A stretch of 64,000 nt of DNA from an uncultured Candidatus Saccharibacteria bacterium (lineage in GTDB: Bacteria > Patescibacteriota > Doudnabacteria > UBA920): NCBI GenBank assembly GCA_964490395.1, contig CAZBAS010000005.1:17167-81166 (forward strand), read 5' to 3'. Below the pieces are notes generated by a model. It saw only the letters and a list, made by a program, of their open reading frames with translations. It ran no database searches and had not been told where the DNA came from. How positions within the stretch are numbered: the first letter of the stretch is position 1; the number at the start of each line of letters is the position of its first letter. Positions 1 through 64,000 of the stretch are shown piece after piece. The position numbers and the translations under genes are program-made.

Positions 1-435
1 CCAAATTTCTCCAGGGCTGAATTATACCAAGGGCGGTATTTGTCATTACGGGCAAGTGCAGTCTGCCATCCATACACTTAAATACACCTATCTCAGTAGG
101 GTGTTGGGCACGATACAAACGACGGGCAAGGGTAACCTTGGGGGAGCTAAATTCAGCTGCGTGAGTTTTATTTATTTCTATAAGTCTTTCTGGGCCGTGG
201 GTGTTCATAAGGTTATACAATTATACTGTTACCATATAGTATGCCACCTGGAAGTACTTTTCAAGATGCCTACCCGGGTGTATAATTGAAGGGCATTCAT
301 TTTCTTTATTCGAGCAATGATAGAGCGGATTTCCAAAAAATTTGAAATAACTATGAGCAAGTGGTTCTATAAATTAGCCTGCAGGCTAATTAAGTAGTTA
401 GAATATAGTAGTCTGTTGTCAGTTACAGATACAAC

Positions 436-466
436 ATAAAAGCCCCGTACGGGGCTTTTATGTTTC
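436..466 (-). terminator. Stem-loop terminator downstream of the ribonuclease gene
   Basis: aaaagccccgtacggggctttt is a perfect GC-rich hairpin with flanking A/T runs, just past the stop (504) of the minus-strand gene. Confidence 0.5.
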
Positions 467-503
467 CAGCTGACTACTGAAAACAATATTCTGACAGCTT
501 TGT

Positions 504-1910
504 TTACAGCTCGAAACTGTCATTATACTTCGGTACTACAATTTCCGCGTTCGGGAACTTTTCTTTAAGCATCGGCGCAAACGTAGTTGCTTGGTCCGTT
601 TCGGTGTGTACCAAGAATATTTTTTTTAGGCCATGAAGTGTTTGGATGTATTCAAGCAGTTGTTCCTGGTCGGCATGGGCAGAGAACTCGTTAAATACTA
701 CTATGCGCGCCCGTACGGTATGCTCGCGGTCGAATATTCTCACCGGGCTTACGCCTTCAATTATCTTTCTACCCAACGTACCTTCACCCTGGTACCCTGT
801 AAACATTACTATCGCGTTTTGGTCTTCAATGTTATTTTTCAGGTGGTGCAGTATGCGGCCGCCTTCGCACATGCCCGAAGCAGAAATAATCATGAAGGGT
901 CCAGCAGCATCATTGAGCCGTTTGGAGTCTTCTACTGAGTGGGTATATATCAAATTGCGAAAGGTGAGTGGAATTTCGCCGGCCTTAGTAAAGTCGTGCC
1001 AGGTCTCTTGGTCAAACTCTTCTGTGTGTTTACCAAATACCTCTGTCATGTTGGCAGCAAGAGGGCTGTCTATATAAATAGGCAGTCGTGGAATTTTCCC
1101 GCTGTCTGTGAGCTGATGGAGTATGTATATAAGCTCCTGGGTTCGGCCAAGGCTAAACGCAGGAACAATTATCTTACTTTTGTATTTGAAAGCGTCGTTA
1201 ATAATTTCAACCAGAGCCGCTTTGGCTTCTTCGGTAGATTTATGGTTGCGGTTTCCGTACGTACACTCAGACAAAAGTACATCCACTGGCTCTTGAATGG
1301 TTTCAGGGTCTCGCAGCATGGGTGTGTTTTTGTGCCCCAGGTCTCCGGTAAAGGCAATGGTTTGCAACTTTCCGTCCTCTGTTATTTCTAGAAGAATGAT
1401 GCTCGAGCCTAATATATGGCCAGCGTCGTAGAGCTTGAATCGTATTCGGTCGTTTATGCGCGTCCACTGTTGTGTGTGCCAGAAGTATGGGGTGGCAGCA
1501 AAGTGCGAGACGGTGGCTTCTACGTCTTCGGTGGTATAGACAGGGTATATGGGGTCTTGTCCGGGCAGTAAGTGGTCGTTGTAGTAGTTTGCGTCTTGCT
1601 CTTGTATTTTAGCGCTGTCTCTTAAAATGTAGGTGGCTACATCTACAGTTGCCGGGCTGGTATAAATGTTTCCGGTAAACCCTTTTTGTACAAGCAGTGG
1701 CAGCATGCCGCAGTGGTCTGCGTGGCCGTGTGACAAAATAACGGCGTCAATGTCACTCGCTTCAAAGGGTAGGTTTTTGTTTAGCTGGTTTACGTCGCTC
1801 CGCTTTCCTTGGTGCAAACCGCAATCTAGAAGTATTTTAAACCCCTGGGTGTCTATTAAATGTTTAGAGCCCGTTACGTTTTGGGCCGCCCCGTAGAAAG
1901 TAATTTTCAT
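504..1910 (-). CDS. MBL-fold beta-CASP ribonuclease (RNase J / CPSF-like)
   Basis: HGHADH metallo-beta-lactamase motif near the N-terminus; 468 aa with the layout of beta-CASP RNA-metabolising hydrolases. Confidence 0.75.
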   Translation of the reverse strand: MKITFYGAAQNVTGSKHLIDTQGFKILLDCGLHQGKRSDVNQLNKNLPFEASDIDAVILSHGHADHCGMLPLLVQKGFTGNIYTSPATVDVATYILRDSAKIQEQDANYYNDHLLPGQDPIYPVYTTEDVEATVSHFAATPYFWHTQQWTRINDRIRFKLYDAGHILGSSIILLEITEDGKLQTIAFTGDLGHKNTPMLRDPETIQEPVDVLLSECTYGNRNHKSTEEAKAALVEIINDAFKYKSKIIVPAFSLGRTQELIYILHQLTDSGKIPRLPIYIDSPLAANMTEVFGKHTEEFDQETWHDFTKAGEIPLTFRNLIYTHSVEDSKRLNDAAGPFMIISASGMCEGGRILHHLKNNIEDQNAIVMFTGYQGEGTLGRKIIEGVSPVRIFDREHTVRARIVVFNEFSAHADQEQLLEYIQTLHGLKKIFLVHTETDQATTFAPMLKEKFPNAEIVVPKYNDSFEL

Positions 1911-1996
1911 AAGTTGTCAGTAGTCAGAATATAGTTGTCAGTACCTTGTTATCTTAATGATAGCACGGTGTCCTGCATGCTGCATTCGGGTTATGG

Positions 1997-2034
1997 TGCA
2001 TTACCTGTGTCACATGTGTGACACAGGTAATGCA
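1997..2034. terminator. 38-bp perfect palindrome followed by a T-run
   Basis: tgcattacctgtgtcacatgtgtgacacaggtaatgca is its own reverse complement; it is followed by ggtttttt and lies between the ABC-F stop and the ribonuclease start. Confidence 0.5.
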
Positions 2035-2040
2035 GGTTTT

Positions 2041-3498
2041 TTATGTGGGGATCTCACGGATGCGCTTGTTTTCTAAGAGGAGGGTGCGGTGTATGCCCAC
2101 TTCTTTAAGGAAGTAGCGGTCGTGGGAAATAATGAGTAGACCTCCTTGGTAGGTTTTAAGTGCAGACTCTATTATTTCTCGTGATTGGATGTCGAGGTGG
2201 TTGGTTGGCTCATCCAATATAAGCAGCTCACATGCTTCGTGTACGAGCTTGGCGAGCATGAGGCGAACTTGCTCACCGCTGGAGAGTTGGCTTATGCGCT
2301 TGTAGCGGTCTGCATCAAAAAACCCGTATGCAGCAAGAAAGCCACGAGTGTTGTCGGTCTTCATTTTATGACCAATGGTGCCCAGTATTTCTTGCTCCAC
2401 GGTGTGCTCCTGGTTTAGGGTGCGATGCTCTTGGTCAAAGTAGCCGACTCGGACATTTTCGCCAAGCTTAATTTCACCACTATCCGGCGCAAGGCTACCC
2501 ATAATGAGTTTTGTAATGGTGGTCTTGCCGCTGCCGTTAGCGCCTTTGAGCAGTACATGTTCGCTTCCCCGAAGTTCAAATGACGTGCTTTCGAGTAAAT
2601 GTGAATCTCCCAATCTTTTTTCAATCTCCGCAAACCTTACCAGCAGTTTTCCGCTGTGCGTAGCGCCTTCAAACGCTAGTTTTTTTATGGCTGCGGTATC
2701 TTGCGGCCTCACCATCTCTTGGCTATATATTTCTCTTTCCATTCGTTTTTTCCACGCTCGAATCACAGCACCATCGAGCTGGTCTCGTGCTCCGAGAATC
2801 TGCATTTCTTTAAGCTTGGCCCCCATGCTTTTCTTTTTTGTTTGCTGTACCTTGTAGAGTTCTTCAGCTCGGGCTCGTCGTATGGCTCGTTCCGCTAGGT
2901 ATGAGTCGTAGTTGCCCATGTATTCGTTTATATTTTTACTTTGCACATCAAACTCAACAATTTTGCTTACGCACTTATTTAGAAAAGCGCGGTCGTGAGA
3001 CACAATTACTACTGCACCACTAAATGCATGTACCAATTGTTCCAGCAGTAGAATGCCCTGGGTGTCTAAATGGTTGGTGGGCTCGTCCAAGAGTAGGGTG
3101 GTGGGCCGCTCCAAGAGTATTTTTGCAAGTGCAAGTCTTGTCTTTTGTCCGCCGCTTAAGGATGCTATGGCCAGAGATGTGTCTAGATGGCTTAGTCCTA
3201 CTTCAGCAAGCATTGCATCTGTCTGGTGTTCTTTATAGCTTTGGAGGTATTGGAATACAGATTGGGCTTGCTCCTCGTGCGGAATAACTTGCTCTAGGTA
3301 CCCCACGCGTTCTTTTTCTAGCACGACTTCGCCTTCGTCCGGAAATTCCATGGAGGCTATCATTTTAAGTAGGGTGGATTTACCCGCCCCATTTGGGCCA
3401 ACAATGCCTATGTGGTCACCACGGTGAATGGTGAGGTTCAAGTTTTTAAATAATGGTTCGTAGTTAACAAGTTTAGAGAGGTTTCGAATAAGAATCAT
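2041..3498 (-). CDS. ABC-F family ATPase (tandem ABC domains, EttA/Uup-like)
   Basis: Two Walker A motifs (GPNGAGKST, GANGSGKTT), two ABC signatures (LSGGQKTRL, LSSGEQVRL) and two Walker B motifs (LLLDEPTNHLD, LILDEPTNHLD); no transmembrane domain. The track ORF runs to 3651, but MILIRNL (ATG at 3496-3498) matches the usual ABC-F N-terminus. Confidence 0.85.
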   Translation of the reverse strand: MILIRNLSKLVNYEPLFKNLNLTIHRGDHIGIVGPNGAGKSTLLKMIASMEFPDEGEVVLEKERVGYLEQVIPHEEQAQSVFQYLQSYKEHQTDAMLAEVGLSHLDTSLAIASLSGGQKTRLALAKILLERPTTLLLDEPTNHLDTQGILLLEQLVHAFSGAVVIVSHDRAFLNKCVSKIVEFDVQSKNINEYMGNYDSYLAERAIRRARAEELYKVQQTKKKSMGAKLKEMQILGARDQLDGAVIRAWKKRMEREIYSQEMVRPQDTAAIKKLAFEGATHSGKLLVRFAEIEKRLGDSHLLESTSFELRGSEHVLLKGANGSGKTTITKLIMGSLAPDSGEIKLGENVRVGYFDQEHRTLNQEHTVEQEILGTIGHKMKTDNTRGFLAAYGFFDADRYKRISQLSSGEQVRLMLAKLVHEACELLILDEPTNHLDIQSREIIESALKTYQGGLLIISHDRYFLKEVGIHRTLLLENKRIREIPT

Positions 3499-3510
3499 AT
3501 ATATCCCTTC

Positions 3511-3604
3511 CGTCATTGCGAGGAAACTTTGTGACGAAGCAATCTGGGCTGTAGAAGCAAGATTGCCACGTCGGTCGCAGGGCCTTCCTCCTCGCAATGA
3601 CACG
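3511..3604. repeat. Inverted repeat upstream of the ABC-F gene
   Basis: gtcattgcgaggaa and ttcctcctcgcaatgac are a perfect 12-14 bp inverted repeat separated by about 60 nt. Confidence 0.35.
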
Positions 3605-3871
3605 GTGGAGAAAGTTATGTATAAACAAAAAAGACCCAGTATTGGGTCCATATGATTCTTACACGAAAGTTGTACTTATACGCTAGAAGTCATATTTTTT
3701 ACCCAATACAAAAACAGCCCCCTCATAGTGCCCTGTTCGAATACCTAGTTCTGCTAGAGTTCTCTTTTTCATATATTGGTAAAAATTGACTTATGTATTA
3801 TACCACGCGCTACTACATTGCGCAAACGATTGTGTAACAAGGGTGACCCTTGTTTGCAACTTGTTTGCCAG

Positions 3872-5224
3872 CTACAGTGAAAACTTTTCAAAGTAGATCT
3901 TATTTTTGCTTATGCCAATGCTAGGGAGGGATTTTATGAGCGCGTTCATCATGGGAGGTGGGCCGCAGAGGAAGGTTTCTCTGTCTGCTGCGTCGGGCAC
4001 GAGCTGTTGTATGAGCTCGGGGGTGACGAAACCTTTGGAGAACGTGGTTAGAGGGGAGAGGTTAGAGGGGGGAGTGGGGAGGTCCTGCTGGTTACTTAGT
4101 ACGTGATGGATCTTTATCGAATATTTTTCAGACAGTGCTTCGAGTTCAGCGCGAAGGGCTATATCTGCTTCAGTTTTGTTGCCGTAGATGAGTTTGATGT
4201 CTTTTCCGGCTTTGCCCAGGTCTTCGAGTATTGCAATGTAGGGAGTTATGCCGATGCCGCCCGCAACCAGCAATACTTTGTTAGTTACAGATCTATGCGC
4301 TGTGAATATACCATATGGTCCTTCCACCAGAACTCTAGTACCAGGTTTTATTTTCGGAATGGTTTTAGTGAAGTCGCCAATGGCTTTTATGGACTGGCGT
4401 AACCCCTTACCATCATAATTCTTTGAAATGGAAAATGGATGGGCCTCCCAGTAAAAAGGCTTTGCTAAAAATCTGACTATAAGGAATTGTCCGCCAGTAA
4501 ATGTAAAAGTGTCTATTTGGTCTCCGGTTATATAAACGGAGTTTACATCTGCAGTTTCTGGTTTAATCTCACTCACTGTAAAGCGGTGTTTGCGGAACAA
4601 GAGTATGGGTTTAAGAAAACGAAAGGCGAGGAGGTTGGTCCCCACGAATGCATACACCACATACCAGTAGTAGGTAAAGAGTGTGCTTACATTAAAATCT
4701 CCGCCCAGAGGAAGTTGGTGGCCCCACGCAAGCACAATGGCTACGTACATGGCAAGGTGCACATAGTACCACCGTTCAAAGTTCCAACGTTTCCAGACAA
4801 CAAGCAGGGAATAAATAATAATGCCTAAGAACAAGTAAAAGGCAATGCTCGCTTGTAGCAGGTCATCGTTTTTAAGAAAAGTAAAATATTGACTAATGAT
4901 ACCTACGCCTGCAAAGCGGCTATAACTAAAAATTATTAGTGCTGGGTGGAGTACTAAAAAGATAATAAAGTAGCGACCTATCTTGTGGTGAAGTCGCGCG
5001 AGTCTATCTAGTCCAAACGCCTGTTCTACCCATGGGGCGCGGCTCATAATGAGCAGCTGAAGCAAGACAAGGGAAACCAGTATAAGGCCAGAGGCTTTTC
5101 CTATGGCAAGCGAGAAATTGCTTAGGTCTTGACCAAAGAGCGATGCAGAGCCATGCCACCAGAAATAGGCTATCACAACGGTGTGAAGCAAAATAGCTAA
5201 ATAAAACCAAATCTTTTTATTCAT
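3872..5224 (-). CDS. Ferric-reductase-like transmembrane oxidoreductase with FAD/NAD-binding FNR-type domain (NOX/Fre-like)
   Basis: Hydrophobic N-terminal half with conserved His residues; HPFSIS FAD-binding motif; LLVAGGIGITP NAD-binding motif; C-terminal CGPPPM. Likely start is MNKKIWFYL at 5224; the track extends to 5281. Confidence 0.75.
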   Translation of the reverse strand: MNKKIWFYLAILLHTVVIAYFWWHGSASLFGQDLSNFSLAIGKASGLILVSLVLLQLLIMSRAPWVEQAFGLDRLARLHHKIGRYFIIFLVLHPALIIFSYSRFAGVGIISQYFTFLKNDDLLQASIAFYLFLGIIIYSLLVVWKRWNFERWYYVHLAMYVAIVLAWGHQLPLGGDFNVSTLFTYYWYVVYAFVGTNLLAFRFLKPILLFRKHRFTVSEIKPETADVNSVYITGDQIDTFTFTGGQFLIVRFLAKPFYWEAHPFSISKNYDGKGLRQSIKAIGDFTKTIPKIKPGTRVLVEGPYGIFTAHRSVTNKVLLVAGGIGITPYIAILEDLGKAGKDIKLIYGNKTEADIALRAELEALSEKYSIKIHHVLSNQQDLPTPPSNLSPLTTFSKGFVTPELIQQLVPDAADRETFLCGPPPMMNALIKSLPSIGISKNKIYFEKFSL

Positions 5225-5351
5225 ATTTGTAGTATACCGCACCGTTTGTGTCGCAACAATGAAGGTGTGAATTTGGCGCACTGCGCGCTTCGGGGTGGTG
5301 ACTATTGCAATGAAATAAAAAGCCCTCCTATTCCGGTGGGCTTTTTCTAAA

Positions 5352-6797
5352 TTATTGTGCTTTTTCCATAATGCCGATTGGTGGCTGCTGGCTTTGGCTA
5401 TCGAGAATTTCTTTTACGAGCGGTACTACTACATATTTATTGTACGGATGTGCGGGGTCGCTGCTTGTAGCTGGGAAGAGGAGTGCAGGGGCGTAGACTT
5501 CATTGCCTGTTTGCTCGTTTGGCTTTTGCAACCAAGAGCGTACGAGCCCGTGCACAGGTGTGCCCAGGGTTACGGTGACTTTGGTCGATCCTGGCATATC
5601 TCCGGTGTAGCTGTTTCCTTCCGCCACTGCGACCAGGCGCTTAAAGTCCGTTACGGTGTCGTATTTAGATTCTTCAAGGCGAAGAGGTCCGTAGTCAAAC
5701 ACACCGGCAACTCGTTTGTGCCACAAAGATATGTTTACCACTAGGCCTGCAGGGTTACCCGCTTCGTCAAGGACAGTCTCTCCCTTAATTTTACGAGGAT
5801 ATACCACTGATGCGTAGGGGGGTGCGGAATTGGGGTCTGTGGTAAGGTTTGCCTTAATTTGGTCCCAACCTGCTTGCATTTCTGGGTCGCCATATTCGGC
5901 AAGGCTTATTCCTTGGTCTTTGAAAAAGTTATTTGCAATGCTTACTAAGTCTGCGTCGCTAACGGGGTTTGCAGCATAGTGTTGTTTTAAGCACTCGCTA
6001 TTGTAATTGCACTCAGTATAGTCGTTAGGCCATCGTTGCCAATTCTGGTTTAGGGTAATGGATCCGTTTAAAAAGTCTATGGTTGCTGTGTAACCAAAAT
6101 CGCGGTCATCGTGGAACGACACGGTCTCCATTTGGGGGTTTGTGAAGTTGGTGAATCCAAAGCTTTTGAGGTTTAAGCGGCTCAGTAGGCTTTTTTGCAA
6201 CTCCGGGAAGGCATTGCGTGACCGAAGGTACACTGAGGCCGAATTGTCTTTCAGTTCTATCTGCCCTCCTTTATACACAAAAGTGTATTGGACCATAACG
6301 GGCATGGAGCTGGGCGCTATCATTTTTCCGTCTGTTGCTTGTGGCGCGGCTGCAGCTGCGGAAGCGCTCCCTTCTGTCCCGCCACCGCCCTTACCACCTG
6401 CGGTTACCGTGGCTAGGCTGCCAAAGGCTTGGGGTTTGGTGCTCACAATACTCGTTTTTCCATCTATCTGTGAGACCGCAGATTCAAAACTACTGAGGTT
6501 GGTTTTCTGCTTATACACTACAGTGGTGGTAACGAGTCCAATAATGGCAAGGGTAGCAAAAGTTGTAGTGAGCCAAGAGAATCTATGGCTCGGCATGTGT
6601 GCTGGCTGCTGAATGGTGGCCTGTGCAGCAAGTCTTTGGCGAAGTGTGTGTGCAAACGCTTCGTCTACCGTGACCTCGGGCCTGCTGGCAACAAGCTGGG
6701 TAATAATGGTTACGAGCTTTTGCTCGTGCTTTTTGAAGTCAGGATCCAGTGCGTATAGATCGCGTAGTATATCTTGAATTTTTTCTGGGGTTGTCAT
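5352..6797 (-). CDS. Anti-sigma-factor-like membrane protein
   Basis: Lies immediately downstream of the ECF sigma gene; N-terminal cytoplasmic helix region, one TM segment (LTTTFATLAIIGLVTTTVV), G/A-rich linker and an extracytoplasmic domain. Confidence 0.55.
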   Translation of the reverse strand: MTTPEKIQDILRDLYALDPDFKKHEQKLVTIITQLVASRPEVTVDEAFAHTLRQRLAAQATIQQPAHMPSHRFSWLTTTFATLAIIGLVTTTVVYKQKTNLSSFESAVSQIDGKTSIVSTKPQAFGSLATVTAGGKGGGGTEGSASAAAAAPQATDGKMIAPSSMPVMVQYTFVYKGGQIELKDNSASVYLRSRNAFPELQKSLLSRLNLKSFGFTNFTNPQMETVSFHDDRDFGYTATIDFLNGSITLNQNWQRWPNDYTECNYNSECLKQHYAANPVSDADLVSIANNFFKDQGISLAEYGDPEMQAGWDQIKANLTTDPNSAPPYASVVYPRKIKGETVLDEAGNPAGLVVNISLWHKRVAGVFDYGPLRLEESKYDTVTDFKRLVAVAEGNSYTGDMPGSTKVTVTLGTPVHGLVRSWLQKPNEQTGNEVYAPALLFPATSSDPAHPYNKYVVVPLVKEILDSQSQQPPIGIMEKAQ

Positions 6798-6810
6798 AGG
6801 AGTAGCAAAT

Positions 6811-6889
6811 AATATCTAATTTCTAATATCTAATGTCTAAATAAACTCCAAATCCTACATTAGGAATTAGATATTAGACATTTCTAAAT
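6811..6889. repeat. CTAAT-based palindromic intergenic repeat, copy 1
   Basis: aatatctaatttctaatatctaatgtctaaat ... attaggaattagatattagacatttctaaat sits between the sigma and anti-sigma genes; related copies are at 14058-14129 and 21418-21506. Confidence 0.5.
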
Positions 6890-7459
6890 CTACAGTTTAA
6901 GCAGTAATAATAACGCTATCGCTGCGGCGCCGAAATTTGCTTGTAGTTTGCTTATGGTGCGCGAGTAATTCATTTTCACTGCAGCTTCGCTCATGCCAAG
7001 CACTGCTGCTATGTCTTTATGGGGTAAGTCGTCCCATACACGCATTATGACAATGTCTCGTTGAGTAGCGTCCAGGGTGTTCAGAAACTTTTGTACAGAG
7101 TCAATGTCAAATGCAGTACTCGCATCGTGCGCAGGATTATGGTGCGATGCTACGTCTTTTGCAGTATCTATATCTTCTACACTTTTACGTGTGCGTGTAT
7201 GGTCAATAATCTTGTTCCGAGCAATGGTGTACAGCCAGGTGCTGAACGAAGCCTTAGACGCACTAAAGGTGTGTATTTTTTCTAGCGCAGATATAAATAT
7301 GTCACTCGTGACATCTTCTGCAGTTTGCCTGTGGGGGAGCCGGTGAAAAACAAAGCGGTAGATTCGCTCTAGATACGCATCGTACAGCTTAGTAAATTCT
7401 TCCAGCTCGCCCTTGGCAATTGCCGCGAGTATTCTATTTTCGTCTAACATGTCTTGCAT
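6890..7459 (-). CDS. ECF-type RNA polymerase sigma factor (sigma-70 regions 2 and 4)
   Basis: Region 2 FVFHRLPHRQTAEDVTSDIF; region 4 HTH LPHKDIAAVLGMSEAAVKMNYSRT; 189 aa. Confidence 0.8.
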   Translation of the reverse strand: MQDMLDENRILAAIAKGELEEFTKLYDAYLERIYRFVFHRLPHRQTAEDVTSDIFISALEKIHTFSASKASFSTWLYTIARNKIIDHTRTRKSVEDIDTAKDVASHHNPAHDASTAFDIDSVQKFLNTLDATQRDIVIMRVWDDLPHKDIAAVLGMSEAAVKMNYSRTISKLQANFGAAAIALLLLLKL

Positions 7460-7590
7460 TCGCGCGTCCGCGGCTTAGTATATTCAGCATATATGTGCTG
7501 CTATATATACTATACGATATAAGCCTGTAAAAGGTAACAAGCCTCAAAAGGTTGGGCGAATCCTTTATTTTCTGATACTATAATGGTACT

Positions 7591-8088
7591 TTGTTTATAC
7601 CCCATATGCATTTAAAGACACGCACAACAGTAAGCTTTCTCAGAATTTCCTCTTGGGGACACGACGCGGGTCGTGGGTTTACTTTGGTAGAGCTGCTGGT
7701 GGTCATTGGTATTATTGGCCTGCTCGCCTCCGTGGTGCTTACAAGTTTGAGTTCAGCGCGAAAAAAATCGCGCGATGCCAAGCGAGTAGCCGACATGAAG
7801 CAGCTTGCCACCGCGATGGAGCTATATTTCAATGATTACAGCGGGTACCCGGCTGCCTCTGGTACTGCTCCAGCAGTGCCCGCGGGCCTTACGCCAGGCT
7901 ATATAGCTGCCCTGCCAGTTGCTCCTCAGCCGTACGATGGTTGCAATGCCCTTGCCGCAAGTAACTACTACAATTACACTCCAAGCACTGCTCCTGCTAC
8001 AACGTACGCCTACACCTTTTGTCTGAGTGCGACCACTGGTAGCTACACAGCTGGGAGTCATACTTTGAGCCCTGCGGGTATACAATAA
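7591..8088 (+). CDS. Type IV pilin / pseudopilin-like protein (prepilin N-terminal cleavage and methylation domain)
   Basis: G|FTLVELLVVIGIIGLLASVVL class III signal peptide after a roughly 24-aa leader; ATG start probably at about 7606 (MHLKTRTT). Confidence 0.75.
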   Translation: MFIPHMHLKTRTTVSFLRISSWGHDAGRGFTLVELLVVIGIIGLLASVVLTSLSSARKKSRDAKRVADMKQLATAMELYFNDYSGYPAASGTAPAVPAGLTPGYIAALPVAPQPYDGCNALAASNYYNYTPSTAPATTYAYTFCLSATTGSYTAGSHTLSPAGIQ

Positions 8089-8153
8089 TCTTCTTCTTGC
8101 ATAATTATAAAACCGGCACCGAGCCGGTTTTGTTTAAATGCAGTTTCATGTAT

Positions 8154-8897
8154 CTATTGAGAGACTTTTCCCTGCGCTTGAAGGTCTACCACTTTTTGCC
8201 AATAGGCGAGCTCTTGTGCGCTGGATTCATTTCCAAAGTCTTTTTCCAGTGCTTGTACTGCTCGGTTGCGTAGTACCTCCGGGCTCATTTGAAAATGTTG
8301 GTAATCTTTAAGGCTGCTCCAGTTTCCGCCCCACTCAAACCCATGCCGAGCAAATAGCGCTACAATGTCCTCGTCCACCGTCCCTGGAGTGGTGCCGGTA
8401 GGGTCGTACGAGGCGCCTTGGGGGTACGTTGTCTCGCCAATAACCATTGGGTTTTGTTTTGGGTTTATATCTATGGCTATGCCAAATGAGTGCAGGGAGA
8501 GCTTTCCAGTCCTGCCCACAAAGCGAATGTTTTGCGCGCTCGTATTGTTATGCTCCATAGAGGTATCGTCGTCCCATGCATATGATGCTATGGGTTGCAC
8601 GCTTTGCACTGGGAATCTTTTCTCTAGGAGCTCTTCAAAAATGTCTTTTACCGCAGGGGCTATGGTCTTGTCCACTGTAATTTGCCCTTGTTCGTAATCG
8701 CCTTGAAAATTTATGTACACAATGGCTACGACTTCTTGCCGCTCGCGTATCGCCTCGGTAAACTCCCGCATTTCCGCCGACAACTCCAAGTCAGGGTTTG
8801 TTTTTCTGGCTTCATCTTTACTGAGATTAGATACTATTATGGGACTCTCCCTCATCTTTCCCAGGGCTTCTTCATGGCTTTGTTCCCAGTTTGTCAT
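8154..8897 (-). CDS. M15 family peptidase (VanY / D-Ala-D-Ala carboxypeptidase-like)
   Basis: SLHSFGIAIDINP and GFEWGGNW...DYQHFQ are motifs of the LAS / M15 zinc peptidase family. Confidence 0.7.
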   Translation of the reverse strand: MTNWEQSHEEALGKMRESPIIVSNLSKDEARKTNPDLELSAEMREFTEAIRERQEVVAIVYINFQGDYEQGQITVDKTIAPAVKDIFEELLEKRFPVQSVQPIASYAWDDDTSMEHNNTSAQNIRFVGRTGKLSLHSFGIAIDINPKQNPMVIGETTYPQGASYDPTGTTPGTVDEDIVALFARHGFEWGGNWSSLKDYQHFQMSPEVLRNRAVQALEKDFGNESSAQELAYWQKVVDLQAQGKVSQ

Positions 8898-9514
8898 ATC
8901 TTTTTCTTAAAGAAATGAGTAAATATACGGGAAATAGACATGAGCAACACAATGCCAAGTAGTAGCCCTATTTCCGCATAACGAATAGAGTGGCCAAGGT
9001 GTACCACTCCTGCACTGCTCGCATAACCAAGTCCACCAATTATTACTATCCAGGCAATATTTCCTGGAAGGTCTTTGCGCATAAGTTCAGGGAGCGGCAT
9101 GCCTAGTGCGCCAGCCTTTGCCAGAATGGCGTGGTTTACCCCATAGAGAAACTTTGAAATAAACAGGCTTCGTCTTGGTCGTTCAAGTAAGTGGGGGCCA
9201 AGGGGGTTGGTGACCGCTTTAAGCCAGCGCACGAGCCAATTGTTTTTTGGTTCAAGCCAGGCGCCGAGCTGGTACCATGCTACATCGCCTATGGTGCAAC
9301 CGAGCAAAAGCCAAAGGAACATGAATACTGGATCGAATAAGCCTTGATGGGTCAAAAACCCAGCAGTAAACAATACAGCGTCCCCTTCAAGAAAAATTCC
9401 TACAGCAAGACTAACGTAGCCCACTATGCGCCAATTGCCCGATGCATGAAGGAGAAGGGAGTTAATATGGTGGTTATGGTGTAGCTGCCTATGCAGTGTC
9501 TCGAATTCTTGCAT
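8894..9514 (-). CDS. DedA / VTT-domain family membrane protein
   Basis: GIFLEGDAVLFTAGFL motif and multiple TM helices. Confidence 0.65.
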   Translation of the reverse strand: MQEFETLHRQLHHNHHINSLLLHASGNWRIVGYVSLAVGIFLEGDAVLFTAGFLTHQGLFDPVFMFLWLLLGCTIGDVAWYQLGAWLEPKNNWLVRWLKAVTNPLGPHLLERPRRSLFISKFLYGVNHAILAKAGALGMPLPELMRKDLPGNIAWIVIIGGLGYASSAGVVHLGHSIRYAEIGLLLGIVLLMSISRIFTHFFKKKI

Positions 9515-9517
9515 TAG

Positions 9518-9919
9518 TTATTCAGTTTTTTCCAGCTTCAGTGAACACGAGTTAATGCAAAAACGCTGACCAGTAGTTTCGGGTCCGTCATCAAAGACAT
9601 GCCCAAGATGGGCGCCGCAGCGTTTGCAGGTAACTTCGGTGCGGTGCATGCCATGTGAGTCATCGGCAATGAGTTCCACATGCTCACGGTTCATGGGTTG
9701 GTCAAAGCTAGGCCAGCCAGTACCTGAGTCGAATTTTGTATCGGAAGAAAATAGTTCAAGCCCGCAGTTGGAGCACTTATATACTCCCTTGCTGTGTTCA
9801 TTTACATATTTGCCGGAAAATGGCGCCTCAGTTCCTTTTTCTCGAGTAATGTGGTACGTTTCCGGGTCTAATGTGGCTTTCCATTCTTCATCTGTTTTTG
9901 GTAGGTTGTCTGTGTCCAT
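9518..9919 (-). CDS. msrB: Peptide-methionine (R)-S-oxide reductase MsrB
   Basis: CSNCG...CKRCG zinc-site cysteines; GWPSF; HLGHVFDDGP; catalytic RFCINS motif; 133 aa. Confidence 0.9.
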   Translation of the reverse strand: MDTDNLPKTDEEWKATLDPETYHITREKGTEAPFSGKYVNEHSKGVYKCSNCGLELFSSDTKFDSGTGWPSFDQPMNREHVELIADDSHGMHRTEVTCKRCGAHLGHVFDDGPETTGQRFCINSCSLKLEKTE

Positions 9920-9973
9920 AATTTTATAATATTTAAAAATGGTAATGAGTCTTTTGTCTCTACTAAGTATAAC

Positions 9974-10741
9974 TTACACCGCATCTGGGAGCGAATCCCA
10001 TAATAAATTGAATAGTGAGCGCATAGAGGTGGCAACTTTTGAGTTTTGAATAACGCAGGCAGAAGGGTTTTTTATATCTGGATCAATAATTGCAAGTTTA
10101 TTCCCATAAACCCAGAATGATATAGCGAATTCATACCTATTTTTATTAAAGAGTTTAATTTTTCTATACTTTTCATTCATGCCAACGAGGTTTTGCATGA
10201 AGGGGGTGTGCGGCGCAATCCATCTGACTGGTATTTGTTCTTTTATTCTCTTTTGAACAAAGTGTTTGTCGTGGTCCGGCATAAGCTCGTATACATACTC
10301 ACCAGCTGAGATGCCCACTATCTCCCTGTTGGTTTTAGCGTTTTTTAGACTAAGTAAGCCTTCTTCGTATATTCGTTTAATGTTCTCTTTTCCTTCAAAA
10401 AAACGGACGGTCGACTGTTTAATTTCTTGGTGCGTCAAAGCTTGGAGTAAGGGAATGGTGTCGCGAAAATTATGCAAGGTGCGTTCAAGTTGGTACGCAA
10501 GTCGTTCGGGTGGTTCTGCCGCAAATGCTTTCCTTTTGCCACTTATGAAGTGGCTAATAAACCCTTTAGCCTCAAGCCTGCCAACTATAAGGTTTACAGT
10601 ACTGCGTTTTAAGCCAGTTTCATCTGTAATTTTTTGTATTGTAAGTCCTGGTTTCGCAACAAGGCATGTTAAATAAACCTTTATTTCAGGTGGTTTTAGC
10701 CCGAGACCTTCCATGTCACTGTATATGTCTTCATTAAACAC
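9974..10741 (-). CDS. TrmB-family transcriptional regulator
   Basis: N-terminal wHTH (IKVYLTCLVAKPGLTIQKITDETGLKRSTVNLIVGRLEAKGFI) plus a TrmB-like C-terminal domain; a paralog is at 45580-46323. Confidence 0.65.
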   Translation of the reverse strand: MFNEDIYSDMEGLGLKPPEIKVYLTCLVAKPGLTIQKITDETGLKRSTVNLIVGRLEAKGFISHFISGKRKAFAAEPPERLAYQLERTLHNFRDTIPLLQALTHQEIKQSTVRFFEGKENIKRIYEEGLLSLKNAKTNREIVGISAGEYVYELMPDHDKHFVQKRIKEQIPVRWIAPHTPFMQNLVGMNEKYRKIKLFNKNRYEFAISFWVYGNKLAIIDPDIKNPSACVIQNSKVATSMRSLFNLLWDSLPDAV

Positions 10742-10747
10742 ATTTAA

Positions 10748-10775
10748 ATATTAACATAAATAATGTTAAATTGAT
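10748..10775. promoter_or_regulatory. Palindromic candidate operator in the divergent promoter region
   Basis: aatattaacataaataatgttaaatt is palindromic (ttaacat / atgttaa) between the divergently transcribed TrmB gene and the 10838 gene. Confidence 0.35.
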
Positions 10776-10837
10776 ACATATCTGACATAGTCTATGATTA
10801 TAAGTCTTGCCATAGTGGCCGGACAAAGGAGGAATCT

Positions 10838-11380
10838 ATGTATTTAAAGCATATCGAAGGTCTACCGAATCCAAATGCATGGTTGGGTGTTCCGTGGGTG
10901 TTTGCTGAAGTGGTATCCAATATGTCTTGGGATTCGGCTATCTTGGGAGGACGAACATTTGAGGCAAGGTTGTCGGAAAGTTTCCGCGCACTTTGCACTC
11001 AGTCGCCGCACCCACACTTTGGTGGTCCCATGCCGCAGTTAGTTCAAGAAGGCATTTCAGTAGTAACTGGGTCCTTATTTGGGGTATATGGTAAGGAACT
11101 TCGTTCCGTTCAGACACGCGTAAGCTTACAGTTTGAGCGTGAGTCGTTATTCATAGGCGTGCCCTATGATGAGCATGGTCAACACAATCCGGTGCTAATG
11201 GATAATATACTTGTGCGTTGGCAGTTCGTTGGGGAACGCAATGTTTCTGAGCGCAGACTGCAGCATAAAGGAGTGTGTAAAATTGAGTTTTACGCATGCT
11301 TAAAAACAGCGGAGACATTGGTGGCGAGTATGGACACTCATTATCGTCAGCTCAAGCCGATGACAAAATCAAGATGGTAG
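10838..11380 (+). CDS. Hypothetical protein
   Basis: Strong SD (aggagg) 6 nt upstream of the ATG; 180 aa; no family recognised. Confidence 0.5.
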   Translation: MYLKHIEGLPNPNAWLGVPWVFAEVVSNMSWDSAILGGRTFEARLSESFRALCTQSPHPHFGGPMPQLVQEGISVVTGSLFGVYGKELRSVQTRVSLQFERESLFIGVPYDEHGQHNPVLMDNILVRWQFVGERNVSERRLQHKGVCKIEFYACLKTAETLVASMDTHYRQLKPMTKSRW

Positions 11381-11440
11381 CAAAATGACAGGGTACTGGC
11401 AATACCCTGTCTGCTTTATATTTTGGTGACATCAGCTATT

Positions 11441-12043
11441 TTAAATTGGTACCCCCAAGTAGTTTAATGTGTTCTTAAGTTGTTCTGGGTTTTGAAAATG
11501 GATTACTGACATGCCGAGTGCTTTTGCGGGTTCAAGCAATTCCGGTTTGTCATCGATGTATACACAGTCTGAAGCGGGGGAGTTTGTAAGTTTGAGGGTC
11601 TGTTTGTAAATAATTGGGTCAGGCTTACGAGTGTGGGCAATATGCGAAAATACTCCACCTTTAAACTTTTGAATGAAGTGATATTTCATATCGAGATACT
11701 CAACTCGCTCCTGTACGTTATCCGATAGAAAAATAAGCTCGTAGCCAGCATTTCTCAGTGCATCAATGAGCGTTACTGTGCCTTCAATAGGCGCGTAGCC
11801 TTTAAGCCATATTTGGGCAAGGTCTAAGTTTTCAGCCTCAACGTTCCAAATTGATTTTGCACCATCCCAAAACTGTTTTGCGGTAATTGCACCAACACGG
11901 TACTGTGTGCCGAGCTCTCCTTTTAGTACCGATTTCACTGCCCCAACATCTATGTGATATCGGTGTGCAATTTCTCTAATGGCCTCGGCAGTGCCATCAG
12001 TAAAATATACACCTCCGAGGTCAAATATGATTGTTTTTATCAT
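11441..12043 (-). CDS. HAD-superfamily hydrolase
   Basis: N-terminal IFDLGGV (DxG motif I), C-terminal YIDDK motif IV; a paralog is at 58862-59485. Confidence 0.7.
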   Translation of the reverse strand: MIKTIIFDLGGVYFTDGTAEAIREIAHRYHIDVGAVKSVLKGELGTQYRVGAITAKQFWDGAKSIWNVEAENLDLAQIWLKGYAPIEGTVTLIDALRNAGYELIFLSDNVQERVEYLDMKYHFIQKFKGGVFSHIAHTRKPDPIIYKQTLKLTNSPASDCVYIDDKPELLEPAKALGMSVIHFQNPEQLKNTLNYLGVPI

Positions 12044-12083
12044 ATATCCATTTTACCCGGTTTTCAGGAAATAAAAAAGCGCC

Positions 12084-12287
12084 TTATGGCGCTATGCTTA
12101 GGGGAAAATATCGTTTATCAGACAGTTTTAGGTAATTATTAACAGAATTGCGCAGGCCTTTTATGTCCGATTGGAGTCTGGTCTCAACCGTGCTCAGTCT
12201 GGTCTCAACCGCGTCTATCTTGTTGCTTAGCTTTTTATCAACGGCCGCAATATCTGTGTTTACTTGTTCAAAGCCCCGAGTAGTCAT
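12084..12287 (-). CDS. Small coiled-coil hypothetical protein
   Basis: 67 aa containing a tandem 16-nt DNA repeat (agtctggtctcaaccg twice) that encodes ETRLSTVETRL; weak. Confidence 0.3.
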   Translation of the reverse strand: MTTRGFEQVNTDIAAVDKKLSNKIDAVETRLSTVETRLQSDIKGLRNSVNNYLKLSDKRYFPLSIAP

Positions 12288-12357
12288 TACTGCTAAGTCT
12301 TCTAGGGTTACCCGTTTTGGCGTAAGAGTTTTTTCATACTGCTACGATACCATTGCC

Positions 12358-14001
12358 TTAAGTGTTTCGCAAGTGTTTCTCGTAGTACTCCATGTCTGCG
12401 TCGGTCTTTTTGTGGGGGTTAAATATGTTCAGTGGGTCAAATATTTTTTTAGTTTGACGGAATAGCTCCATAACGTGGGAGCCGTACATCATTTCTAGGT
12501 AGGGACCGCGTACAATGCCATCGTTATGTTCGGCGGTAATGGAGCCTCTATATTCCATAACTAGTGCAAAAACTTCGTTGGAGAGTCGTACTACTGCATC
12601 TCGTTGTGACTGCTCGGTTAGGTCCATGAGCGGCATTATGTGGAAATTGGCATCTCCGGCGTGTCCTGCAATGGTGTAAATAAAGTTTGGGTAGCGGGCA
12701 AAAATTTTGTTTAAGCGGGGAAGGAATTCGGGCAGCTGGTCGGAATGGACAATAATATCTTCTATAAAACACGCAGCAAGCCTATTTTTCGTATGCTGGC
12801 GAAGCAAGTTATAGCTCTCGCGGCGAATAGTCCAGTACTTCTTTGCGTCTACAACATCTTTAGTTATGCGGGAGGAAAGTTTAAATGTTGACTCTATGGC
12901 AGTTTGGGTGGCGCGGGCTTTCTCTAAAGCCTTTGCATCGGTATCTGCGGTAAACTCCGCAAGCAAGACCAGGCGAGGGAAGCCGCCCGTTATGGACATC
13001 CATATTTCGGGGAGGAACTGTTTTAAGAGGCTTAGGCTTTTACCGCCCATTTTTTGCATTATCTCTGGCAGGTACTGCATGGCGAGCCGCAGTGTGTGGT
13101 CGTCGTAGAGTTCAAAACTTTCAGGACGATATTTTTTAATCTCGTTTACAACACGGCCAAGGTCAGTTAGGTCCTGCATGAACACCACCACCATGCGGCT
13201 ATGAGGCTTCACGGGTACGAGTTGAAAAGTGATGTTCGTAATTATGCCTAGTGTGCCTTGCGAGCCAACCAGTAGTTTGGTAAGGTCAAATGTTTGGCCA
13301 TCCCATACCTTCCACAAATAGTAGCCAGCAGAGTTTTTAGACGTAGAAGGTTCTGCTTTTTTTATGAGTTCGTAATTGCTCGATATGAGGTGCCATATTT
13401 TTTTATATAGGGTGCCCTCAAAGCTATTCTCTTTTATTTTATTTATCAGCTGGGCTTCGGTAAGAGGTTGTATGGTGTGCGTTTTGCCGTCGGCAAGTAC
13501 AATGTCGAGTTTTTTGACCCAATCCACTGTTTGCCCGTACGATAAAGATTTTTCACCGCCAGCATTGTTTCCCACCATGCCTCCTACGCCGCATATGGCC
13601 TTAGAAGCCGGGTAACTAGGCATTATAAGATTGTGCTTCAGGGTAACTTTTTCTAAGTCTCGGTAGTAAGCACCAGGCTGCACATCTATAGTTTGTTCGT
13701 CAGTAACACTGCCAATGGTATGTAAATGCTCGGCAAAGTTTATGAGCACAGATTCGGTAATGCTGCCGCCCGTCATGTCTGTGCCGCCGGCGCGCGGTGT
13801 AAGAGATATGTCTTGGCCTTCTTCTTTTGCGTTTGTGGCAAAAGCAACTAAAGACTCTATGTCCGCAGTACTTGTAGGGCTGGCGACTATTTCGGGCGTG
13901 GCTTCAAATATACTCGCGTCGTGGCTAAATGTAGCGCGGGTAGGGGCGTCCACGTGTATTTCGCCAGTAAAATTTTGTTTTAGTTTCTCTACGTCAATCA
14001 T
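12358..14001 (-). CDS. FAD-linked oxidase (PCMH-type FAD-binding domain; GlcD / D-lactate dehydrogenase / vanillyl-alcohol-oxidase family)
   Basis: 547 aa; FAD-binding N-terminal domain (RAGGTDMTGG) and a C-terminal FAD-oxidase domain. Confidence 0.8.
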   Translation of the reverse strand: MIDVEKLKQNFTGEIHVDAPTRATFSHDASIFEATPEIVASPTSTADIESLVAFATNAKEEGQDISLTPRAGGTDMTGGSITESVLINFAEHLHTIGSVTDEQTIDVQPGAYYRDLEKVTLKHNLIMPSYPASKAICGVGGMVGNNAGGEKSLSYGQTVDWVKKLDIVLADGKTHTIQPLTEAQLINKIKENSFEGTLYKKIWHLISSNYELIKKAEPSTSKNSAGYYLWKVWDGQTFDLTKLLVGSQGTLGIITNITFQLVPVKPHSRMVVVFMQDLTDLGRVVNEIKKYRPESFELYDDHTLRLAMQYLPEIMQKMGGKSLSLLKQFLPEIWMSITGGFPRLVLLAEFTADTDAKALEKARATQTAIESTFKLSSRITKDVVDAKKYWTIRRESYNLLRQHTKNRLAACFIEDIIVHSDQLPEFLPRLNKIFARYPNFIYTIAGHAGDANFHIMPLMDLTEQSQRDAVVRLSNEVFALVMEYRGSITAEHNDGIVRGPYLEMMYGSHVMELFRQTKKIFDPLNIFNPHKKTDADMEYYEKHLRNT

Positions 14002-14057
14002 ATTTTAATTATAGCAGAAGGTGGCTCATAGTATTTCGGATACGCTATACTATGAGT

Positions 14058-14129
14058 AATATCTAATATCCAATATCTAATTTCCAATACAAGACAAACC
14101 TTATCCAGCCTTTAGAAATTAGTAATTTC
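14058..14129. repeat. CTAAT-based intergenic repeat, copy 2
   Basis: taatatctaatatccaatatctaatttccaat ... tagaaattagtaatttc lies in the divergent region between 14001 and 14140. Confidence 0.45.
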
Positions 14130-14139
14130 TTTTACCCCC

Positions 14140-14904
14140 ATGTTTGCATTTTTAGGTTTCCTGTTTTTTCTCATTGTTCTATTTTTCATAGTCCTTGCAG
14201 TCAATGGACGCGTGCAGCGCCTTACCTACGAAGAGAGTTTTTCGCGGGGGAAAGTGCCAGATTCAACGCTGGATGGCGCGCAGCAGGGTAACGCGCACGT
14301 ACTGTACGGCGCGCAGGTTGGTTGGAAAGGTAAACGTTTTAGCGCGCAGCAGGGCACAGGCATTAATGTGCTCACTGGCACGGGGCAGCGCTTGGCATCT
14401 ATACTCACGCCTCGCTACAAAAAATTTGAAAAGCAGGCAGATGGAACGTTCACGGCCTACGAATTTACTACAAGCGTTGGGCCTGGAATTAAAAACCCGC
14501 AGCAACAGGTGTTAAAACTAGACTACAACTCTGAGCTTAACCCAAGCATTATCCGCATTATAGAAGATGAAGTAGTAGAAATAGATCCTGGTCGCTACCT
14601 TGCAAAGATTCACCTGCAAGTACTCCCGGGGCTGTATTGGACCATTGGCTATTTTGCGTTACAGAAAGCTGAGTGGGGAACTGCTTCCCTTCCGTTACCG
14701 AGAGAGCAAGTCACGGAATCGGTTTCTGCTACGCATGCTGGTGAGCCACCCCCTACTGCAGCGGAGCCTGTTCCTCCATTGCCTGTAGTGCCACCTGTAG
14801 AACCGGCACATTCCGATTCTGTATCCACTCCGTCTATAGCACCCATTAATGCGTCTGCGCCAAATTCCTCCCATGATCTGCAGCGTGCACAGTCAGAAAT
14901 ATAA
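14140..14904 (+). CDS. Membrane-anchored hypothetical protein with a Pro-rich C-terminus
   Basis: N-terminal TM helix (FAFLGFLFFLIVLFFIVLAV); C-terminal PPPTAAEPVPPLPVVPPVEP. Confidence 0.5.
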   Translation: MFAFLGFLFFLIVLFFIVLAVNGRVQRLTYEESFSRGKVPDSTLDGAQQGNAHVLYGAQVGWKGKRFSAQQGTGINVLTGTGQRLASILTPRYKKFEKQADGTFTAYEFTTSVGPGIKNPQQQVLKLDYNSELNPSIIRIIEDEVVEIDPGRYLAKIHLQVLPGLYWTIGYFALQKAEWGTASLPLPREQVTESVSATHAGEPPPTAAEPVPPLPVVPPVEPAHSDSVSTPSIAPINASAPNSSHDLQRAQSEI

Positions 14905-15175
14905 AAAAGTTTTTTAGATTTGGTTTGACAAGCGCGTCATGAATAAGATACATTGAATGCATGTTAAAACTTTCAGCGAACCTTTTTAGCTTCTATCCTT
15001 GGTATCCAGCTTCCGTTTTGGTAGTTCGCTTTAGGTTTGCTTGTGCGTAAACGAAAACTCGCAAGAAAAATTAAGGCCAGCTCCCAAGATAATCTCGGGA
15101 GCTGGTTTCTTTTTGCGAAACCTTTTTAAAGGGTTTCAGACCAATACTAGCACAAATAACAGGAGGAATGAAACC

Positions 15176-16201
15176 ATGGCAAGTTTGGAAACTCGCATTG
15201 CTGCATGTGAGTGTATTAAACGTACTCTGGGGGCTGCGTTGTTCGATTTTAGTCTGCCGGAGCGCATAAAACCCACTGATCCACCCATACTCTATTCACC
15301 GTATCCCGCGCAGGCCGGTGGAAAAGGCGTAACACTTCATGACCTGTACCGGTTTTGCGTGGGGCAACAGTCAATGCGTTTGCAGGTCACAAAAAATAGG
15401 CGTATGCAGGCCTTACTTACTCCCCTGCTGGATGTGGGGCCAACAGCTACAGCGTTTGCTCAACTACTAACGCAGTTACCGGTCGCTTGTCAACCAGAAG
15501 AGGTAATGACTGCTCTGGCCGAATGGTTTGCAAAAGCTCTCGGAGGGGAGCCTAGCACTGTTGTAGCCGGCGTTTGTCCTGACTATGCGCACCAAAACGG
15601 TGTGTATACTTTTGACGAGCTTCGTGATGGTGTGGGTTTGGTTGCGGGTCGGGTAGTGGAGGCGGTGCGCACACTCGCTGCCTTTTTCGAACAGCATGAG
15701 CTGCCCGTAAGCTTTGTGCTCGCGGCCGCAGACCATGAAGCAGATGACCTGGCGAATTGCGATCGTGTCTCGGTAACTCAGGAAGAGTTCCGTTGCCGTG
15801 TACGCAAGAGTCAGCTTGCTTTGGCCAGCGTGTGTAACGGCTATAAAGTGGTAACACCTTTTATAACCGAAGTGGGAGACTGGCCTGCGGTCTTGGAGGA
15901 GGCCCGGAGGGCAGTTGCTATGGGTAAGTACGCTGGACCGTTTTCGGTAACACAAGAACATCTGGGGCATATGGCAGAGATGCGTCGCCCGTTATATGCC
16001 AAATGGCATAATGGGGATATAGACGCGCTAGCGCTGCTCCTTGCGCAAATCCCTGAGTATGCTGCGCTGCCAGCACTCCTGTGTCGTAACTTCCCGAACC
16101 CTCTTGTCTTAGACAGTGGCACACCGCTCATGCGTATTTTCATGCATGGTTTATCTACGACTGTCAGGCCTATGATAGGCCTGGATACCAGTCGCTACTA
16201 A
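15176..16201 (+). CDS. Hypothetical protein
   Basis: ATG at 15176 is preceded by aggagg at the right spacing (track start 15041 is less likely); slightly GC-richer than its neighbours; no family recognised. Confidence 0.5.
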   Translation: MASLETRIAACECIKRTLGAALFDFSLPERIKPTDPPILYSPYPAQAGGKGVTLHDLYRFCVGQQSMRLQVTKNRRMQALLTPLLDVGPTATAFAQLLTQLPVACQPEEVMTALAEWFAKALGGEPSTVVAGVCPDYAHQNGVYTFDELRDGVGLVAGRVVEAVRTLAAFFEQHELPVSFVLAAADHEADDLANCDRVSVTQEEFRCRVRKSQLALASVCNGYKVVTPFITEVGDWPAVLEEARRAVAMGKYAGPFSVTQEHLGHMAEMRRPLYAKWHNGDIDALALLLAQIPEYAALPALLCRNFPNPLVLDSGTPLMRIFMHGLSTTVRPMIGLDTSRY

Positions 16202-16276
16202 TTCAATCTTACCGCGCGAGCGGGGTGCGCGGTAAGATTTCTTGATGTCCTTGTCTTTATAATCTAATCTACATAT

Positions 16277-16621
16277 ATGATATTTACTCATCGCGAGTCT
16301 GCTCAACAATTTAATATTACTGGCGGCACAGCAGGCGTTTTGTATCCGCCTGGGCCTCATCGTAGTTTTAGTCTCGCGGTGGTGGCGTCACAAGGGCGTT
16401 ATCCCGAGCAGGGGTTTTCCGTAAACGATATTTGTACTGAGTCTATATTCGTCCAGGCAGGTACGCTCGACATAACCGTAAATGGTCAGCAGTATACACT
16501 TCTCCCGGGTGATATGCTTTCTATTGAACCAGGTGAGCAGTATAGTATTGAGGGTAGTGCGCAGTGCTTAGATATTATTACTCCTGCGTGGGATAGTACG
16601 CAAAATCATATAATTCAATAA
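16277..16621 (+). CDS. Cupin-domain protein
   Basis: 114 aa; a two-beta-strand motif pattern (GTLDITVNGQQYTLLPGDMLSIEPGEQYSIEG) typical of small cupins. Confidence 0.55.
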   Translation: MIFTHRESAQQFNITGGTAGVLYPPGPHRSFSLAVVASQGRYPEQGFSVNDICTESIFVQAGTLDITVNGQQYTLLPGDMLSIEPGEQYSIEGSAQCLDIITPAWDSTQNHIIQ

Positions 16622-16627
16622 CAACAC

Positions 16628-17746
16628 ATGAATATTCCTAAACTCCTTTATGCCAATGGCAAAGACAGCAATGCATTGTATGTGACTGGTGTATATATTC
16701 CAGATCCATATTACTTTTTAGATTTTGGTGATAAAAAATATATTTTTCTTGACGATAGAGAAGTGGGTGTTTTTTTAGATCATAATACGAACCCTGCCAT
16801 CGAGGTTGTAAATGTAGATGCCTATTTAGCAGAAGCACGTACAATGGCGGATACAGAGCAAATTATGTACAAGCTCGGTCGTATTATTCTTCGCGAATAC
16901 TCGGTTGCTCATGCTTTGGTGCCCCCAAATTTTCCTGTGGGCCTCGCGGATTATTTGCGCGCAGGTGGTATACATTTGGTTGTCCAACATCCATTGTATT
17001 CAGCTCGCTTACAAAAACAACAGCATGAAATTGCACACTTGCGCCAAGTGCTGGGGGTGACCAGTAAGGCATTTGCACTTATTGAGCGCGTGTTGGGCGA
17101 ATCAATCATTGCAGAAGGCTACCTTATATATAAAGGCAAGCGCCTTACGAGCGAAACGCTCAAGGCCATGGTGGAACAGCTCTTTTTAGAACACGGTGTA
17201 AGCAACGAGGAGGGGATTATTATATCCTGTGGCCCGCACGCGGCAATACCCCACCATCAAGGTAAGGGAGAACTTCGGGCGAATGAGACCATAGTATGTG
17301 ATATTTTTCCTAGACACAAAGAAAGCGGGTATTATGCCGATATGACACGTACCTATGTGAAAGGTGTGCCTACTCCGGAAATGCGTCGTATGTATGAAGC
17401 TGTGGCAAAAGTTCAGAAAGATGCTATTGCCCGGATTGCTCCAGGAGTCGTTGGGAAAGCTGTGCATAGAGAATGCCAAAAGCAATTTATAGAGCTCGGA
17501 TTCGTTACGGCAAACGGTGAAGGGTTTACCCATGGTACGGGGCATGGAGTAGGGTTAGATGTACATGAGCTACCCAGCTTGAGCAGCTCTTATGAAGAAC
17601 CGCTTGTGGCAGGCAATGTTGTTACGGTCGAGCCTGGATTGTACTATGCAAGCCATGGCGGTGTAAGAATAGAAGATGTGGTGTTAGTAACAGAGGCTGG
17701 TGCAGAGTTGCTAAGTCAGCATCCATATACGTGGATTATAGATTAG
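16628..17746 (+). CDS. M24 family metallopeptidase (Xaa-Pro aminopeptidase / prolidase-like)
   Basis: HGTGHGVGLDVHE and VVTVEPGLY are motifs of the creatinase/prolidase fold with its metal ligands. Confidence 0.85.
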   Translation: MNIPKLLYANGKDSNALYVTGVYIPDPYYFLDFGDKKYIFLDDREVGVFLDHNTNPAIEVVNVDAYLAEARTMADTEQIMYKLGRIILREYSVAHALVPPNFPVGLADYLRAGGIHLVVQHPLYSARLQKQQHEIAHLRQVLGVTSKAFALIERVLGESIIAEGYLIYKGKRLTSETLKAMVEQLFLEHGVSNEEGIIISCGPHAAIPHHQGKGELRANETIVCDIFPRHKESGYYADMTRTYVKGVPTPEMRRMYEAVAKVQKDAIARIAPGVVGKAVHRECQKQFIELGFVTANGEGFTHGTGHGVGLDVHELPSLSSSYEEPLVAGNVVTVEPGLYYASHGGVRIEDVVLVTEAGAELLSQHPYTWIID

Positions 17747-17788
17747 TGCACTCTGTGGGTTGTGCTAGTACCAGAAGAAGCTAAAGTA

Positions 17789-18511
17789 CTATACGGTGGC
17801 TGTGCGTTTCTGTGCAAGGTAGTATGCTCTCTCCTTTGGCGTTAGTCTTTCTATGGCATAGCGGAGCATGGTACGGGGCATGGTGGTAGCGGTTTCATTT
17901 AAAAAGCGCGTGAGTACTTGTTTGTCGCGCTTGCCAACTTCTCGGAGCATCCAGCCGCTTGCTTTATGGATGAGGTCGTGGGTGTCTGTAAGTAGTAGCT
18001 TAGATATGGCGAGTGTGTCGCTAAATTGTTCGTGCCGAATAAAATCGAAGGTTGCGACTATGGCCATGCGGCGCTCCCACAAGTTTTTAGACTTTGCCCA
18101 CTTGTAGAGTAGTGTTTTTGGTTTATCACGGAGATGCGGTCCCACTATATATTCGACCGAGGTGTCTACTAAATCCCAGTTGTTAATGTACCTCGTATTG
18201 CGTATATAAAAATTGTATAGTGCCTTCTGAGCTGCACTAGTTGCGGCATCGTATTGCATGACTAAGATTTCCAAAGCAGTAAACCTATGTTCGTGGGTTT
18301 TGCTTTTGAGCAGCTTTTGTATTTCAGCGAGCGGTAAATTTCTATAGAGCTTTGCTACCTCGCGCTGTGCAGGCACGGTAATTCCCAAAAAAATATCACC
18401 TTCGCCATATTCACCAGGGCCAGTTTTAAAGAACCGACTTAGCCCGGCTGCTTTTTCAGAATTGGCCAGCATTTTTAGCTCTTTCTGCACTTGGTTTGCT
18501 GTTGCTGTCAT
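17789..18511 (-). CDS. DNA alkylation repair protein (AlkD / AlkC-like HEAT-repeat glycosylase family)
   Basis: The ELKMLANSEKAAGLSRFFKTGPGEYGEGDIFLGITVPAQREVAK N-terminus is typical of the DNA_alkylation family; likely start MTATANQ at 18511. Confidence 0.7.
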   Translation of the reverse strand: MTATANQVQKELKMLANSEKAAGLSRFFKTGPGEYGEGDIFLGITVPAQREVAKLYRNLPLAEIQKLLKSKTHEHRFTALEILVMQYDAATSAAQKALYNFYIRNTRYINNWDLVDTSVEYIVGPHLRDKPKTLLYKWAKSKNLWERRMAIVATFDFIRHEQFSDTLAISKLLLTDTHDLIHKASGWMLREVGKRDKQVLTRFLNETATTMPRTMLRYAIERLTPKERAYYLAQKRTATV

Positions 18512-18536
18512 ATAGTAAAGTATAACGTATTTCCGT

Positions 18537-19289
18537 ATGTCTCCAGAATTTCTAAAATCGTTGCTCCTTATGACTCCTCCCACCGAAACTATGTATGGCG
18601 TAGTTGGGCGTATGGAAGCGTTGCGAACACTGGTTGCCTCACGGCCAGAGTACCGGTCTTTGCTACCTTTTTTAGAAGTATACTATCGGGTCACCAAGGC
18701 GGTAGTTGCAGCGCATGGCACGCAGTCAGAAAGGTTTAGGGATCCGCACGCGCTTGAGCGCCTCGATGTGTATTTCGCGTCGTTATACTTTAGTGCGGTC
18801 TACTCATTCCTAAACTCTGGCGAATGTGTTAGCCCCTGGCGTGGGTACTTTGCATACTCCCAGAAGCCACACCAGAGTGCTTTTGTTTCAATGCTCCTTG
18901 GCATTAACGCCCACATAAACGGAGACCTGGCTCACGCGTTGGCTATGAGTGGGTATAGTCAATATGAAGATTTTATTGCTATAAATGAGATCCTAAAAAA
19001 ACAGATTCGTGCCATGCTAGTACACCTGGCCACTACTCATGGCGACGCTATTAGCGCTGCGGCATGGTTTCTGCCTAGTAGAACTACTGCGTTGTTTGAA
19101 TCTACTATAGTAGAGTGGCGCAGTACAGCGTGGCGTTTTGCTGCTCAGGGCACGAATGTTTCCCTGCTTTGGCAGCGCACCGAGGGTGCTGCTGAGCAAA
19201 TTGAAGATATTTTCGCATCGCCCTTACACTTGCTACGCACATCGCAGCTCCAGAAAGATTTATCTCGCGTATATATACCACTGGGGTGA
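18537..19289 (+). CDS. Hypothetical protein
   Basis: 250 aa, alpha-helical; transcribed divergently from the alkD-like gene. Confidence 0.5.
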   Translation: MSPEFLKSLLLMTPPTETMYGVVGRMEALRTLVASRPEYRSLLPFLEVYYRVTKAVVAAHGTQSERFRDPHALERLDVYFASLYFSAVYSFLNSGECVSPWRGYFAYSQKPHQSAFVSMLLGINAHINGDLAHALAMSGYSQYEDFIAINEILKKQIRAMLVHLATTHGDAISAAAWFLPSRTTALFESTIVEWRSTAWRFAAQGTNVSLLWQRTEGAAEQIEDIFASPLHLLRTSQLQKDLSRVYIPLG

Positions 19290-19326
19290 GCGTGCGCTGT
19301 AAAAAAAACTGCTCGTGGGCAGTTTT

Positions 19327-19653
19327 TTAGTGTGCGTGTCCGGGTGGTATAAATGGTTTGTTTGGCTCGTGGTGCATAGCTCCTAGCTGGTCTTTCTGCT
19401 GCAGGCGAGAAGTGAGTCGCTCGTGGAGTGTGTCTATGTGAGTTCCTGTGGCTGACCCTGCGTGGTGAGTTTTAACCTGGCGCATTATCCTATCTATGCC
19501 ATCTGCGGTGATTTGATGATTATGGCTTTCTACCAGCAAGTTTTTTGTAAGGGCCTCTTTTATGTCAGGGGACAGGAGTGACTGTGCTATGAGTTGGTTT
19601 AGCTCGTGCATAGATATAGAGCCGCTCTTGTGCGGTGAAGAAGGAATATCCAT
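19327..19653 (-). CDS. Hypothetical small protein
   Basis: 108 aa; directly downstream of the 19666-19968 gene, probably a two-gene operon. Confidence 0.4.
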   Translation of the reverse strand: MDIPSSPHKSGSISMHELNQLIAQSLLSPDIKEALTKNLLVESHNHQITADGIDRIMRQVKTHHAGSATGTHIDTLHERLTSRLQQKDQLGAMHHEPNKPFIPPGHAH

Positions 19654-19665
19654 ATATAAGTGTAT

Positions 19666-19968
19666 TTACTGTTCTTCTGATGGTTCCAACAGTTCTGCTA
19701 GGGCAGGTCCAATATGCTCTGAGACTTTATATGAATCTATGCCGTAGTCGCTCGTGTCATTGCGAAGCTCGCTCATCCAGCGGTGAATTTGGTCTCCGCT
19801 TATGGTGCGGTCCGAGCGGTCCTGGGCCAGTGCTGTGGCTCCGCCTTCTAAATATTGATATTGCTGGCTATTTAAATAGCCACTTTTTCGCAAGTCATTG
19901 AGACAGTCTTCAACATCTGAAAGGTCTACACGAGTAGAGCCGTATCGAGAAAATAAGCTAAAATCCAT
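19666..19968 (-). CDS. Hypothetical small acidic protein
   Basis: 100 aa. Confidence 0.4.
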   Translation of the reverse strand: MDFSLFSRYGSTRVDLSDVEDCLNDLRKSGYLNSQQYQYLEGGATALAQDRSDRTISGDQIHRWMSELRNDTSDYGIDSYKVSEHIGPALAELLEPSEEQ

Positions 19969-20169
19969 ATATGTATATATTATTGCTTTTTAATAAAGAC
20001 AAGGCCGGTGCATGCGGCTTCTGCGTCTAGGGGGGGCCACAATGGCCTTGGGGTATGCACGAAAGTAATTTCATAGTATCAATAAAAAATACCTTGGTCT
20101 ATACTTCATATATAAATCATATGGCCGTCATAAGCTATGTGTATAAGTAATGAGTAACGAAATATAGGT

Positions 20170-20694
20170 ATGAATAATTCAAAAGCAAAGTATTGGGTTG
20201 GTGCTCTTATAGTCCTGGTTATAATTGCTAGTATCTATTGGGCTATTCAGGCTCAGGGCAATAAAGATACTGACCACGTCACTAGCGCAGATACTGTTAT
20301 GACCGATGCAAACACGCAGCCCTCGCCAGAAGCTATGACCGATACCTCTGCTAGTAACACAGCGAACACTAACGCTGCTACCCCTCCTGCAAAGGGTACT
20401 GGCGCAGTAAAGCTTGCATATGCTGAAGCGCTTAACAAGTATACTGCCAGCCGCATTCAGTTAGATGGCAATTGTCAGGCTGTGCCAAAGGCTACAACGT
20501 ATAAGGCGGGGACAACCATTATGTTCGACAACCGAGCTGGTGTGGCACGTAAAATAATGTATAATCTCAAAACATATACTATAGCTGCCTACGACTACCT
20601 TCTCCTGCCTGCAACTGCTTCTCAATATCCAGCAACCACCTTTGTGGATTGCGGCGATAAGCAAAACGTAGCCACTATTACTATCCAGAAGTAA
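20170..20694 (+). CDS. Membrane-anchored or secreted hypothetical protein
   Basis: N-terminal TM/signal anchor (YWVGALIVLVIIASIYWAI) and a T/A-rich linker. Confidence 0.5.
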   Translation: MNNSKAKYWVGALIVLVIIASIYWAIQAQGNKDTDHVTSADTVMTDANTQPSPEAMTDTSASNTANTNAATPPAKGTGAVKLAYAEALNKYTASRIQLDGNCQAVPKATTYKAGTTIMFDNRAGVARKIMYNLKTYTIAAYDYLLLPATASQYPATTFVDCGDKQNVATITIQK

Positions 20695-20918
20695 GGGTAG
20701 CCTATTCCTGCAAAGCAATCACACCTGTGGTTGCTTTTTTGTTATTCTCTGGCTATGCGCTGTTGTTTTTGCGCATACAATGCTCCTGACTTGGGTCCTT
20801 CATTGGGGGCTAGACACTGGAAATTGTCCGCCCCAGGGGGGTCGCCTTGGGAGGAGAGATTAGAAATTTGCTTGGGGTTTGCTATACTACATACGTCAAT
20901 AATGGTTATATAAAAGTA

Positions 20919-21419
20919 ATGCCAAAGACTACTACCCGCAGCAAAAGTAAAAAAGACGTAATAGAACCAAAGCCTTCTAAGTTTAGACTTATAGCCAAAC
21001 GCTCAAGTGCTGGCCTTGGCTTGTACACCCTGGACCCTATCAAAAAGGGTGAAAAAATAATCCAATACGGCGGATACAAAATAACGAATGAAGAAGCAGA
21101 TAGGCAAGGGGGGAAGTATTTATTCGAAATCATAGACAGTAAATTCACTATAGACGGTACGCCGCGGTGGAATATTGCACGGTACGCAAATCATAGCTGC
21201 AAGCCAAATAGTGAGGCAGTATGGTACGGCCAAAATGTGTGGATTTGTTCCAAGAAAAACCTACAGCCCGGGGATGAAATTACCTACAATTACGGCAAAG
21301 TATATTTTAACGATATTATCGGCGGCGAGAAGCATTGCATGTGCGCCGTGCATCATCCTAAAAAGGGGTACCTCGGCAAGCTAACAGATGCAGAGATAAA
21401 GAAATATGGTAAAAAATAA
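20919..21419 (+). CDS. SET-domain protein (putative protein-lysine methyltransferase)
   Basis: GLGLYTL, ARYANHSCKPN and ITYNYG motifs plus a post-SET CMCAVHH; the track start 20847 is TTG, and the ATG at 20919 (MPKTTT) is more likely. Confidence 0.75.
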   Translation: MPKTTTRSKSKKDVIEPKPSKFRLIAKRSSAGLGLYTLDPIKKGEKIIQYGGYKITNEEADRQGGKYLFEIIDSKFTIDGTPRWNIARYANHSCKPNSEAVWYGQNVWICSKKNLQPGDEITYNYGKVYFNDIIGGEKHCMCAVHHPKKGYLGKLTDAEIKKYGKK

Positions 21420-21506
21420 TGCCTAATGCCTAATATCTAATTTCTAATGCTCGGACCAGATTCAGTCTTTGCCATTAGATATTAGGAATTAGTAATTAGA
21501 CATTTC
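21418..21506. repeat. CTAAT-based intergenic repeat, copy 3
   Basis: taatgcctaatgcctaatatctaatttctaatg ... cattagatattaggaattagtaattagacatttc lies between the SET gene and mscL. Confidence 0.5.
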
Positions 21507-21514
21507 AGCTACTT

Positions 21515-21913
21515 ATGTTACAAGGATTTAAACAATTTATATTGCGGGGCAACGTGGTTGAGCTAGCCGTGGGTGTGGTCATAGGCGCAGCATTTAACAA
21601 CATTGTAAATTCCTTAGTTAAAGACGTACTGACGCCACTCATTGGCGCCATTGCCAAGGTGCCAGATTTTTCTAACCAGGTCTTTGTGCTGAATGGGAGC
21701 AAGTTTACGTATGGCGCATTTTTAAATGCTGCTATCTCGTTTGTACTTATCTCCTTTGCAGTGTACTTCTTTGTGGTAATTCCCATGAACAAGCTCTTGC
21801 ACAGACACGCTCAGGAAGAGCAAAAGCCTAAAACAAAGCAATGCCCGCAGTGTCTGAGCGAAATTCCGATTGAGGCAAAGCGGTGCGCTCACTGTACGCA
21901 GCCTGTGGCGTAA
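21515..21913 (+). CDS. mscL: Large-conductance mechanosensitive channel MscL with a C-terminal zinc-ribbon extension
   Basis: GNVVELAVGVVIGAAFNNIVNSLVKDVLTPLIG is a canonical MscL TM1; a second TM follows, then CPQC...CAHC. Confidence 0.85.
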   Translation: MLQGFKQFILRGNVVELAVGVVIGAAFNNIVNSLVKDVLTPLIGAIAKVPDFSNQVFVLNGSKFTYGAFLNAAISFVLISFAVYFFVVIPMNKLLHRHAQEEQKPKTKQCPQCLSEIPIEAKRCAHCTQPVA

Positions 21914-21974
21914 AATACCTATGCATATACAAAGCCGGACTACGGTTAGTCCGGCTTTTGTAATGGGATCTGCT

Positions 21975-23066
21975 TTAAATAATGGCTCGTTTGCCTCGTT
22001 CTTGCCTTACAATGGTACGAGCGGTGCGGCTATTTTTCTTTTCCCGCTTCTTTTTTGATAGCGTTGCTTCGTAGTCTATTTTGCGGGCGTGGCTGGTGAG
22101 TTCGGTTTTTAGTTTCAGAAAACTGTTATACCGTTCTTTACTCAGGGTGCCGTTTTGTACTGCTGCGAGTAGTGCGCAGCCCTGGCTTAATTGGTGGTCG
22201 CAGTCAGTGAATTTGCACTGTAAAGCCAAGTCTTCTATGTCGCCGAAAGCTGCTTCAAGTGAAGTGGTTTCATCTCCCCAGAGCTGCATTTCACGCATGC
22301 CAGGAGTGTCTATAATTATGCCGCCGCCCGGAAGTACAATGAGTTGCCGTACAGTGGTGGTGTGTCTACCGCGCTGGTCTTCGGCTCGTACTTCACTGGT
22401 TGCCAATACATCATTTTGTGCTAAATAATTTATAAGACTCGACTTGCCTACACCCGAAGGTCCCATAAGCACTGCTGTTTCGCCTGCGGGGAGGTGCTGG
22501 GTAATTGCCTCGATACCAAGGCCTGTTTTAGTGCTGGTAATAAGTATGGGCAAAGTAGGGAAGCGGGCTTTGGCTGCTTCGATGAAGGTATGTTTTTCAG
22601 TTTCAGATACTGCATCTGCTTTGGTTAAGATGAGCGCTGCCTCTACGTGCGCAGTCTCGGGCACGACCAGAAACCGTTCTATGCGGTTAGGATCAAAGGT
22701 GTTTGAAAGGCTTTCCACTATGTACACAATGTCTACATTTGTCGCAATAATTTGCGGCTCTAACCGTTTCCCTACTTTTTTACGTGACAGCTGACTAAAA
22801 CGGGGGAGTACACGAGTAAGCTTTAGTTTTGTGTCGCCGGGTATTGTTTCTACGGTGACCCAGTCGCCTACTTTTGGTCTTTCTTCAGAGCTGGCTCCCG
22901 TAATGAGTGTCTTGGGCGCAATGGCATCTTGTTGGCCGTCTTTGGTATACACGGTGTACCGCGTGCCGTACTCAGCGGTAATGCGCGCAACAGACTCCTC
23001 AGGTGCTACTGTGTGCTGAGTGCGTGCTGTATAGTGGTTAAGACCGAGTGTTTCTAGGGTATGCAT
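21975..23066 (-). CDS. rsgA: Ribosome small-subunit-dependent GTPase A (RsgA / YjeQ)
   Basis: N-terminal OB fold; circularly permuted GTPase (MGPSGVGKSSLINYL); C-terminal zinc finger CKFTDCDHQLSQGCA. Confidence 0.85.
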   Translation of the reverse strand: MHTLETLGLNHYTARTQHTVAPEESVARITAEYGTRYTVYTKDGQQDAIAPKTLITGASSEERPKVGDWVTVETIPGDTKLKLTRVLPRFSQLSRKKVGKRLEPQIIATNVDIVYIVESLSNTFDPNRIERFLVVPETAHVEAALILTKADAVSETEKHTFIEAAKARFPTLPILITSTKTGLGIEAITQHLPAGETAVLMGPSGVGKSSLINYLAQNDVLATSEVRAEDQRGRHTTTVRQLIVLPGGGIIIDTPGMREMQLWGDETTSLEAAFGDIEDLALQCKFTDCDHQLSQGCALLAAVQNGTLSKERYNSFLKLKTELTSHARKIDYEATLSKKKREKKNSRTARTIVRQERGKRAII

Positions 23067-23242
23067 TATAGCTATTGTAGCAAAAATGATAATATAGAGA
23101 TAGGAAATAAGAGAAACAATTGAAATAGAAAATGATTGAGGTAAAGGGCGTTAAGAAATAGAGAAACCGATACTAGCAATCTCATTATTTCTGCTATTTC
23201 GTGAGTCAGCGAACATATTTCTAGTAATATCGAAATCTTACT

Positions 23243-23587
23243 ATGACTTTCACAGAACGGGTAATTTACATAATTAAAAAGATTCCTACAGGGCGCGTGG
23301 CAAGTTATGGGCAGGTGGCAGCGCTGGCTGGTAGTCCTGGTGCAGCGCGGCAAGTAGGATTTATCTTGCGCTCGTCCACTTTAGATAGCCTGCCGTGGTG
23401 GCGCGTTATCAATAATGCAGGCGTGCTCTCTATAAAAGGCAGCTTTGAAGCAACGAAGAGCTTGCAAAAAGATTTATTGGAAAAAGAAGGAATAGAGGTA
23501 TCTGAACAATTTACCGTTCCCATTGAAACATATCGATACCACCCCACCAAAGCCGCCCTCGCCACGTTCCACCAACTTCAAAAATAG
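23243..23587 (+). CDS. Alkyltransferase-like (ATL) protein / MGMT-family DNA-binding domain protein
   Basis: The MGMT C-terminal domain fold has PWWRVIN where the PCHRV active site would be (Trp replaces the acceptor Cys, as in the Atl1/YbaZ class). Confidence 0.65.
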   Translation: MTFTERVIYIIKKIPTGRVASYGQVAALAGSPGAARQVGFILRSSTLDSLPWWRVINNAGVLSIKGSFEATKSLQKDLLEKEGIEVSEQFTVPIETYRYHPTKAALATFHQLQK

Positions 23588-23656
23588 CACTGCCATGGCA
23601 GTGCTATTTTCCAGATACATGATTCGTGATTCTATATTCTTAATTCAGCGCTTCGC

Positions 23657-23923
23657 CTATGCGTGGCTGCTCCGTCGTACCATACTAACTATCCAGAGGA
23701 GCACTACTGCGCCCACAACTGCTACGAGGAAGCTGTACAGATTGAATCCAGTTACTCCACTACCACCCAAGGCGCGGAAGATAAGGCCGCCGATGGCTGC
23801 TCCTAAAATTCCTATTACTACATTCATCCAGCCGTTTACGCGGCCGCCAGCTCCTGCCAGAGAAGAGGCAATAAAGCCAGCTATTGCACCGAACACTATC
23901 CAAAAAAGTATTGTAAGTAACAT
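23657..23923 (-). CDS. GlsB/YeaQ/YmgE family stress-response membrane protein
   Basis: 88 aa with G-rich TM helices (FGAIAGFIASSLAGAGG, VIGILGAAIGGLIF). Confidence 0.7.
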   Translation of the reverse strand: MLLTILFWIVFGAIAGFIASSLAGAGGRVNGWMNVVIGILGAAIGGLIFRALGGSGVTGFNLYSFLVAVVGAVVLLWIVSMVRRSSHA

Positions 23924-23991
23924 ATAATAAGTTCTCCATCGTCAGTTTCCCGTTATGTATTTACAACAGGCAACTGACAATTACATTCTAA

Positions 23992-24234
23992 TTACTTGTG
24001 AGAAGTCTTTTTTCGCGGGGGGACTTTTGCTCCCTTTTCGCGCGCTTCCGAAAGCCCTATGGCTATGGCCTGCTTTCGGCTTTTTACTTTTTTATTGCTT
24101 CGCCCACTTTTGAGCGTGTCCTCTTTGTATTCGCGCATTACTTTTTCTACTTTCCGCTGGGCTTTGTCGCTGTATTTCCTTGTACCCGTTTTTGTGCGTT
24201 TTTTTGTTGCCATACTGTATTGTTCCTTTCGCAC
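23992..24234 (-). CDS. Small basic protein (hypothetical)
   Basis: 80 aa, K/R-rich (MATKKRTKTGTRKYSDKAQRKVEKVMREYKE...). Confidence 0.4.
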   Translation of the reverse strand: MRKEQYSMATKKRTKTGTRKYSDKAQRKVEKVMREYKEDTLKSGRSNKKVKSRKQAIAIGLSEAREKGAKVPPRKKTSHK

Positions 24235-24652
24235 TTACTTTTTATTTCCCATTTAGTATGAACGAGTCTCGTTAAAATAAAATGATTTACAGAATAGCAG
24301 CGGACAATTGTTATGTGGTAGCAGAGCAAGCAGGCTACAGTGCGCATACTCCTCTGGTAATTAACGTGGTGCCCGCTTTTTGACAGCCGCGCTTAACGAA
24401 AAAGTTAATGGTTTTTTAAGTTCTTCATGGCATGCTGTATACATCATTAATCCCACACCGCGAGAATAAAATAAACATATGGCAAATTCTCGCAATGGCC
24501 CGACAAACAAAGCCACCCAACGTGTCCGCAAATGCGCTGGCTCTCGAGGGAGCAATAAGAAGTAGTTCTTCGAGATACTGTATTGATATAAAAAATGACT
24601 ATAGTGTGGACGAAACTCGCACATATAGTCATTTTTATTTTTTATGACTACT

Positions 24653-25456
24653 CTACACCTTTTGCGTTTCTAGATAGTTTGCCTGCTTTATCAGTCCTAA
24701 GTAAGTATCGTGTAATATTCCATTGCTCATGAGGCACCCTTGCACATCTTGGTCATAGCGTTGATTATGACCGTATATATCTGTTACCTTTCCGCCCGCT
24801 TCTTCTACGAGTATTTTTAGTGCAGCTACATCGTATGCGTGCGTATCGAGATAAATAGCTGCCGAGAGTTGTCCGCTGGCAACTAGCATGCCCATGTATA
24901 CAATGGAAAATGCGTTGAGGGGGAGTATATTTGCTTGTTTGAATTGAGGGATGAGTTGAGAAAAATCGTATTTTGATCCTGCCCACAGTGATATTCCCAT
25001 CATTGTATTGAACAGGCCATTCTCTGACGAGACATGCACCGCCCTGCCATTCAATGTACACCCCTTATTTTCTTCAGCCACAAACAGACGTCTTTGGAGT
25101 GGGTCATACACTACTCCCAATATGCTTTTTCCATCTCTTACCAATGCAAGAGAAAAAGCACAAGCGGGTATGCCGTGCGCAAAAACTGCTGTACCGTCTA
25201 GTGGGTCGCACACCCAGACAAAAGACTCGTGCGTTCCGTGACCACTCATTTCTTCGGCAATAATGGGAATGGTTGGAAATTTGGTTTGGAGAGTTTGTAG
25301 CACTAAAGAGTTAATTTCAGTGTCTACATTTGTTACTAGCGAAGAGTCAAATTTTGTATCAATTGTAATGTTTTGGCAAAATGCATCCCTAATAATTCTC
25401 CCAGCTTGGTACGCAAGAGCTACTGCCGCTTCTTTATGTGATTCCGAGGTACTCAT
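24653..25456 (-). CDS. Inositol monophosphatase family protein (SuhB/IMPase-like)
   Basis: WVCDPLDGT and IIAEE motifs; a fold-typical C-terminal aspartate. Confidence 0.8.
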   Translation of the reverse strand: MSTSESHKEAAVALAYQAGRIIRDAFCQNITIDTKFDSSLVTNVDTEINSLVLQTLQTKFPTIPIIAEEMSGHGTHESFVWVCDPLDGTAVFAHGIPACAFSLALVRDGKSILGVVYDPLQRRLFVAEENKGCTLNGRAVHVSSENGLFNTMMGISLWAGSKYDFSQLIPQFKQANILPLNAFSIVYMGMLVASGQLSAAIYLDTHAYDVAALKILVEEAGGKVTDIYGHNQRYDQDVQGCLMSNGILHDTYLGLIKQANYLETQKV

Positions 25457-25713
25457 ATGATTTTATGAAAGATACAGAGAGGGCTAGTGACAAGGTAATT
25501 ATACCCATTTAGATGAAAGAAATATTAAGACCCACATAGGCTACTTGCGTATGGGGAAATCTTTTTCATTATGCCATATATAAGCCACAATTAAACAATA
25601 TTTTTCATTGACCGAAAGTGTTGGCAAATCTATACTCTTCATAAGAGCTTCAGGCGGGGCTCTATTGCAAGCAAGTTTTTAACGCGAGCAAAAAGAAGGA
25701 GGGGAAAACAATT

Positions 25714-26643
25714 ATGGGGACGATAGCCCAAACTAGTCAAACGTATACTTTGCGTTTGACACAGAAGACGGCTCTCTGGCCCGAATTGGTGGTTGCTCCA
25801 TACCTCCAAGCAGAGTTGGAGCAATGGGAAAGTGATATGGCGGAAGACTTCGCCATGTCGCCAAGCATTCTTAAGCCGAAATTCAAAAGCGGCCAACATA
25901 CCCAGTATTATAAAGACGAAAATAAAGCTTTTGGAAATTTCGTTAGGAATCACCAATTAGAAGAGTTGGTTTTGCTTAGTGATCAAGTGTCTAATATTTC
26001 TCAGTATGTCTTTCGTTCGATAGGGATCGGACAAGGGCACGATCTAGAAGGTTTGGTTACTGCTGCCCGGCTTTTCGGTGTTAAGATTAAGGCCTATGAC
26101 TGGGCTACATCTGCGCTTGAAAATGGCCGAGGTGTGCTTACAGAGCTTCTTGAACAAGACTCTGTGACAGACGTAACCCCGCAAAACATTCTGGAACGTG
26201 CAGAGCTTGGGCAATTGCTTGGGCTCGGTGCTGAGGAAAAAGACTGGCCATATATGCAAGGCCGACTCTCGATAGAAGATGCAACGCAGACGATATTAAT
26301 TTCTCTGTCGCGTGTATTACAACATGTGTGCGACAAAAAAACGAAGGCGCACTTTCTGCAGGAACGCAGGGTGGTTCGCATTCTGAGAGGGCTTGGTAGA
26401 ATTATCGCCTTGAATCCTCTATGTCGAGTGGTTATAGTTCATCCTTATCCTGAAGATGAACTGAATCAGCCGATTGAGAAGAAGTATCGAACTGCCGATC
26501 CATATACGCTCAGTTTTTTTGAGCAATGCATTAGCGAAGGCGCTGGTGCAGAGTGTGTTGAGCTTCGTCGCTCGACACATGAGTATATGGGTTGGCAACT
26601 CTATAGTGCATCTACTATAGGGCTACAACAACAAACACCTTGA
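25714..26643 (+). CDS. Hypothetical protein
   Basis: 309 aa; SD-like aggagg upstream; no family recognised. Confidence 0.5.
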   Translation: MGTIAQTSQTYTLRLTQKTALWPELVVAPYLQAELEQWESDMAEDFAMSPSILKPKFKSGQHTQYYKDENKAFGNFVRNHQLEELVLLSDQVSNISQYVFRSIGIGQGHDLEGLVTAARLFGVKIKAYDWATSALENGRGVLTELLEQDSVTDVTPQNILERAELGQLLGLGAEEKDWPYMQGRLSIEDATQTILISLSRVLQHVCDKKTKAHFLQERRVVRILRGLGRIIALNPLCRVVIVHPYPEDELNQPIEKKYRTADPYTLSFFEQCISEGAGAECVELRRSTHEYMGWQLYSASTIGLQQQTP

Positions 26644-26689
26644 GCAGAGATGGAATCCCCACCAATCTCTGCTCTCCCCCTACATTTTC

Positions 26690-28864
26690 ATGAAACAATC
26701 CCTCGTTCAAAAAATAGCTATTTTAAATAAAACAGTTCTGGAGTGTTTTGGTGCGCCTACAGAACAATATATTGTAAAGAAATTTGTCGATACGGGCATA
26801 GTCGTTTTGGGTGCCGACTTTGGGTGTTCGTGGCTGAGGCGTTCGGGCCCTCGTTTTGAGCTAGGCTATAAGAGTCCAGCTATGCCGTATGCTCCAGAGC
26901 CTCCCCGTCGAAGTGATGGCGTTAATGCGCGGATACAGCGTTCAAAAGTGCCGTTGTTGATTGGAGATATTTTACCAAATCGCAAGGTCAAACAAGACTC
27001 TAAGCAGCACATGCGTGCTATCGCAGGTATACCTATCATATATAAGAATGATAATTATGGTAATTTAATCTATTGTTTTAAAAATCCGCGAAAATTTACA
27101 CAGGAAGAAAAGAGTATTTGCGAATTTATTGGAAACGTGACCGCTCAAGCCATACGGATAAACCGTTTGTATGCAAATATAAGCGAGCTTAAACATACCC
27201 TCGACAATGCGCGGGATGCTATGTTTATTTTAGAGCCGGAAGATTTGCGCATTTTATATACGAACCAAACTGCGATAAAACATTTGGGCATGTCGGAGAA
27301 GCAGCTGGTGGGAAAGTCGGTGCGAGAACTACAAACCGGCATACCACTGGATTCATTCCAGGAAATTATTCAAGCAGTGGTGGAGAACCCTGCAGAGCGC
27401 CGATTGTTTGAAACTGAAATTACCTTGCCTGGACAAACCATTATCCCCATTGAAGTTTCGCTTGAGCATGTAGTGAAGGAAAAGTCTGCGGCAGAACCAA
27501 GACTCCTTGCTACTGTGCGCAATTTAACAGACCAGAAAAATGCTGAAAGCGAAATTAAGCGCAGTATGTATTACGACAAGCTCACGGGCTTGCCGAACCG
27601 TAAGTACCTTATGGAGGAGCTTCCTAAGGTAGTAGAGGCAGCAAAGTTGGAGAAGCGCCAGTTCGCAGTTATTTTTGGAGATTTAGATAAGTTCAAATTT
27701 ATAAACGACATGCTGGGTCACGAGCAAGGTGACTTGCTACTAGTAGAGGCGGCAAAGCGGTTGTGGGATGCAGTAGAGAAGCGCGATATGGTGGCGCGTA
27801 CGGGTGGCAATGAATTTATTTTGTTACTGGAACACATGCAGTCCATACAGGACATAGAGCGAGTGGCAGAGCGTATCCAAGCTGCTTTCTCAGAAGCCTT
27901 TATGCTCGAAGGTCAGGAGATATATATGAGTATATCCCTTGGCATAAGTGTGTTCCCAAACGACGGTACCGATGTGCAGGCGCTGTTGCGCAACGGGCAG
28001 GCAGCGCTTCGGTCGGTTAAGGCTACGGGCGGTGGTTCGTTTAGGCACTACTACGGCGACATAGCTGCAGTTTCTCCAGACCAGCTTAAACTACAACAAC
28101 AGTTGCGTCAGGCAGTGAGCAAGGGCCAGCTCGTAGTGTACTATCAGCCAGCCATAAGCCTTGCCAATGGAAAAGTGCTGGCAGCAGAAGCGTCGCTGCG
28201 TTGGAAACATCCGGAACGTGGCCTGCTTTTGCCGGAGGACTTTATGCCCCGCGCAGAAGAAAATGGTTTTGTCGTGGAAATAGGCTATTGGCTTGTTCGC
28301 GAAGTGGCAGGGCATATTAAAGCATGGCAAAAGAAAAAACTAGGGACCATTCCGGTAAGTATAAATTTGTCGTACCGCCAACTAGCTCAGCACAACATTG
28401 TGGAAGACATGACCAAGATTGTCTCAGCAGCAGGCATTGTTCCGCAGCTTCTGTCCATTGAGGTGACCGAGAGCACGGTGATGAAGGATTTAAATCTTGC
28501 GCTGGCCGTACTTACAAAGTTTAAACGACTAGGCTGTAAAATATTGGTGGATGGTTTTGGGCGAGGGTATAGTTCTTTGAAAGACCTCAAGCAAATGCCC
28601 ATAGATAGCATTAAAATAGATCCCTCGTTTATTCAAAGCATTGGCACAGATAAATACGACAATGCCATAGTGACCGCCATTATATCTTTAGCGCACGACA
28701 TGAAGCTCCTGGTAGTTGCAGAAGGTGTCCATGAGAGTGCCCATATAAAGTTTTTGGCTGAACATGGGTGTGACATGGTGCAAGGGGATTGGTTTACAGA
28801 AGCATTGCCAGAGCACGGGTTTGTTTCGTGGGTGTCTGAACTGAACAAAGTTCGCAAAAAATAG
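26690..28864 (+). CDS. Sensory GAF-PAS-GGDEF-EAL cyclic-di-GMP signalling protein (GGDEF likely degenerate)
   Basis: GGDEF domain with LTGLPNRKY, FGDLDKFKFINDMLGHEQGD and the GGNEF variant of GG(D/E)EF. EAL domain with YYQP...EASLRW, EVTES, DGFGRGYSS, IKID, EGVH and QG. Confidence 0.85.
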   Translation: MKQSLVQKIAILNKTVLECFGAPTEQYIVKKFVDTGIVVLGADFGCSWLRRSGPRFELGYKSPAMPYAPEPPRRSDGVNARIQRSKVPLLIGDILPNRKVKQDSKQHMRAIAGIPIIYKNDNYGNLIYCFKNPRKFTQEEKSICEFIGNVTAQAIRINRLYANISELKHTLDNARDAMFILEPEDLRILYTNQTAIKHLGMSEKQLVGKSVRELQTGIPLDSFQEIIQAVVENPAERRLFETEITLPGQTIIPIEVSLEHVVKEKSAAEPRLLATVRNLTDQKNAESEIKRSMYYDKLTGLPNRKYLMEELPKVVEAAKLEKRQFAVIFGDLDKFKFINDMLGHEQGDLLLVEAAKRLWDAVEKRDMVARTGGNEFILLLEHMQSIQDIERVAERIQAAFSEAFMLEGQEIYMSISLGISVFPNDGTDVQALLRNGQAALRSVKATGGGSFRHYYGDIAAVSPDQLKLQQQLRQAVSKGQLVVYYQPAISLANGKVLAAEASLRWKHPERGLLLPEDFMPRAEENGFVVEIGYWLVREVAGHIKAWQKKKLGTIPVSINLSYRQLAQHNIVEDMTKIVSAAGIVPQLLSIEVTESTVMKDLNLALAVLTKFKRLGCKILVDGFGRGYSSLKDLKQMPIDSIKIDPSFIQSIGTDKYDNAIVTAIISLAHDMKLLVVAEGVHESAHIKFLAEHGCDMVQGDWFTEALPEHGFVSWVSELNKVRKK

Positions 28865-29170
28865 CGTATCGTACAACATCATATATATACTAAAACTCCT
28901 CATATGTTTTTCAGAGGAGTTTTGTATAATATAAGTGGTTTTGTATAAGTAAATACCAAGCCTATGAGATTAAACATATTTACCAGGCAAGCACTTCGCC
29001 TTCCTCATACAAAAGTATCGGGTCCTCATGCGGGGTGTACCCTGTGTAAGGATTTTCGGGCAAATTATTACCAAAACATATTTCGGGGAAATGGTTTCTA
29101 TTTTTAATCTGGGAAGGCCCCTACGCACAAAGCGTGTGGAGGCGGACAACTCAGACTATGGAGGCAGCTT

Positions 29171-29425
29171 ATGCCTAAAACAACCAAGTTACTTACGAAT
29201 TTTGTAAAATATATTGGTGCAAAAAAGCACGGAGTTAAAATAAAATACGAACGGACTCCAGCTGGTGGTATCCCTGGCATGGCCGCGGGGTCGGTGTTTC
29301 GCAGTAGCGTGCTTCGCCCGCTCTGTCGTATACGCAATACAGATAGATTTGTTCGGGCAATGAGCAAGGACTCCATTCATCATTCCATACTACATTCAGG
29401 CCGGGTGTTTGAGTGTCCAACGTAG
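29171..29425 (+). CDS. Hypothetical small basic protein
   Basis: ggagg SD 6 nt upstream of the ATG; 84 aa. Confidence 0.3.
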   Translation: MPKTTKLLTNFVKYIGAKKHGVKIKYERTPAGGIPGMAAGSVFRSSVLRPLCRIRNTDRFVRAMSKDSIHHSILHSGRVFECPT

Positions 29426-29671
29426 CGAACTATGTACTGAATGCCATGGAGTGTCCCTATTCTGCCCAGCTTTCTGGGCAGAATTTGTTTTATTTGGGTA
29501 TTCATATGTTCTTCATGTGGTCATCATACTATAATGGAAGATACTCATATACTAATGAGCGCACCGATGCCATGGCCGCAGGGGTGCCATACGACTGACT
29601 AAAAAAGCAGTCACATTAGTATATGTTTGTATCTACAGGGTTGATATCTATATTTAGTAGCTAAAAATTTT

Positions 29672-30340
29672 ATGGTTATACTCCTTATTGAAGATGAACC
29701 TAAGCAGTCAGAATTTATTGCTACCGCGCTGGAACAGGCAGCCTATGTGGTGGATACTGCGTATGATGGAGAAGAGGCGCTTAAAAAAATTGAAGTACGT
29801 GACTACGACTTAATGATAGTAGATTTGCACCTACCAAAGGTTTCGGGTGAAGAGCTTATTGGCCGGATTCGTGAGCTCAAACTTGCCACGCCCATACTAG
29901 TGCTTACAGCAAACGACAACACCGACACCAAGGTGCTTACGCTTAACACGGGGGCCGATGATTACCTGACCAAGCCATTTGCACTAGACGAACTCCTTGC
30001 GCGCGTGCGCGCGCTCATGCGTCGTCCGGCAGCGGTGGTGCCGCATACGTTTGTGGCGGGGCAGCTAGAGCTGCGGTATGGTACCCACGAAATTAAGGCT
30101 GGAGAAAAAGTAGTGAAGCTCACTCGCAATGAGTTTAGGCTCCTCGACTTTCTTGTTCATAAACCAGACAGGGTCTGTACTCGGGCTATGATAGAAGAGC
30201 ATGTTTGGGGGTATAACACTACCAACGAAAGCAACGTTATAGAAGTGGTGGTATACAATTTGCGTAGAAAGCTTGGTCCGCAAATAAAGAAATATATTCA
30301 AACTGTACCGAACATTGGGTATCGTTTTAAGCCCGAATAG
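29672..30340 (+). CDS. OmpR/PhoB-family response regulator
   Basis: Receiver domain (DLMIVDLHLP with the phospho-acceptor Asp, K at TKPF) and a winged-helix C-terminal domain. Confidence 0.9.
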   Translation: MVILLIEDEPKQSEFIATALEQAAYVVDTAYDGEEALKKIEVRDYDLMIVDLHLPKVSGEELIGRIRELKLATPILVLTANDNTDTKVLTLNTGADDYLTKPFALDELLARVRALMRRPAAVVPHTFVAGQLELRYGTHEIKAGEKVVKLTRNEFRLLDFLVHKPDRVCTRAMIEEHVWGYNTTNESNVIEVVVYNLRRKLGPQIKKYIQTVPNIGYRFKPE

Positions 30341-31600
30341 TTGTATTCGCCCTTGTCGTATGCCACCTATAACAATATAGCGTTATACCATGCAGGGAAG
30401 GCATTGCCCTCTTGGTATACATGCTATATTGTTATATTGTTTTCTCGTCATAATAGTACCTCTATGGCTCGCGCGCTTTCGTCAAAAAAAACTGCATCCA
30501 CAAAAGCTGCCAAGCTTTTAAGTTCGCCTGAGCTGCGAGAGTTGCTGTTGGACCATTTTAATTTGTCTGGTTTGGTCATTGTAAGTCCTGACCGGCAAGT
30601 GATATATGCTAGTCCAAAAGCGTTGCAAGCGCTGGAGTTAAATACGAGTCAACTCGTGGGGAAAAATTTTGCAGAAGCAGTGCCTTTATTAGATAACCAC
30701 GGCGTCCTTATACCCGATGAAAAAAGGCCAAGCTATAAGGCGCTCACCGGAACTTCTGTGCAGGCCACTATGTTTTTTTGTCAGTATCGTCAGCCTGCAA
30801 CCGGTGAGTTGTTTCCGTTGGCAGTGCGGGCTGCTGCTATCCGCAAAGGAAAAAAAGTTTTGGGGGCAATAGTTGAACTGAGACGCACAGTAAAACAGCT
30901 GAATGTAGATGGCATGAAGTCTTTGTTTACTGGGTTTGCTGCTCACCAGCTCAAAACACCGAGCTCCATAGTAAAAGGCTTCTTGGAACTCATGATGCGC
31001 CAGGGCAGGCAGGCATATAAGCCCGAGCAGTGGCATTTTTTAAGTTCTGCCTTTGAGGCAAACGAGCGACTCATCCGGCTCTCTCAAACGCTGTTAAAAA
31101 TAACTCGGTTAGAGGGTGGTATGGTTGAGCTTGCCGTTACAAAAACGAACATTGCGCGGATCTTAGAAGACCGGGTGCTTGCCTATAAGCGTGCAGCTAA
31201 GGAGCGTCAGGTTACGGTAGACTTTTCTGCAGACGAAGCAGCTATGCAGGTTTCCACAGATCCTTCATTTGTTTCGGAGATTGTAGATGTGCTGGTAGAC
31301 AACGCGCTTAAGGTAATGCCCGTTGGAGGTAAGTTGTTGCTGGGTGTGCAAGTCCATGTAGGTAAATTAGAAATTTCAGTTACTGACCAAGGGCCGGGTT
31401 TGCCCGAAGAAATTCTGAATAAACTCCGTGGCCCCATAGCCCAGCACCAGCCAGGCTCTTCCACTGGTGGAAATGGACTGGGGCTGTATATGGCCAGAAA
31501 GTATGCAGCTATGCTTAGGGGTGATATTTGTGCAGAGAATGTAGACTCCGGGGGTGCACGGTTTACTTTGTCTGTCCCAGCGAGTGAGAGTGAGTTTTAA
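30341..31600 (+). CDS. Sensor histidine kinase (PAS, HisKA, HATPase_c)
   Basis: H-box FAAHQLKTPSS; N, G1 and G2 boxes (DQGPGLP, GNGLGLYMARKY); no clear TM. The track start is TTG at 30341, abutting the RR stop; the first ATG is at 30464 (MARALSS). Confidence 0.8.
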   Translation: MYSPLSYATYNNIALYHAGKALPSWYTCYIVILFSRHNSTSMARALSSKKTASTKAAKLLSSPELRELLLDHFNLSGLVIVSPDRQVIYASPKALQALELNTSQLVGKNFAEAVPLLDNHGVLIPDEKRPSYKALTGTSVQATMFFCQYRQPATGELFPLAVRAAAIRKGKKVLGAIVELRRTVKQLNVDGMKSLFTGFAAHQLKTPSSIVKGFLELMMRQGRQAYKPEQWHFLSSAFEANERLIRLSQTLLKITRLEGGMVELAVTKTNIARILEDRVLAYKRAAKERQVTVDFSADEAAMQVSTDPSFVSEIVDVLVDNALKVMPVGGKLLLGVQVHVGKLEISVTDQGPGLPEEILNKLRGPIAQHQPGSSTGGNGLGLYMARKYAAMLRGDICAENVDSGGARFTLSVPASESEF

Positions 31601-31603
31601 GAA

Positions 31604-31742
31604 GCATGCGAGCATGTAAACATATAAACATATAAGCATGTAAACAAAATACGACTGCCACTGGCAGTCGTATTTGTATTTTTGCTTATATGTTCTTTTG
31701 TTTACATGTTTGCATGCTTACATGTGTTTGTATGCTTGCATG
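31604..31742. terminator. Long imperfect palindrome with a central hairpin after the histidine kinase
   Basis: Central perfect hairpin aaatacgactgcc-act-ggcagtcgtattt (31647-31675), flanked by inverted catgtaaaca/tgtttacatg repeats. Confidence 0.5.
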
Positions 31743-31982
31743 GCCAACGCAGTCGTTGGGGTTTCCACTGGGACGTTTGGCCGTGGAGTCGTCATGGGCA
31801 TGTCGGGTGGTGTGGGGTCGGTTGGGGGAGCTGGGTTCGGCATAGGGACTTCAAGGGGTGGTGTAGTGGTATCTAGTGTCATAGTATGATGTTTAATACA
31901 ATGCCACTACACTATACAAATATAGCCTGAAGGAAACATGAACGCGCGATTTCTCTTCCAGACAGCTTCAGTCATAAATGCG

Positions 31983-32540
31983 CTAAGCTGGAATGGCGGC
32001 AAATTGTTGTACTTTGGCTACAATGGACGCGCCATTAATTTCCGAAAAACTAGAGGTGTTGAGTTGCATAAGGCCGCCAATGGTGAGCGGGGTGTACTGG
32101 GCTACGTACGCATGCAAGCCTTCGGCATCCATGGGTATGGCGTGGTGTCCGGGGTGGCGTTCTTTATGGGCTATGCGCGCGTTAAATCTTTCCAGCAAAA
32201 TAGCCGAGTCTGCATGGCAAAAAATTTCTATAAAGTGCGCGTTGTAGGTGGCAGCTAACTTTTGCATGCGCAGCCTATCGGTTTCTGGTTTGAAGTTTGC
32301 TTCAAGCACAAACGAATTTTTGCTTTGGAGTTCGGTTTCAAGTATATGCTAGAGAATTTTCATGCTTGCAACGCCCAACTTTTTTGACCACTCAGCATCG
32401 CTCCAGCCAAGAGTATCGAACAGGCTTTCCTTTATCTCATCTTTGTAAAAAAACGGGAGAGAAAGTTCTTTGGACAACAACTTGCCAATGGTAGTTTTAC
32501 CTGCCCCAGGTGGGCCAGAAATAATAATTTGGAAGTTCAT
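31983..32540 (-). pseudogene. Frameshifted P-loop kinase / AAA-like ATPase gene
   Basis: The 32349-32540 ORF encodes a Walker A N-terminus (IIISGPPGAGKTTIGK) and stops after 63 aa. The 31983-32309 ORF, in a different frame (offset 40 nt), continues with a C-terminal region (RHPGHH); together they make about 175 aa. Confidence 0.45.
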
Positions 32541-32962
32541 AGGTTCTCTTAGTATGAGCCTCTAGAGCGCCAAAAGTCAATGTTTATAACTACTTTGGAA
32601 GCAATTGGACAGCTGACACCATTTATGATATAATAAAAATAAGTTACATTCTTCATGCATTGGCCTGTCCAATCTAGGACAGCTTTTTTAATAGCCAATG
32701 TTTACTCTTGGATTCCCAAGGGTTCCAGCAGAAGATATCCTTACCTTACTTTTTTGAGGAAGGAAGACGGTAAAATAGCCGCTCTCAGTTTGAGAAACGT
32801 ACATCATAAGCGATGTGCGTGCGGTATGTATAGTGCAGCCCCTGCGTGGGCCGTACGTATATTTTTTCTTGCCGTCATGCTTAGGCCCTTCATGGGCTGC
32901 GCTTTTACAAGTATATGTGTAAGCGCACTACTTCGCAGAATGAGGCTTGAAAGAATATAGAT

Positions 32963-34402
32963 ATGAATAAGACAACAAGTGCGGCCGAGGTAAACCTTGA
33001 GTCGCCGGCTACGTTTGAAGGACTGGGGATACACGAAAAGTTTTTGGTTATGTTGAACAGGGCTGGCTATACAGTGCCAACACCTATTCAGCAGCAATCC
33101 ATCCCTATTAGTTTGAAAGGGGAAGATGTTCTCGGTATTGCGCAAACAGGTACTGGTAAAACCCTGGCTTTTGGCGTGCCAATGATTCAGCGCCTTGTCC
33201 AAGAAAAAGGTATGGGTTTGGTAGTACTGCCAACTCGAGAACTTGCAGTACAGGTAGAAAGTTCACTGCACCGCATAGGCAAAGAAATTGGTCTTCGCAC
33301 TGCGCTGCTTATAGGTGGTGAACCAATGGGTAAGCAAATGAGAGCGCTTCGCAGTAATCCGTACATTATTATAGCCACTCCTGGTCGTCTCATAGACCAC
33401 TTGGAACAAAAAACCATCAGCCTAGATACAGTAAAGGTACTCGTGCTGGATGAAGCCGATCGCATGCTCGACATGGGATTTGCACCACAGCTCAAGCGCA
33501 TACTTCAGTCTGTGCCTGCTGAGCGACAAACCATGCTCTTCTCTGCAACCATGCCCGATGAGATTGTAAAAATAGCTGCAGGGTACATGAAACTTCCGGT
33601 GCGGGTAGAAGTTGCTCGTGCTGGCACTGCCTCTAAAAACATTACCCAGGAAGTAGTGTTTGTGCACAAGGCAGATAAACTTGCAGTACTGAAACAGCTT
33701 CTTTCTGAAGAAGCTGGTAACATTTTGGTATTTAGCCGAACCAAGTTTGGCGCAAAGAAAATTGCCAGCAGCGTTCGCGATTGGGGTTTTTCTTCTACCG
33801 AACTTCACTCCAACCGTACGCTCAATCAGCGCCTTTCTTCTTTGCAGGGTTTTAAAACTGGTAAGTATAAAGTGTTGGTGGCAACCGATATTGCTGCTCG
33901 CGGTATAGATGTGACTGGTATAGCACTGGTAGTAAATTTTGACTTGCCTATGCAAGCAGAAGATTACGTGCACCGCATTGGTCGTACTGGCCGTGCTGGT
34001 TTGTCTGGTAAAGCTATTTCGTTTGCTGCTCCAGAACAGCGCCGCGATGTGCGAGACATAGAACGTCTCATTGGCCAAATGTTGCCCGTAAAGCAACTTG
34101 GCAAAATAGAACGCTTGGCTCCTACTCCACGCTCTGCTGAACAGCGAGAAGAGCGACCTCGCACGTTTGCGCCTCGTACTCCTCGCGCTGAAAATCCGTT
34201 TTCAACCAAACCTCGTGCTGGTTTTGGCGGTCGTTCTCACAGTGGCAAGTCAAGCGCTGGTCGCAGCCGTTCCAGTTTTGGTGGCGGCGCTGAGCGCAGC
34301 AGTGCACGGCCATCGTTTGGTCGCAAACCTTCCTTCCGTGGCGGCATGCAAGAACGTCCACTGCCATCGGGTAGCAGACGTTCTGGTCGCGGTCGCTCCT
34401 AG
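32963..34402 (+). CDS. DEAD-box ATP-dependent RNA helicase with an RG/S-rich C-terminal tail
   Basis: Q-motif; AQTGTGKT, PTRELA, DEAD, SAT and HRIGRTGRAG motifs. Confidence 0.9.
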   Translation: MNKTTSAAEVNLESPATFEGLGIHEKFLVMLNRAGYTVPTPIQQQSIPISLKGEDVLGIAQTGTGKTLAFGVPMIQRLVQEKGMGLVVLPTRELAVQVESSLHRIGKEIGLRTALLIGGEPMGKQMRALRSNPYIIIATPGRLIDHLEQKTISLDTVKVLVLDEADRMLDMGFAPQLKRILQSVPAERQTMLFSATMPDEIVKIAAGYMKLPVRVEVARAGTASKNITQEVVFVHKADKLAVLKQLLSEEAGNILVFSRTKFGAKKIASSVRDWGFSSTELHSNRTLNQRLSSLQGFKTGKYKVLVATDIAARGIDVTGIALVVNFDLPMQAEDYVHRIGRTGRAGLSGKAISFAAPEQRRDVRDIERLIGQMLPVKQLGKIERLAPTPRSAEQREERPRTFAPRTPRAENPFSTKPRAGFGGRSHSGKSSAGRSRSSFGGGAERSSARPSFGRKPSFRGGMQERPLPSGSRRSGRGRS

Positions 34403-34423
34403 GCATAACGTATATACCAAAAA

Positions 34424-34450
34424 AGGCACAGGTGTGCCTTTTTTGTTTTC
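34424..34450 (+). terminator. Rho-independent terminator after the helicase gene
   Basis: aaaaaaggcacaggtgtgccttttttg. Confidence 0.55.
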
Positions 34451-34534
34451 ATATTATCTTCACCAGCCCACCGTATACTAGTAGTACTGCTAGTTCTAGA
34501 GTACTGGCAGCGATCCTTAAATGAAAGGACGGAT

Positions 34535-34636
34535 ATGGCAAATGCTACCACTCCAAACAAGAGCGCGAAAAAGCAATCCGCAAATAAAAAAGAAGGCGAA
34601 GGTTTTGAATTACTTGAAGATATATTCGACTTCTAA
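34535..34636 (+). CDS. Tiny acidic ORF 1 (33 aa)
   Basis: MANATTPNKSAKKQSANKKEGEGFELLEDIFDF; upstream gaaagga SD; first of three tandem small ORFs with a conserved upstream tta..gaaagga..tatATGGC context. Confidence 0.35.
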   Translation: MANATTPNKSAKKQSANKKEGEGFELLEDIFDF

Positions 34637-34672
34637 ATTCCGCCCGGAACATTAATTGTGAAAGGAATATAT

Positions 34673-34774
34673 ATGGCAGATACTAACGACGATCCTGTAG
34701 AAGATATAATCAATCCTAAAAAAGAAAATACTGGTACCGGCATTGGGGTTATAGATGACCTAAACAAAGCATAG
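34673..34774 (+). CDS. Tiny acidic ORF 2 (33 aa)
   Basis: MADTNDDPVEDIINPKKENTGTGIGVIDDLNKA; same upstream context as ORF 1. Confidence 0.35.
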   Translation: MADTNDDPVEDIINPKKENTGTGIGVIDDLNKA

Positions 34775-34832
34775 CCAGTTAGCCCACTTTACCAGCGATG
34801 GTTAACAGTACTATTAACACGAAAGGAACTAT

Positions 34833-34967
34833 ATGGCTGCAGATGACGACATAGCATCCGCACAAGCGGATGAAGAGGCTGCTCAAAGCGCTTTGGATGA
34901 TGCCAAAGAAGCAGAAGCAAGCGCCCATGAAAGAAAGGCCGCAGAGGTACGCGATAGTGAATCGTAA
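34833..34967 (+). CDS. Tiny acidic ORF 3 (44 aa)
   Basis: MAADDDIASAQADEEAAQSALDDAKEAEASAHERKAAEVRDSES; same upstream context as ORF 1. Confidence 0.35.
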   Translation: MAADDDIASAQADEEAAQSALDDAKEAEASAHERKAAEVRDSES

Positions 34968-35082
34968 GGACGTATTGATACTATATATAACACCGCCTAT
35001 TCAAGCGCAATAGGCGGTGTTGCGTTATTTCCCGATATTTTGCTATAATTGGACAGCCAGTTTTGGCAGCAAAATTGTATAT

Positions 35083-35157
35083 TCGGGAGTAGCTCAGCGG
35101 TAGAGCGGCACGCTGTTAACGTGATGGTCCTGGGTTCGATCCCCAGCTCCCGAGCCA
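35083..35157 (+). tRNA. tRNA-Asn (anticodon GTT), CCA encoded
   Basis: Acceptor tcgggag/ctcccga; D-arm gctcagcggtagagc; anticodon loop ctGTTaa; T-arm ctggg-ttcgatc-cccag; discriminator g, then cca. Confidence 0.85.
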
Positions 35158-35470
35158 ACAAAAAAGTAGTACTTTAGTACTACTTTTTTGTTGGCTCGAT
35201 GAGGAGTGCAGGGATCGAAGGGAACGGTCCCGTACCGCAGGGAATTTCATGCGAATACTTGCAGCATGAAATAGTGGCGGGGTCGCGTTAGGTGAGAACT
35301 GAAACGACCTTAAGGAGTTGAAGTTCCACCGTGGGTGACCAATCCCCAGCTCCCGAGCCAACAAAAATACGTCACCTTTTGGTGGCGTTTTTTTCTTGGC
35401 TCATGGAGGAGCGCAGGGATTGAAGGGAACGGTCCCGTACCACGGGAATTTCATGCGAACACTTAGGGCT
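35150..35470 (+). repeat. Direct repeats of the tRNA-Asn 3' end, long hairpins and a duplicated ~65-nt segment
   Basis: atccccagctcccgagccaacaaaaa recurs at about 35339-35364. Each copy is followed by a long hairpin whose stem includes cgagccaac (gagccaacaaaaaagtagtac-ttt-gtactacttttttgttggctc). The segment ttggctcgatgaggagtgcagggatcgaagggaacggtcccgtacc... is repeated imperfectly at about 35396. Confidence 0.45.
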
Positions 35471-35655
35471 CCCACACTACTTGGGCCTTTAGGTTAAGTA
35501 GGGTGGGAAGAGGAGTAATCCTGAAAGGAATAAGAGTAAGTCTTTCTAAAGTTTACTTACATGACTGCAAGGCATTGCGACGAATTCCAGAATTATAGAA
35601 ACTCGATTCGGCTTTTCTTAACTTCCTTTTTGAACTTAGGAACTTTACGTTCATG

Positions 35656-35685
35656 TTGACAAAAGTACATATTAGTGCTTAAATA
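35656..35685 (+). promoter_or_regulatory. Sigma-70-like promoter upstream of the MAT gene
   Basis: TTGACA, a 17-nt spacer, then TTAAAT. Confidence 0.4.
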
Positions 35686-35709
35686 TATAAGCTGATTTTG
35701 CAGCAAAAC

Positions 35710-35742
35710 AAAAAGAGTTCGCCCGAACTCTTTTATTTTTTG
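35710..35742 (+). terminator. Stem-loop with a T-run inside the MAT leader (possible attenuator)
   Basis: aaaagagttcgcccgaactctttt followed by attttttg, between the predicted promoter and the SD/ATG at 35771. Confidence 0.45.
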
Positions 35743-35770
35743 TTCTTCGACAATCCACAGAGGAGGCGCG

Positions 35771-36997
35771 ATGAATTTCGGTTTTGTAAGTCAACATGGT
35801 CTTGGAAGTTTGCAGCAAGAAGTTATTGAGCGTAAAGGAATTGGGCATCCGGACACCCTAACTGACGCGTTAGCTGAACGTATGTCGGCTCACTACGCCC
35901 AGTACACATTGAAGCATTACGGAGTTATTTTGCACCATAATTTTGACAAGTTACACATACTTGGCGGTGCAACAGAGCTAGATTTTGGCGGTGGTAGGCT
36001 GATACGCCCCATCAGAGTTATTATAAACGGTAGAGCGTCTGCAAGCTTCGCCGGTGAACAACTGCCTGTCCAGTACATTCTGGGCGATGCAGCACGGTCA
36101 TTCTTTCAGGAGCGTTTTCCTGGATTGATTGACCCGGCTCGCGACCTTGAATTTCACTGGCTGGTCAGTACTTCCAGTAGCCCAGGCAGAACTAAGCGGA
36201 CTACTGGGGCGAGAGCATACATGTTTAATCCTCGGACAGTCGCCGAAGTGAAAGGTTACGACGGTCCCTTGGTCAACAACGATACTTCCATGGGGTGCGG
36301 CTACGCGCCGTATTCTATTCTGGAAGCAGCGGTGTTGGGTCTGGAGAGGGATTTGAACAGCAGTGTCCGGAAGGATGAATTCCCATGGCTTGGTACCGAC
36401 ATTAAAGTCATGGCCGTGCGGCAAGATGATCTCATTTCCATTACGGTGTGCTTGCCGCAAATAGCAAGTAAAGTGGCAAGTGAACGCGCGTACCAAGAAA
36501 ATTTGGCTACGTTGGACCGGCATATCAGGAGACAGCTTGCCCGGCTACTTCAAGGCGCGCCGTTCGAACTGGGGTATAACACCCGCGACAACAGGCGTAC
36601 AGGCGATTACTATCTTACTGTCACAGGCACTGCCCTTGAGTCTGGCGATGAAGGAGTAGTGGGTCGCGGTAATCGCATCAACGGTCTTATTACACCATTC
36701 CGACCGATGAACTTGGAAGGGGTGTGTGGTAAGAATCCACTCTACCATACGGGAAAGTTATATAACATAGTGGCGCAGCGAATCGCTGAGCGTATTCACC
36801 GCGAAACTGGCGCGTACTGCGAAGCGTACTTAGTGGGCCAAAGTGGACAAGCGTTGCTTGACCCGTGGTCTGCAACTATACGCAGCGCAGATACTAACTT
36901 GGATGCAGCAACTGCCCAAGCGTGGGCAGTTGAAGAAATACAACAAATTCCTGCTATAACCCAAGCGTTGGTGAAGCAGGAATTGACGTTATGGTAA
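35771..36997 (+). CDS. Archaeal-type S-adenosylmethionine synthetase (methionine adenosyltransferase, MAT)
   Basis: ERKGIGHPD, ILHHNFD, NNDTSMGCGYAP, DIKVM and YYLTVTGTALESGDEGVVGRGNRINGLITPFRPMNLEGVCGKNP...HTGKLYN are collinear with the archaeal MAT family; SD gaggagg upstream. Confidence 0.85.
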   Translation: MNFGFVSQHGLGSLQQEVIERKGIGHPDTLTDALAERMSAHYAQYTLKHYGVILHHNFDKLHILGGATELDFGGGRLIRPIRVIINGRASASFAGEQLPVQYILGDAARSFFQERFPGLIDPARDLEFHWLVSTSSSPGRTKRTTGARAYMFNPRTVAEVKGYDGPLVNNDTSMGCGYAPYSILEAAVLGLERDLNSSVRKDEFPWLGTDIKVMAVRQDDLISITVCLPQIASKVASERAYQENLATLDRHIRRQLARLLQGAPFELGYNTRDNRRTGDYYLTVTGTALESGDEGVVGRGNRINGLITPFRPMNLEGVCGKNPLYHTGKLYNIVAQRIAERIHRETGAYCEAYLVGQSGQALLDPWSATIRSADTNLDAATAQAWAVEEIQQIPAITQALVKQELTLW

Positions 36998-37010
36998 GAA
37001 AGGGAAAACC

Positions 37011-38057
37011 ATGCGCAAAGAACCACAAGACTACTCGCAGGCGCGAGATAGTTTCCTTTTGGAGAGGGGTTGGGCGTGTGCAGTCTGCCCCCGTTGCCAA
37101 AAACCATTTTTTACCAAACAGCGTTATCCATTGAATACGTGTGGCTCATACCGGTGCGAAGGTGGATATGTATTTTTGCAACGCCCCGCACCCAAGATAA
37201 AATTGACTGCCGCAGCGGCGGTAGATCATTTTTGTTTTACGGAGTTTGTTCGTGCGCCGACCATAGATTTGGTTCGGCGTGGCGAGCGGACTTTGTTTGC
37301 AAGCGCAGCTGGTCAAGTTCATGATGCTTGTATCTATGGCGGCGATATTACTATCGCTCCGCAGTGTTCGGTACTGCAGCCGGTTGTAAGGCTACAGTGT
37401 CTGCATGCAATAGATGAGCAAGATGGATTCTCCAGTAGTTTTCTCAACGCAGGGTTGGCTTGGTGGCAAGCGAGTCCTGAGCAGCACTTTCAAGCGTTCG
37501 ACAAGTTGCTCCAGTACTTGTCCCTACACGGAATATGTGTTGGGCACTTGGCGTTGAAACTCGACAGCGCAGAGAATGTGTGGGGCGACCTGCACGTACC
37601 CACGGACAGTCTAAAAATGAATTATGGTGGACTCGAAATTGGCATAGCCAACTTCTTTAACCATATTCAAACACCAAATGGCGAATCAAGCTTTAGCGAC
37701 ATTAGTCTTGGCGTGGAGAGGTTTGTATGGGCTGCGAATAAAAACGGCTCGTACTTTGACGACCTCGCTCCGGTCCAGTATGCTTCTGAGGTAAAAAGAA
37801 GCGTGCTAGACGCGGTACGCACGGCCACTTTGCTTATGGCTTCCGGGCTTACTCCTGGGAGCGTCCATCACGGGCAAAAGCTCCGCCTCATTCTGGGTCA
37901 GCTTCGCGACATTGGGTTCTGCCTTGACTGGTTTGGACTTGTCCGGTACTTCCACCAATTTTGGCGGCAGTTTATCGAACTGAGCCGGACAGAGGTGGAA
38001 TGTTATGAAGTATTAGAGCAAGAGCTAATGCACTTGCGCAATACCAGGCCTAACTAA
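37011..38057 (+). CDS. Hypothetical protein with an N-terminal Cys4 zinc ribbon
   Basis: CAVCPRC...CGSYRC; 348 aa; starts 14 nt after the MAT stop, so operonic. Confidence 0.55.
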   Translation: MRKEPQDYSQARDSFLLERGWACAVCPRCQKPFFTKQRYPLNTCGSYRCEGGYVFLQRPAPKIKLTAAAAVDHFCFTEFVRAPTIDLVRRGERTLFASAAGQVHDACIYGGDITIAPQCSVLQPVVRLQCLHAIDEQDGFSSSFLNAGLAWWQASPEQHFQAFDKLLQYLSLHGICVGHLALKLDSAENVWGDLHVPTDSLKMNYGGLEIGIANFFNHIQTPNGESSFSDISLGVERFVWAANKNGSYFDDLAPVQYASEVKRSVLDAVRTATLLMASGLTPGSVHHGQKLRLILGQLRDIGFCLDWFGLVRYFHQFWRQFIELSRTEVECYEVLEQELMHLRNTRPN

Positions 38058-38066
38058 TTCCATTCC

Positions 38067-38726
38067 ATGACTAACATATTTCTTGGCGGCGGGGGGTCTG
38101 CTATAGACTCCTTGCCGCTCGACCAACACTTTGCCAATCTTTTAGATAAGCAGAAACTGCTTGTCTATATTCCCAACGCCATGACCTCGCGCCCTTTTTC
38201 AGAGTGCATGGAATGGTTTACACATACGTTTGCTCCTTTGGGAGTAAATCGTATAGAAATGTGGGATCGGCTGCAGCCGCAGGCGGATGTTTCCGAGATT
38301 GCGGGAATATATGTGGGCGGCGGCGATACGGGCAGGCTTTTGAAACTGATACGAGAATCGCACTTTTCGGAATACATAGTAGAAGCGGTCAAGTCAGGCG
38401 TGCCAGTCTACGGCGGTAGCGCTGGGGCTATTGTACTTGGCCGTGACATTCGCACTGCGCCAGAAGCGGTTAATCTATCCTTGCAAGATGCAACAGGGTT
38501 AGGTTTGCTTGCTGATGAGTGCGTCGCGTGTCACTATGTCCCAGAACGAGAAACCAGTGTTTGTCACGCTGTATCGTCATTGGGCTACTCTATAATTGCT
38601 ATTCCAGAAAAGTCCGGTTTGTATTATAACGGTCAAGTATATTCGGTTTTCGGAACCGAGTCTGCTTGGCTTTTTTCTATGGATGAGAAAAAAGAACTGC
38701 TGTCAGGGGAGAGTTATACGCTGTAA
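38067..38726 (+). CDS. Peptidase S51 family protein (dipeptidase E / cyanophycinase-like)
   Basis: FLGGGGS, IYVGGGDTGRLL and YGGSAGAIV motifs of the S51 Ser hydrolase family. Confidence 0.7.
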   Translation: MTNIFLGGGGSAIDSLPLDQHFANLLDKQKLLVYIPNAMTSRPFSECMEWFTHTFAPLGVNRIEMWDRLQPQADVSEIAGIYVGGGDTGRLLKLIRESHFSEYIVEAVKSGVPVYGGSAGAIVLGRDIRTAPEAVNLSLQDATGLGLLADECVACHYVPERETSVCHAVSSLGYSIIAIPEKSGLYYNGQVYSVFGTESAWLFSMDEKKELLSGESYTL

Positions 38727-38762
38727 TAATTATTGTATTTTATAAATTTAATTGAATTACCT

Positions 38763-39191
38763 ATGGCAACCATAAACCCTTGGATAAACTTTAACGGGAA
38801 TGCAGAAGAAGCATTTACCTTTTACAAATCCGTCTTTGGTGGGGATTTTGGTAAAATAGTACGGTTTAAAGACCTGGCAAGCGCTGAGTTTCCTGTGCCC
38901 GAAGCAGAAGCAGAGAAGATAATGCTTATTACCTTACCCATTGGTCAGGGTAGTGCGCTCATGGCTAACGACGTACCGGAAGTACTGGGCAAAGTAAACG
39001 AGCGCGAAAACCGCAGCAAGATTTCCGTACGCGCGGAAAGTAAAGAAGAAGCCGACAAACTCTTTACCGGCCTTTCCGCCGGGGGAGAAGTAGAAGGCCC
39101 CATGGGCGACGGCCCCTGGGGGTCCTATGCCGGTATGTTCCGCGACAAATACGGCATTGAGTGGATAATTGAATTTGACCCTAGCAAATAA
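38763..39191 (+). CDS. VOC-family protein, PhnB / 3-demethylubiquinone-9 3-methyltransferase-like domain
   Basis: The PWINFNGNAEEAFTFYKSVFGG N-terminus is typical of the PhnB-like glyoxalase fold. Confidence 0.7.
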   Translation: MATINPWINFNGNAEEAFTFYKSVFGGDFGKIVRFKDLASAEFPVPEAEAEKIMLITLPIGQGSALMANDVPEVLGKVNERENRSKISVRAESKEEADKLFTGLSAGGEVEGPMGDGPWGSYAGMFRDKYGIEWIIEFDPSK

Positions 39192-39204
39192 AGGTTTGTA
39201 GAGC

Positions 39205-39240
39205 CTACAAAAAACACCTGTTTCAAACAGGTGTTTTTTG
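39205..39240. terminator. Bidirectional terminator hairpin
   Basis: aaaaaacacctgtttcaaacaggtgttttttg. Confidence 0.55.
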
Positions 39241-39253
39241 TTATTCTATTGCC

Positions 39254-39949
39254 ATGGAAGATTACAAGACGAGAGCGGTTAATCCGCAACAGTATGATTC
39301 TCCCGACCTGGATTGGAGAATAGACGGAGACGAGAACGCTTATTGGCGCATATTTTTTCGCGACCATTTAAGGCCATTTTTAAATGATCTTCCGGGCAAA
39401 CGAGTTTTGGATATTGGAAGTGGAGTTGGCCAGCTGTTTAATATGCTTAAGGAGTTAGGCGCGGCAGAAATTGTTGGGCTTGAACCATCAAAGAGGAATG
39501 TAGAAGCCTCTCGAAAAACCTACCCTGATATTGTTGTGCTTCAAAAGCCACTTGAACAGTTTAGCTCAGACGCGCAATTCGATGTTGCAATAAGTATTAT
39601 GGTATTTGAGCATATCTCCAATATCGATTTTGCTTTCAGTAAAGTATCCAATTTATTAAAAGGGAAGGGTAGATTCTATTTAATTGTTGGTGATATGGAA
39701 TGCTTTATCCAGTCAATACCAGGAGCGGAGGTAGACGCGCAGCCTTTGCCAGGAGGTGGCTATGCCACAAAAACAGTTAGACCAAATGGAGTAATGTTCG
39801 ATATCTTTCGCCCACTAGCAAGCTATATTAACAGCGCTGAATCGAATGGTTTAAAGCTTGTTGATCAAAAGGGTCTAGTTTCAACCTCCGAGCAGCATAC
39901 ATCCATGGGCGGTAAGCCAATTTGTCATTTGCTAGTTCTTGAGAAATAA
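39254..39949 (+). CDS. Class I SAM-dependent methyltransferase
   Basis: Motif I VLDIGSGVGQL; motif II/post-I acidic residue; 231 aa. Confidence 0.8.
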   Translation: MEDYKTRAVNPQQYDSPDLDWRIDGDENAYWRIFFRDHLRPFLNDLPGKRVLDIGSGVGQLFNMLKELGAAEIVGLEPSKRNVEASRKTYPDIVVLQKPLEQFSSDAQFDVAISIMVFEHISNIDFAFSKVSNLLKGKGRFYLIVGDMECFIQSIPGAEVDAQPLPGGGYATKTVRPNGVMFDIFRPLASYINSAESNGLKLVDQKGLVSTSEQHTSMGGKPICHLLVLEK

Positions 39950-39979
39950 ATTACGGCTTTATAGTACATAGGAAAACAT

Positions 39980-40531
39980 ATGAAAAAACTTATAATGTGG
40001 AACTTGGTTACGCTGGATGGGTATTTTGAGGGGGAGAAGCCGTGGGACTTGGAGTTCCATAACTTAGTGTGGGGCGAAGAGCTGGAAAAGTTTAGCATAG
40101 AGCAACTTAAAACAGTAAGTGCGCTCGTGTTTGGCGAGCGGACCTACAAAGGCATGGCCGACTACTGGACCAAAGCTACAAACGAAGGCGAAGTAACAGG
40201 CTTCATGAACAGCCTGCCAAAAATAGTTTGCTCTACCACATTGCAAACTGCAGACTGGAACAACACCACCATAGTGCGGGACGCAGTTGCCGAACTCACC
40301 AAGCTGAAACAAGAGGGAAGTGGTAACCTGTTTGTGTTTGGGAGTGGCGAACTTTCCGACTCCCTTATGAAGGCCAACCTCTTTGACGAGTACCGCCTCT
40401 GCGTTGTACCCGTCTTCCTCGGCAAAGGCAACCGCCTCTTTAAAGAAGGCCTGCCCTACCAAAAACTCAATCTGTTAGAAACAAAACCCCTCCACACCGG
40501 CGGCGTCATCCTCACTTACGCCTCAGCATAA
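39980..40531 (+). CDS. Dihydrofolate reductase family protein (RibD C-terminal-like)
   Basis: MKKLIMWNLVTLDGYFEG...LFVFGSGEL...PVFLGKGNRLF; a paralog is at 44155-44754. Confidence 0.75.
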   Translation: MKKLIMWNLVTLDGYFEGEKPWDLEFHNLVWGEELEKFSIEQLKTVSALVFGERTYKGMADYWTKATNEGEVTGFMNSLPKIVCSTTLQTADWNNTTIVRDAVAELTKLKQEGSGNLFVFGSGELSDSLMKANLFDEYRLCVVPVFLGKGNRLFKEGLPYQKLNLLETKPLHTGGVILTYASA

Positions 40532-40760
40532 ACCCTAACTTTCAAACAGCACTACATCCGTGGTGCTGTTTTGTTTGCCAAAATTTAGCCCCAGGCGTTT
40601 GGCTGGCTATACTTGGAAAGAATTTCGCGTAGTGCTACAGTTAGGGCAAGTCTGACAATGCTTAGTACTGTTTACTGATATATATTTTTACGAGTCAAAA
40701 ATTTCTCCACAAAGTTGATACGCTATATACCGTATACGTTATTTTTATTTTAAGGCTACT

Positions 40761-42866
40761 ATGGCCTACCAAAATTACGAGAAAAATGAGAGTAAGTTGT
40801 CTCACCATAAGCAGTTTAAGAAGGAGTTAAAACCTCCGCTCCTTACGCTTAATATGACAACCTATTCTTGGATAAATGACCGCATGCCTGAAATGTTATG
40901 GGCGGTTTTAGTCATTGGGAATATAGAAAGAGAAATTGCCTTAAAATTTTTCAGAACTATTGCCGAATTTGTACATAAGAATCCTGACTGTTCAGATGTA
41001 ACACTTACTGGTATTAGCAAATTTCATGAAGAAAAGAAAAAGCAATTTATTCAACTTGCCACAAGCTGGTCAGAGGAAGTAAAAAATGTCTTAAAGCCTT
41101 TGATGTGGCTTGAGCAGCTACCAGCAAAAGAAGTATGGAAGGAATTGCTAGGAGAACCTGCAAGGAAGGATGAAGATTTTAATAAACTAGCCAATGGCGT
41201 ATCTAAGACTTACTGGCACCAATCAGAAGCAGCTACTGACTGTAGATGGATTAAATTTTTGTGCCAGATACTAGGCGGAAAAATGTCTTTTACAAAAGGT
41301 ATGGAAGATAAAGTAAAAGGTGTTTTAGAATATCCAAACTACGGAGATTTGAAAACTATAAGACCCTTTATAAGGGCATCTGAAATTATGCCATCCGACC
41401 CTGATGCGGATAAACCTTTTCATAGTGATTGGTCATTTAATTTTTGGCAACAATGTTTTGATGAAACTGGTTGTCTCCCAGAAGAGAAGGTTAGTCAGAA
41501 AATCCGAAAGAAACAAGACGATTTGTTTCAAGAAATGAAAAAATCAAGAGAGTTTAGATTAAAGCAAATAGTTGATGTAAGACATAATTTAATTGAACAC
41601 TCGATTAAGGAGTCAAAAATTTCTTCTGTAGATGCAAGACATGAAGGAAGTTTTGGTTTGGCTTTGTATGGTCTCTCTCTGTATATTGAAATTATTTTTT
41701 ATACAGTATCACTCTCGATTACGGGCAGATTGGCTATGCGAGCTTTAGTAGAGTGTTATATAACATTTAAGTATTTATTACAAAAGGAAAAAAGTGAGCC
41801 AGCCATATGGGACACTTATCGCGAGTACGGAAACGGGCAACTAAAGCTGCTTTATCTAAAACTCAAAGAAATGAACCAGAAGATAGGAAGTATTGAAATT
41901 GATACACTAGACGAATTAGCGAATGAAGATAAATCGGTTGAGTTTGTTCCTATAAATCTAGGGAATTGGGACTCTGAAAATTTGAGAAAAATGGGCGCAG
42001 AAGCTGGGCTTAAAGATTTATACGATAAATACTATAGCTATACATCTGGTTTCATGCATGGAAGCTGGGGAGCTGTCAGAGAGTCTATTTACCAAAAGTG
42101 CGTAAATCCTCTTCATAGATTTCACAGAATACCTATTTTTGATATGCCTTTAATGTCGAGTGTGGTTGACGATGCAACAGAAATTATGAATGGCATCCTA
42201 GAATGTTTGTCAGTAGCATATCCTAAATTTGATGATAGATTATTAAATTCTGATAGCCTAGACAAAACAGAGGCTAAGTCAGAAGAACTAAGCCCTCAAC
42301 CAATTAAAGCAAGTAGCATCGCTAAGGGAATACATCATAGCATTAAAAATGCGGAAAGATATGTTCAGTCAGCTAAGGAGCTGAAAACTAAAGATAAACA
42401 GGCTGCCTATCTCTTATTTCTTTATGCGCTAGAAGAAATGGGAAAAGTTCCTTTAATTTGGAATGCTTTATTTCATACAGAAACAAAGAGTGAATGGCTA
42501 AAGTGGCAAAGAAGGTTCAAAGACCATGCAGAAAAATTTTGGTTTAGTAGAGATCTTGAAGATTTTGATGAGAGGAAATTATCTAACAAAGAAAATAAGG
42601 CGGAAACAAAAATGGCAGCTAAAAAACTAGATGTATCTTACGTTAGCTTTGATGGTGAATTTCAACCCCCTGAAGATGTAGGCGAAGAGGAATTGGCGAA
42701 GATAGAGTTAAATTGCGAACGCAGAATCGCGTTCTTAAAAAGAAATCATAAATCAATTGAAGAGGACGAAAAAAGAATTGTAGAAGGTTATAAAAAAATG
42801 AAAGGTCTGACACAGGAAGAATTGAAAGAAATGATCAAGAACATGCAAAAAGAAAAATCGGATTAG
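40761..42866 (+). CDS. Large AT-rich, Lys-rich orphan protein (701 aa), unknown function
   Basis: About 35% GC against about 48% in its flanks; no family recognised; internal R-x5-H (VRHNLIEH) and a C-terminal K/E-rich coiled-coil-like tail. Confidence 0.6.
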   Translation: MAYQNYEKNESKLSHHKQFKKELKPPLLTLNMTTYSWINDRMPEMLWAVLVIGNIEREIALKFFRTIAEFVHKNPDCSDVTLTGISKFHEEKKKQFIQLATSWSEEVKNVLKPLMWLEQLPAKEVWKELLGEPARKDEDFNKLANGVSKTYWHQSEAATDCRWIKFLCQILGGKMSFTKGMEDKVKGVLEYPNYGDLKTIRPFIRASEIMPSDPDADKPFHSDWSFNFWQQCFDETGCLPEEKVSQKIRKKQDDLFQEMKKSREFRLKQIVDVRHNLIEHSIKESKISSVDARHEGSFGLALYGLSLYIEIIFYTVSLSITGRLAMRALVECYITFKYLLQKEKSEPAIWDTYREYGNGQLKLLYLKLKEMNQKIGSIEIDTLDELANEDKSVEFVPINLGNWDSENLRKMGAEAGLKDLYDKYYSYTSGFMHGSWGAVRESIYQKCVNPLHRFHRIPIFDMPLMSSVVDDATEIMNGILECLSVAYPKFDDRLLNSDSLDKTEAKSEELSPQPIKASSIAKGIHHSIKNAERYVQSAKELKTKDKQAAYLLFLYALEEMGKVPLIWNALFHTETKSEWLKWQRRFKDHAEKFWFSRDLEDFDERKLSNKENKAETKMAAKKLDVSYVSFDGEFQPPEDVGEEELAKIELNCERRIAFLKRNHKSIEEDEKRIVEGYKKMKGLTQEELKEMIKNMQKEKSD

Positions 42867-43181
42867 ATTAAGTGGTAAATTTATTTAACTTCCTCACCTT
42901 GTACAATCGCTAAATTGTAAACTGACCGAAATTCCCCATGTTGTTAACATAATTCGAGCCACAAAAAAACATCAGGATGCGCGGTGTTTTTATGTTTTTG
43001 GTGTAGTAGTTCGTAGAGGATTGAAAATGTTATAATACCACTGTGAATACTATTAAAAATGCACAACGAGTATATTGCAAGGACCGGGTGGCGTGGCGGT
43101 TGTGGTCGGTGTATGACAGGAACCATGGCCGCAGGCAGGAATATTAAGGCTAATCATTATAGGCAATAACGCATACTATAT

Positions 43182-43634
43182 ATGTCTCCATACAAACACA
43201 CGCAAGTTAGTTGGTTTGTGATTACCATTACCCTAGTGGTGCTGGTGTTTTTTGGGTGGCTGCAAGTGACTAGCAGACTGGAGCCGGCATCAGCTGACTC
43301 GGGTGCAAACTTTTTGGTAACGGCGGTAATGGCGCTGGTCTTGTTTGTGCTGGCGTCTTTTTCTTCGCTTACCGTAAGTGTGGACGAGCAGAGTGTAAAA
43401 ATTCGTTTTGGCTGGGGCATTTTTCGGAAAACTTTCTTACTTGCCCAAGTTGCTACAGTTAAGCAAGTACAAAACCCCTGGTACTACAGCTGGGGCATAC
43501 ACTATTGGCTATGGCCTAAAATGTGGGTTTTTAACATTGCCGGCTTAGGCGCAGTGGAACTTACTATGAAAAACGGGAAAATCTTTCGCATAGGCACAAA
43601 CGAACCAGAAAAACTTGAGAGTGCCATTAAGTAG
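43182..43634 (+). CDS. Membrane protein with a bacterial PH-like domain
   Basis: Two N-terminal TM helices followed by a YcxB/bPH-like C-terminal region. Confidence 0.5.
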   Translation: MSPYKHTQVSWFVITITLVVLVFFGWLQVTSRLEPASADSGANFLVTAVMALVLFVLASFSSLTVSVDEQSVKIRFGWGIFRKTFLLAQVATVKQVQNPWYYSWGIHYWLWPKMWVFNIAGLGAVELTMKNGKIFRIGTNEPEKLESAIK

Positions 43635-43678
43635 GATGTACATTCCTAGCTAGTAAACTGTAACAACGAGTATATTTT

Positions 43679-44134
43679 ATGGCAGAAATAAAGACCAAGG
43701 CGACTAAGGAGAGTGCGACTAATTTTTTGAACACTATTACGCCGGACGAGAAAAAGAAGGATGCTTTGGCGCTGCTTAAATTGTTCAAAGACGTTACCGG
43801 AGAGAAGCCGGTTATGTGGGGCCCGAGCATTGTAGGGTTTGGGAAGTACCATTACAAGTCTGATAAGAGTAGCCAGGAAGGCGATTGGTTCCATGTGGGC
43901 TTTTCTCCAAGAAAGCAAAACTTAACGCTCTATATATTGGCGTGGAAAGCAGAGGAGCCAAAGGAGTTGGCTAAGCTTGGGAAGTTTAAACGAGGCGGCG
44001 GGTGTTTGTATATAAACAAGCTCGTGGACATAGACCAGAAAGTTTTAGCCAAGCTTATAAAAGACATATATATGTACCGGAAGAAAATCCACAAAAAAGA
44101 AGAACGATTGCGCGATGTTAAAGATGCTAAATAG
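43679..44134 (+). CDS. DUF1801 (YdhG-like) family protein
   Basis: FL..I..DEKKKDAL.LL.LF..VTGE.PVMWGPSIVGFGKYHYK...G.W...GFSPRK. Confidence 0.65.
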   Translation: MAEIKTKATKESATNFLNTITPDEKKKDALALLKLFKDVTGEKPVMWGPSIVGFGKYHYKSDKSSQEGDWFHVGFSPRKQNLTLYILAWKAEEPKELAKLGKFKRGGGCLYINKLVDIDQKVLAKLIKDIYMYRKKIHKKEERLRDVKDAK

Positions 44135-44154
44135 AGTTTAATCTGGGAAAACAT

Positions 44155-44754
44155 ATGAGAAAAATAATTGTAATAGAGTTCATAAGTTTAGATGGCGTTA
44201 TGCAGGCACCGGGTGCTCGTGAAGAAGACACTTCCGGAGGTTTTACATTTGGCGGCTGGACGGTTCCTCTTGGAGACGGGTTTTTGGAAGAGGTTATGCA
44301 AGAGCAAATGCAAGGGCCTTACGAATTGCTTTTAGGTCGTAAAACGTACGATATTTTTGCTGGGTACTGGCCGGAGCACGAGTCTGGTTGGCCGGGGGTG
44401 AACAAGTCTAAAAAATATGTTGTTTCTAGTAGCTTTACAAACCCAACGTGGGAGAATACCGTTGTGATACAGAGTAATGTTGTAGAAGAATTGAAGAGAC
44501 TAAAAAGTCAGGACGGGCCAAACCTGCATGTGTGGGGGAGCGGCAACCTTGTTCAAACATTGCTGAAAAATGATTTGGTTGATGAATTGTGGTTGAAGAC
44601 TTATCCTCTTACGCTCGGAGCAGGTAAGCGTTTATTTGCAGAAGGCACTATTCCGGCAGCTTTCAAGCTAATGGAGTGCAAAACTTCGCCAAAAGGGGTT
44701 GTTGTTGCAAACTACGAACGCGCAGGAGAGGTGCAGACTGGTTCTTACGTCTAA
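44155..44754 (+). CDS. Dihydrofolate reductase family protein (RibD C-terminal-like), second copy
   Basis: MRKIIVIEFISLDGVMQAPG...LHVWGSGNLVQTLL. Confidence 0.75.
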   Translation: MRKIIVIEFISLDGVMQAPGAREEDTSGGFTFGGWTVPLGDGFLEEVMQEQMQGPYELLLGRKTYDIFAGYWPEHESGWPGVNKSKKYVVSSSFTNPTWENTVVIQSNVVEELKRLKSQDGPNLHVWGSGNLVQTLLKNDLVDELWLKTYPLTLGAGKRLFAEGTIPAAFKLMECKTSPKGVVVANYERAGEVQTGSYV

Positions 44755-44994
44755 TGTTGGGAAAGTCTACCAGGTAAGTGTGAGTTGAGGAGTTAAGACT
44801 AGTGCTGCGGATGCAGAATAAAAATATAATCATCTACCTTTGTGCGGGAGGGTTGGCATTTCTCTTCCCGTGGAGTATTTGGCTCGTGAATACGCAGGTA
44901 TAATATAGTGGTTTTTAGCTTTGTAATATGAAAAAAACACCAGTGTTAAATCTGGTGTTTTTGGTATAATAGAGAAAAGCATTAACAACGAAAC

Positions 44995-45414
44995 ATGCAA
45001 CTAAATTACACGGCTATACTTATAGCCACAATAGCTCAGTTTATTTTTGGGGCCATTTGGTACACACCCATTTTTGGTAAGCTCTGGGGGAAAATTCACG
45101 AGTTCGACAAAGTCCCGGCCGACAAGCAAAAGGAAATGATGAAAAACATGTGGAAGCCCTTGCTGGTCCAGCTCATTGTTACGTTCATAACTAGCTTCGT
45201 GTTTGCCTTGCTCTTGAACGGTTTCCCAGCAGAGTGGAATGTGTATGGCCTGGCTTTCTTCTTCTGGCTTGGGTTTATTTTCCCAACCCAGGTGGCCGCA
45301 GTTTTATTTGGCGGTACCAAACCAGAGTGGGTCATAACCAAAATAGCTATTATGGCAGGCGCGGCTCTCGGCTGCATGGAAATAGCTGCTGTTGTGTTTA
45401 AGTGGATGATGTAA
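44995..45414 (+). CDS. DUF1761-family membrane protein
   Basis: Four TM segments; N-terminus AILIATIAQFIFGAIWYTPIFGKLW. Confidence 0.55.
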   Translation: MQLNYTAILIATIAQFIFGAIWYTPIFGKLWGKIHEFDKVPADKQKEMMKNMWKPLLVQLIVTFITSFVFALLLNGFPAEWNVYGLAFFFWLGFIFPTQVAAVLFGGTKPEWVITKIAIMAGAALGCMEIAAVVFKWMM

Positions 45415-45442
45415 TACAGAGCTAACTCAATAACTCAAAAGG

Positions 45443-45479
45443 GTTACCCTTTGTTTAGTGCAAAGGGTAACCCTTTTTG
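45443..45479. terminator. Two adjacent copies of the AAAGGGT(A/T)ACCCTTT hairpin
   Basis: aaaagggttaccctttg and caaagggtaaccctttttg; the same palindrome recurs at 50008-50024. Confidence 0.5.
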
Positions 45480-45579
45480 TCTTTTAACATGGTTTAGTTT
45501 GTTGTTAGAGTAACGCTTTAGCCTTCTGTAAGCCCTGTTCATGGTGAAGTCAAAATTGTGCTACTATGGAGGCACAGGT

Positions 45580-46323
45580 ATGCATATTCAAACTGTGTTA
45601 CATCAGCTGGGGTATCCTATGAACCAGGTAAAAATTTACTTGGCATGTTTGAGAATGGGCGAGGGGACCATTGCAGATGTGGCGGAGCAGGTAAAGATGC
45701 CTCGCACTACCGTTACCGAGCTCGTTTCGGAAATGCATAAACAAGGACTCATAAATTACTATACCAAGAAGAATAGGAAATTCTGGGTGGCGGAAAACCC
45801 CGATAAACTTATGGTTATGGTAAAAGAGCGGGAGGTGGGACTTAAGGCAGTTTTGCCGCAGCTGCATGCAATGATGTTCGATAGTGGTGCGGCCAAGCCA
45901 AGCATTCGTTTGTATATAGGCATGAAAGAAGTGCAAAGCATGCTCGACGACATGATAGACACACAGCACAACATTATGGCGGTGGTGTCCTGGGACGATT
46001 GGAAAGAGTTTTTTGATGAGGACTATGTGGACGGGCTTATAGAACGTCGCCGCAGTCACTTTTTGCACATGCGGCTCATAACCCCAAAGTCTGAGTTGGC
46101 CATAGCGCTGAAGAGCCGGGATGGTGAAGAGCTAAGGCAGACCAAATTTTTGCCAGAGCACATTACGCTTCGGCATACTTCTACATTCATTTACGACAAC
46201 AAAGTAACCTTGCTTTCTTTAAATCGCAAGCAGCCAACGGGTATACTCATACAAGACCCCGATGTAGTGCATGGCCAGACCATATATTTTGAAAGCTTGT
46301 GGCGCCATAGTACCGACAGCTAA
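45580..46323 (+). CDS. TrmB-family transcriptional regulator, second copy
   Basis: wHTH QVKIYLACLRMGEGTIADVAEQVKMPRTTVTELVSEMHKQGLI; ATG at 45580. Confidence 0.6.
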   Translation: MHIQTVLHQLGYPMNQVKIYLACLRMGEGTIADVAEQVKMPRTTVTELVSEMHKQGLINYYTKKNRKFWVAENPDKLMVMVKEREVGLKAVLPQLHAMMFDSGAAKPSIRLYIGMKEVQSMLDDMIDTQHNIMAVVSWDDWKEFFDEDYVDGLIERRRSHFLHMRLITPKSELAIALKSRDGEELRQTKFLPEHITLRHTSTFIYDNKVTLLSLNRKQPTGILIQDPDVVHGQTIYFESLWRHSTDS

Positions 46324-46499
46324 GTTTTGTCTCCAAGAGTTTTGTGAGGTAGTGCAGCACGTCTTACAATAACGACAAAAACGTTGCCGTGCGGTGTTGC
46401 GGAGCGCTCATGGCTTTTTATAGTTTATGATATGCTTCAAGCAGAATTTGCAAATAATGCATTTTGAGAAATAAAAACGTCATTTAGAAAATACTTTTT

Positions 46500-46688
46500 T
46501 AGAAAGCAACACACATAGAGACTGTTACTGAAATACTTTTTACTGAAGAAGATGGCAAAACTAAAGTAAATCTTACCTCTGCAATACTTAAAACTGGCCC
46601 TGCTGCTGGTATGGCTGTGCAAGGTATGCAGCACGGTTTTACTCAGCAACTCGAAAAGCTCCATGCCTTCCTTTCCGCGATGGAGTAA
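46500..46688 (+). pseudogene. 3' fragment of an SRPBCC/AHSA1-family gene
   Basis: An in-frame ORF with no start encodes ...ETVTEILFTEEDGKTKVNLTSAILKTGPAAGMAVQGMQHGFTQQLEKLHAFLSAME, which matches the Aha1-domain C-terminus; a stop lies immediately upstream. Confidence 0.4.
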
Positions 46689-46702
46689 TATATAGTATTT
46701 AT

Positions 46703-46972
46703 ATGAGCACACAGGAAAAAACTACAGAAAAAATGCCACACACCGTACCTCCTGACCTGCGAAGGGCGGTGGCCGCTAACGCGAAAGTGCAAAAATTGTG
46801 GGACGACATAACTCCACTCGCGCGCAATGAGTGGGTGTGCTGGGTTGTGTCCGGCAAAATGGAAAAGACGCGTGACATTCGTATAGAGAAAGCTATTTCT
46901 AAAATGAAAGGTGGCATGCGTCGGCCGTGCTGCTGGATGGGGTGCCCCCACCGCGCTAAGCGCGGTAACTGA
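46703..46972 (+). CDS. YdeI/OmpD-associated family protein
   Basis: ...LWDDITPLARNEWVCWV..GK..ETR..RIEK... Confidence 0.5.
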   Translation: MSTQEKTTEKMPHTVPPDLRRAVAANAKVQKLWDDITPLARNEWVCWVVSGKMEKTRDIRIEKAISKMKGGMRRPCCWMGCPHRAKRGN

Positions 46973-47141
46973 CACGCTCAGCGTGTGCATAGGACCGATA
47001 AAGCAGTAAGCCCTTCTGCGCAGTGGGTTTTAAGTAAACAATCTAAGAAAACGAAGTAGTACCAAACAAGGACCACCCTCGCGCCGCGCGAAGGCGGCCC
47101 TTGTTCTCAAGACTGGTGTTTGTTGTTACCATAAAACTACT

Positions 47142-47330
47142 ATGAAAACTACTCAAAAAAAGGAATTGAAAAACGGAGTCCAATGTAAAGTTGTAGCCGG
47201 TACACATACAGGCAAATCTGGAATAGTACAAGATATGCACACCAGCAAAACTGGCGCGGTAACCATTACCGTACTACAAGCAAACGGCGTGCGTTTTAAA
47301 ACCTTGGCTAAAAGTATCGAAATAATATAA
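47142..47330 (+). CDS. Small KOW-like protein (hypothetical)
   Basis: 62 aa; GVQCKVVAGTHTGKSGIVQDM resembles a KOW motif. Confidence 0.4.
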   Translation: MKTTQKKELKNGVQCKVVAGTHTGKSGIVQDMHTSKTGAVTITVLQANGVRFKTLAKSIEII

Positions 47331-47442
47331 TCCACTCTATAGTGGGGCCCCCCGTTTTCACGAAGGCGACTCTTGTAGGAACTTTAGAAAGATTTTAAAA
47401 ATCCCACGAAGCCTGGTCACAGGCTTCGTGGGGGCTGAATGA

Positions 47443-47622
47443 TCAGCTAGATTGTTTTTTCTTTTTCTTGCACTTGCCACTGCCATTGCAGTGTCCGCAT
47501 AGTTTTGCGGTTCCGACTTCCTGCGCCCTCTGTCCTATTCCTTGGCACATTGCGCAGTAGTTTTTACTACAAAACTGTTTGCACATTTGCGTAAGCAGTG
47601 TTTCTATCGGCAGGCGTTTCAT
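47443..47622 (-). CDS. Small Cys-rich protein (59 aa), putative zinc-binding
   Basis: Not in the ORF track (below 60 aa). MKRLPIETLLTQMCKQFCSKNYCAMCQGIGQRAQEVGTAKLCGHCNGSGKCKKKKKQSS; aaggag SD 7 nt upstream; a terminator hairpin lies at 47398-47432. Confidence 0.4.
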   Translation of the reverse strand: MKRLPIETLLTQMCKQFCSKNYCAMCQGIGQRAQEVGTAKLCGHCNGSGKCKKKKKQSS

Positions 47623-47815
47623 ACATTTTTTCTCCTTTCGTTTTGTATGCGCCTACCGAAACGCAAGTCAGTAACGAGCTTAGTATAGCGATGTCGCACG
47701 GATTTCGCAAGTTGGTTATTGAGTTGGTATGAGGGCGAGTACTCTAGGAGTCGTCTAACGGGCGCGGCCTTTGAGGTGGGTTGCTCAACGTATGTTGTTC
47801 AGTTATTATGGTTCT

Positions 47816-48208
47816 ATGCACAAAGACATTACTGCATATAATGGCGCACAAAGCAAAGAACGGCAAGCTATTTGCACAGAGCTCGCAAAAGAAATAGATG
47901 CCGGTTTACCCAAAGCAGAAAGCAAGGTCTGGCACGGACACCCGGTCTGGTTTTTGGATGGCAACCCAGTAGTGGGCTATGCCGCACGCAAACAAAATGT
48001 GCAACTCCTTTTTTGGAGTGGGCAGTCGTTTGAAGAACCCGGCCTGGAACCCGAGGGTTCATTTAAAGCAGCAGAGAAGCGGTACGCTACCAAAGAAGAA
48101 ATAAACACTAAAGACTTAAAACGCTGGCTCAAAAAAGCAAAAACTATTCAGTGGGACTATAAGAATATAGTGAAGCGCAAAGGTAAGCTGGTGCGGCTAG
48201 AACAGTAA
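47816..48208 (+). CDS. DUF1801 (YdhG-like) family protein, second copy
   Basis: VWHGHPVWFLDGNPVVGYAARKQNVQLLFWSG; ATG at 47816. Confidence 0.55.
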   Translation: MHKDITAYNGAQSKERQAICTELAKEIDAGLPKAESKVWHGHPVWFLDGNPVVGYAARKQNVQLLFWSGQSFEEPGLEPEGSFKAAEKRYATKEEINTKDLKRWLKKAKTIQWDYKNIVKRKGKLVRLEQ

Positions 48209-48263
48209 AGTTTTAATGTAAAAGTCGTTACGATGGTGACCAGTCATAACGGCTTTTATTATT

Positions 48264-49076
48264 TTATACTTCTGCTGTATCTTTTTTGGGCAATCTGTAC
48301 ATTATTCGTGCAGCGGTTATGGTTTGTGGGTAGAGTTTTTCCAGTCTCTCTTCCATATCTTCCGGTATTTCATGACTTGGTGTATCGTTTTCAAGTACAG
48401 CAAGCTGAAAGATAGTATCTTGCCATATGTCTTCCCCATACTGCCCCATTTGTTCTAGCTGGTCTAGGAAGTACGCGCGGTACTCATTTAGTTTTTCACC
48501 CATAGAAGCCATGAACATGACTGAAGGCATTGGAGGAAGCTTCCGAGCTTTCAGGATGGCCTCTTCCGCCATAAAGGCGAGTGTGTGATTCGGTAGCTCG
48601 CTTGCTTCCAGCAGCCCAATACCAGTCTTTTCATCGGCCCCAAAGTTCTGACAATATTCCGCTATGAGCTGTTTGGAAATTTTTACTGGAATGACCGATA
48701 ATTTTATATTGTCTTGAAAATTTGTACTCGCTGCATCTCTAAAACCGAAAATTTGTGTACTTGCGCTATCTGGTTTTTCTTTGTTTTGGTTCTCAAGAGT
48801 GGTATCGTAAAAGTACACTAAGTCTAGGTCTGAGTTTTCTGCGGCATACCCGCGAACCCGTGAGCCGAACACGCCGAGCCCAACAGCTGTCTCGTGCTCC
48901 TTTGCGTATTGCGCAAAGAAAGCCCTCAGTTCGCTAAAGCGTTCGTGGGTTGGCCCATGGTCGGGAATGAAGAACCGCCGGTCGTTTAATACACCGCTCT
49001 CTGCAATCTGTCGGTAACGTTCTTCTTTTAGTCTTGTGTCTGAAAATAGTTCTTTACGAAAGTTATGTTCTGACAT
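48264..49076 (-). CDS. Nucleotidyltransferase-domain protein (Pol-beta-like NTase fold)
   Basis: GVFGSRVRGYAAENSDLDLVYFYD matches the GS...SDxD minimal NTase motif; likely start MSEHNF at 49076. Confidence 0.6.
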   Translation of the reverse strand: MSEHNFRKELFSDTRLKEERYRQIAESGVLNDRRFFIPDHGPTHERFSELRAFFAQYAKEHETAVGLGVFGSRVRGYAAENSDLDLVYFYDTTLENQNKEKPDSASTQIFGFRDAASTNFQDNIKLSVIPVKISKQLIAEYCQNFGADEKTGIGLLEASELPNHTLAFMAEEAILKARKLPPMPSVMFMASMGEKLNEYRAYFLDQLEQMGQYGEDIWQDTIFQLAVLENDTPSHEIPEDMEERLEKLYPQTITAARIMYRLPKKDTAEV

Positions 49077-49136
49077 ATGCTGGCAGTGTACCACAACCAT
49101 AAAGGCTTAGAAAAGTATGGGTCTTAGGAAATAAGT

Positions 49137-50000
49137 ATGGCACGAAAACTATTAACCGCGGGAGATTTACAGACTATTTTAACCAATTTTAAAATTGGTA
49201 CTTTGGCACGTAAGCAGTACATAGGTGTAACCATTGAAAACCAAAACTACAAAATAGTTACCACCAAAGGGATGTATCTGTTAAAGCTTTTTGAGGACGC
49301 AGATGTTCCGGCAGAAGATATAGCTTTTCAGAATAGTCTCATGACGCACCTCAGGGCAAGGGGAGTAAAGGTGCCAAAAGTTATTGCCACGAGAACTTCC
49401 GAAACCATTGCTTTGTTTCAAGGTAGACCGGCATCCCTATACGAATTTGTTCAGGGCAAGCACATCATTAAGTTCTCTAAAAAGAACCTTGCATCTATAG
49501 CCAAAGAAATAGCAAAGCTCCACACGGTACTACTGGACTACAAGTTGGAGAAGAAACACCAGAATTCTTACTACTCCGGCCAGGCGCAAGGGTATATAAA
49601 GGGTAAAAAGCTCCGCAGCATGCTTATACACGCCGACCTGGGTACGGACAACATACTTATGAAAGGTGATAGGGTAAGCGCTATTATAGACTTTGGTAAC
49701 ATGCACTGGGGGTACCTTGTAAACGACCTCGCGACGTTTGCATTAGTATTTGTAAGTAAACAAAACTTACCGTACCTTCCCATATTTTTTGCTGAGTACC
49801 AAAAACACCTCAAACTCACCGAAGACGAAAAAGCCAGCCTGCACTTTTTTATGACCGAACACACCAAAGGTGTGCTCCGGTGGACAAAACAACAAGCCAA
49901 GCTGAAGCGAGGTACGCAGCTTGCACTTATACATAAAATCCAAACTGCCTATACCAAAAAGCTAGAGTCGCTTAAGCAGAGTAAATTGTTCTCACTATAA
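49137..50000 (+). CDS. Phosphotransferase-family protein (APH / homoserine-kinase-type-II-like kinase fold)
   Basis: HADLGTDNILMKGDRVSAIIDFGNMHWG matches the Brenner catalytic motif HxDxxxxN plus an IDF(G) metal-binding Asp. Confidence 0.7.
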   Translation: MARKLLTAGDLQTILTNFKIGTLARKQYIGVTIENQNYKIVTTKGMYLLKLFEDADVPAEDIAFQNSLMTHLRARGVKVPKVIATRTSETIALFQGRPASLYEFVQGKHIIKFSKKNLASIAKEIAKLHTVLLDYKLEKKHQNSYYSGQAQGYIKGKKLRSMLIHADLGTDNILMKGDRVSAIIDFGNMHWGYLVNDLATFALVFVSKQNLPYLPIFFAEYQKHLKLTEDEKASLHFFMTEHTKGVLRWTKQQAKLKRGTQLALIHKIQTAYTKKLESLKQSKLFSL

Positions 50001-50007
50001 AATTAGG

Positions 50008-50024
50008 CGAAAGGGTAACCCTTT
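50008..50024 (+). terminator. AAAGGGTAACCCTTT hairpin after the APH-like gene
   Basis: cgaaagggtaacccttttgag. Confidence 0.45.
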
Positions 50025-50514
50025 TGAGTTAATGTATGGATGTATATATTCAAACAAATATACAGCAGTGCAAGAGTCTGTTCAGAGAGGCTGGTTTTCG
50101 TATAATTGAAAGGTCGGGTTATGCTGATGCTGAACTTAAAACTTCTTTTGGCAGATTCCACATACATTTTGCGGCGTTGCCAACGCAGGTGTATGCCGAT
50201 TTGCATTATGATTTGCGCGTGCATTTTCTATTCTTAGGGGTCTTTTACCAGCGCTTTACAGAAGGTTTTTTAAAACAAGTTTTATTACCTGTATTGGTGA
50301 AACATAAAATTGGTTATTCGTGGTCCAAATCAAGTTGGCTTCGAAGAAGAAATAGAGCAATCCTGTGGGGTATGAGAATTTAGTTGAAATTTTGTGCTAA
50401 AGAGTGCCTTTGCCACAACCGCTCGTATTATAAAAACCATGTGTTTGCATGGTTTTTCTTTTGGGTTTATTCTAGATTTATAAATGGCTATCAAATTTTT
50501 TAGATGCTTAATTT

Positions 50515-51252
50515 ATGAAACATAAATTTTTAGTGTTGTGGTTGGCCGGGTTGGTTGGTGCAGCAGCGGTGCTGCCCTATGCTTTTACTTTGCAGCACGA
50601 CATTATAGCTAAAGTAGGGAAGCCGTTGCTGGTACTGGTGTTTGCTTCCCTTGCTCAAACAGCAGTACTGCTCGCCATTGCTCTATTCTTCGGACTAAAG
50701 CTTGCCAAGCGTGTGGGCTTGTCTGTGCTAGAGGTTGGCTTGCCGGCAAAAGAAAAGCTGCGTGAGTTTTTAACTCTTACCGTTGGCGCAGGTGTGGTAA
50801 CTGGACTACTTATTACTCTTGGCGATAAAATTTTTGGCCAATATTTACCGCAGCTTGCAGCGGTGAACGGCAGCGTGGCACTTTGGAAAACTTTGCTTGC
50901 TTCTCTCTACGGGGGAGTAGTAGAAGAAGTGCTCATGCGCCTGTTCTGCATGTCCCTGTTCGCCTGGTTGTTCGCCACATTGTTTAGAGTGACCGAGCCC
51001 ACGAAAAATGCACTCGTTATGTGGACGGCCATAGTTATTTCCACGGTGCTGTTTGGCTTAGGTCACCTGCCCGTAACTGCTGCGCTCACCGTTATAACTC
51101 CCTTAGTGGTAGCCAGGGCTATAGTGCTTAACGGCATCGGCGGCCTGGTTTTTGGCTGGCTCTACTGGAAAAAAGGCCTCGAGTACAGCATGGTAGCTCA
51201 CTTTACGGCAGATATAGTTCTGCTTACTATTCTTCCTGCTTTGCTCAAGTAA
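50515..51252 (+). CDS. CPBP-family intramembrane glutamic endopeptidase (CAAX protease / Abi-domain)
   Basis: EEVLMRLF (the EExxxR motif) and GLGHLP (the His motif), with multiple TM helices. Confidence 0.75.
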   Translation: MKHKFLVLWLAGLVGAAAVLPYAFTLQHDIIAKVGKPLLVLVFASLAQTAVLLAIALFFGLKLAKRVGLSVLEVGLPAKEKLREFLTLTVGAGVVTGLLITLGDKIFGQYLPQLAAVNGSVALWKTLLASLYGGVVEEVLMRLFCMSLFAWLFATLFRVTEPTKNALVMWTAIVISTVLFGLGHLPVTAALTVITPLVVARAIVLNGIGGLVFGWLYWKKGLEYSMVAHFTADIVLLTILPALLK

Positions 51253-51331
51253 GCATAGCCTCGTATCAAAGGGTGCCTTTGATGCTTTGATTCCCGCTTT
51301 TCAAACAGCGGGATTTTAGTATACTTATCCC

Positions 51332-52012
51332 ATGAACACAGACTTTACCGCCATAGACCTTACTCATGAGCTTGCCGAAAACATCCCTAGCTGGGATGGG
51401 GGCAAGGCTCTAGATTTTACACTAGCGCTGGACTACCCAGACTGTACGGCACCGGATATATTCCGCAAATATGATATTAAATCTAGCACGGGCATAGGGA
51501 CGCATTTAGACGCACCTGCTCATGTGGTCCCTGGCGGTCGGACCATAGACCAACTTACTTTAGAGGAGCTCATTGCTCCTTGTGTGGTTATTGACGTAAG
51601 TGCTGAAGCAAGTGAAAACTATATTGCCATGCCAGCTGCGGTTGAGAGGTTTGAACAAGAACATGGACCCATACCCGCTGGTTCCGTAGTTATTTTTTAC
51701 ACTGGATGGGACAAGAAGTGGGCTACTCCAGAGCAGTACCATAACAACCATGTATTTCCGAGTGTACACATTTCTACAGCAGAACTATTACTTACAAAAG
51801 GTGTGGCTGGTATAGGCATAGATACATTTTCTTGTGACACCGGCGCACATGGTTTTCCGGTGCACAGAGCGGTGCTGGGGGCGGATAAATATTTATTAGA
51901 GAACATAGCCAATGCGGGCCAACTACCGCTAACGGGTAGTAAAGTGTTGGTGTTGCCTATGAACATTAAAGGTGTAACCGAAGCTCCGTTGCGGTTAATT
52001 GCAATTATATAA
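51332..52012 (+). CDS. Cyclase-family protein (kynurenine formamidase-like)
   Basis: THLDAPAHV (the HxDxPxH motif). Confidence 0.7.
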   Translation: MNTDFTAIDLTHELAENIPSWDGGKALDFTLALDYPDCTAPDIFRKYDIKSSTGIGTHLDAPAHVVPGGRTIDQLTLEELIAPCVVIDVSAEASENYIAMPAAVERFEQEHGPIPAGSVVIFYTGWDKKWATPEQYHNNHVFPSVHISTAELLLTKGVAGIGIDTFSCDTGAHGFPVHRAVLGADKYLLENIANAGQLPLTGSKVLVLPMNIKGVTEAPLRLIAII

Positions 52013-52017
52013 ACTCT

Positions 52018-52740
52018 ATGAAGCTACACATTGTAATGCATGAAAGTTTTGAGGCTCCTGGTGCTATAGCGACTTGGGCGCAAAGCAAGGGTCATGAAAT
52101 AACGTATACCAAATTACATGAAGGGGATTCTTACCCAGAAGAGTGCAATTTTGATTTCCTTGTAGTAATGGGTGGTCCCCAATCTCCTGCTACTACGGTG
52201 GAGGAGTGTGCCCATTTTAACGCAACTAAAGAAATTGCGTTTATCAAAAAAGCCATAGACCAGAACAAGCTGGTTATAGGTGCGTGTCTTGGCGCGCAAA
52301 TGATTGGCGAGGCACTGGGTGCGCATTTTGAGCATAGCCCGAACAGGGAAATTGGGGTGTTTCTTGTTACTCTTACCGAAGAAGGAAAGCAGGACCCTAT
52401 AATTGGTACGTTCCCGGAAACATTTCCGGTTGGTCACTGGCACGGCGATATGCCGGGTCTTACCAGCGATGCAAAAATACTTGCTACCAGCGAAGGCTGT
52501 CCTCGGCAAATAGTGCGTTATGCGCCAACTATATATGGCTTCCAGTGTCACTTCGAGTTTACTCCGAAAGTTATAGAACTAATGATTCAAAATAGCACTG
52601 CGGAACTTGAAGCGTATAAGGACCTCCCATACATGCAAACAGTAGAGCAGCTTCGAGCAAATGACTACGGTCCCATGAACGAACTGCTGTTTCGTTTTCT
52701 AGATTATATGCAGGCCCTGCATGAAGGAGCACAAAGGTAA
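52018..52740 (+). CDS. Class I glutamine amidotransferase-like protein
   Basis: IGACLGAQM holds the nucleophile Cys; HWHGD...FQCHFE holds the His/Glu. Confidence 0.75.
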   Translation: MKLHIVMHESFEAPGAIATWAQSKGHEITYTKLHEGDSYPEECNFDFLVVMGGPQSPATTVEECAHFNATKEIAFIKKAIDQNKLVIGACLGAQMIGEALGAHFEHSPNREIGVFLVTLTEEGKQDPIIGTFPETFPVGHWHGDMPGLTSDAKILATSEGCPRQIVRYAPTIYGFQCHFEFTPKVIELMIQNSTAELEAYKDLPYMQTVEQLRANDYGPMNELLFRFLDYMQALHEGAQR

Positions 52741-52741
52741 T

Positions 52742-53179
52742 ATGCTTGAATATATTCCTACAACTCACCAGTTTGTGTGCGTGGTAAACAAAAAAGTAGA
52801 AGCGCCAAAGCTGCTTAACGCGCTTGGCCACATGGCCGCAGGGCTGGTAAACCAGTATCGGCAAGACACCTCTCTCATGCGCTTTCGAGACTTCATAGAT
52901 AAAGACAAAACAGTGCACCCCAGTACCTCAGAAAATGGTTTTATTGTGCTTCGCTCAGAGAATGGCAACCAACTTCGCACACTCCGGAACAAGCTTGTAG
53001 AAGAACATATTCTTTACACAGATTTTACCCAAACCATGGTCCCAGGTACCTATGTAGACCAACAAAACGAATTTGATAACACTGCGGAACAAGACCTCGA
53101 ATACTTCGGCATTTGCTTCTTCGCCGAAAAAGAAAAGGCGAGAGAGCTCACTAAAAAGTTTTCGCTGTATGTTGGCTAG
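52742..53179 (+). CDS. DUF2000-family protein
   Basis: FVCVVNKKVEAPKLLNALGHMAAGL; ATG at 52742, which is 2 nt after the upstream stop. Confidence 0.55.
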   Translation: MLEYIPTTHQFVCVVNKKVEAPKLLNALGHMAAGLVNQYRQDTSLMRFRDFIDKDKTVHPSTSENGFIVLRSENGNQLRTLRNKLVEEHILYTDFTQTMVPGTYVDQQNEFDNTAEQDLEYFGICFFAEKEKARELTKKFSLYVG

Positions 53180-53222
53180 CGTCTTGCATGTTTTAACAAC
53201 TATTTCTATCTAAAATTATCAC

Positions 53223-53972
53223 ATGAAGTTATTGCAGTGGAATATTTGGTATAAGGAGGACGCCGGGCATATATTAGAACTGTTGAAATTGATTCAGCCC
53301 GATATAATTTGTTTACAAGAGTCAACCATTGGCTATCCTGAAAATAACGGCATCGATGTTTCTAGTTTTTTGGCAAAATCTCTAGATTACAATTGTTTCT
53401 TCTGCCCAGCTCAAGAGTGGCAGCTCGGGGGTGTTTTGAAAACCCAAGGGAATGTTATTTTGTCTAAATATCCGATTGTGGACACAAGTTATCTATATAT
53501 ACAGCAACCGCAAGACCCAAGTCTAAATTCTAGTGATTATACAAAAGAGGGTAGGGTGTATGCAGAAGTGTGTTTGGATGTTAATGGCCAGGTTTTAACA
53601 GTGGGTACAGCGCACGCTTCTTATACAGATGCCTTTGTTGTCACAGATGCCAAAAGAGCAGAATTGGATAGGTTGATTAATGTGTTTCGTCATAAAAGAA
53701 ACAGATATATTTTTGCTGGTGATTTAAATGTTAATTCAGACGCAGATGCTATTGTGGCTATACAACAGCATCTGCAAAATCTTGGTCCTGGCTTTGAATA
53801 TCCAACATGGACTACAAAACCTTTTTCTTATCGTGGATTTGAAGAAAATAGGTTACATTGGAGGTTAGATTATGTTTTTGGCACTGAAGATATTGAAGTA
53901 AAAAACACAAGTGTAATAGATACCGAATATTCTGATCATCTGCCGTTACTTTTAGATTTTAATGTTAGGTGA
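53223..53972 (+). CDS. Endonuclease/exonuclease/phosphatase (EEP) family protein
   Basis: LLQWNIW...CLQE N-terminus; C-terminal SDHLPLLLDF. Confidence 0.8.
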   Translation: MKLLQWNIWYKEDAGHILELLKLIQPDIICLQESTIGYPENNGIDVSSFLAKSLDYNCFFCPAQEWQLGGVLKTQGNVILSKYPIVDTSYLYIQQPQDPSLNSSDYTKEGRVYAEVCLDVNGQVLTVGTAHASYTDAFVVTDAKRAELDRLINVFRHKRNRYIFAGDLNVNSDADAIVAIQQHLQNLGPGFEYPTWTTKPFSYRGFEENRLHWRLDYVFGTEDIEVKNTSVIDTEYSDHLPLLLDFNVR

Positions 53973-54004
53973 TTTTTTGAGTCTCGTTAAAAAATAATAT
54001 TCTT

Positions 54005-54457
54005 TTACCTTAACCAAGCAGAAATGTAGCTGCCGTATTCTTGCCGTTTGTGGTCGGGGAGGCGCGCGAAGCGACCAATGGTTTTTCTACAGCTGGGCGT
54101 ACCGCAGAGGCACTGCATTTGCCAGTCGCTGTTTTCCGTCATGTCGTAATCCCAGGTAAGCTCTTCGCCCGCCTGAATATCACGCATGGTCACGATGGTA
54201 AATAAATTTTGGATACCGCAGTTCGGCTCGCACGAGTGATTGAGCAGTTCGGCTATGCCGGTGCTTTCTCGGTAGAGGTGGGGCGCACATTGTACTACGT
54301 GGTCGGCAATAAACTTATTTGGTAGTTGGCTGGCGGATTCTGCTTCATGGAAGCTACCGTCAAAATTCGCTAGTTTTTCACCCTGCTTAATAACTGTCTT
54401 GGCAAAGACTCCCAAGCCTTTGCCCGGGGTTATTTTTATAATTAGATTTCCGTGCAT
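54005..54457 (-). CDS. SET-domain protein (second copy)
   Basis: GKGLGVFA, NHSCEPNC, ELTWDYD and a post-SET CLCGTPSCR. Confidence 0.75.
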   Translation of the reverse strand: MHGNLIIKITPGKGLGVFAKTVIKQGEKLANFDGSFHEAESASQLPNKFIADHVVQCAPHLYRESTGIAELLNHSCEPNCGIQNLFTIVTMRDIQAGEELTWDYDMTENSDWQMQCLCGTPSCRKTIGRFARLPDHKRQEYGSYISAWLR

Positions 54458-54463
54458 ACATTC

Positions 54464-54865
54464 TTATTTACGGATTAAAACTTTCATAGTGCTACTTTTT
54501 GCTTGAAAGAAGGTATCGCAAAACCTTTTTGCGGTGTGGGGGTTGTAGAGTCTGCAAGAGAAGATGTCTATATATACATTGCCATTGGCTTCTACAAAAT
54601 GACCGGTAAGTGACGAGGTTTCTATGAGCTGCATCATGGAGTAGCCGTAGAGTTCTGGATACCTACCAAGTTTAACTAGGGTAGTCGGGCCGAACTTGTT
54701 CACTTTGAGTAGCTTGCAAAGTATGTTGGTAAACGCTGTGAGTTTCTTTTTGCTCTTAATGGTATTACTGTTGCAGTTTCTTAAGTCTATATGGGTGGAG
54801 AGTCCCCAGCTGTTAGCTTTTTGGAATTCTGCCTTAAGTTTTGAATAGGGGAGGAGTTTTTGCAT
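54464..54865 (-). CDS. S-adenosylmethionine decarboxylase-like protein (SpeH / class 1b AdoMetDC fold)
   Basis: GLSTHIDLRNC (the G.H..D...C motif) and LIETSSLTGHFVEANGNVYIDIFSCR align to the SpeH autoprocessing region, but with TS where ES is usual; 6 nt upstream of the SET gene. Confidence 0.6.
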   Translation of the reverse strand: MQKLLPYSKLKAEFQKANSWGLSTHIDLRNCNSNTIKSKKKLTAFTNILCKLLKVNKFGPTTLVKLGRYPELYGYSMMQLIETSSLTGHFVEANGNVYIDIFSCRLYNPHTAKRFCDTFFQAKSSTMKVLIRK

Positions 54866-54978
54866 ACAGGTTTGCGTCGTACTTAATTATGTGTAGCAGT
54901 GTAGTGTTTTTTTATGCACGGTGTCCAAGAGGTATAGCCATTTTTGCATGTTTTAAACTATTAGTTTAATATACGTAT

Positions 54979-55803
54979 ATGCTTCTTACTCCAAAAACGA
55001 CCCTTTCCGAAAAGATATTGTTCGTGCTGGGCAAACATCCTAACAGTACGGCGGAATTTATTTTAAAAGTTGTAGGACCTTCGAATTATAGTATCCAGGC
55101 TGTATACAAAGAACTCAGAACCATGCAAAAGTTTGGGGCAGTGGTCAAGGTGGGGCATTCTTTTAGCTTGCGGGTATCATATGTACTGGCTTTGTCAGAA
55201 ATGTTTGACGCTTTTCAAACAATATCTCTAAGTAGTGGGTTGTCGAGCGATATCTTATCTGGGCCGAGTAAACAAGTGTGGAGACTAAACAGTTTAATCA
55301 AAGTAGTAAACTTTTGGGATTACTTACTGGTTGGGTTGGTGAGTGTTTCAAAATCAAAACAGCTGTTTGGATACACGAAGCACGCCTGGTACCATCTTGC
55401 ACAGCCCGAGGCAGAAGACCGTTACCTCCAGGCTATCCGCAGAGTCGGGGGCAAGATTTTCTTAACACTTGGTAGCAAGCAGCCGCTAGATGTGTGGTCT
55501 GAGAAATTTTGGCCAAAAGATGTTGTGGAGTTTGGATATGGAAAATCGTTTCTAGAGTCCGATGAAGACCTGGAGTTTGATGTTATTGATGACTATATAG
55601 TAACCGTAAAAAAAGACAAAAAAGTCTCTCAAATAGTTGAGGGCGTGTACAGCTCAGTTGCTCACCCGCGAGACTTTAGTGGTTTAGCGGAAATATTTCT
55701 ACGCCCAGCCAGTGTAAAAGTTGTGCTCGAGAAAAACCCTAAAAAAGCGATGGTTCTTAGGAAAAAGTTTACGAGGTTCTTCGGACTCAGAGTCTCTTAC
55801 TAG
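54979..55803 (+). CDS. Hypothetical protein (possible N-terminal wHTH)
   Basis: 274 aa; no family recognised. Confidence 0.45.
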   Translation: MLLTPKTTLSEKILFVLGKHPNSTAEFILKVVGPSNYSIQAVYKELRTMQKFGAVVKVGHSFSLRVSYVLALSEMFDAFQTISLSSGLSSDILSGPSKQVWRLNSLIKVVNFWDYLLVGLVSVSKSKQLFGYTKHAWYHLAQPEAEDRYLQAIRRVGGKIFLTLGSKQPLDVWSEKFWPKDVVEFGYGKSFLESDEDLEFDVIDDYIVTVKKDKKVSQIVEGVYSSVAHPRDFSGLAEIFLRPASVKVVLEKNPKKAMVLRKKFTRFFGLRVSY

Positions 55804-55881
55804 GTTGAGCTATTCTGTCTTGTGATTGAGAATGTAGAAGCCGTAGCTATGATTACCTGTTAATTACTATTTAGTAGCTTA

Positions 55882-56145
55882 TTAAGAATTGTGCTGCTCT
55901 ACTGCGGGAGAGGTTGGCAGATTGCCAATGAGTAGTTTTTGCTTGGAGTATATCTTTTTGATTGGGAAGCCAGCCTTCCAAGCTTTTTTATCTTCACCTT
56001 GCAGTTTGCTGTACATTTCTATTTGTTGTGAGGCAGCATCTGCAGAAAGGTTTGCTATGTAGTACGCATCAATCTTTCCGGTTTGGCTGTACTGCTTGAC
56101 TGTGGAGTTGGTTATAAAGCGATCGGGGTTTATCCGGTTTACCAT
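55882..56145 (-). CDS. Hypothetical small protein
   Basis: 87 aa; weak. Confidence 0.3.
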   Translation of the reverse strand: MVNRINPDRFITNSTVKQYSQTGKIDAYYIANLSADAASQQIEMYSKLQGEDKKAWKAGFPIKKIYSKQKLLIGNLPTSPAVEQHNS

Positions 56146-56325
56146 TATATACGAATGTGGTGCCGCCTTGACGCAGCTGTTCTAAACTTTGATTGGTAAA
56201 CATTTCGATTTGGCCGTAATCCTACCCAAAAGTATTAAACTTGGATTGGGAGAGCCTGTTTTTATTTCGGGTGAAACGTATGTGGCGCGTGCGCGTTATG
56301 TATTATTAGAAAGGAAATAAAAAAT

Positions 56326-56991
56326 ATGGTATCTAAATATGTATTTGCTGGGTTGTTAGCTCTCGTTTTAATTGGGGGTACAGTGTACGCGTCGCAGGGG
56401 GTAGGGCCTGGTGGTTTGCTCGAAGGGGCAAAGCACTTAAAAGATAAGGTGGTATCGGTGGCGGCTGTGAAAGAGTCTGTTCAGGATGATAAAACAGGAA
56501 GTAGTGAGACTGGTCCTACAACTGTTGCAGCTACAACCACGACTGAAGTGAACGATAATGTTCAAGAAGAACGTGTCCGTAGCGGGGATGATAAGAATAC
56601 AAGTGTAGAAAAGGAAAGTAAGGACGATGCAGACGAAGAGGGGGATGAAGATGGAGATGAAGATGAGGGAGGGCATCGTTCAACTGGTACCGCAGTAGTT
56701 ACTCAACCGGTACAAACTCCTACCCCAACCCCTGCTCCTGCGCCCGCACCAAAACCACAAGGGTACACTATGGCGCAGGTGCAAGCGGCAAATTCAGCCA
56801 GTAAGTGTTGGTCTGTTGTATCTGGCAATGTATATGATTTAACAAGCTGGATAGGTCAGCACCCGGGTGGGGCGAGTGCAATAAAAGCGATGTGCGGTGT
56901 TGACGCTACTTCAGCATTTCAAGGTCAACATGGTGGTCAAGCAAGACCCGCAAGCGAACTCGCTGGTTTTAAAATTGGTGTGTTGTTATAG
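56326..56991 (+). CDS. Secreted or membrane-anchored cytochrome b5-like heme-binding domain protein
   Basis: N-terminal signal anchor; acidic DEEGDEDGDEDEGG and TPTPTPAPAPAPKP linkers; C-terminal YTMAQVQAANS...CWSVVSGNVYDLTSWIGQHPGG. Confidence 0.65.
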   Translation: MVSKYVFAGLLALVLIGGTVYASQGVGPGGLLEGAKHLKDKVVSVAAVKESVQDDKTGSSETGPTTVAATTTTEVNDNVQEERVRSGDDKNTSVEKESKDDADEEGDEDGDEDEGGHRSTGTAVVTQPVQTPTPTPAPAPAPKPQGYTMAQVQAANSASKCWSVVSGNVYDLTSWIGQHPGGASAIKAMCGVDATSAFQGQHGGQARPASELAGFKIGVLL

Positions 56992-57145
56992 CGTGTGTAC
57001 GAGGTTGCTCGGGCACAGTCTGCATAATTGAATCACAAGGGCCATCTTCGCAAAACACGAGGGTGACCCTTGTTTGCAACAGGTGCATCCAAAAGAGGGG
57101 AAATAGCTTGGTGACTTTTTTCTTGCTTATCGATATACTTACAAT

Positions 57146-57658
57146 ATGAGAAAAATATTGAACGCCCTCGGGGCTCTGTTATACGGTTTGCGGTTTATAA
57201 TGTCCTTTTTTTACTTAGGCCTTATTGTTGTATTGGTAGCAATTTTGTACCAATTTAGCCTTGAAGTATGGCACATGGTGGACTATCTTCTTGTGGGTAA
57301 CGTAGCAAAAACCGACCTCATGATTAAGGCCTTAGAGTTGGTGGACGCAACCATGGTAGCTCAGTTGGTCTGGGTGGTGGCACTTGCTGGCTTTTCTTTG
57401 TTTGTGGCTAATGAACATTTTAAAGATGGCATACGCAAACCCGAGTGGCTGGATGACGTGAATACCTATAACTTAAAACTTAAATTGTCTTTCGCTATTA
57501 TATCTATTTCCGGAGTCTACGCACTTAAAACCTACCTGCAGGGAAACCTGACCCGGGTGGATATGCTTTGGACAGTCGGAGTCCACGTGCTCTTTGTTCT
57601 TTCTGCTGTTGGCATGGCCTATGCGGAATACATTGCCAAGAAGCATCATACTGAGTGA
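57146..57658 (+). CDS. YqhA / UPF0114 family membrane protein
   Basis: LVDATMVAQLVWVVALAGF and KLSFAIISISGVYALK are collinear with E. coli YqhA. Confidence 0.7.
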   Translation: MRKILNALGALLYGLRFIMSFFYLGLIVVLVAILYQFSLEVWHMVDYLLVGNVAKTDLMIKALELVDATMVAQLVWVVALAGFSLFVANEHFKDGIRKPEWLDDVNTYNLKLKLSFAIISISGVYALKTYLQGNLTRVDMLWTVGVHVLFVLSAVGMAYAEYIAKKHHTE

Positions 57659-57785
57659 GTAAATCCAAGGTTGTGTGATTTTTTGTAGCTATTCCCGAAT
57701 TGTGCGGGAGTAGCTATTTTGTAAATTGGTTGGGTTTAAATTTTTAGAGTACCATATAAGAGTATTGTAATTAGACAAAAAACAT

Positions 57786-57965
57786 ATGTCAGGAAAAATG
57801 CATAAGGGTGGTAGCAGCGCGGTGTATGGCATGGGCTTTATTGGTGCCGCGGTGTATTTTATAGGTCACGCGACAAGTTTTTGGTTGGGCGTGCTTGGTT
57901 TCTTAAAAGCGTTGGTCTGGCCAGCACTCATGGTGTACGAAGTGTTTAAGGCGCTCTATAAATAA
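57786..57965 (+). CDS. Small two-TM membrane protein (59 aa)
   Basis: Not in the ORF track. MSGKMHKGGSSAVYGMGFIGAAVYFIGHATSFWLGVLGFLKALVWPALMVYEVFKALYK. Confidence 0.3.
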   Translation: MSGKMHKGGSSAVYGMGFIGAAVYFIGHATSFWLGVLGFLKALVWPALMVYEVFKALYK

Positions 57966-58229
57966 AATAGATTACGTAAATAGAAAGGGTTGCCCTTATA
58001 CAACGCAAGGGTGGCCCTTATTTCAAGAAAGAAATATGACATTTCATACAAGGGTCGAAGCGTTGGCTTTGCTGGGCGATATGGAAATTCTTGCTTTTGA
58101 AGAGGAAGAAAAGGACCGTACATTGTCCAGCGGCGACACGCAACATTGGCATGTGTTCCATATAATAGCTAAAGTAAAATAGTTGCTTCCGTATTGGCAG
58201 AAGCCTTTGCTTTTTGATATCCTTGGTCT

Positions 58230-58841
58230 ATGAGTAACACAGAACAAAACCATGCATCAAGCCATAACAGTCTTACGCCGGCGCGGCTGGAAGCTTTTTC
58301 CGATGGCGTGTTAGCAATTATTATTACCATTACAGTTCTTGAGCTTAAAGTTCCAGTAGGGGAGGACTTTCATGCGCTTATGCCCTTGATACCCCTGGCT
58401 ATTGCCTATCTCGTAAGCTTCCAAACCGTGGGTACGTATTGGAACAACCATCACCACTTACTGCGCGTAACTGACCACGTAACCGCGGGCATTATGTGGG
58501 CGAACTTACATTTGCTCTTTTGGCTCTCGCTTATTCCGTTTGGTACTGGTTGGATAGGGGAGAATCATGGCGGCGCTGCTCCAACCATCTTGTATTCTGC
58601 CATTCTGGTTATGTGCGCCATTGCATATTTTATTATGCAGTCGCAGGTGCTTAAGAATTCGCCAAACCGTGAACAATTTATAAAAGAGTTTAACCGGAGC
58701 CCTAAAGGCATAATTTCCATATGTGTGTACGCCCTTGCAGTGGTAGCAGGGTTCTATAATCCCATAGTCTCCGACGTGTGCATTGTACTGGTCTCGCTTC
58801 TCTGGCTCGTACCCGACCGCCGCATAGAAAAGTATTTGTAA
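58230..58841 (+). CDS. TMEM175 / DUF1211 family potassium-channel-like protein
   Basis: RLEAFSDGVLAIIITITVLEL signature; six TM helices. Confidence 0.75.
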   Translation: MSNTEQNHASSHNSLTPARLEAFSDGVLAIIITITVLELKVPVGEDFHALMPLIPLAIAYLVSFQTVGTYWNNHHHLLRVTDHVTAGIMWANLHLLFWLSLIPFGTGWIGENHGGAAPTILYSAILVMCAIAYFIMQSQVLKNSPNREQFIKEFNRSPKGIISICVYALAVVAGFYNPIVSDVCIVLVSLLWLVPDRRIEKYL

Positions 58842-58861
58842 TTTGCTTGTGCTGTAACGCT

Positions 58862-59485
58862 ATGATTAACTTTGTTTATTTTGATATTGGTGGAGTTGTT
58901 GTTCAAGATTTTAGCGGTACTGACAAGTGGGAGCAGTTACGTAATGAAGTTTGTGGTATACGGGGGAGTGCGGAAAAGTTTGAAGAAATTTGGAATGCCA
59001 CTCATGACACGCATAATACTATATTAGATGTAGACAGCCTTGTTCCGGTATTTAGAAAAGAACTGAACTCTGACCTGCCGAAAAGCTACTCGTTCCTTAT
59101 GGGCTTTGTGAATAGGTTCGAAAAGAATGAGCCTATTTGGCCTGTTATAGCTGAAATACAAAAACAGGTTCCCGTTGGTCTACTTACGAATATGTACCCA
59201 AGAATGCTAGAGAGGATATATGCCGCAGGCATTATGCCAACCACACAGTGGAGTGTAACAGTGGACTCAAGCGTAGAAAGACTTCAGAAACCACAAACGG
59301 CAATATACAAACTGGCAGAAGAAAAGGCCCAAGCCAGTGGGGGCGATATTCTATTTATAGACAACACGCAGCGACATCTAGACGCAGCAGCAAAAAACTT
59401 TGGATGGCAAACGTTTTTGTTTGATCATACTGAACCGGAAAAGTCGTCTCGTTCGTTATTGGAGTATGTTAAGGAGCAGAGATAG
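58862..59485 (+). CDS. HAD-superfamily hydrolase, second copy
   Basis: MINFVYFDIGGVVV; ATG at 58862. Confidence 0.6.
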   Translation: MINFVYFDIGGVVVQDFSGTDKWEQLRNEVCGIRGSAEKFEEIWNATHDTHNTILDVDSLVPVFRKELNSDLPKSYSFLMGFVNRFEKNEPIWPVIAEIQKQVPVGLLTNMYPRMLERIYAAGIMPTTQWSVTVDSSVERLQKPQTAIYKLAEEKAQASGGDILFIDNTQRHLDAAAKNFGWQTFLFDHTEPEKSSRSLLEYVKEQR

Positions 59486-59530
59486 TTTTTTCACCAATAA
59501 ACAAATGATAACCTGGTTGATGTAGTTCAT

Positions 59531-60067
59531 ATGCCTTACTTGCCCGGCACCACATGGTATTGGAAAATTATTCTTCCTATAGCGCTCATAGTGCTAATAC
59601 CAATTATTCTAATAATTGCGGTACCTTTTTTGTGCGTGTATTTTTTGCGGAGATATTGGTTGCTGCTGCAGGTGTGGCGTGAGTGGGCGCCGCGGGGAAA
59701 ACATGTTCTCCTTGTGTATTCAGATAACCCAGAGTGGAAACAGTACGTAGAATTAACTTTGGTACCACAGCTTCAGCCTCATGTGGTGTTGCTCAACTGG
59801 TCGGAAAAGAATAAGTGGAAACATGACGATGTGCTTGAAGTAGAACTGTTTCGGCATTTTTACGGTAACGGTTGGCTTAGCGCAGAAAAGCTGAGACTGG
59901 GAGGGCAAGAGTTTAATCATGTTGCCATTGTATTTCGCCCCTGGTATGCACCGCACAAGGTACGGTTTTGGTCTGCATGGAAAGAACATACATTTGGCAA
60001 AGAAGAAGCTTTGCGGAAAACAGAGAAGAAACTTGTGGCCTTGGTAACAGGACCGAATATGCATTGA
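59531..60067 (+). CDS. Hypothetical membrane protein
   Basis: One N-terminal TM helix; 178 aa. Confidence 0.5.
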   Translation: MPYLPGTTWYWKIILPIALIVLIPIILIIAVPFLCVYFLRRYWLLLQVWREWAPRGKHVLLVYSDNPEWKQYVELTLVPQLQPHVVLLNWSEKNKWKHDDVLEVELFRHFYGNGWLSAEKLRLGGQEFNHVAIVFRPWYAPHKVRFWSAWKEHTFGKEEALRKTEKKLVALVTGPNMH

Positions 60068-60188
60068 CTATGTCTTCCTGCGCTCGAAATATAATAATCG
60101 AACGGTAGTGTATACATATAAAACCTCGACCATGATCGAGGTTTTATACTATGTCCGCTGTTCCGGTGCTGTAGCGTACATGTAGATT

Positions 60189-60662
60189 TTATTTTATGAT
60201 AGTTTGAATGCCCAAAAAATATTGTACTTCTCCTTGCTCGTCCAAGATGGGTGATACTCTATTAGTGCACTCGTATAGTGTGCCGTCTTTCTTTTTGTTG
60301 GTAAGGCGAACGAGGGTTGCTTTTTTCTGAACGAGAATTGTTTGCCAAAAGTTTTTATAAAACTCGTCGGGCATTTGTCTGCCCCAAATGGCCGGAGTCT
60401 TTCCAATTACGTCTCCGAGTGTGTACCCAGTAATGGCCTCGAGCTGTTCATTGGCGTACATAATTTGTCCTGCAGCAGAGGTTATGTAGACGAGCGTATC
60501 CTTACCATCTAAAATAGAATTGATGGTACCGCACCGAGTACATTTAATTTCTATGGTCGCTGTCTCTAGCGCGTGCTTGCCGAGTAGCTTAGAGCAACTG
60601 CGACAACGTAGTTCGTAGTCGTCGGAGTTTTGGGTATGTATATTTGCCGAAGTTGGTTCCAT
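60189..60662 (-). CDS. PAS-domain protein with an N-terminal Com-like zinc ribbon
   Basis: LRCRSCSKLLGK...IEIKCTRCGTIN resembles the Mu Com zinc-finger family; followed by a PAS fold (YITSAAGQIMYANEQLEAITGY). Confidence 0.55.
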   Translation of the reverse strand: MEPTSANIHTQNSDDYELRCRSCSKLLGKHALETATIEIKCTRCGTINSILDGKDTLVYITSAAGQIMYANEQLEAITGYTLGDVIGKTPAIWGRQMPDEFYKNFWQTILVQKKATLVRLTNKKKDGTLYECTNRVSPILDEQGEVQYFLGIQTIIK

Positions 60663-61781
60663 AAAAAGAGGAGCCCAAAACAAACTAATTTTGTTTTGAG
60701 CTTCGTGTGAGCTTCTAAAATAAGTGCTAAGACTAAAATTAGTATATCACAATTTTTAGAGCGGGATTGCGTTGGTGCAGTCCTAATATATTTTTTAAAC
60801 ATAGGCTAAGTCGTTCGCGCTGTTACGTGATGAGAATGTTTCGTTTGCCAGTAGTCGTACTACGTAAAAACTATCTGCCCTTTTTTTAGCAATGCAGGTG
60901 TGGCATTTGGTCTGACTAGGTCTCGAATTTTTCTTGCAGCAACGTTTGTCGCTTCTTGCCGGAGGTGGCTTGGGCTAGGGGGTCCATGTAAATCTCCCAT
61001 GGTGTAACAAAGGGGTCTGGCTATGCTGCTAGGGCTTGGGCCGAGCCGGTTGTGGGGAACACTTGTGGCCCCACTTAGAGCGCGGTGAGTGGGTAAGGGG
61101 TGCGACTTGGCTGCGCCTTTTCTATGGCGACAGTAAGGGGTAAGGTTTGAGATCCACGATCGCGGTGCTGTAAAGGTGGGAAGTCCGAAGCTTTCTGCGC
61201 TACTCGTGCCTATCAGAAATGTGGTTCTATGTCCGATTATGTGTGGACAACTCACTGGTAAGTTCTCCCAATTTTTTAAGCTAGTCGAACATTTTGGTCT
61301 CTGCCAGGAGAGATACGAACGCTAATACTTGTAACCGATCCCAGTTGGCCGCACTGAATGAATCTTAAAGAAAGTTCTTTAGAAACAAGTGTTTCATAGA
61401 TTTTATTAACATATATAACTTTGTATTAAATTCTTTCGACTACTATAAAAAGTGAACTAAGTTTCAAAAACATGTTTTTAATAATGTATACATTTTCATA
61501 TCCCGCGTGTTGTAAGTATGAATTACTTCGCTCTTTGTGTTCCATGGGGACTCGGGCAGTTTAAAAAGTGAAATTGCAATCATTTTTAGGGCGAAGTTTG
61601 GAAGAAGAATTGGGTACTAGTCCCTTGAAGTCTGTGCGCCTAAAAACATAAAAATTTTGCAGACAGAATGGCCTCAATTTCTTATACTTAATACAGGAAA
61701 TGCAGCTCAAAAAGTAGTGCAAAAAATCCTTGTTTGAAAGAAAAATCAGAACACAATTTAACAGTTATCAGGTTTCAAAAA

Positions 61782-64000
61782 ATGTTCAAAGCCTCTCCCG
61801 TAGCAAAGCTCTTTTTCTTCTCTGGTTGCCTTGTCTTGGCAGGCTTTTTATTTTTGGCTGGACCAGTCAAAGCGGTAGTGGCAGAAGAGCTTCCCGCGAG
61901 TGCCCAGACTGCAACTTCGGCTCTAGTGGTTACCCCGGAAAGTGTTTCTGCTCCTGAGGTGGTAAGCACCCAAGAAAGTGTCACAGCTCCTGTTTCGGAA
62001 ACTGTCCCAGAAGTAGCTGTAGAATCAGAAGAGGTCGTGTCCACTCCAGAAGTTGCGACAGTACCGCCAGAAGTTCCAGAGGCGAGTGGTGTTATTTCGG
62101 AAGAAGAGCCAAGCTCCGAAACTCCTGTCACGACCCCAGTGGTAGATGCTGATGCAACTTCACAGGCACCTACTCCAGAGGTTGTGGGGCCTGAACAAGG
62201 TACTGCTCAAGATAACGTGCCTACTACTTCCGAACAGTCTGCTACTGAGAACATAGCTCCTACACCCGAAAGCTCTTCTTCTAATTCCGGTGACGGAACA
62301 AATGCATCTGCCGAAACGGGCGCGGAGGCGGAGCAGCCAACTTCTACTGATGCGCAGGCAGATGCTGCTACTCCTGAAGTCGTAGAGGTGGTGCCAGAGA
62401 ATACACCTGCTGTAGACGTTGTCCCAACTGTTGTAGAAGAATTTACAAGCAATGGAAAAACCATTGTGGTTTCTGCTACGCCCGAGCAAGAGCTGGTGCA
62501 CCCCATGGTGAACATTCCTGTTGGCACCGACATTCCAGAAATTTTTAAAGTTGGTCAGGAAGATCAAATAAAAATAAAATGGCAGAACAATGGCAGCCAA
62601 GAGATGGAATTTACAGCGCTCGATACAAACGGTAACGGGTACATAGACCGTGTTGAATGGATAGTGCCGCATCTGTCCGTTCAGACATTTGAAATAATAT
62701 ATCTTTCGAATGCGTTTTTGCTAGACTCGAATAAGCAGGTGATTGATGATATCTACGATTTGGTAAAATCGCAAGATCAAAACTACGTGAGCGTTACCAA
62801 CGGCCAATATGTTCGAGTAACGTTTGAGCATATATTGGACAGCACCAGGGACATTACTTTGTATGCTCGACCGACCAATTCTGGAGAGCTCGGGCGCATA
62901 GAGGTCTACGATATGGACGGACAGTTGGTGGCTACCTTTGCGGACATAGATCATGATGGCAAATACAGAGTAATACTAACAGCGCTTACAAATCCTTCCG
63001 CTGTGTTTGATTTAAAAATATACGGCAACGTTGATATAGACTTTATTATTGACCCACCAGCTAACGCGTACTGGGTTGGCGGTGCGGGTAATTGGTCCGA
63101 TGCGGCAAACCACTGGGCAACAACTTCCGGCGGTGCACCTGGCGCGGGGAACTTACCCGATGCAACGACGAATGTTTTCTTTGATGCAACGTCTGGTTCT
63201 GCTGCAGTAACTATTGATGCTCCGGTAACTATTGGTTCGCTTACCATAAACGGTTACACTGGAACCATTACGCAAAGTGCCAATCTAGCTATAACCAACT
63301 CAGGTGGACAGTCGGGAAATTATTCTCAAACTTCAGCTGCAACATTTACTGCTACCAATCCGGGGACGAATACATTTTCTGCTACGGGAAGTTTTTCGGT
63401 TACCGCTGGTACGTTTCGTCGGTATACTGGTCTTGGTATAAGTGCGGACCCATACCTTGTGTTTGATGTGTACGGGCTACAGGGTATGAAAACAGGATTG
63501 TCCAGTTCGTACGAGTTGAACAACAACATTGTTGCAACTGTTACTTCGGGTTGGAACTCGGGCGCAGGATTTGTACCGGTTGGAGATAATACCACAAACT
63601 TTAGTGGTGTGTTTGACGGTGCGGGGTATACCATTAGTAATCTCTACATTAACTCCACGACACTTAACTACGTTGGGTTGTTTGGCTATGCGACCAATAA
63701 TATAAAAAATGTAACGCTTACTGGTACCTCAATTACTGCGGTTGGTACCGCGGGTACGGTTGGTACAACCGGTACTAATGGTACGGATGGTGTGGCAACT
63801 TCTGCAGGCACCAACGGAGGCGCCGGTACTGCGGGTAGTACTTTGTATGCTGGCGGTGTTGTTGGGTACAACACGGGCAACATTGCTAACGTGAGTGTGG
63901 CGGGAAGTGTCACGGGCACGGGTGGCGCTGGTGGCGCTGGTGGCAACGGTGGGAATGGGGGAAACATAACGAGTGGTACAAACACGGGTGGGGCTGGGGG
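61782..64000 (+). CDS. Very large secreted surface / adhesin-like protein with a GLUG motif (5' partial; continues past the window end)
   Basis: Not in the ORF track because it is open at the window end. Signal peptide MFKASPVAKLFFFSGCLVLAGFLFLAGPVKA; a T/P/E/V-rich linker; FSGVFDGAGYTISNLYIN...YVGLFGY (GLUG); then GT-rich GTAGTVGTTGTNGTDG repeats. All the listed minus-strand ORFs from 61775 to 63985 are antisense shadows of it. Confidence 0.7.
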   Translation, partial: MFKASPVAKLFFFSGCLVLAGFLFLAGPVKAVVAEELPASAQTATSALVVTPESVSAPEVVSTQESVTAPVSETVPEVAVESEEVVSTPEVATVPPEVPEASGVISEEEPSSETPVTTPVVDADATSQAPTPEVVGPEQGTAQDNVPTTSEQSATENIAPTPESSSSNSGDGTNASAETGAEAEQPTSTDAQADAATPEVVEVVPENTPAVDVVPTVVEEFTSNGKTIVVSATPEQELVHPMVNIPVGTDIPEIFKVGQEDQIKIKWQNNGSQEMEFTALDTNGNGYIDRVEWIVPHLSVQTFEIIYLSNAFLLDSNKQVIDDIYDLVKSQDQNYVSVTNGQYVRVTFEHILDSTRDITLYARPTNSGELGRIEVYDMDGQLVATFADIDHDGKYRVILTALTNPSAVFDLKIYGNVDIDFIIDPPANAYWVGGAGNWSDAANHWATTSGGAPGAGNLPDATTNVFFDATSGSAAVTIDAPVTIGSLTINGYTGTITQSANLAITNSGGQSGNYSQTSAATFTATNPGTNTFSATGSFSVTAGTFRRYTGLGISADPYLVFDVYGLQGMKTGLSSSYELNNNIVATVTSGWNSGAGFVPVGDNTTNFSGVFDGAGYTISNLYINSTTLNYVGLFGYATNNIKNVTLTGTSITAVGTAGTVGTTGTNGTDGVATSAGTNGGAGTAGSTLYAGGVVGYNTGNIANVSVAGSVTGTGGAGGAGGNGGNGGNITSGTNTGGAG

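Follow-up and report, generated by a model that had tools for sequence, protein, structure and literature searches.

Three CTAAT-type periodic hairpins as probable ORF-less members of an IVS-like cassette class that carries PF05635 genes

Three short hairpin loci in a 64-kb stretch of bacterial DNA (the window, meaning the whole stretch that was analysed) are probably ORF-less members of the IVS-like IVP-cassette class of periodic-arm hairpins, lying in short intergenic spacers. The full-length form of this class is a cassette of ~450 nt, possibly selfish, in which a 5′ arm, a PF05635/TIGR02436 gene and a 3′ arm follow one another; the 5′ arm is built from 3–5 CTAAT-containing units of 7 or 9 nt and the 3′ arm from inverted ATTAG units. 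We propose that the window copies are to the cassette what a MITE is to its parent element, or what an ORF-less 23S IVS is to an ORF-bearing one.

The initial annotation had placed a family of CTAAT-type repeats at these three loci, and all three were found where it had put them. They share one layout, 4–5 tandem TAATNTC (= NTCTAAT) heptamers followed by a spacer of 17–25 nt and then by inverted GANATTA heptamers, and all are CTAAT-first (Table 1). Loci 1 and 3 contain 4–5 units per arm and locus 2 contains 5 + 2 units. The description of the repeat as a CTAAT unit with an inverted arm stands, with the corrections that the unit is a heptamer with a free position, that the spacers are unrelated and that locus 2 retains only ~2 inverted units. 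Considering the short spacers and the lack of an IVP ORF, the window copies are ORF-less forms; a PF05635 gene is absent from the entire 64 kb (best E-value 0.28). Tandem Repeats Finder reported period-7 arrays at 6810-6840 (4.4 copies, TAATATC), 14057-14089 (4.7 copies) and 21417-21450 (4.9 copies), as well as inverted arrays at 6857-6882 and 21481-21499. Each locus has at least three head-to-tail 7-nt units in non-coding sequence, which is what defines a long heptanucleotide SSR. Allowing up to one mismatch, TCTAATNTCTAAT occurs 12 times in the window, with every occurrence confined to the three loci, versus an expectation of 0.39 and a maximum of 3 in dinucleotide-preserving shuffles. As the GC content of the window is 40–48%, an AT-rich background does not explain this count; chance was rejected as a source of the repeats, and within the window the repeat family proposed initially stands clear of background composition.

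Table 1. Positions of the three hairpin loci, their parts and the neighbouring genes in the window
Feature	Position	Strand	Remarks
481-aa protein gene	5352..6797	-	no family match; downstream neighbour of locus 1
Locus 1 CTAAT-type arm	6810..6844		TAATATC TAATTTC TAATATC TAATGTC TAAATAA; 4-5 heptamers
Locus 1 spacer	6845..6858		ACTCCAAATCCTAC; no kinship to the spacers of loci 2 and 3
Locus 1 inverted arm	6859..6886		ATTAGGA ATTAGAT ATTAGAC ATTTCTA
ECF sigma factor gene	6890..7459	-	PF04542, PF08281, PF07638; upstream neighbour of locus 1
FAD-linked oxidase gene	12358-14001	-	one side of the divergent spacer of locus 2
Locus 2 CTAAT-type arm	14057..14091		TAATATC TAATATC CAATATC TAATTTC CAATACA
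Locus 2 residual inverted arm	14112..14130		TTTAGAA ATTAGTA ATTTC; degenerate copy, ~2 units
254-aa gene	14140-14904	+	other side of the divergent spacer of locus 2
SET-domain gene	20847-21419	+	stop codon is the first TAA of locus 3
Locus 3 CTAAT-type arm	21417..21449		TAATGCC TAATGCC TAATATC TAATTTC TAATG
Locus 3 spacer	21450..21472		CTCGGACCAGATTCAGTCTTTGC; small inner hairpin inside
Locus 3 inverted arm	21473..21507		CATTAGA TATTAGG AATTAGT AATTAGA CATTTCA
mscL	start codon 21515		co-directional with the SET-domain gene; locus 3 ends 8 nt before

The inverted arms are complementary over 23 nt at locus 1 (6818-6840/6860-6882, 87%) and over 25 nt at locus 3 (21417-21441/21474-21498, 88%). Folded on either strand, these two loci gave −19 to −31 kcal/mol and z-scores between −3.6 and −5.0, values unmatched by any shuffle, and imperfect stems of ~25–31 bp. 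The fold of locus 2 is weak, an 11-bp stem with z-scores of +0.7 and −1.8; the imperfect hairpin of about 30 bp initially ascribed to every copy is thus found at loci 1 and 3 and not at locus 2. The one free position of the heptamer is mostly mismatched within the stem. Between copies, the spacers, the unit order and the unit number all differ, leaving the heptamer as the sole shared element. Because the three spacers have nothing in common, what recurs in the family is an architecture based on one unit and not, as with a REP, a single sequence. This bears directly on the initial description of the loci as REP-like. REP/BIME elements mobilised by a REP-associated tyrosine transposase (RAYT) are likewise intergenic, palindromic and often operon-internal, and the window loci are imperfect palindromes of roughly REP size, some of them within operons. 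The defining mark of a REP is missing, however: beyond the heptamer there is no conserved sequence, be it a REP consensus, a shared core or a GTAG-type head. In addition, the arms are internally periodic, unlike REPs, nothing among the selected window ORFs that were scanned points to a RAYT, and the related long form carries PF05635 rather than a Y1 transposase, so that we have given up this explanation as extremely improbable.

The repeats were compared in five independent same-species assemblies, where they are 100% identical and show no copy-number variation; the arrays are therefore not visibly hypervariable. Phase variation at contingency loci was rejected, as the loci show neither a coding or promoter SSR logic nor variation between strains. 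A non-systematic look at the window copies revealed no evident direct repeats of the kind left by target-site duplication. Another periodic hairpin of the window, at 31602-31742, is made of quite different units.

Locus 1 fills the 92-nt spacer from the sigma factor gene to the 481-aa gene, the ATG of which is located 12 nt beyond the hairpin. On the transcribed (−) strand its inverted arm becomes the 5′ arm, following the stop codon of the sigma factor gene (6890-6892). The sigma/anti-sigma operon suggested for this locus is borne out as far as the ECF sigma factor is concerned, but the gene after it has no recognisable anti-sigma domain. The divergent context given for locus 2 is correct, and of the two arrangements considered for locus 3, convergent or co-directional genes, only the second applies. 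A search of the window against Rfam at gathering thresholds returned a tRNA as its sole match and nothing at the three loci, and a promoter scan gave nothing meaningful there. The window also lacks rRNA, the loci being situated between protein-coding genes and not in helix 25 or 45 of 23S rRNA.

Loci 1 and 3 start at a stop codon or a few bases past it, a position that would suit terminators or protective 3′-end stem-loops built from repeats by coincidence, and periodic arms do wrap canonical terminators at 31647-31675 of the window and at 8075-8100 of a related contig (L129). The stems at the three loci, however, are A+T-rich, mismatched and without a T-run, and the terminator scan called none of the loci terminator-like, so that the property by which a terminator is defined is lacking. 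Moreover, locus 2 is not at a 3′ end, the genes around locus 1 are 92 nt apart in a conserved order, and the end of locus 3 lies only 8 nt from a start codon; terminators at loci 1 and 3 would silence the downstream gene. We consider this reading highly improbable.

The relation to IVP cassettes was controlled with loci that were chosen by similarity to the protein alone. Metagenome contigs were searched with an alignment of two IVP proteins, and the best 80 loci of 521 relatives were kept; arms were scored as present when at least three CTAA[AT] motifs occurred within 150 nt upstream of the gene and at least three [AT]TTAG motifs within 150 nt downstream. Such arms flank the gene in 58 of the 74 loci with enough flanking sequence (78%, a value that holds for this subfamily only, since IVPs already known to lie next to CTAAT arrays served as queries and the 80 loci are their nearest relatives), compared with 1.2% and 3.9% of random windows of the same loci. 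The reverse arm order was found in 2 of the 74. In 53 clean cassettes, the gap from arm to arm spans 361–571 nt and each arm contains 3–5 units, with a mode of 4; the units are 7 nt (TTCTAAT) or 9 nt long (TGACCTAAT, TAACCTAAT). The start codon of the IVP gene is located at the inner end of the 5′ arm (CTAAATAATG), and an inner stem often comes next (CTAATCAAATCCCAATG / CATTGGGATTTGATTAG). The contigs with cassettes also harbour nine ORF-less hairpins with spacers of 9–86 nt, several of which resemble internal deletions in that they retain the ATG and the first codons.

The cassette protein, a PF05635/TIGR02436 'four helix bundle protein' of ~120 aa that is also named S23p or '23S rRNA intervening-sequence protein' (IVP), is not confined to CTAAT arms. 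Four-helix-bundle genes of Nostoc punctiforme, N. flagelliforme, Pseudanabaena and Bernardetia are flanked by periodic arms of other units, e.g. GTCGGAG/CTCCGAC in N. punctiforme pNPUN01 and AATTCAA/TTGAATT in N. flagelliforme, with arm inversion being clear in both Nostoc cases and in Pseudanabaena, and partial in Bernardetia. PADLOC assigned the IVP protein to none of its listed defence systems, and a search of 50,697 phage records gave two weak IVP matches, suggesting that carriage by phages is rare. The protein is a distant homologue of Avd, the DGR accessory protein (PF22296 bAvd-like, E 4e-4; NF033474, E 1.4e-4), with scores far under the family cut-offs; unlike the situation of Avd, there is no reverse transcriptase, template repeat or variable repeat nearby. 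Avd itself is a pentamer that binds nucleic acids and the reverse transcriptase.

When the window arms were compared with the 80 IVP loci by blastn-short, ~80% of the matches fell, on the expected strand, into the 180-nt zones on the two sides of the IVP gene, which comprise 11.6% of the sequence. The 5′ arm of locus 3 matches the arm upstream of one IVP gene (L190) at 30 of 32 nt (E 2.5e-8), and its 3′ arm matches the arm downstream of another (L203) at 26 of 27 nt (E 1e-7). The best arm matches take in the non-periodic terminus ATTAGACATTTCA, and the window arms and cassette arms have the non-periodic termini AATGNCTAAT ... ATTAGNCATTT in common. Two likenesses of the locus 1 spacer are only suggestive as traces of a former ORF, one to the inner-stem zone of IVP cassettes, CAAATCC(C)AAT, and the other, over the 12-nt string CTCCAAATCCTA, to one particular cassette (L148). 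The one IVP cassette seen in the host lineage itself, in L129, has arm units that differ from those of the window.

A scan of 185,579 species genomes for CTAATNTCTAATNTCTAAT gave at least 119 loci. The matches listed come from Patescibacteria, Bacteroidota, Chloroflexota, Planctomycetota, Campylobacterota, Nitrospinota, delta- and gammaproteobacterial MAGs and others, and ~20 of them have the layout of an array, a spacer and an inverted array. Tandem periods in all fetched loci are dominated by period 7, with 572 rows versus at most 149 for any other period. Among the matches listed, the gaps between neighbouring inverted period-7 arrays form clusters at 10–77 nt (36 pairs) and at 333–447 nt (7 pairs), and five of the seven long-gap pairs enclose a PF05635 gene or a frameshifted copy of it: L129 and four others from a Bacteroidota MAG (L094), Sulfurovum (L027), Planctomycetota (L043) and Confluentibacter (L067). 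In the planctomycetotal case AT-rich CTAAT arms surround an IVP gene, and the coding and flanking sequence look G+C-rich. A local HMM search over ~1 Mb found only two further IVP genes, both with periodic flanks. The short hairpins are CTAAT-first in 20 cases and ATTAG-first in 3.

The history of the element in the host lineage can be followed at the spacer of locus 1. Only 8 homologues of the 481-aa protein are known, and a metagenome search with this protein retrieved no relatives; the order of the sigma-factor gene and the 481-aa gene is kept in all of the relatives. In L130, where the neighbour protein is 59% identical, the orthologous sigma spacer contains a CTAAT hairpin (z −4.4), in which the gene-proximal 3′ arm and the start region are identical to the window at ~40 of ~43 aligned positions, the other arm is shuffled, and the spacer is 20 nt longer and includes CAATGTC. 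The same spacer of L126 (64%) and L129 (63%) has no heptamers, indicating that the element was gained or lost within the lineage. Periodic hairpins with different units are found in these two relatives, at L126:18095-18215, L129:8043-8130 and L129:12250-12322. In L129, inverted arrays of GTAATNA and ATTACTN enclose a whole 119-aa PF05635 '23S_rRNA_IVP' gene, AGACATG-type arms wrap a canonical terminator (z −11.9), and TAATGAG-type arms lie directly at a stop codon. The spacer between the AhpC and acylphosphatase genes holds the IVP cassette in L129 and, instead, an 8-mer (CGAAT-type) periodic hairpin without an IVP gene in L126.

We then consider what is conserved in the arms. Cognate arms of a cassette form a slightly more stable duplex than non-cognate arms (−31.5 versus −27.9 kcal/mol, p = 0.004), and in only 2 of 70 cassettes does the 5′ arm pair best with its own 3′ arm. 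The arms are hence largely interchangeable between cassettes, implying that selection for a specific stem is weak, and strong selection for one particular stem was dropped as an explanation. The conserved feature is the motif array and not particular base pairs, and a stable stem forms nonetheless. Conservation at the motif level fits a protein that recognises the unit, fast slippage, or copies that exchange sequence with one another; the shared protein-binding site that the initial annotation offered as an alternative would be in line with the first of these. A stop codon is present in every unit (TAA in one arm, TAG in the other), and as the 7-nt period shifts the frame from one unit to the next, three units are enough to block all three reading frames. 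Reverse complementation leaves the CTAAT-first layout unchanged, and RNA from either strand therefore reads 5′-(CUAAUNN)n ... (NNAUUAG)n-3′.

If the unit is recognised by a protein of the host, the arrays could be iterated binding sites of a regulator, at the level of DNA or RNA, and the three gene pairs its regulon. This would agree with the motif-level conservation, with the position of locus 2 in a divergent promoter region, and with the near-identity of the 3′ arm next to the start codon of the 481-aa gene in the relative at 59%, where the other arm is shuffled. The neighbours of the loci, an ECF sigma factor, an FAD oxidase, a SET-domain protein and MscL, are functionally unrelated, however, and the same arms occur beside unrelated genes in at least eight phyla. 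The element is also absent from the sigma spacer of two of the three relatives, and no candidate regulator is linked to the loci. A cis-regulatory origin is accordingly improbable.

The main rival explanation is that the loci are independent slippage repeats. Likeness between short periodic sequences can come from convergence, and here slippage would expand a heptamer, template switching at the quasi-palindrome would copy it across to the other arm, and the resemblance to cassettes would be due to convergence or to a bias in the making of heptamers. Heptanucleotide repeats are the most abundant class of long SSR in many bacteria (Mrazek 2007, as cited in PMC4679880), and the predominance of period 7 in the fetched loci, the lack of pair-specificity of the arms and the occurrence of periodic hairpins with quite different units in the same lineage (in the window, L126 and L129) all speak for such an origin. 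On the other hand, slippage alone leaves the 20 to 3 bias towards CTAAT-first hairpins unexplained, as it does the narrow range of 3–5 units, the AT-rich CTAAT arms around a G+C-rich-looking IVP gene in L043, the termini shared by window and cassette arms, and the two extended matches of locus 3 to cassette arms. Taking both sides together, we regard independent slippage as rather unlikely, and membership in the IVP-cassette class as the probable origin of the window hairpins.

Intervening sequences with an S23p/PF05635 ORF are known from Leptospira, Coxiella burnetii, Xanthomonas and Brucella, and short ORF-less IVSs from Salmonella and others. The parallels with the class described here are close: the long relatives of the window hairpins have the same protein family inside a stem of terminal inverted repeats, ORF-bearing and ORF-less forms exist in both cases, and IVSs are regarded as selfish or formerly mobile. 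A terminal stem of ~20–30 bp, as found in 23S IVSs, is present at loci 1 and 3, and at locus 2 there are only 11 bp. Unlike 23S IVSs, the window elements lie between protein-coding genes, have arms composed entirely of CTAAT heptamers and lack an ORF, and their cleavage by RNase III is an extrapolation. The IVS of C. burnetii 23S rRNA is a 'selfish' element 428 nt in length, in which an S23p (PF05635) ORF occupies the loop closed by a terminal stem of 28 bp. RNase III cuts it at the first of 2–3 tandem heptamers of the unit GACAGAT, which lie where stem and ORF meet and vary in number between strains; mobility of IVSs has been proposed since 1990–93 and never shown (PMC4990558).

The comparison with MITEs, also drawn in the initial annotation, holds in part. 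Like MITEs, the window elements are small, carry no ORF and are present in several copies, and their inverted ends recur in a longer element that carries a gene, as seen in other genomes; both forms occur in the same contigs, and several of the short ones resemble internal-deletion derivatives. Unlike the parent of a MITE, the long form encodes no recognisable transposase, its gene being PF05635/TIGR02436 only, and the ends are tandem arrays with a variable number of units instead of fixed terminal inverted repeats.

To our knowledge, bacterial heptanucleotide arrays, including the cyanobacterial STRR, have been known since 1990 without a mechanism. The window arrays resemble such arrays (STRR, those of Mrazek 2007 and TAACTGA) in their 7-nt units, strictly intergenic location, abutment to start and stop codons, and 2–6 copies per set; the units contain stop codons, and the patchy cross-phylum distribution suggests horizontal spread. 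They differ in unit sequence and in that the window arrays are inverted pairs forming hairpins. TAACTGA repeats are distributed patchily across Beggiatoaceae, Cyanobacteria and Bacteroidetes, with 169 direct sets and a single indirect set (MacGregor 2015, PMC4679880). A link between PF05635 and heptamer repeats is not made in PMC4679880 and is made for Coxiella only in PMC4990558. Beyond the Coxiella IVS, we found no published link between dispersed intergenic heptamer hairpins and PF05635 genes in general, in a literature of which the older part was thinly covered.

These comparisons suggest how the elements may arise and act. The arms may originate or grow through slippage of heptamers, and the elements would enter, or be lost from, short spacers between genes. 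Given that their stems are not G+C-rich and have no T-run, the hairpins are presumably read through and become part of the sigma factor/481-aa and SET/mscL transcripts. Once transcribed, a hairpin would form an imperfect RNA duplex of 25–31 bp, a likely substrate of RNase III by analogy with rRNA intervening sequences, and its cleavage would either uncouple the flanking cistrons or re-tune how stable they are and how they are translated. The complete sequence of events, from read-through and duplex formation to an RNase III cut and uncoupled cistrons, is put forward tentatively, as a plausible course modelled on the rRNA case.

More interesting than the window hairpins themselves is the wider link, across phyla, of IVP genes to heptamer arrays. 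In its broadest form, which we offer as a speculation and consider unlikely to hold in full, PF05635 IVP genes and periodic inverted arms would constitute one cross-phylum selfish cassette family, and gene-less derivatives or arm fragments of it would be the source of much of the unexplained heptanucleotide arrays (STRR-like, in Cyanobacteria, Bacteroidota, CPR and others). The Avd-related protein would recognise its own unit and mediate spread, maintenance or RNA processing, and the window hairpins would be members that depend on it in trans. If the link holds, heptanucleotide arrays, 23S IVSs and the very common orphan 'four helix bundle protein' genes may be one phenomenon, for which a specific candidate protein and a well-defined RNA/DNA motif would be at hand, and the patchy spread of the repeats across phyla would be explained. 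It would also reveal a class of operon-internal hairpins, located between a sigma factor and its partner gene or before mscL, at which RNase III could re-tune expression. For annotation, such arrays could then be read as the ends of elements and not as noise.

The arm of the locus 1 hairpin that adjoins the start codon of the 481-aa gene is nearly identical in the window and in the related locus L130 (about 40 of 43 nt; window 6786-6826 versus L130:1160-1200), despite the neighboring proteins being only 59% identical, while the arm away from the start codon is shuffled between the two. The near-identity of the start-codon-side arm could be due to selection, gene conversion or recent re-insertion.

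The window carries a second periodic hairpin built on a unit other than CTAAT. Its units are 8-mers, AAGCATGT and AAACATAT, together with inverse copies, and the arrays enclose a perfect 14-bp terminator-like hairpin at 31647-31675. Over 148 nt, the region has a folding energy of −72.4 kcal/mol and a z score of −11.2. The palindrome overlapping the tRNA gene is perfect over 23 bp (CGAGCCAACAAAAAAGTAGTACT/AGTACTACTTTTTTGTTGGCTCG). The 18-bp inverted repeat is located just beyond the 3' end of the ABC-F (EttA-like) gene, in the spacer that separates it from the beta-CASP gene; the repeat may serve as a protein-binding site or form a 3' stem-loop.

Features of the window and of the relative L129 (positions in the window unless stated)
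Feature	Position	Strand	Remark
Beta-CASP aCPSF1/Cas14-like nuclease	504-1910	-	archaeal-flavored
Perfect 18-bp inverted repeat	1997-2034		TGCATTACCTGTGTCACA / TGTGACACAGGTAATGCA
ABC-F (EttA-like) gene	2041-3651	-	
TrmB-family regulators	9974-10741		archaeal-flavored
Second periodic hairpin	31602-31742		directly 3' of histidine-kinase gene
tRNA gene	35083-35154		3' end overlaps palindrome 35151-35198
Methionine adenosyltransferase	35771-36997		archaeal-type
701-aa protein	40761-42866		DUF5677 and HEPN_AbiV/AbiV-family abortive-infection domain
IVP cassette of L129 (GCA_964648985.1, CAZYMS010000022.1)	L129:10687-11108		compared with L126:18090-18218

The archaeal-flavored genes stand amid an otherwise bacterial set (ECF sigma factor, GGDEF-EAL protein, type IV pilin-like protein). 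Shine-Dalgarno sequences were absent from the gene start regions read in the window. The DUF5677/AbiV gene, possibly one for defense, falls within a low-GC stretch where AT content is locally raised (40% GC at 40-44 kb).

In L129, the spacer that separates the AhpC gene from the acylphosphatase gene contains a 119-aa PF05635 gene within inverted GTAATNA/ATTACTN heptamer arrays. The stop codon of AhpC comes from the first array; at the other end, the last array overlaps the ATG of the gene after the cassette. In the same spacer of another host relative, L126, an 8-mer CGAAT-type periodic hairpin takes the place of the PF05635 gene.

Periodic arms generally border PF05635/TIGR02436 four-helix-bundle genes, both at the metagenome loci (L131-L210) and on Nostoc, Bernardetia and Pseudanabaena plasmids (L215-L218), and the arm unit varies with the protein subfamily. 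The arms are clearly inverted in the metagenome cassettes, both Nostoc plasmids and Pseudanabaena, and only partly so in Bernardetia. On Nostoc punctiforme pNPUN01 (L215, 162119-163050), a GTCGGAG-armed four-helix-bundle gene lies directly 5' of an XisH-family excision-factor gene; MacGregor (2015, PMC4679880) remarked that the phylogenetic distribution of TAACTGA heptamer repeats resembles that of XisH/XisI. The taxa with arm-flanked four-helix-bundle genes coincide with the ones noted for their heptamer repeats, namely Nostocales and Bernardetia/Flexibacter.

Follow-up and report, generated by a model that had tools for sequence, protein, structure and literature searches.

Two SET proteins account for the only characterised endogenous substrates known from prokaryotes: Go1-SET of Methanosarcina mazei and cpnSET of Chlamydia pneumoniae, which act on their own organisms' basic DNA-binding proteins, MC1-alpha and Hc1, respectively (PMC3980110). 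It is also already established that free-living bacteria carry SET genes, and secreted bacterial SET effectors exist (PMC3980110). A different use of the fold is illustrated by BurB of Burkholderia thailandensis (PDB 9L4T/9L4V), whose SET domain methylates free methionine in a pathway that continues with a decarboxylase; the fold can thus act on a free small molecule, and upstream of such an enzyme (PMC12542666). Among decarboxylases, homologues of AdoMetDC repeatedly became pyruvoyl-dependent arginine or ornithine decarboxylases (Li et al., 2023, PMC10407285). The hallmark of the ornithine-specific type, SpeDC, is a set of four conserved residues (Gln, Thr, Phe and Tyr) that surround the processing Ser, His and Cys, and in two validated ornithine decarboxylase (ODC) domains the pyruvoyl serine lies in ...QLIETS..GHF....YIDIFSC (Fig. 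S5 of PMC10407285). Such enzymes have been reported in CPR bacteria, and the SpeDC genes described so far have speD, speE, hss or carboxyspermidine genes as neighbours or fusion partners (PMC10407285).

The window analysed here, a stretch of 64,000 nucleotides, encodes two small SET-domain proteins, SET1 and SET2. Both reading frames had been picked out as SET-domain genes in a first-pass annotation, and both match the Pfam SET model (PF00856) far beyond chance, SET1 at 73.3 bits (E = 2.5e-20, residues 32-126) and SET2 at 53.7 bits (E = 3e-14), against a gathering cut-off of 22.4. Neither clusters with inactive SET-like folds, the catalytic motifs being intact in both. The annotation had further described the two proteins as paralogs, a relationship that we do not retain: they share 27% identity over 141 residues, retrieve separate sets of homologues and belong to two SET families. 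Nor are they interchangeable, SET2 being coupled to a predicted ornithine decarboxylase. The overall reading that we favour, with slightly better than even confidence, is that SET1 is a cytoplasmic protein-lysine methyltransferase and that SET2 is a member of another SET family whose function is probably tied to the SpeDC-type decarboxylase encoded beside it or to the product of that enzyme.

By sequence, profile and fold, the best matches of both proteins are the eukaryotic KMT2 (MLL/SET1) and EZH2 enzymes, at 27-37% identity and a Foldseek probability of 1.0, and all share the GxG, NHSC and ELxYDY motifs followed by a post-SET region, which in SET1 is a variant, post-SET-like one. In contrast to KMT2 and EZH2, SET1 and SET2 are minimal single-domain proteins, without partner-binding or chromatin-reader regions, and nothing points to nucleosomal substrates. 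SET2 further departs from KMT2/EZH2 by a shortened segment between two central strands and by an H-x-x-Q motif. Compared by description, SET1 resembles Go1-SET and cpnSET as a prokaryotic SET protein that has an intact core, is basic and carries no secretion features; it differs from them in a CxCxxHH variant of the post-SET motif and in a basic C-terminal extension, both specific to its subclade. BurB is similar in size to SET2, has the same SET plus post-SET layout and is 30% identical to it. The partner of SET2, however, is an ornithine-decarboxylase-type pyruvoyl enzyme and not BurI, the decarboxylase that acts after BurB (PMC12542666), and gene context of the bur type (BurI, BurD and BurE types) is absent from the SET2 locus.

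The features of the SET1 locus are as follows.

20712..20737, plus strand: terminator-like hairpin with a T-run, a consensus match only, 3' of the upstream 174-aa gene
20861..20888, plus strand: promoter-like site TAGAAA-16-TATACT with a TG, a consensus match only, ~30 nt upstream of the SET1 ATG
20919..21419, plus strand: SET1 coding sequence, an open reading frame from ATG (166 aa plus stop) for a small SET-domain methyltransferase of a Doudnabacteria-like subclade
20919..20957, plus strand: basic N-terminal tail of SET1, MPKTTTRSKSKKD, residues 1-13, net charge +4, delimited from the model and the alignment
21012..21296, plus strand: SET core of SET1, with GLGL at 32-35, RYANHSC at 88-94 and EITYNYG, including Tyr125, at 120-126
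21336..21416, plus strand: post-SET-like C-terminus of SET1, C140-x-C142-x2-H145-H146, with the basic extension PxKGxLGKLTxxE..K (net charge +5)
21418..21504, plus strand: AT-rich inverted repeat with 32-nt arms, between the SET1 stop and the mscL start

Public gene calls make SET1 longer, 183 and 190 aa, from starts upstream of 20919 (for the 190-aa call, the TTG at 20847). We favour the ATG at 20919, as had the first-pass annotation, because the MPK../MKK.. starts of close relatives align with it, because the terminator-like hairpin lies upstream and because the promoter-like site lies 3' of the TTG at 20847; promoter-like sites as a class were no more numerous in the SET1 region than shuffled sequence would lead one to expect. 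Since the hairpin follows the upstream gene, it suggests that SET1 would form a transcription unit of its own. On the other side of the gene, the inverted repeat is predicted to fold as RNA at -27 kcal/mol (z = -4.9), and none of 200 shuffles folded as well.

In an alignment of 28 family members, G32, L33, G34, L35, Y50, R88, Y89, N91, C94, N97, E120 and Y125 of SET1 are invariant and H92 and Y123 nearly so (at least 90%); no cofactor or catalytic motif is disrupted, and the enzyme is apparently active. The AlphaFold model has a pLDDT of 85.6 and falls below 50 at residues 1-8 only, and it places strands of the domain at residues 13-15 and 24-29. Foldseek matched this model with probability 1.0 to the SET domains of MLL3, MLL1, EZH2 and NSD1, and the family profile retrieved KMT2C/D from the PDB at E of about 5e-27. 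The closest relatives being of the KMT2/EZH2 type, the acceptor of SET1 is most likely a protein lysine.

The two ends of SET1 are basic, and the whole protein has a pI of 9.6. At the N-terminus, the first-pass annotation had seen a 24-residue basic tail resembling a nucleic-acid-binding or histone-like-protein-binding extension. The basic sequence MPKTTTRSKSKKD is indeed present and rich in K and R, but the length does not stand: only ~10-12 residues are tail, since residues 1-8 alone are disordered, strands occur within residues 13-29 and the segment just after the tail, I-PKPSKFRL-AKRSSAGLGL, is a conserved structural segment across the subclade. The tail itself varies in sequence and is basic in most close relatives (net +1 to +5 in the subclade). 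The C-terminal extension, which the annotation had missed, is equally basic and better conserved. It follows a cluster made of C140, C142 and C94, with His145/His146 where the wider family has its third Cys; C140 and C142 are invariant in the alignment, the wider family reading CxCxxC and the Doudnabacteria-like subclade CxCxxHH with the basic extension. This variant post-SET motif may bind zinc. Most family members, at 130-145 aa, carry neither extension, so that the extensions are not essential to the core function of the family. In one relative, P0019, two SET domains stand in tandem, a hint that the functional unit could be a dimer.

The SET1 family proved to be large. The first-pass annotation had called bacterial SET proteins uncommon; the homologues of SET1 alone fill 1,135 database clusters (E <= 1e-3), and a scan with one genome per species found relatives in at least 576 species-level genomes. 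Carriers in the CPR include Paceibacterota, Moraniibacteriota, Saccharibacteria and Nomura-, Wolfe-, Kaiser- and Vogelbacteria; free-living carriers are found in the Acidobacteria (Pyrinomonadaceae, Blastocatellia) and the Alphaproteobacteria (Hyphomonadaceae, Xanthobacteraceae), and further ones are Bdellovibrionales and cultured Microvirga strains. Genomes with several copies are not unusual, since one MAG has two (L013 and L021). A search of 50,697 phage records gave no match to SET1 or SET2; a few distant relatives occur on contigs in IMG/VR, and no decarboxylase gene lies beside any of them.

Gene order around SET1 is shared with close relatives. The nearest named relative, 76% identical and annotated as Candidatus Doudnabacteria, has the order of the window (a 170-aa reading frame, SET, MscL, RsgA on the other strand and an alkyltransferase-like gene), and a second relative retains SET, MscL and the alkyltransferase-like gene. 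On these grounds, the window probably derives from a Doudnabacteria-like member of the CPR (Patescibacteria). This synteny is limited to such close relatives. When the neighbouring reading frames of 82 family loci were clustered, no neighbour family occurred in more than five of the 82, and we rejected a conserved operon partner, nothing recurring past the close-relative synteny. Gene context therefore gives no clue to the substrate of SET1. Nor is any nucleoid-protein gene conserved beside SET1, and SET1-family loci, examined as a control for the SET2 results below, had no AdoMetDC-fold neighbour. Altogether, SET1 is an ordinary member of a very large known family, and the variation specific to its subclade (CxCxxHH and the basic ends) is minor.

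The features of the SET2 locus, where the decarboxylase lies, are the following.

54005..54457, minus strand: SET2 coding sequence, an open reading frame of 150 aa plus stop, with a SET domain, a canonical post-SET region and a family-specific C-terminal helix
54464..54865, minus strand: SpeDC-type pyruvoyl-dependent decarboxylase, predicted L-ornithine decarboxylase, 133 aa
54616-54614, minus strand: predicted self-cleavage site of the decarboxylase before Ser84 (Thr83-Ser84)
54979..55803, plus strand: divergent 274-aa reading frame without a Pfam match, adjoining the decarboxylase-SET2 pair

The SET2 gene starts 6 nt past the stop codon of the decarboxylase; the other neighbours are a gene for an Exo_endo_phos protein and the 274-aa reading frame, which has no known domain. 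SET2 carries the motif G14-L-G16, and N73-H74-S75-C76 and D103-Y104 are invariant among 30 relatives, as are C116, C118 and C123, which form the post-SET cluster with C76. Its model has a pLDDT of 94.9 and matches many solved SET domains with a Foldseek probability of 1.00. With the single sequence, BurB was the top PDB match (E = 1.9e-12); with the family profile, the best match was MLL1 (E = 2e-22) and BurB came at about rank 20 (1.5e-15), and Foldseek ranked ASH1L and NSD1 first and BurB 8th and 11th. On the profile and Foldseek rankings, we rejected a specific relationship between SET2 and BurB.

The partner gene could be assigned more closely. Its product matches Pfam AdoMet_dc (PF02675) at 56 bits and reads QLIETSSLTGHFVEANGNVYIDIFSC in the motif region, and Ser84 falls at the position of the pyruvoyl serine marked in Fig. 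S5 of PMC10407285. The SpeDC-diagnostic residues are all there, as Q79, T83, F90 and Y98 (positions set independently of the Fig. 8 logo of PMC10407285), together with the processing and catalytic Ser, His and Cys of SpeDC. An exhaustive HMMER search returned 584 representatives of the family at E <= 1e-10; in the best 150 of these 584, Q79, T83, S84, H89, F90, Y98 and C104 are conserved in 119-149, with S84, H89 and C104 present in 147, 148 and 144, respectively. The protein aligns with the validated ODC domain of KXK35843 at 33% identity, gap-free over 123 aa (E = 1e-30), but with the bona fide AdoMetDC (SpeD1) domain of KXK35843 at only E = 0.002, both reference sequences having been transcribed from a figure in PMC10407285 and so subject to possible OCR errors. 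A sequence search found no solved structure for this decarboxylase. Because of the diagnostic residues, the gap-free ODC alignment and the far weaker AdoMetDC match, we predict with high confidence that the partner of SET2 is a SpeDC-type ornithine decarboxylase, with putrescine as its product. Where it differs from described SpeDC genes (PMC10407285) is in its linkage, which is to SET2.

The pairing of this decarboxylase with SET2 is conserved in a relative, GCA_964383305.1, where a divergent 276-aa reading frame takes the position of the 274-aa one; from position and size, these two frames are probably homologous. Elsewhere, SET and decarboxylase domains occur within single proteins, in both orders.

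P0147 (annotated Nitrosopumilales archaeon), P0164 and L100: decarboxylase domain followed by SET domain
P0293, P0278 and L106: SET domain followed by decarboxylase domain
L106: canonical SpeD-type AdoMetDC gene directly upstream of the SET-SpeDC fusion

The decarboxylase domains fused to SET represent at least two subtypes of the AdoMetDC fold. HMM searches over the fetched loci found an AdoMetDC-fold neighbour or fusion in only about four of ~100 independent SET2-family loci, and only three of the best 150 of the 584 decarboxylase-family representatives carry a SET domain. We therefore rejected the idea that SET2-family genes are linked to SpeDC as a rule, this being a minority pattern. The link between SET and decarboxylase is real and recurrent, and it is confined to a minority of SET2-family loci. 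The SET2-SpeDC association may be undescribed so far: a SET-polyamine or SET-SpeDC link is not mentioned in PMC10407285, in related papers or in the literature searched, of which coverage was incomplete.

Both families also have other fusion partners. One SET2-family member, L152, is fused to cyanophycin synthetase, another non-chromatin context that involves basic amino acids. Members of the decarboxylase family are fused to spermidine synthase, in one case at 45% identity to the decarboxylase of the window, and to GNAT acetyltransferases. Spermidine synthase acts on putrescine, the product of the decarboxylase, and GNAT enzymes commonly acetylate amines.

Since SET2 and the SpeDC-type pyruvoyl ornithine decarboxylase form a two-gene unit, the function of SET2 is probably tied to the decarboxylase or to its product. 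In the leading form of this proposal, the decarboxylase would make putrescine and SET2 would N-methylate either putrescine or ornithine before its decarboxylation, yielding N-methylated diamines. Putrescine, H2N-(CH2)4-NH2, presents the same aminobutyl group as the side chain of lysine. Two precedents exist: BurB uses a SET domain to methylate a free amino acid, and P/CAF, a histone acetyltransferase, also acetylates spermidine, at its aminobutyl end (cited in PMC9992855). That SET2-type domains might be amine N-methyltransferases of small molecules, working with SpeDC, is a tentative idea that draws on gene fusion logic alone. Nothing in the sequence or structure of SET2 points to a small molecule, the profile being closest to the MLL type and Foldseek not singling out BurB.

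A role on protein lysine is about equally likely. SET2 might be an ordinary protein-lysine methyltransferase acting on the decarboxylase or on another protein, with the fusions serving regulation or complex formation, and we regard this, too, as possible and in some doubt. The MLL1-type profile match, ahead of BurB, speaks for it, as do the canonical post-SET cysteine cluster and the catalytic tyrosine, the fact that most SET2-family genes stand alone and the family member whose fusion partner is cyanophycin synthetase and not a decarboxylase. Against it are the fusions in both domain orders, with at least two AdoMetDC-fold subtypes, and the use of putrescine by spermidine synthase, itself a co-fusion partner of the decarboxylase family. 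Fusions of this kind link a modifier to the protein that it modifies less often than they join enzymes acting in one pathway, which also counts against this role.

For SET1, the proposed mechanism is that of a stand-alone bacterial SET protein of the 130-170 aa class. It would use SAM, work in the cytoplasm and methylate a lysine in an endogenous, abundant protein, probably one that is nucleic-acid-associated or ribosomal. Substrates that are ribosomal or bound to nucleic acid would fit the basic character of SET1 and its two K/R-rich ends; the N-terminal tail and the C-terminal extension would be additions of the Doudnabacteria-like CPR lineage and may help the enzyme to reach acidic partners such as nucleic-acid-bound substrates. 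A nucleoid protein, which the first-pass annotation had also suggested, is plausible as target and our leading hypothesis, by analogy with Hc1 and MC1-alpha, the basic chromatin proteins that are so far the sole endogenous targets characterised for SET proteins of prokaryotes.

Instead of serving in binding, the tail could be an automethylation site or a pseudosubstrate, lysine-rich and similar to a histone tail, that regulates the enzyme. Some eukaryotic SET enzymes (G9a, EZH2) are known to methylate their own tails or loops, and the SET1 tail is a disordered stretch with many K, S and T residues, placed immediately before the domain. We nevertheless judge this role improbable, since the tail has no conserved sequence and no fixed lysine position, is absent from most family members and is not put in the substrate groove by the model.

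For SET2, a still closer parallel to BurB would be a methionine S-methyltransferase whose partner decarboxylates S-methylmethionine, a pyruvoyl-enzyme counterpart of the two opening steps in the methylation pathway to dimethylsulfoniopropionate. BurB is the top single-sequence PDB match, it methylates free methionine ahead of a decarboxylase (PMC12542666) and the ancestral substrate of AdoMetDC is likewise a methionine sulfonium compound. We consider this very improbable, however: BurB ranks only about 20th by family profile, Foldseek puts ASH1L and NSD1 first, the partner has the ODC-diagnostic Gln, Thr, Phe and Tyr and can be aligned over its whole length with a validated ODC domain, and the relative of the partner at 45% identity has spermidine synthase, an enzyme that requires putrescine, as its fusion partner.

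Finally, the first-pass annotation had allowed for host histones as a target, and the idea that SET1 is a secreted effector methylating them (as do NUE, RomA/LegAS4 and BaSET), with the basic tail as a localisation or histone-binding signal, we give almost no credence: its closest solved relatives are eukaryotic histone methyltransferases, its source looks like a member of the CPR, a group that includes episymbionts, and secreted SET effectors exist, but a check for a signal peptide found no hydrophobic N-terminal segment (maximum N-terminal hydropathy 0.75), the NCBIfam model T4SS_AnkI (AnkI/LegAS4) scores 13 bits against a cut-off of 550 for SET1 and SET2, many members of the family come from free-living Pyrinomonadaceae, Hyphomonadaceae, Xanthobacteraceae and cultured Microvirga, and no phage record carries SET1. 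To our knowledge, the hosts of cultivated CPR episymbionts are bacteria, without histones, which is a further argument against such an effector.

Small SET methyltransferases are common in bacteria, in the CPR as in free-living phyla, and because the family is so common and widespread, one or two such genes in a window are no sign of host manipulation. The SET1 family is almost uncharacterised biochemically, and the copy described here gives no special handle on endogenous substrates. The SET2 unit is the more interesting of the two, the SET-SpeDC link turning the function of a bacterial SET protein into a directly testable two-protein question. If it is true that SET2 methylates putrescine or ornithine, it would, as far as we know, be the first SET enzyme acting on a polyamine and would belong to an unrecognised route of polyamine modification in the CPR and some archaea. 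The chemistry of SET domains would then extend from protein lysines and, in BurB, the sulfur of methionine, to polyamines.

In other contigs, genes of the SET2 family (SET2 being the SET-domain protein encoded beside the predicted SpeDC gene) were found both fused to other domains and standing alone:

L152, 502-3459, + strand, metagenome contig: cyanophycin synthetase-SET fusion, 986 aa
L106, 2292-3825, + strand: SpeD-type AdoMetDC gene, then a SET-SpeDC fusion gene
L169, 3001-3492, 519-kb IMG/VR contig: full-length member of the SET2 family, 43% identity

In the L152 fusion, Cyanophycin_syn, Mur_ligase_M and Mur_ligase_C domains are followed by a SET2-family SET domain at the C-terminus. At L106, the canonical SpeD-type AdoMetDC gene, which carries the AESHLSIH motif, overlaps by 14 nt with the SET-SpeDC fusion directly downstream, so that three modules related to SAM or polyamines follow one another; no spermidine synthase was found near these two genes. 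The L169 gene lies on a very large contig that is viral by classification, with no decarboxylase gene within 3 kb. A giant virus or mis-binned cellular DNA could account for this contig.

Around SET1, the SET-domain protein encoded directly upstream of mscL, three features were considered:

21418-21504: AT-rich inverted repeat between the SET1 stop and the mscL start
23243-23587, + strand: alkyltransferase-like protein with the PF01035 DNA-binding domain only
23992-24234, - strand: DUF6496 protein, 80 aa, extremely lysine/arginine-rich, 2.6 kb from SET1

The repeat is composed of CTAAT/ATTAG-like units, its 32-nt arms are 81% complementary, and its predicted RNA fold (-27 kcal/mol, z = -4.9) was equalled by none of 200 shuffles. 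Immediately 5' of mscL, one relative (L082) carries a similar ATTAGATATTAG motif, and an AT-rich repeat of the TTATTAC/TAATTAC type lies 5' of mscL in L164; the element may be a terminator or may regulate mscL. The alkyltransferase-like gene is in synteny with SET1 and MscL in relatives; the protein reads PWWRV at the position of the cysteine motif, which is PCHRV in active O6-methylguanine methyltransferases. As a candidate for an abundant basic protein, the DUF6496 protein is a possible SET1 substrate; its gene adjoins SET1 in neither of the two relatives examined. Finally, a SET1 homologue of 264 aa (P0019) consists of two SET1-type domains in tandem, a layout hinting at a possible dimeric active form for proteins of this small SET type.

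Elsewhere in the window, the following genes were annotated:

26690-28861, + strand: GAF-PAS-GGDEF-EAL cyclic-di-GMP signalling protein
35771-36994, + strand: archaeal-type S-adenosylmethionine synthetase (PF01941, 336 bits)
38067-38723: Peptidase_S51 protein
40761-42863, + strand: DUF5677 and HEPN/AbiV protein, 701 aa

The DUF5677 and HEPN/AbiV protein looks defence-related, and the Peptidase_S51 family counts cyanophycinase among its members. Given the S-adenosylmethionine synthetase, the window itself encodes the cofactor supply for both SET1 and SET2.

Follow-up and report, generated by a model that had tools for sequence, protein, structure and literature searches.

Between a DEAD-box helicase gene and a tRNA-Asn gene, the window (the whole 64-kb stretch of DNA analysed here) carries three very short open reading frames, and the question raised by this locus is whether they encode proteins or are incidental to a sequence with another function. 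The three plus strand ORFs of 33, 33 and 44 aa lie where the initial annotation had placed them, and are here termed s1, s2 and s3. As far as the sequence can be read, they probably constitute a real small-protein operon which is self-contained, clade-specific and composed of three independently translated small ORFs (sORFs). They share one strand, lie between two conserved hairpins and each carry a strong Shine-Dalgarno (SD) motif of their own, while most genes in the window are without one (Table 1).

Layout of the locus and the shared initiation context

Table 1. Features of the sORF locus and its surroundings, in positions of the window
Feature	Position	Strand	Basis or remark
DEAD-box helicase gene	32963-34402		upstream neighbour of the sORF cluster; product with a basic, RG-rich tail
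12-bp hairpin with T-runs on both strands, terminator of the helicase gene	34418-34445	+	upstream edge; terminator scan
Leader, putative promoter region	34446-34534	+	sequence reading
SD1, GAAAGGA	34523-29	+	5 nt spacer before s1 ATG
s1, 33 aa	34535-34636	+	ORF list
SD2, GAAAGGA	34660-66	+	6 nt spacer before s2 ATG
s2, 33 aa from ATG (38 aa from GTG 34658)	34673-34774	+	ORF list
18-nt near-palindrome GTTAACAGTACTATTAAC	34801-34818	.	directly upstream of SD3; sequence reading
SD3, GAAAGGA	34821-27	+	5 nt spacer before s3 ATG
s3, 44 aa	34833-34967	+	ORF list
14-bp 3′ hairpin	34988-35022	+	end of the unit; terminator scan
tRNA-Asn promoter TTTTGCTATAAT	~35037-35048		after the 3′ hairpin
tRNA-Asn	35083-35157		downstream of the sORFs
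Strain-specific insertion with MAT, a 348-aa ORF and an S51 peptidase	35354-38757		
Archaeal-type MAT	35771-36997		downstream of tRNA-Asn

All three sORFs open with MA, and the near-identical initiation context described in the initial annotation was borne out, its common form being TTAA-N2-4-GAAAGGA-N3-4-ATATGGC with an ATG-GCN start after each SD. The pattern GAAAGGA-N3-8-(ATG/GTG/TTG) occurs at five sites on both strands of the 64-kb window, three of which are the sORF starts, and the chance of such a three-site cluster arising anywhere in the window is approximately 7e-6. The context is the more conspicuous since the window is SD-poor: a five-nucleotide SD core is found at −18 to −4 in 5 of 60 long ORFs (~8%), the background being 3.3%. 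The GAAAGG motif is invariant in all lineages, and the ATG of an ORF of at least 33 aa always follows it after 5-8 nt.

The hairpin at the upstream edge is identical in sequence in all lineages. The leader that follows it contains two −10-like boxes, TATTAT (34452-57) and TATACT (34474-79), and a near-palindrome, AGTACT-G-CTAG-TT-CTAG-AGTACT, at 34483-34505, and is ~95% identical between the window and L081 despite a helicase dS of 0.52. A consensus sigma-70 scan found no promoter in the leader, and the one placed there is putative, being taken from sequence reading. AGTACT palindromes are mildly enriched (24 observed, 14.8 expected). The near-palindrome in front of SD3 is possibly a candidate operator or mRNA hairpin, and is not kept in L081. 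The 3′ hairpin, a putative terminator or mRNA stabiliser, is shared by the four lineages, its stem top and loop existing in three sequence versions (z −3.4 to −4.9). Since its T-run is poor, read-through into tRNA-Asn may occur; the tRNA gene has its own conserved promoter of the TGnTATAAT type after the hairpin. One mRNA of ~0.55 kb would start within 34446-34500 and end at the 3′ hairpin, each of its cistrons being initiated independently and efficiently.

The position of the sORFs upstream of tRNA-Asn and MAT was given correctly in the initial annotation, but the tie to a MAT operon is refuted because MAT resides on a strain-specific island. Strain L082, 96% identical, lacks this insertion and yet has all three sORFs. 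The genes downstream of the cluster differ in every lineage, and the constant flanks are the helicase gene and tRNA-Asn.

Conservation and constraint of the three reading frames

Another 15 contigs (L081-L083, L086-L095), which represent three further lineages, carry the three ORFs intact and in unchanged order. Apart from those cut off by a contig end, all sORF copies are intact, with lengths of 33 aa for s1, 33 aa for s2 and 43-49 aa for s3, and the sORFs have been annotated as genes in public assemblies by independent gene callers. The earlier view that the ORFs are not noise is sustained by three other lineages, in which reading frames, SD motifs and start codons are all retained. Relatives with 76-80% helicase identity are without the cluster, and when GTDB genomes were searched with the helicase as synteny anchor, the best helicase matches among those listed were 62-64% identical and had no sORF homologues. 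On these searches, the cluster is confined to one narrow group of uncultured bacteria. It must be noted that all statistics given here rest on few substitutions, since only four closely related lineages exist.

Of the three products, s2 (MADTNDDPVEDIINPKKENTGTGIGVIDDLNKA) evolves like a constrained protein. It is acidic, with a DxNxDxxxD loop and an NTGTG turn, and occurs as four protein alleles, all intact. The window and L081 differ in s2 by 9 synonymous and 2 replacement differences (Sd 9/20.8 sites, Nd 2/78.2 sites), which corresponds to a dN/dS of 0.04 (Fisher p=7e-6), the wobble positions being shared with a minus strand ORF. The helicase agrees in the same comparison, with a dS of 0.52 and a dN/dS of 0.07. 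The AF2 model of s2 is of low confidence (pLDDT 68).

The s1 peptide (MANATTPNKSAKKQSANKKEGEGFELLEDIFDF) combines a basic, disordered-looking N-terminal half (+5) with an acidic-aromatic C-terminal tip (−6), GFE[LV]LEDIFDF-COOH, and the tip is kept. It is intact in 13 contigs of 3 lineages, to which L087 adds a C-terminal end. Replacements are found at residues 2, 4, 21 and 22, and in the tip as L26V (L087). The dN/dS proposed earlier as a check gives a synonymous excess in s2 and s3, while for s1 it amounts to an uninformative 0.67 on only 4 changes (3-4 replacements, 1 synonymous) in a mosaic tract of low divergence (~5%). An RNA-level constraint was considered for the low dS of s1 and rejected: the low-divergence tract reaches into the 3′ half of the helicase gene, and the low divergence at s1 is therefore regional rather than a specific RNA constraint.

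The third peptide, s3 (MAADDDIASAQADEEAAQSALDDAKEAEASAHERKAAEVRDSES), is modelled by AF2 as a single helix over residues 2-43 (pLDDT 92.5), and is thus predicted to form one long alpha-helix. Between close strains it is constrained: the window and L082 differ by 5 synonymous codons and 1 replacement codon (Sd 5, Nd 2), with a dN/dS of 0.09 (p=0.004). Orthologues at the same position in other lineages have 43 aa (58% identity) and 49 aa (34% identity), with saturated synonymous sites and homology that is still recognisable (shuffle p<=0.013). With ~50% nucleotide divergence and indels, their frames nevertheless extend unbroken across 43-49 codons, the probability that 43 random codons remain open being ~0.08 per allele. 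What s3 keeps between lineages is the frame, the acidity and the 3′ hairpin. Together with this hairpin, s3 makes up a segment of 160-300 nt in which synonymous divergence is saturated, while the flanks are 95-97% identical and the breakpoints vary with the pair of lineages compared. The s3 gene and its 3′ hairpin are a hypervariable allelic cassette, with deeply diverged, recombined alleles between lineages. A DGR variable region was considered for s3 and rejected: the 64-kb window has no template repeat, further copies of the s3 region not exceeding 13 nt, and no reverse transcriptase, a YxDD motif being absent from all long ORFs.

Because the frames, SD motifs and starts are kept and s2 and s3 show a synonymous excess, the lack of frame conservation in relatives that the initial annotation had named as speaking against the genes is not what is seen. 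Its description of the peptides holds in part. Strong acidity applies to s2 (net charge −5) and s3 (−10) and fails for s1 (−1). A duplicated gene family finds weak support for s1 and s2 and none for s3, which has only MA(A)DDD and the initiation context in common with the others. The s1 and s2 ORFs are of equal length and in the same frame with a single stop between them, and resemble each other slightly in the pattern KKE..GxG-phi-x-phi-phi-[ED]D-phi (ungapped BLOSUM62 p=0.013, local p=0.05). No cross-matches among s1, s2 and s3 were obtained by tblastn, and paralogy of s1 and s2 is weakly supported by sequence.

Searches of Pfam, NCBIfam, PHROGs, PADLOC and PDB sequences with the sORF peptides yielded nothing significant, and blastn against GenBank phages and PLSDB plasmids gave no match. 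A word-indexed search of representatives with a concatenated s1+s2 query had P0001 as its single match, and IMG/VR and JGI metagenomes gave none. This search missed a 33-aa s1 cluster present in the collection, and therefore seems blind to very short representatives. The profile search with s3 recovered its own orthologue P0129 only. The suggested phage origin is not supported by PHROGs, IMG/VR or GenBank phages, and no phage-derived or anti-defence relatives were found in these collections, in PADLOC or among the PLSDB plasmids. Nothing speaks for the anti-sigma or anti-adaptor role that the initial annotation also suggested.

Alternative readings of the locus

The region could be a non-coding RNA or plain intergenic DNA in which GAAAGGA marks sites for an RNA-binding protein, in the manner of a CsrA/RsmE-type GGA sponge, the ORFs being incidental. 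This is quite unlikely, although it would fit the rare use of SD sequences in the genome, the somewhat better folding of the 585-nt region than of its shuffles (z −2.7) and a fourth copy of the context, GCGAT..TAAGGACGTAT at 34951-34975, that has no ORF. The absence of a synonymous excess in s1, and a leader and s1 more conserved than helicase synonymous sites, point the same way, but the low divergence near s1 is regional and the sORF region has no match in Rfam. An RNA would also leave unexplained the synonymous excess of s2 and s3, the survival of the s3 frame through saturated divergence and indels, and the constant distance in every lineage between each GAAAGG and the ATG of an ORF. The opposite strand offers another reading, in which the real genes are hydrophobic, type I toxin-like peptides (34545-34652, 34633-34767 and 34779-34928) and the plus strand transcript is their antisense regulator. 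Minus strand ORFs of 35-49 aa do overlap each sORF, the upstream hairpin is bidirectional, and the ORF opposite s2 (MPVPVFSFLGLIISSTGSSLVSAIYIPFTINVPGGI, 36-44 aa) is hydrophobic, occurs in each of the four lineages and has Sd>Nd of 5:2. This ratio arises because wobble positions are shared with s2, and hydrophobic antisense ORFs are expected since the genetic code makes the antisense of acidic codons hydrophobic. In L081 the reading frame antisense to s3 is disrupted (25 aa), and five of the six codon changes in s3 between the window and L082 are antisense replacements; antisense to s1, all of the 3-5 changes are replacements. The frame facing s2, with its shared wobble positions, is the one ambiguous case. 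Its replacements are radical (I to S, T to K, G to D) where those in s2 are conservative (I to L, V to I). The antisense ATG-ORF does not cover the final 10 codons of s2, and there four of the five codons that changed are silent in the s2 frame (p=0.024). The minus strand has no start context either, and genes on that strand are highly improbable. Pseudogene debris, with the sORFs as remnants of, or fragments captured from, a decayed FG-GAP repeat gene and frames open by chance, is very unlikely in our judgement. It was brought up by phmmer: with s2 as query and 1.84 billion representatives as target, the only matches outside the s2 cluster itself were three FG-GAP_3 repeat proteins, in register with the repeat unit MADYDGDGIPDL....NTGTG. 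The E value of 1.2e-10 is inflated by summation over five repeats, and one unit alone amounts to ~27 bits by hand tally, which is not significant in that search space. An HMM built from those repeat units gives s2 24 bits, where the best of 2000 shuffles reached 12.9, but the test is circular, its units having been selected by their match to s2. Neither s2 nor its extended frame is matched by Pfam FG-GAP or FG-GAP_3 at E<=10, while a true 33-aa unit from P0130 reaches 0.005 and 0.008. The shared frame of s1 and s2, one stop apart, would suit a broken gene, yet s1 does not match the FG-GAP-unit HMM, no other FG-GAP-like unit is found in the window, and debris would neither keep three SD-ATG contexts nor show purifying selection.

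Tandem small ORFs with acidic leader-like sequences could also be precursors of RiPPs, bacteriocins or pheromone-like peptides, in which case s3 would be the variable core, and the initial annotation had listed precursor peptides among its suggestions. The allelic hypervariability of s3 between conserved flanks, as at pherotype and bacteriocin loci, and the L081 allele ending in ...GNGGGIFS are in line with this. However, the cluster has no maturation enzyme, peptidase-ABC exporter or immunity gene as a conserved neighbour, none of the peptides has a Cys, and Ser and Thr are few in the variable part. Neither a precursor family in NCBIfam or Pfam nor a signal or double-glycine leader consensus is matched, leaving such a role with extremely little probability. 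Attenuation, in which the sORFs are leader peptides controlling read-through into tRNA-Asn, deserves next to no credence. Their place directly upstream of the tRNA gene, the Asn codons in s1 (3) and s2 (4) and the weak T-run of the 3′ hairpin would be compatible with it; the conserved promoter of tRNA-Asn after the hairpin is not. Furthermore, s3, which lies next to the hairpin, is without an Asn codon in 3 of 4 alleles, the sORFs have no Asn run and no runs of regulatory codons, and three separately initiated ORFs are unlike known attenuators.

Possible roles of the small proteins

Returning to a translated three-gene operon, no signal peptide or hydrophobic segment is found in s1, s2 or s3, and the products may hence be cytoplasmic peptides. 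Bacterial small proteins of up to 50 aa are known that regulate larger proteins, such as E. coli SgrT, MgtS and Sda-type inhibitors. The sORFs resemble these in size (33-44 aa), in having their own RBS, in being missed by length-thresholded annotation and in a narrow taxonomic range, and the binding of a partner protein is presumed by analogy. They differ in having no sequence relative in any library searched, in being three unrelated or barely related genes in a dedicated operon of an SD-poor genome, and in encoding soluble, acidic products rather than membrane helices. It is tentatively proposed that these microproteins act by docking onto larger partner proteins, a mode of action which is possible but doubtful.

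In such a scheme, s1 would dock via its invariant acidic-aromatic C-terminal tip. Docking tips of this type are found at the C-termini of SSB (D-D-D-I-P-F) and of the ribosomal stalk P-protein (...DDDMGFGLFD). The style is similar in s1, with a basic, low-complexity linker rich in Pro, Asn and Lys and an acidic-hydrophobic end, …KKEGEGFELLEDIFDF-COOH, with terminal Phe. It departs from the SSB tip consensus, D-D-D-[IL]-P-F-COOH, in ending L-E-D-I-F-D-F, i.e. with -D-F and not -P-F. No SSB or partner gene is found in the 64-kb window, and for s1 as a free tail peptide the resemblance may serve as a lead. The s2 peptide would act via a short loop, maybe one binding divalent cations. Its segment MADTNDDPVEDIINPKKENTGTG is in register with MADYDRDGIPDLVFIKTSNTGTG of P0130-P0132, i.e. 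with the FG-GAP/FG-GAP_3 beta-propeller repeat (PF01839, PF13517), which contains a Ca2+-binding hairpin. Compared with the FG-GAP Ca loop D-x-[DN]-x-D-G-x-x-D, s2 reads D3-T-N5-D-D7-P-V-E-D11 followed by NTGTG, so that the spacing is kept, with Pro in the Gly position of the DG pair. An FG-GAP propeller is a tandem array of ~60-aa blades, whereas s2 amounts to one 33-aa unit, roughly half a blade. The likeness to the Ca-binding hairpin is a lead, with homology unproven. The s3 product would be a highly acidic single helix, and since its sequence has been repeatedly replaced, a specificity or conflict-related surface may be expected.

Polymorphic allelic cassettes between conserved flanks are known from the pherotype loci comC and agrD and from bacteriocin-immunity modules, and deep, recombining alleles are otherwise seen in immunity, pherotype and anti-defence determinants. 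The comparison of s3 with comC/agrD-type cassettes is by population-genetic pattern alone, i.e. a saturated segment between near-identical flanks, as s3 has no processing or export machinery, receptor gene or leader motif and is a plain acidic helix. One may speculate that the locus is a small-peptide recognition or conflict module of an uncultured, SD-poor lineage, probably one of the Patescibacteria/CPR, in which invariant s1 and s2 are combined with the hypervariable acidic helix s3. Balancing or diversifying selection would maintain the deeply diverged s3 alleles, with recombination exchanging them, and the strong SDs would mark a specially translated class of message. We consider this extended interpretation rather unlikely.

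So far, the finding corrects the annotation on good support and does not establish a new mechanism. Small-protein families are catalogued in GMSC (PMC11364881) and sORFdb (PMC11796252). If translated, the sORFs described here represent three family-less microproteins from an uncultured lineage, and would add to the evidence that length-thresholded annotation overlooks real genes. The locus is also a compact test case for the role of strong Shine-Dalgarno sites in a mostly SD-less genome, and for why a 44-residue acidic helix persists as ancient, recombining alleles between near-identical flanks.

Layout of the locus and its initiation context

Three ORFs with Met-Ala starts and a near-identical upstream context had been described by the initial annotation, and all three are present on the plus strand between the DEAD-box helicase gene and tRNA-Asn. 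They had also been called strongly acidic, which holds for s2 and s3 but not for s1, given the positive charge of its N-terminal half.

Features of the small-ORF locus (window coordinates)
Feature	Position	Strand	Description
DEAD-box helicase gene	32963-34402		upstream neighbour of the sORFs
Terminator hairpin	34418-34445		strong, bidirectional; 5' bracket of the three sORFs
s1	34535-34636	+	33 aa, net charge -1 (N-terminal half +5, C-terminal tip -6)
s2	34673-34774	+	33 aa, net charge -5
s3	34833-34967	+	44 aa, net charge -10
Hairpin	34988-35022		14 bp; 3' bracket of the three sORFs
tRNA-Asn	35083-35157		downstream neighbour of the sORFs

The sequence TTAA-N2-4-GAAAGGA-N3-4-ATATGGC precedes s1, s2 and s3 alike. 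Counting both strands, the 64-kb window has GAAAGGA-N3-8-start codon at five sites; three of these are the sORF starts, and the chance expectation for such a cluster is about 7e-6 per window. The context stands out in a window poor in Shine-Dalgarno (SD) sequences, with a 5-mer SD core in -18..-4 of 5/60 long ORFs (background 3.3%). Several window genes carry a TATAAT-like box immediately 5' of the ATG (TGnTATAAT-like e.g. at 12358-14001 and 21975-23066), and these abutting boxes together with the few SD cores suggest many leaderless mRNAs in this genome. A fourth copy of the context, without an ORF (GCGATAGTGAATCGTAAGGACGTAT, 34951-34975), overlaps the s3 stop; it has 72% identity to 34510-34534 and may be a vestigial fourth unit.

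Distribution and codon-level constraint

Relatives were traced by a concatenated s1+s2 query, which led to one protein cluster (P0001) and from there to contig L081; a helicase search and exact-sequence look-ups brought the total to four cluster-carrying lineages. For the window's helicase itself, the collections gave no identical sequence. These are the window's own lineage W (window, L086), A (L082, L083; about 96% nucleotide identity to the window), B (L081, L088-L095; helicase 94% identical in amino acids, dS 0.52 against the window) and C (L087, a 941-nt contig). The search for conserved syntenic sORFs found all three intact and in the same order in 15 further contigs, with GAAAGG 5' of every sORF ATG, and the gene callers of those assemblies annotated them as genes. 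The next-closest helicases (L084, L085, L096, L097; 76-80% amino acid identity) have an ECF sigma-factor gene as their downstream neighbour and no sORF homologues; tRNA-Asn is absent at the two of these loci examined (L084, L085). No relatives were found in IMG/VR and JGI metagenomes with the concatenated query, nor in GenBank phages, PLSDB plasmids or PDB sequences; Pfam, NCBIfam, PHROGs and PADLOC gave no family match, and an s3 profile retrieved its own orthologue alone. Since the cluster occurs in four lineages and is missing beside the 76-80% helicases and from these libraries, it is, as judged from the sequences searched, confined to one narrow clade. Those helicase hits that carry names hint at a Patescibacteria/CPR affiliation. 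Two stop codons vary: the helicase TAG (34400-34402) is CAG in L082/L083 (L082 3941-3946; protein 481 vs 479 aa), and the s2 allele P0127 (41 aa) has also lost its TAG.

Between W and B, s2 shows nine synonymous and two replacement differences (dS 0.64, dN 0.026, dN/dS 0.04, Fisher p 7e-6), matching the helicase in the same comparison (dS 0.52, dN/dS 0.07). In s3, five synonymous codons and one replacement codon separate W from A (dN/dS 0.09, p 0.004). The dN/dS of 0.67 for s1 is uninformative, because it derives from only 4-5 changes (A2V, A4T, G21S, E22D, one synonymous Leu), all inside a low-divergence mosaic tract (33743-34700, ~5%) that takes in s1 and the helicase gene's 3' half; the s1 frame, SD and C-terminal GFE[LV]LEDIFDF are retained in 4/4 lineages. 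Compared with L081, window 32963-34770 diverges by ~20% over the helicase gene's initial 800 nt and by ~5% at 33743-34700, a mosaic that points to recent inter-lineage recombination.

Allele replacement at s3 and insertions beyond tRNA-Asn

W and C match exactly as far as s3 codon 8 and once more beyond the start of the hairpin 3' arm; between these flanks nucleotide identity is 58% with saturated synonymous sites (pS 0.71), next to an s2 with dS 0.05. Identical flanks around a saturated segment indicate, at the level of sequence, that alleles were replaced through recombination and did not drift apart in situ. In the W/B comparison, divergence spans the whole stretch between the s2 stop and the tRNA promoter (47% identity, with indels), and the lineage B orthologue has 49 aa and 34% identity. 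Shuffle tests still show the s3 orthologues to be homologous (p at most 0.013). All of them are acidic and rich in Ala and Glu, and a single continuous helix is predicted for the window allele (pLDDT 92.5). The 14-bp stem 3' of s3 is retained across lineages with three different tops. A DGR origin of the variation was rejected, template repeat and reverse transcriptase both being absent from the window.

Proximity to a MAT operon had been pointed out. MAT, an archaeal-type SAM synthetase (PF01941), lies with a 348-aa ORF and an S51 peptidase on an island (35354-38757) that is absent from lineage A (the 96%-identical L082), where the sORFs persist; MAT is therefore not functionally linked to them. 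The same place holds a large serine recombinase and copper-related genes (CsoR-like, cupredoxin) in lineage B (L088 4163-7254) and a GIY-YIG ORF in lineage C (L087 717-941). These lineage-specific insertions mark the 3' flank of tRNA-Asn as an integration hotspot, with the sORFs on the stable side 5' of it.

Downstream of the tRNA, a ~204-bp unit is partly duplicated (35139-35546), including an exact 26-nt copy of the tRNA-Asn 3' end (35139-35164 = 35342-35367). The 170 nt at 35193-35362 (GGCUCG...CGAGCCA; fold -75 kcal/mol, z -6.0) end in a T-arm/acceptor-like copy, have neither Rfam nor ARAGORN assignment, and in L082 are conserved in the 3' half and variable in the 5' half; they may represent a tRNA-like ncRNA or an att-site remnant. 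About 6 kb downstream, a 701-aa protein with DUF5677 and HEPN_AbiV domains (40761-42866) is an abortive-infection-type defence candidate.

Alternative readings and possible action

It is very improbable that hydrophobic peptides of the antisense strand are the real genes. The antisense ORF opposite s2 (34633-34767, 36-44 aa) also has Sd>Nd (5:2), because wobble positions are common to both frames, but the replacements are conservative in s2 (I->L, V->I) and radical in antisense (I->S, T->K, G->D). Beyond the antisense ATG-ORF, five of the final ten codons of s2 have changed, four of them synonymously in the s2 frame (p 0.024), and the comparison favours the sense frame. Opposite s3, nearly all W/A changes are replacements and the antisense ORF is broken in lineage B; start contexts in the region are on the plus strand only.

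The suggestion of a duplicated family is weakly supported, for s1 and s2 only. These two are equally long, lie in one frame separated by a single TAA, share the upstream context and show faint similarity (KKE--GEGFELLEDI vs KKENTGTGIGVIDDL; ungapped p 0.013, local p 0.05); tblastn gave no cross-hits among the three, and what s3 has in common with the others is limited to MA(A)DDD and that context. The initiation cassette may have been duplicated, with the ORF bodies diverging. Outside its own cluster, s2 matched three proteins by phmmer among 1.84 billion representatives, all FG-GAP_3 repeat proteins matched via 4-5 repeats each; the repeat's Ca-binding hairpin (MADYDRDGIPDLVFIKTSNTGTG) and s2 align in register. 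With an HMM built from the matched units, s2 reached 24 bits and the best of 2000 shuffles 12.9, a circular test; a single unit scored ~27 bits by hand tally, not significant in the phmmer search space. The likeness is an unproven lead; that the sORFs are debris of an FG-GAP gene is hardly credible, since independent Pfam FG-GAP models miss s2, although they match a true 33-aa unit, and the window holds no second such unit. Little weight is likewise given to a non-coding RNA or GGA sponge (no Rfam family matched the region at E<=1), to RiPP or pheromone precursors, and to attenuation leaders.

SD-led ORFs between conserved hairpins, with frames and SDs kept in four lineages and codon-level constraint on s2 and s3, argue for genes rather than noise, and the locus is probably a real operon of independently translated small proteins. 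One mRNA of ~0.55 kb would cover all three cistrons, with candidate -10 boxes at TATTAT (34452-57) and TATACT (34474-79); a consensus promoter scan supported no promoter for it. Each cistron would be initiated independently and efficiently, yielding soluble cytoplasmic peptides. Tentatively, these may act by docking onto larger proteins: s1 via its invariant acidic-aromatic C-terminal tip, s2 by way of a short loop that possibly binds a cation, and s3 as a highly acidic helix whose alleles are recurrently replaced. What the initial annotation suggested about family and function is mostly unsupported. The sORFs probably belong among the taxonomically restricted microprotein genes of bacteria, and they are notable for their strong SDs, set in a genome otherwise poor in them, and for the hypervariability of the s3 cassette.

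What the first reader, a model, noticed from the sequence alone, without database searches (positions are those of the whole stretch)
35083..35470. tRNA-Asn followed by repeated copies of its own 3' end embedded in long hairpins
After tRNA-Asn(GTT), the 26-nt string atccccagctcccgagccaacaaaaa recurs about 200 bp downstream. Each copy is followed by a long hairpin whose stem contains the tRNA 3' end (the first has a perfect 21-bp stem, gagccaacaaaaaagtagtac/gtactacttttttgttggctc). A ~65-nt segment starting ttggctcgatgaggagtgcagggatcgaaggg is duplicated imperfectly. This could be an integration/excision scar (stacked attR-like sites at a tRNA), a tRNA-like structured ncRNA, or a permuted/two-piece tmRNA-like gene. 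The second copy ends in a degenerate T-arm plus acceptor.
Basis: seen in the sequence. Interest (0 to 1): 0.6.

Follow-up and report, generated by a model that had tools for sequence, protein, structure and literature searches.

The report
Stacked tRNA-Asn 3'-end copies with hairpins
Downstream of the tRNA-Asn gene of a small-genome (CPR/Saccharibacteria-like) bacterium lies a gene-less, tightly folding ~200-bp module bracketed by a second copy of the tRNA's 3' end; it most likely records DNA recombining into this tRNA gene at the edge of a strain-variable gene region, and it is not a tmRNA.

Summary
tRNA-Asn(GTT) lies at 35083-35157, and its last 19 nt plus 7 trailer nt recur exactly at 35342-35367. 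Each copy forms the 5' arm of an ~80-nt imperfect palindrome (35137-35217, 35340-35422) whose 3' arm is antisense to the tRNA 3' end. About 77 nt after each hairpin tip is repeated at 88% identity.

ARAGORN and Rfam find only the tRNA, so a tmRNA or permuted tmRNA is rejected.

The locus could be recovered in only three allelic forms, all from one species. All three have tRNA, hairpin 1, a ~125-nt folded interior and a second copy. They diverge from each other at the end of the second copy. The window carries 3.4 kb there (a SAM-synthetase module) that one relative lacks. A third strain has a GIY-YIG gene inserted on the 5' side with a duplicated tRNA 5' end.

No recombinase gene was detected in the 64 kb, there is no third copy, and no empty-site allele was found.

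The interior shows one hairpin with 5 of 9 compensatory pairs and fold z-scores near -5.

Best reading (about 0.4): stacked footprints of integration or recombination at the tRNA-Asn T-loop, each unit bringing its own tRNA 3' end and terminator. A co-transcribed structured RNA (about 0.3) is not excluded. Interest is moderate.

The parts
35041..35049 (+). Extended -10 promoter-like element (TGcTATAAT) in front of tRNA-Asn
   Evidence: Read from the sequence. It is conserved in L003 and L007. The consensus scan did not report it because the -35 hexamer is weak.
35083..35157 (+). tRNA-Asn(GTT) with encoded CCA
   Evidence: ARAGORN; Rfam RF00005 at 65.4 bits. It is identical in L003 and L007.
35139..35164 (+). 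Core copy 1: T-loop position 58 to CCA plus the 7-nt trailer ACAAAAA
   Evidence: Exact 26-nt direct repeat.
35137..35217 (.). Palindrome 1. Its 5' arm is the tRNA 3' end. Its tip is hairpin 1 (23 bp perfect, 35151-35198). Its 3' arm is antisense to the tRNA 3' end: GTTGGCTCG-atga-GGAG-tgca-GGGATCG, 35190-35217.
   Evidence: The tip loop differs between strains: TTTA, TTCG and TAAA. The scan does not report it as a canonical terminator.
35218..35340 (+). Interior of module A. Pa is 35220-35231. Pb is 35244-35252/35264-35272 and covaries. Pc is 35281-35340 and is invariant in the three strains.
   Evidence: RNA-fold z = -4.7 on the + strand and -4.1 on the - strand. In the consensus fold, 5 of 9 Pb pairs are compensated.
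35331..35367 (+). Degenerate T-arm (GTGGG / 9-nt loop / CCCAG) plus core copy 2 (35342-35367). It has A at 35341 where the tRNA has G.
   Evidence: In L003 and L007 this copy is cut to GATCCCCAGCTCC(C), after which the strains diverge.
35340..35422 (.). Palindrome 2. It consists of core copy 2, a different tip that is a canonical terminator (35369-35388 plus a T-run), and the antisense arm CTTGGCTC-atgga-GGAGC-gca-GGGATTG.
   Evidence: The base pair G-C of palindrome 1 is A-T here, changed on both sides.
35389..35464 (+). Unit B: a truncated second copy of the 5' part of the module. Homology ends in the loop of Pb.
   Evidence: 77 nt at 88% identity to 35184-35260. Weak match to the module model (17.5 bits). 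The sequence after it is not structured (z = -1.2).
35355..38756 (+). Segment present in the window but absent from strain L003. It contains the end of copy 2, hairpin 2, unit B, a leader, archaeal-type SAM synthetase, a 348-aa protein and an S51 peptidase.
   Evidence: blastn of the window against L003; Pfam. The same three-gene module occurs without a tRNA in L010.

Best explanation
The locus is a recombination footprint at the 3' end of tRNA-Asn.

A ~203-bp gene-less module (35139/35165-35341) sits between the tRNA's present 3' end, which acts like attL, and a displaced older copy of that end, which acts like attR (35342-35367). This is the topology left when DNA that carries its own copy of a tRNA 3' end recombines into the T-loop of the gene. 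The incoming piece supplies the new 3' end and a hairpin behind it, and pushes the previous 3' end with its terminator downstream.

In the window this has happened at least twice. Module A is complete. Unit B (35368-35464) is a truncated older or foreign one that still lies beside the terminator of the 3' end it once served.

Shown:
- the repeat, the palindromes, and the strain breakpoints at copy 2;
- the absence of a detectable recombinase gene.

Inferred:
- that the recombination was site-specific, by a recombinase supplied in trans or since lost;
- that the modules are now inert or non-autonomous.

The antisense arms are intrinsic to each unit, since each palindrome is internally consistent. 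Why they exist is not explained by a classical double-stranded att site.
For: - The identity block begins inside the T-loop (position 57/58) and runs through CCA into the trailer. From my own knowledge, this is the usual form of att cores of tRNA-targeting integrases (Williams 2002).
- The three recoverable alleles are collinear (97.5-98.8% identity) up to ...CCCCAGCTCC(C) of copy 2. Each then continues differently. The window carries a 3.4-kb segment there that L003 lacks.
- The region downstream is a strain-variable run of small accessory genes.
- In L007 the same tRNA gene has a GIY-YIG ORF inserted on the 5' side with a duplicated tRNA 5' fragment. Mobile DNA that duplicates the ends of this tRNA therefore does act at this locus.
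- Palindrome 1 reads GATCCC...GGGATC and palindrome 2 reads AATCCC...GGGATT. This is expected if each unit brought its own arm pair.
- Stacked elements separated by partial tRNA copies, together with degenerate remnants, are described for tycheposons (10.1101/2020.12.28.424599). tRNA fragments left by integration are described in PMC9897764.
Against: - No integrase, transposase or other recombinase was found among the ORFs of at least 120 aa scanned across the 64-kb window (Pfam, plus the precomputed Pfam annotation of the 97.5%-identical stretch of L003; PHROGs).
- There is no third or distal core copy.
- The right end of the 3.4-kb window-specific segment has no core repeat.
- No allele lacking module A was found, so its mobility is not shown.
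- No phage, plasmid or viral contig carries the core or the module.
- The interior is more structured than an att arm needs to be, and one hairpin covaries.
Confidence: 0.42

Rival explanations
1. The module is a structured non-coding RNA co-transcribed with tRNA-Asn. Transcription from the tRNA promoter reads through hairpin 1, which is an AU-rich tip with its U-run paired to an A-run. It then produces a closed three-hairpin domain whose closing helix P1 pairs the antisense strand with copy 2, and it stops at the next terminator. The long duplex of hairpin 1 could be an RNase III-type processing site that separates the tRNA from the RNA.
For: - All three alleles fold to the same architecture: P1, Pa, Pb, Pc, then a terminator-like hairpin. 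Whole-transcript z-scores are -6.3 to -9.7.
- Interior z-scores are -4.5 to -5.0 on the + strand against -2.5 to -4.1 on the - strand.
- Pb keeps 9 bp with 5 pairs changed on both sides between allele types, and with G-U pairs that work only on the + strand.
- P1 is extended by different sequences in each strain. L007 has GGAGGAGC/GCTCCTCC, and column pair 6-159 is G-C in L003 and A-U in L007.
- Hairpin 1 is not called as a terminator, whereas hairpin 2 is.
Against: - There is no Rfam match.
- Only three closely related alleles exist, so most pairs never vary and covariation rests on a single hairpin.
- P1 does not need to copy the tRNA sequence for an RNA to fold.
- The antisense arm is predicted to trap the tRNA 3' end: the palindrome state is 13-20 kcal/mol below the cloverleaf state. 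That would harm the tRNA rather than help it.
- In the window the A at 35341 mismatches P1 but matches palindrome 2.
- No expression data are available.
Confidence: 0.28
2. No mobile element and no function are involved. The copies arose by unequal or illegitimate recombination between diverged alleles of the same tRNA-Asn locus, possibly stimulated by homing-endonuclease breaks. The hairpins are ordinary A-tract/T-tract bidirectional terminators, lengthened into the tRNA 3' end by template-switch copying.
For: - The similarity is mosaic. Unit B starts like the L007 allele and continues like window module A. The 5' half of module A is heavily diverged between alleles, whereas the following ~76 nt, up to the single A/G difference just before copy 2, are identical.
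- Other terminators in the window have the same A-tract/stem/T-tract form (read).
- The 23-bp perfect palindrome is the kind of product expected from a template switch (inference).
- A GIY-YIG nuclease gene sits at this tRNA in L007.
Against: - The same bulges and internal loops recur in both palindromes while the tips differ completely. This indicates inheritance under constraint, not fresh copying.
- The Pb hairpin covaries.
- The repeat boundary falls in the T-loop as at att sites.
Confidence: 0.17
3. The module is a miniature non-autonomous integrative element whose attachment site is a folded single-stranded hairpin that mimics the double-stranded 3' end of the tRNA-Asn gene. This resembles integron attC sites or the CTX-phage attP, and the element would be recombined by a tyrosine recombinase supplied in trans.
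For: - The integrated topology matches one-strand exchange with a hairpin site. There is a hybrid site, tip and second arm at one end, and a lone hybrid site at the other (inference, and from the mechanism described in PMC3442271 and PMC4792948).
- The stem base is conserved with fixed bulges, and the tip is freely variable, as in attC.
Against: - No recombinase was found.
- The R''/R' boxes only approximate the attC consensus: AGCCAAC and GTTGGCT, each with one mismatch.
- The hairpin energies show no strand asymmetry.
- L003 and L007 lack the second palindrome.
- The element is single-copy in all data available.
Confidence: 0.1
4. The region is a tmRNA, a permuted two-piece tmRNA, or a second tRNA-like gene.
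For: Copy 2 ends in a degenerate T-arm, an acceptor 3' strand and GCCA.
Against: - ARAGORN finds no tmRNA.
- Rfam tmRNA_permuted scores 11.6 bits against a gathering score of 47, with E = 6.8. There is no second tRNA hit at E up to 10.
- The acceptor has G3:C70, not the G3:U70 needed for alanine charging.
- There is no similarity to the tRNA's 5' 56 nt.
Confidence: 0.01

Closest known systems
attL/attR direct repeats and remnants of tRNA-targeting integrative elements (P4-type islands at tRNA-Asn; tycheposon arrays in Prochlorococcus)
   Same: - A direct repeat of the tRNA 3' portion that starts in the T-loop.
- The functional tRNA is rebuilt by the insert.
- An older copy is pushed outward.
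- The site lies next to a strain-variable gene region.
- Partial copies are stacked.
   Different: - The bracketed DNA is only ~180 bp and has no genes.
- No recombinase gene was detected in the 64-kb window, and there is no distal repeat.
- Each copy is the arm of an ~80-nt palindrome with an antisense copy of the tRNA end.
- The interior is strongly folded.
Folded single-stranded recombination sites (integron attC; CTX-phage attP hairpin)
   Same: - An imperfect palindrome with a conserved stem base, fixed bulges and a variable tip.
- The arrangement after insertion: a palindrome at one end and a single site at the other.
   Different: - The target is a tRNA gene, not attI or dif.
- No IntI- or Xer-linked context was seen.
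- The consensus boxes are only approximated.
- There is no evidence for a single-stranded intermediate.
Intrinsic (bidirectional) transcription terminators behind tRNA genes
   Same: - An A-tract, a stem-loop and a T-tract.
- Hairpin 2 fits the consensus.
- The position is directly after the 3' end of a tRNA.
   Different: - The stems extend ~25 nt further into the T-arm and acceptor strand.
- Hairpin 1 lacks a free U-run and a GC-rich stem.
- The repeat of ~77 nt beyond the hairpin is not terminator sequence.
Free-standing GIY-YIG homing-endonuclease insertions
   Same: In strain L007 a GIY-YIG ORF is inserted in the same tRNA gene region with duplication of the tRNA 5' end. This mirrors the 3'-end duplication seen here.
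   Different: - The 3' modules encode no protein.
- The GIY-YIG insertion is absent from the window.

Membership tests
att sites of a tRNA-integrating element | Direct repeat identical to the 3' part of the tRNA gene, beginning in the T- or anticodon loop and reaching the 3' end | tested here: met
   A 26-nt exact repeat from T-loop position 58 through CCA plus 7 nt. In L003 and L007 the repeat is 13-14 nt, from position 57.
att sites of a tRNA-integrating element | The repeats bracket DNA that is present in some strains and absent in others | tested here: inconclusive
   Strain-specific DNA starts at the end of copy 2. However, module A is present in all three alleles, and the 3.4-kb segment has no repeat at its far end.
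att sites of a tRNA-integrating element | Integrase or recombinase gene inside or next to the bracketed DNA | tested here: not met
   No recombinase domain in the ORFs of at least 120 aa scanned across the 64 kb (Pfam; precomputed Pfam for the near-identical L003 stretch; PHROGs).
att sites of a tRNA-integrating element | Excised circle or empty site detectable | not testable with these tools
   This needs read-level data from DRR235452/3, SRR24788853, SRR12487046 and SRP286056.
tmRNA / permuted tmRNA | Recognised by ARAGORN or the Rfam tmRNA models, with a tag reading frame | tested here: not met
   ARAGORN finds none. tmRNA_permuted scores 11.6 bits against 47.
tmRNA / permuted tmRNA | Alanine-type acceptor stem (G3:U70) | tested here: not met
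   The acceptor is UCGGGAG/CUCCCGA, giving G3:C70 (read).
tRNA gene or pseudogene (second copy) | Cloverleaf detectable, or homology to the whole tRNA | tested here: not met
   There is one tRNA hit only at E up to 10. Alignment of the interior to tRNA positions 1-56 scores no better than shuffles.
Intrinsic terminator | GC-containing stem followed by a free U-run | tested here: inconclusive
   Hairpin 2 (35369-35388) meets the criterion. Hairpin 1 is not reported.
Integron attC-type folded site | Imperfect palindrome with R''/R' boxes (RYYYAAC / GTTRRRY), extrahelical bases, a variable centre, and an integron integrase nearby | tested here: not met
   The palindrome form and variable centre are present. 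The boxes AGCCAAC and GTTGGCT each have one mismatch. No integrase was found.
MITE or other dispersed repeat | Multiple copies, terminal inverted repeats and a target-site duplication | tested here: not met
   It is single-locus in the window and in 147 kb of related DNA. No target-site duplication is seen.
Any described RNA family (Rfam 15) | Covariance-model match at or near the gathering score | tested here: not met
   Only the tRNA matches. The remaining hits are hairpin-shaped chance matches to miRNA models.

The most novel reading that the evidence does not exclude
The ~200-bp module is a functional unit of a kind not yet described. One possibility is a miniature integrative element that presents a folded hairpin mimic of the tRNA-Asn 3' end as its attachment site. 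The other is a tRNA-linked structured RNA whose closing helix copies the tRNA 3' end and whose 5' strand is antisense to it, so that it can switch between sequestering and freeing the tRNA 3' end.
Probability: 0.15. Interest if true: 0.75.

Novelty: new variant of a known kind. Interest (0 to 1): 0.4.

Why it matters
If the footprint reading holds, this locus shows how a streamlined CPR genome with no visible recombinase still turns over genes at a tRNA hotspot. Modules carry their own tRNA end and terminator, and an archaeal-type SAM-synthetase operon is among the swapped cargo.

If the module is itself functional, as a folded att site or as an RNA antisense to its own tRNA, it would be a new type of tRNA-linked element. 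It could be tested directly, because three natural alleles with compensatory changes already exist.

Tried and rejected
**Rejected readings**
- tmRNA or permuted tmRNA: rejected.
- Second tRNA or pseudogene: rejected.
- Group I/II intron, ribozyme, T-box, Y RNA or riboswitch: no Rfam match at E up to 10 in 34900-35800.
- Assembly chimera: rejected, because independent contigs span each junction.
- Dispersed repeat or MITE: no other copy in the window by blastn-short, nor in 147 kb of related DNA by covariance model.
- Small ORFs across the repeats (for example 35335-35466): not conserved between unit A and unit B, so dismissed on reading.

**Searches that found nothing**
- Prophage or phage attP: the core and module motifs are absent from IMG/VR. 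The 39 hits to a 16-mer are all chance matches inside high-GC coding regions.
- blastn against phage and plasmid records found nothing.
- Wider relatives: the genome-collection scan found only L007. The metagenome scan returned one chance hit, L008.
- Synteny does not extend further. Helicase homologues at 79-80% identity have no tRNA-Asn downstream.

**Look-ups that failed**
- Five exact-protein look-ups found no record or no new allele.
- The homology search with the 44-aa peptide found nothing.

Full report
**What is there.**
- The window is a chromosome segment of a Patescibacteria/CPR bacterium. The nearest helicase homologues are from Doudnabacteria and Patescibacteria MAGs. The one species-representative genome with the same locus is labelled Candidatus Saccharibacteria.
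- ARAGORN and Rfam find a single RNA gene, tRNA-Asn(GTT), at 35083-35157.
- The 26 nt from T-loop position 58 through CCA plus the trailer ACAAAAA (35139-35164) recur exactly at 35342-35367. No shuffle produced a match.
- Each copy is the 5' arm of an ~80-nt imperfect palindrome, at 35137-35217 and 35340-35422. The 3' arm is antisense to the tRNA end in three blocks: GTTGGCTC(G), GGAG(C) and GGGAT(C/T)G. A bulge (ATGA or ATGGA) and an internal loop sit at the same places in both palindromes.
- The two tips are unrelated. One is a 23-bp perfect AU-rich hairpin; the other is a canonical terminator at 35369-35388.
- After each palindrome, ~45 nt are shared (GAAGGGAACGGTCCCGTACC...TTTCATGCGAAyACTT). 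Overall, 77 nt match at 88% identity.

**What it is not.**
- No tmRNA is called.
- With relaxed thresholds, the only matches other than the tRNA are hairpin-shaped chance hits to miRNA models and an 11.6-bit match to permuted tmRNA, whose gathering score is 47.
- The acceptor is G3:C70.
- The DNA before copy 2 has a degenerate T-arm (GTGGG / 9-nt loop / CCCAG), but otherwise shows no similarity to the tRNA body.
- It is not an assembly artefact.
- It is not a dispersed repeat.

**Relatives.**
- Only three allelic versions could be recovered, all from one species: the window (with identical Logan contigs L001 and L002), L003 (with L004), and L007. Scans of the genome, metagenome and viral collections, and searches of phage and plasmid records, gave nothing else that was real.
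- All three alleles have the same order: promoter, tRNA, hairpin 1, antisense arm, a ~125-nt interior, and a second copy of the tRNA end.
- They are 97.5-98.8% identical on both sides, but differ sharply in three respects:
  - (i) The loop of hairpin 1 reads TTTA, TTCG or TAAA.
  - (ii) The 5' half of the interior is heavily diverged between the window type and the L003/L007 type, whereas the following ~76 nt, up to the single A/G difference just before copy 2, are identical.
  - (iii) The sequence changes directly after ...CCCCAGCTCC(C) of copy 2. The window continues with the rest of the tRNA end, hairpin 2, unit B and a 3.4-kb segment (archaeal-type SAM synthetase, a 348-aa protein and an S51 peptidase). 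L003 and L007 each continue with different short sequences, a terminator-like hairpin and a glyoxalase gene.
- The SAM-synthetase triad is a portable module. It is found without any tRNA in L010.
- In L007, an 82-aa GIY-YIG ORF (Pfam E = 2.5e-14) lies between the promoter and the tRNA. Its stop codon is inside the tRNA 5' end. A duplicated and interrupted tRNA 5' fragment lies upstream of it.

**Structure.**
- As RNA, the transcript downstream of the tRNA folds in all three alleles into hairpin 1 followed by a closed domain. Helix P1 (antisense strand with copy 2) encloses three hairpins, Pa, Pb and Pc. Whole-transcript z-scores are -6.3 to -9.7.
- The interior alone scores z = -4.5 to -5.0 on the + strand, and -2.5 to -4.1 on the - strand.
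- Pb keeps nine pairs, five of them changed on both sides between allele types. It also has G-U pairs that work only on the + strand.
- P1 is lengthened differently in each strain. In L007 it is GGAGGAGC/GCTCCTCC. One column pair is G-C in L003 and A-U in L007.
- Against a host-beneficial RNA role, the palindrome that traps the tRNA 3' end is predicted to be 13-20 kcal/mol more stable than the state that keeps the cloverleaf.
- Also against the P1 fold, the A at 35341 in the window mismatches P1 but matches the T in the antisense arm of palindrome 2. On this point the local palindromes, not P1, are the self-consistent units.

**Context.**
- No integrase, transposase or other recombinase domain was found among the ORFs of at least 120 aa scanned across the 64 kb (with the precomputed annotation of the near-identical L003 stretch).
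- No further full or partial core copy exists.
- The downstream ~25 kb is a co-oriented run of small accessory genes, including glyoxalase, methyltransferase, RibD_C, DUF1801, a DUF5677-HEPN/AbiV protein, APH and a nucleotidyltransferase. Its content differs between strains.

**Interpretation.**
- The topology is that of DNA recombined into a tRNA gene: a functional tRNA whose 3' part is repeated ~200 bp downstream, a repeat that starts in the T-loop, strain-specific DNA starting at the repeat, and a second truncated unit behind the first.
- It resembles the stacked elements and remnants separated by partial tRNA copies that are described for tycheposons (10.1101/2020.12.28.424599), and the tRNA fragments left by integration (PMC9897764).
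- I therefore favour stacked recombination footprints, in which each unit carries its own tRNA 3' end and a hairpin behind it. Confidence is about 0.42.
- This reading does not account for four things: the antisense arms, the strongly folded and covarying interior, the missing recombinase, and the missing distal repeat.
- A co-transcribed structured RNA (about 0.28) explains the fold and covariation, but not why P1 must copy the tRNA.
- Allele shuffling without any element (about 0.17) explains the mosaic similarity, but not the conserved imperfections of the palindromes.
- A folded single-stranded attachment site of the attC or CTX type (PMC4792948, PMC3442271; about 0.1) would explain both the antisense arms and the topology. 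It has no direct support.
- These readings are not mutually exclusive. With only three closely related alleles and no expression or read-level data, they cannot be separated here.

**Verdict.**
- This is a real and unusual variant of a known phenomenon: repeats of a tRNA end at an integration or recombination hotspot.
- tmRNA is excluded.
- Interest is moderate. It would be higher if the module proves to be mobile through a hairpin site, or to be an RNA antisense to its own tRNA.

Noticed in passing
L007:1790-2140 (minus strand), homologous to window ~35040-35095: An 82-aa GIY-YIG ORF is inserted between the tRNA-Asn promoter and the tRNA. Its stop codon TAG lies inside the tRNA 5' end. Upstream is a duplicated tRNA 5' fragment: TTCGGGAG, then a 35-nt hairpin insert, then GTAGCTCAGCGG. 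It looks like a homing-type cassette that carries a replacement tRNA 5' end.
   Followed up: partly
window 35465-35770: The leader of the archaeal-type SAM-synthetase gene contains a TTGACA-N17-TTAAAT promoter-like site (~35655-35683). A terminator-like hairpin (35711-35734) follows immediately, just before the RBS and ATG. The motif ATAGAAACTCGA (35594-35605) recurs upstream of the homologous gene in L010. No SAM riboswitch or other Rfam family matches. This may be an attenuator or an undescribed leader.
   Followed up: partly
window 35771-38726; L010:6001-9075: SAM synthetase (PF01941), a 348-393-aa protein with no Pfam or PHROGs match, and an S51 peptidase form a conserved three-gene module. 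The module is present in the window, absent from strain L003, and found at an unrelated site in another CPR genome.
   Followed up: partly
window 35062-35074 and 35696-35708: A near-identical 13-mer follows the -10 region of both the tRNA promoter (TTTGGCAGCAAAA) and the SAM-synthetase promoter-like site (TTTTGCAGCAAAA). The tRNA leader at this position is replaced by other sequence in L003 and L007.
   Followed up: no
window 35174-35175 region (loop of hairpin 1); L007 and L003 equivalents: The 4-nt loop is TTTA in the window and its reverse complement TAAA in L007. This is compatible with flipping of the palindrome. In L003 it is TTCG.
   Followed up: no
window 40761-42866: A 701-aa protein has DUF5677 and HEPN/AbiV domains, which makes it a candidate abortive-infection gene. 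It is identical in the window and L003 and lies inside the strain-variable region.
   Followed up: no
L003:12277-12295 and L007:1637-1655: In the L003/L007 allele type, the first interior hairpin also scans as a terminator on the strand opposite to the tRNA (GTTCCGC...GCGGAAC followed by CGCTCTTTTC). The window allele does not have this.
   Followed up: no
window 34521-34967: Several very small ORFs lie between the DEAD-box helicase and the tRNA: two of 33 aa and one acidic, alanine-rich ORF of 44 aa. They are called as genes in the Logan contigs. The 44-aa ORF is followed by a strong terminator at 34988-35022. Their function is unknown.
   Followed up: no
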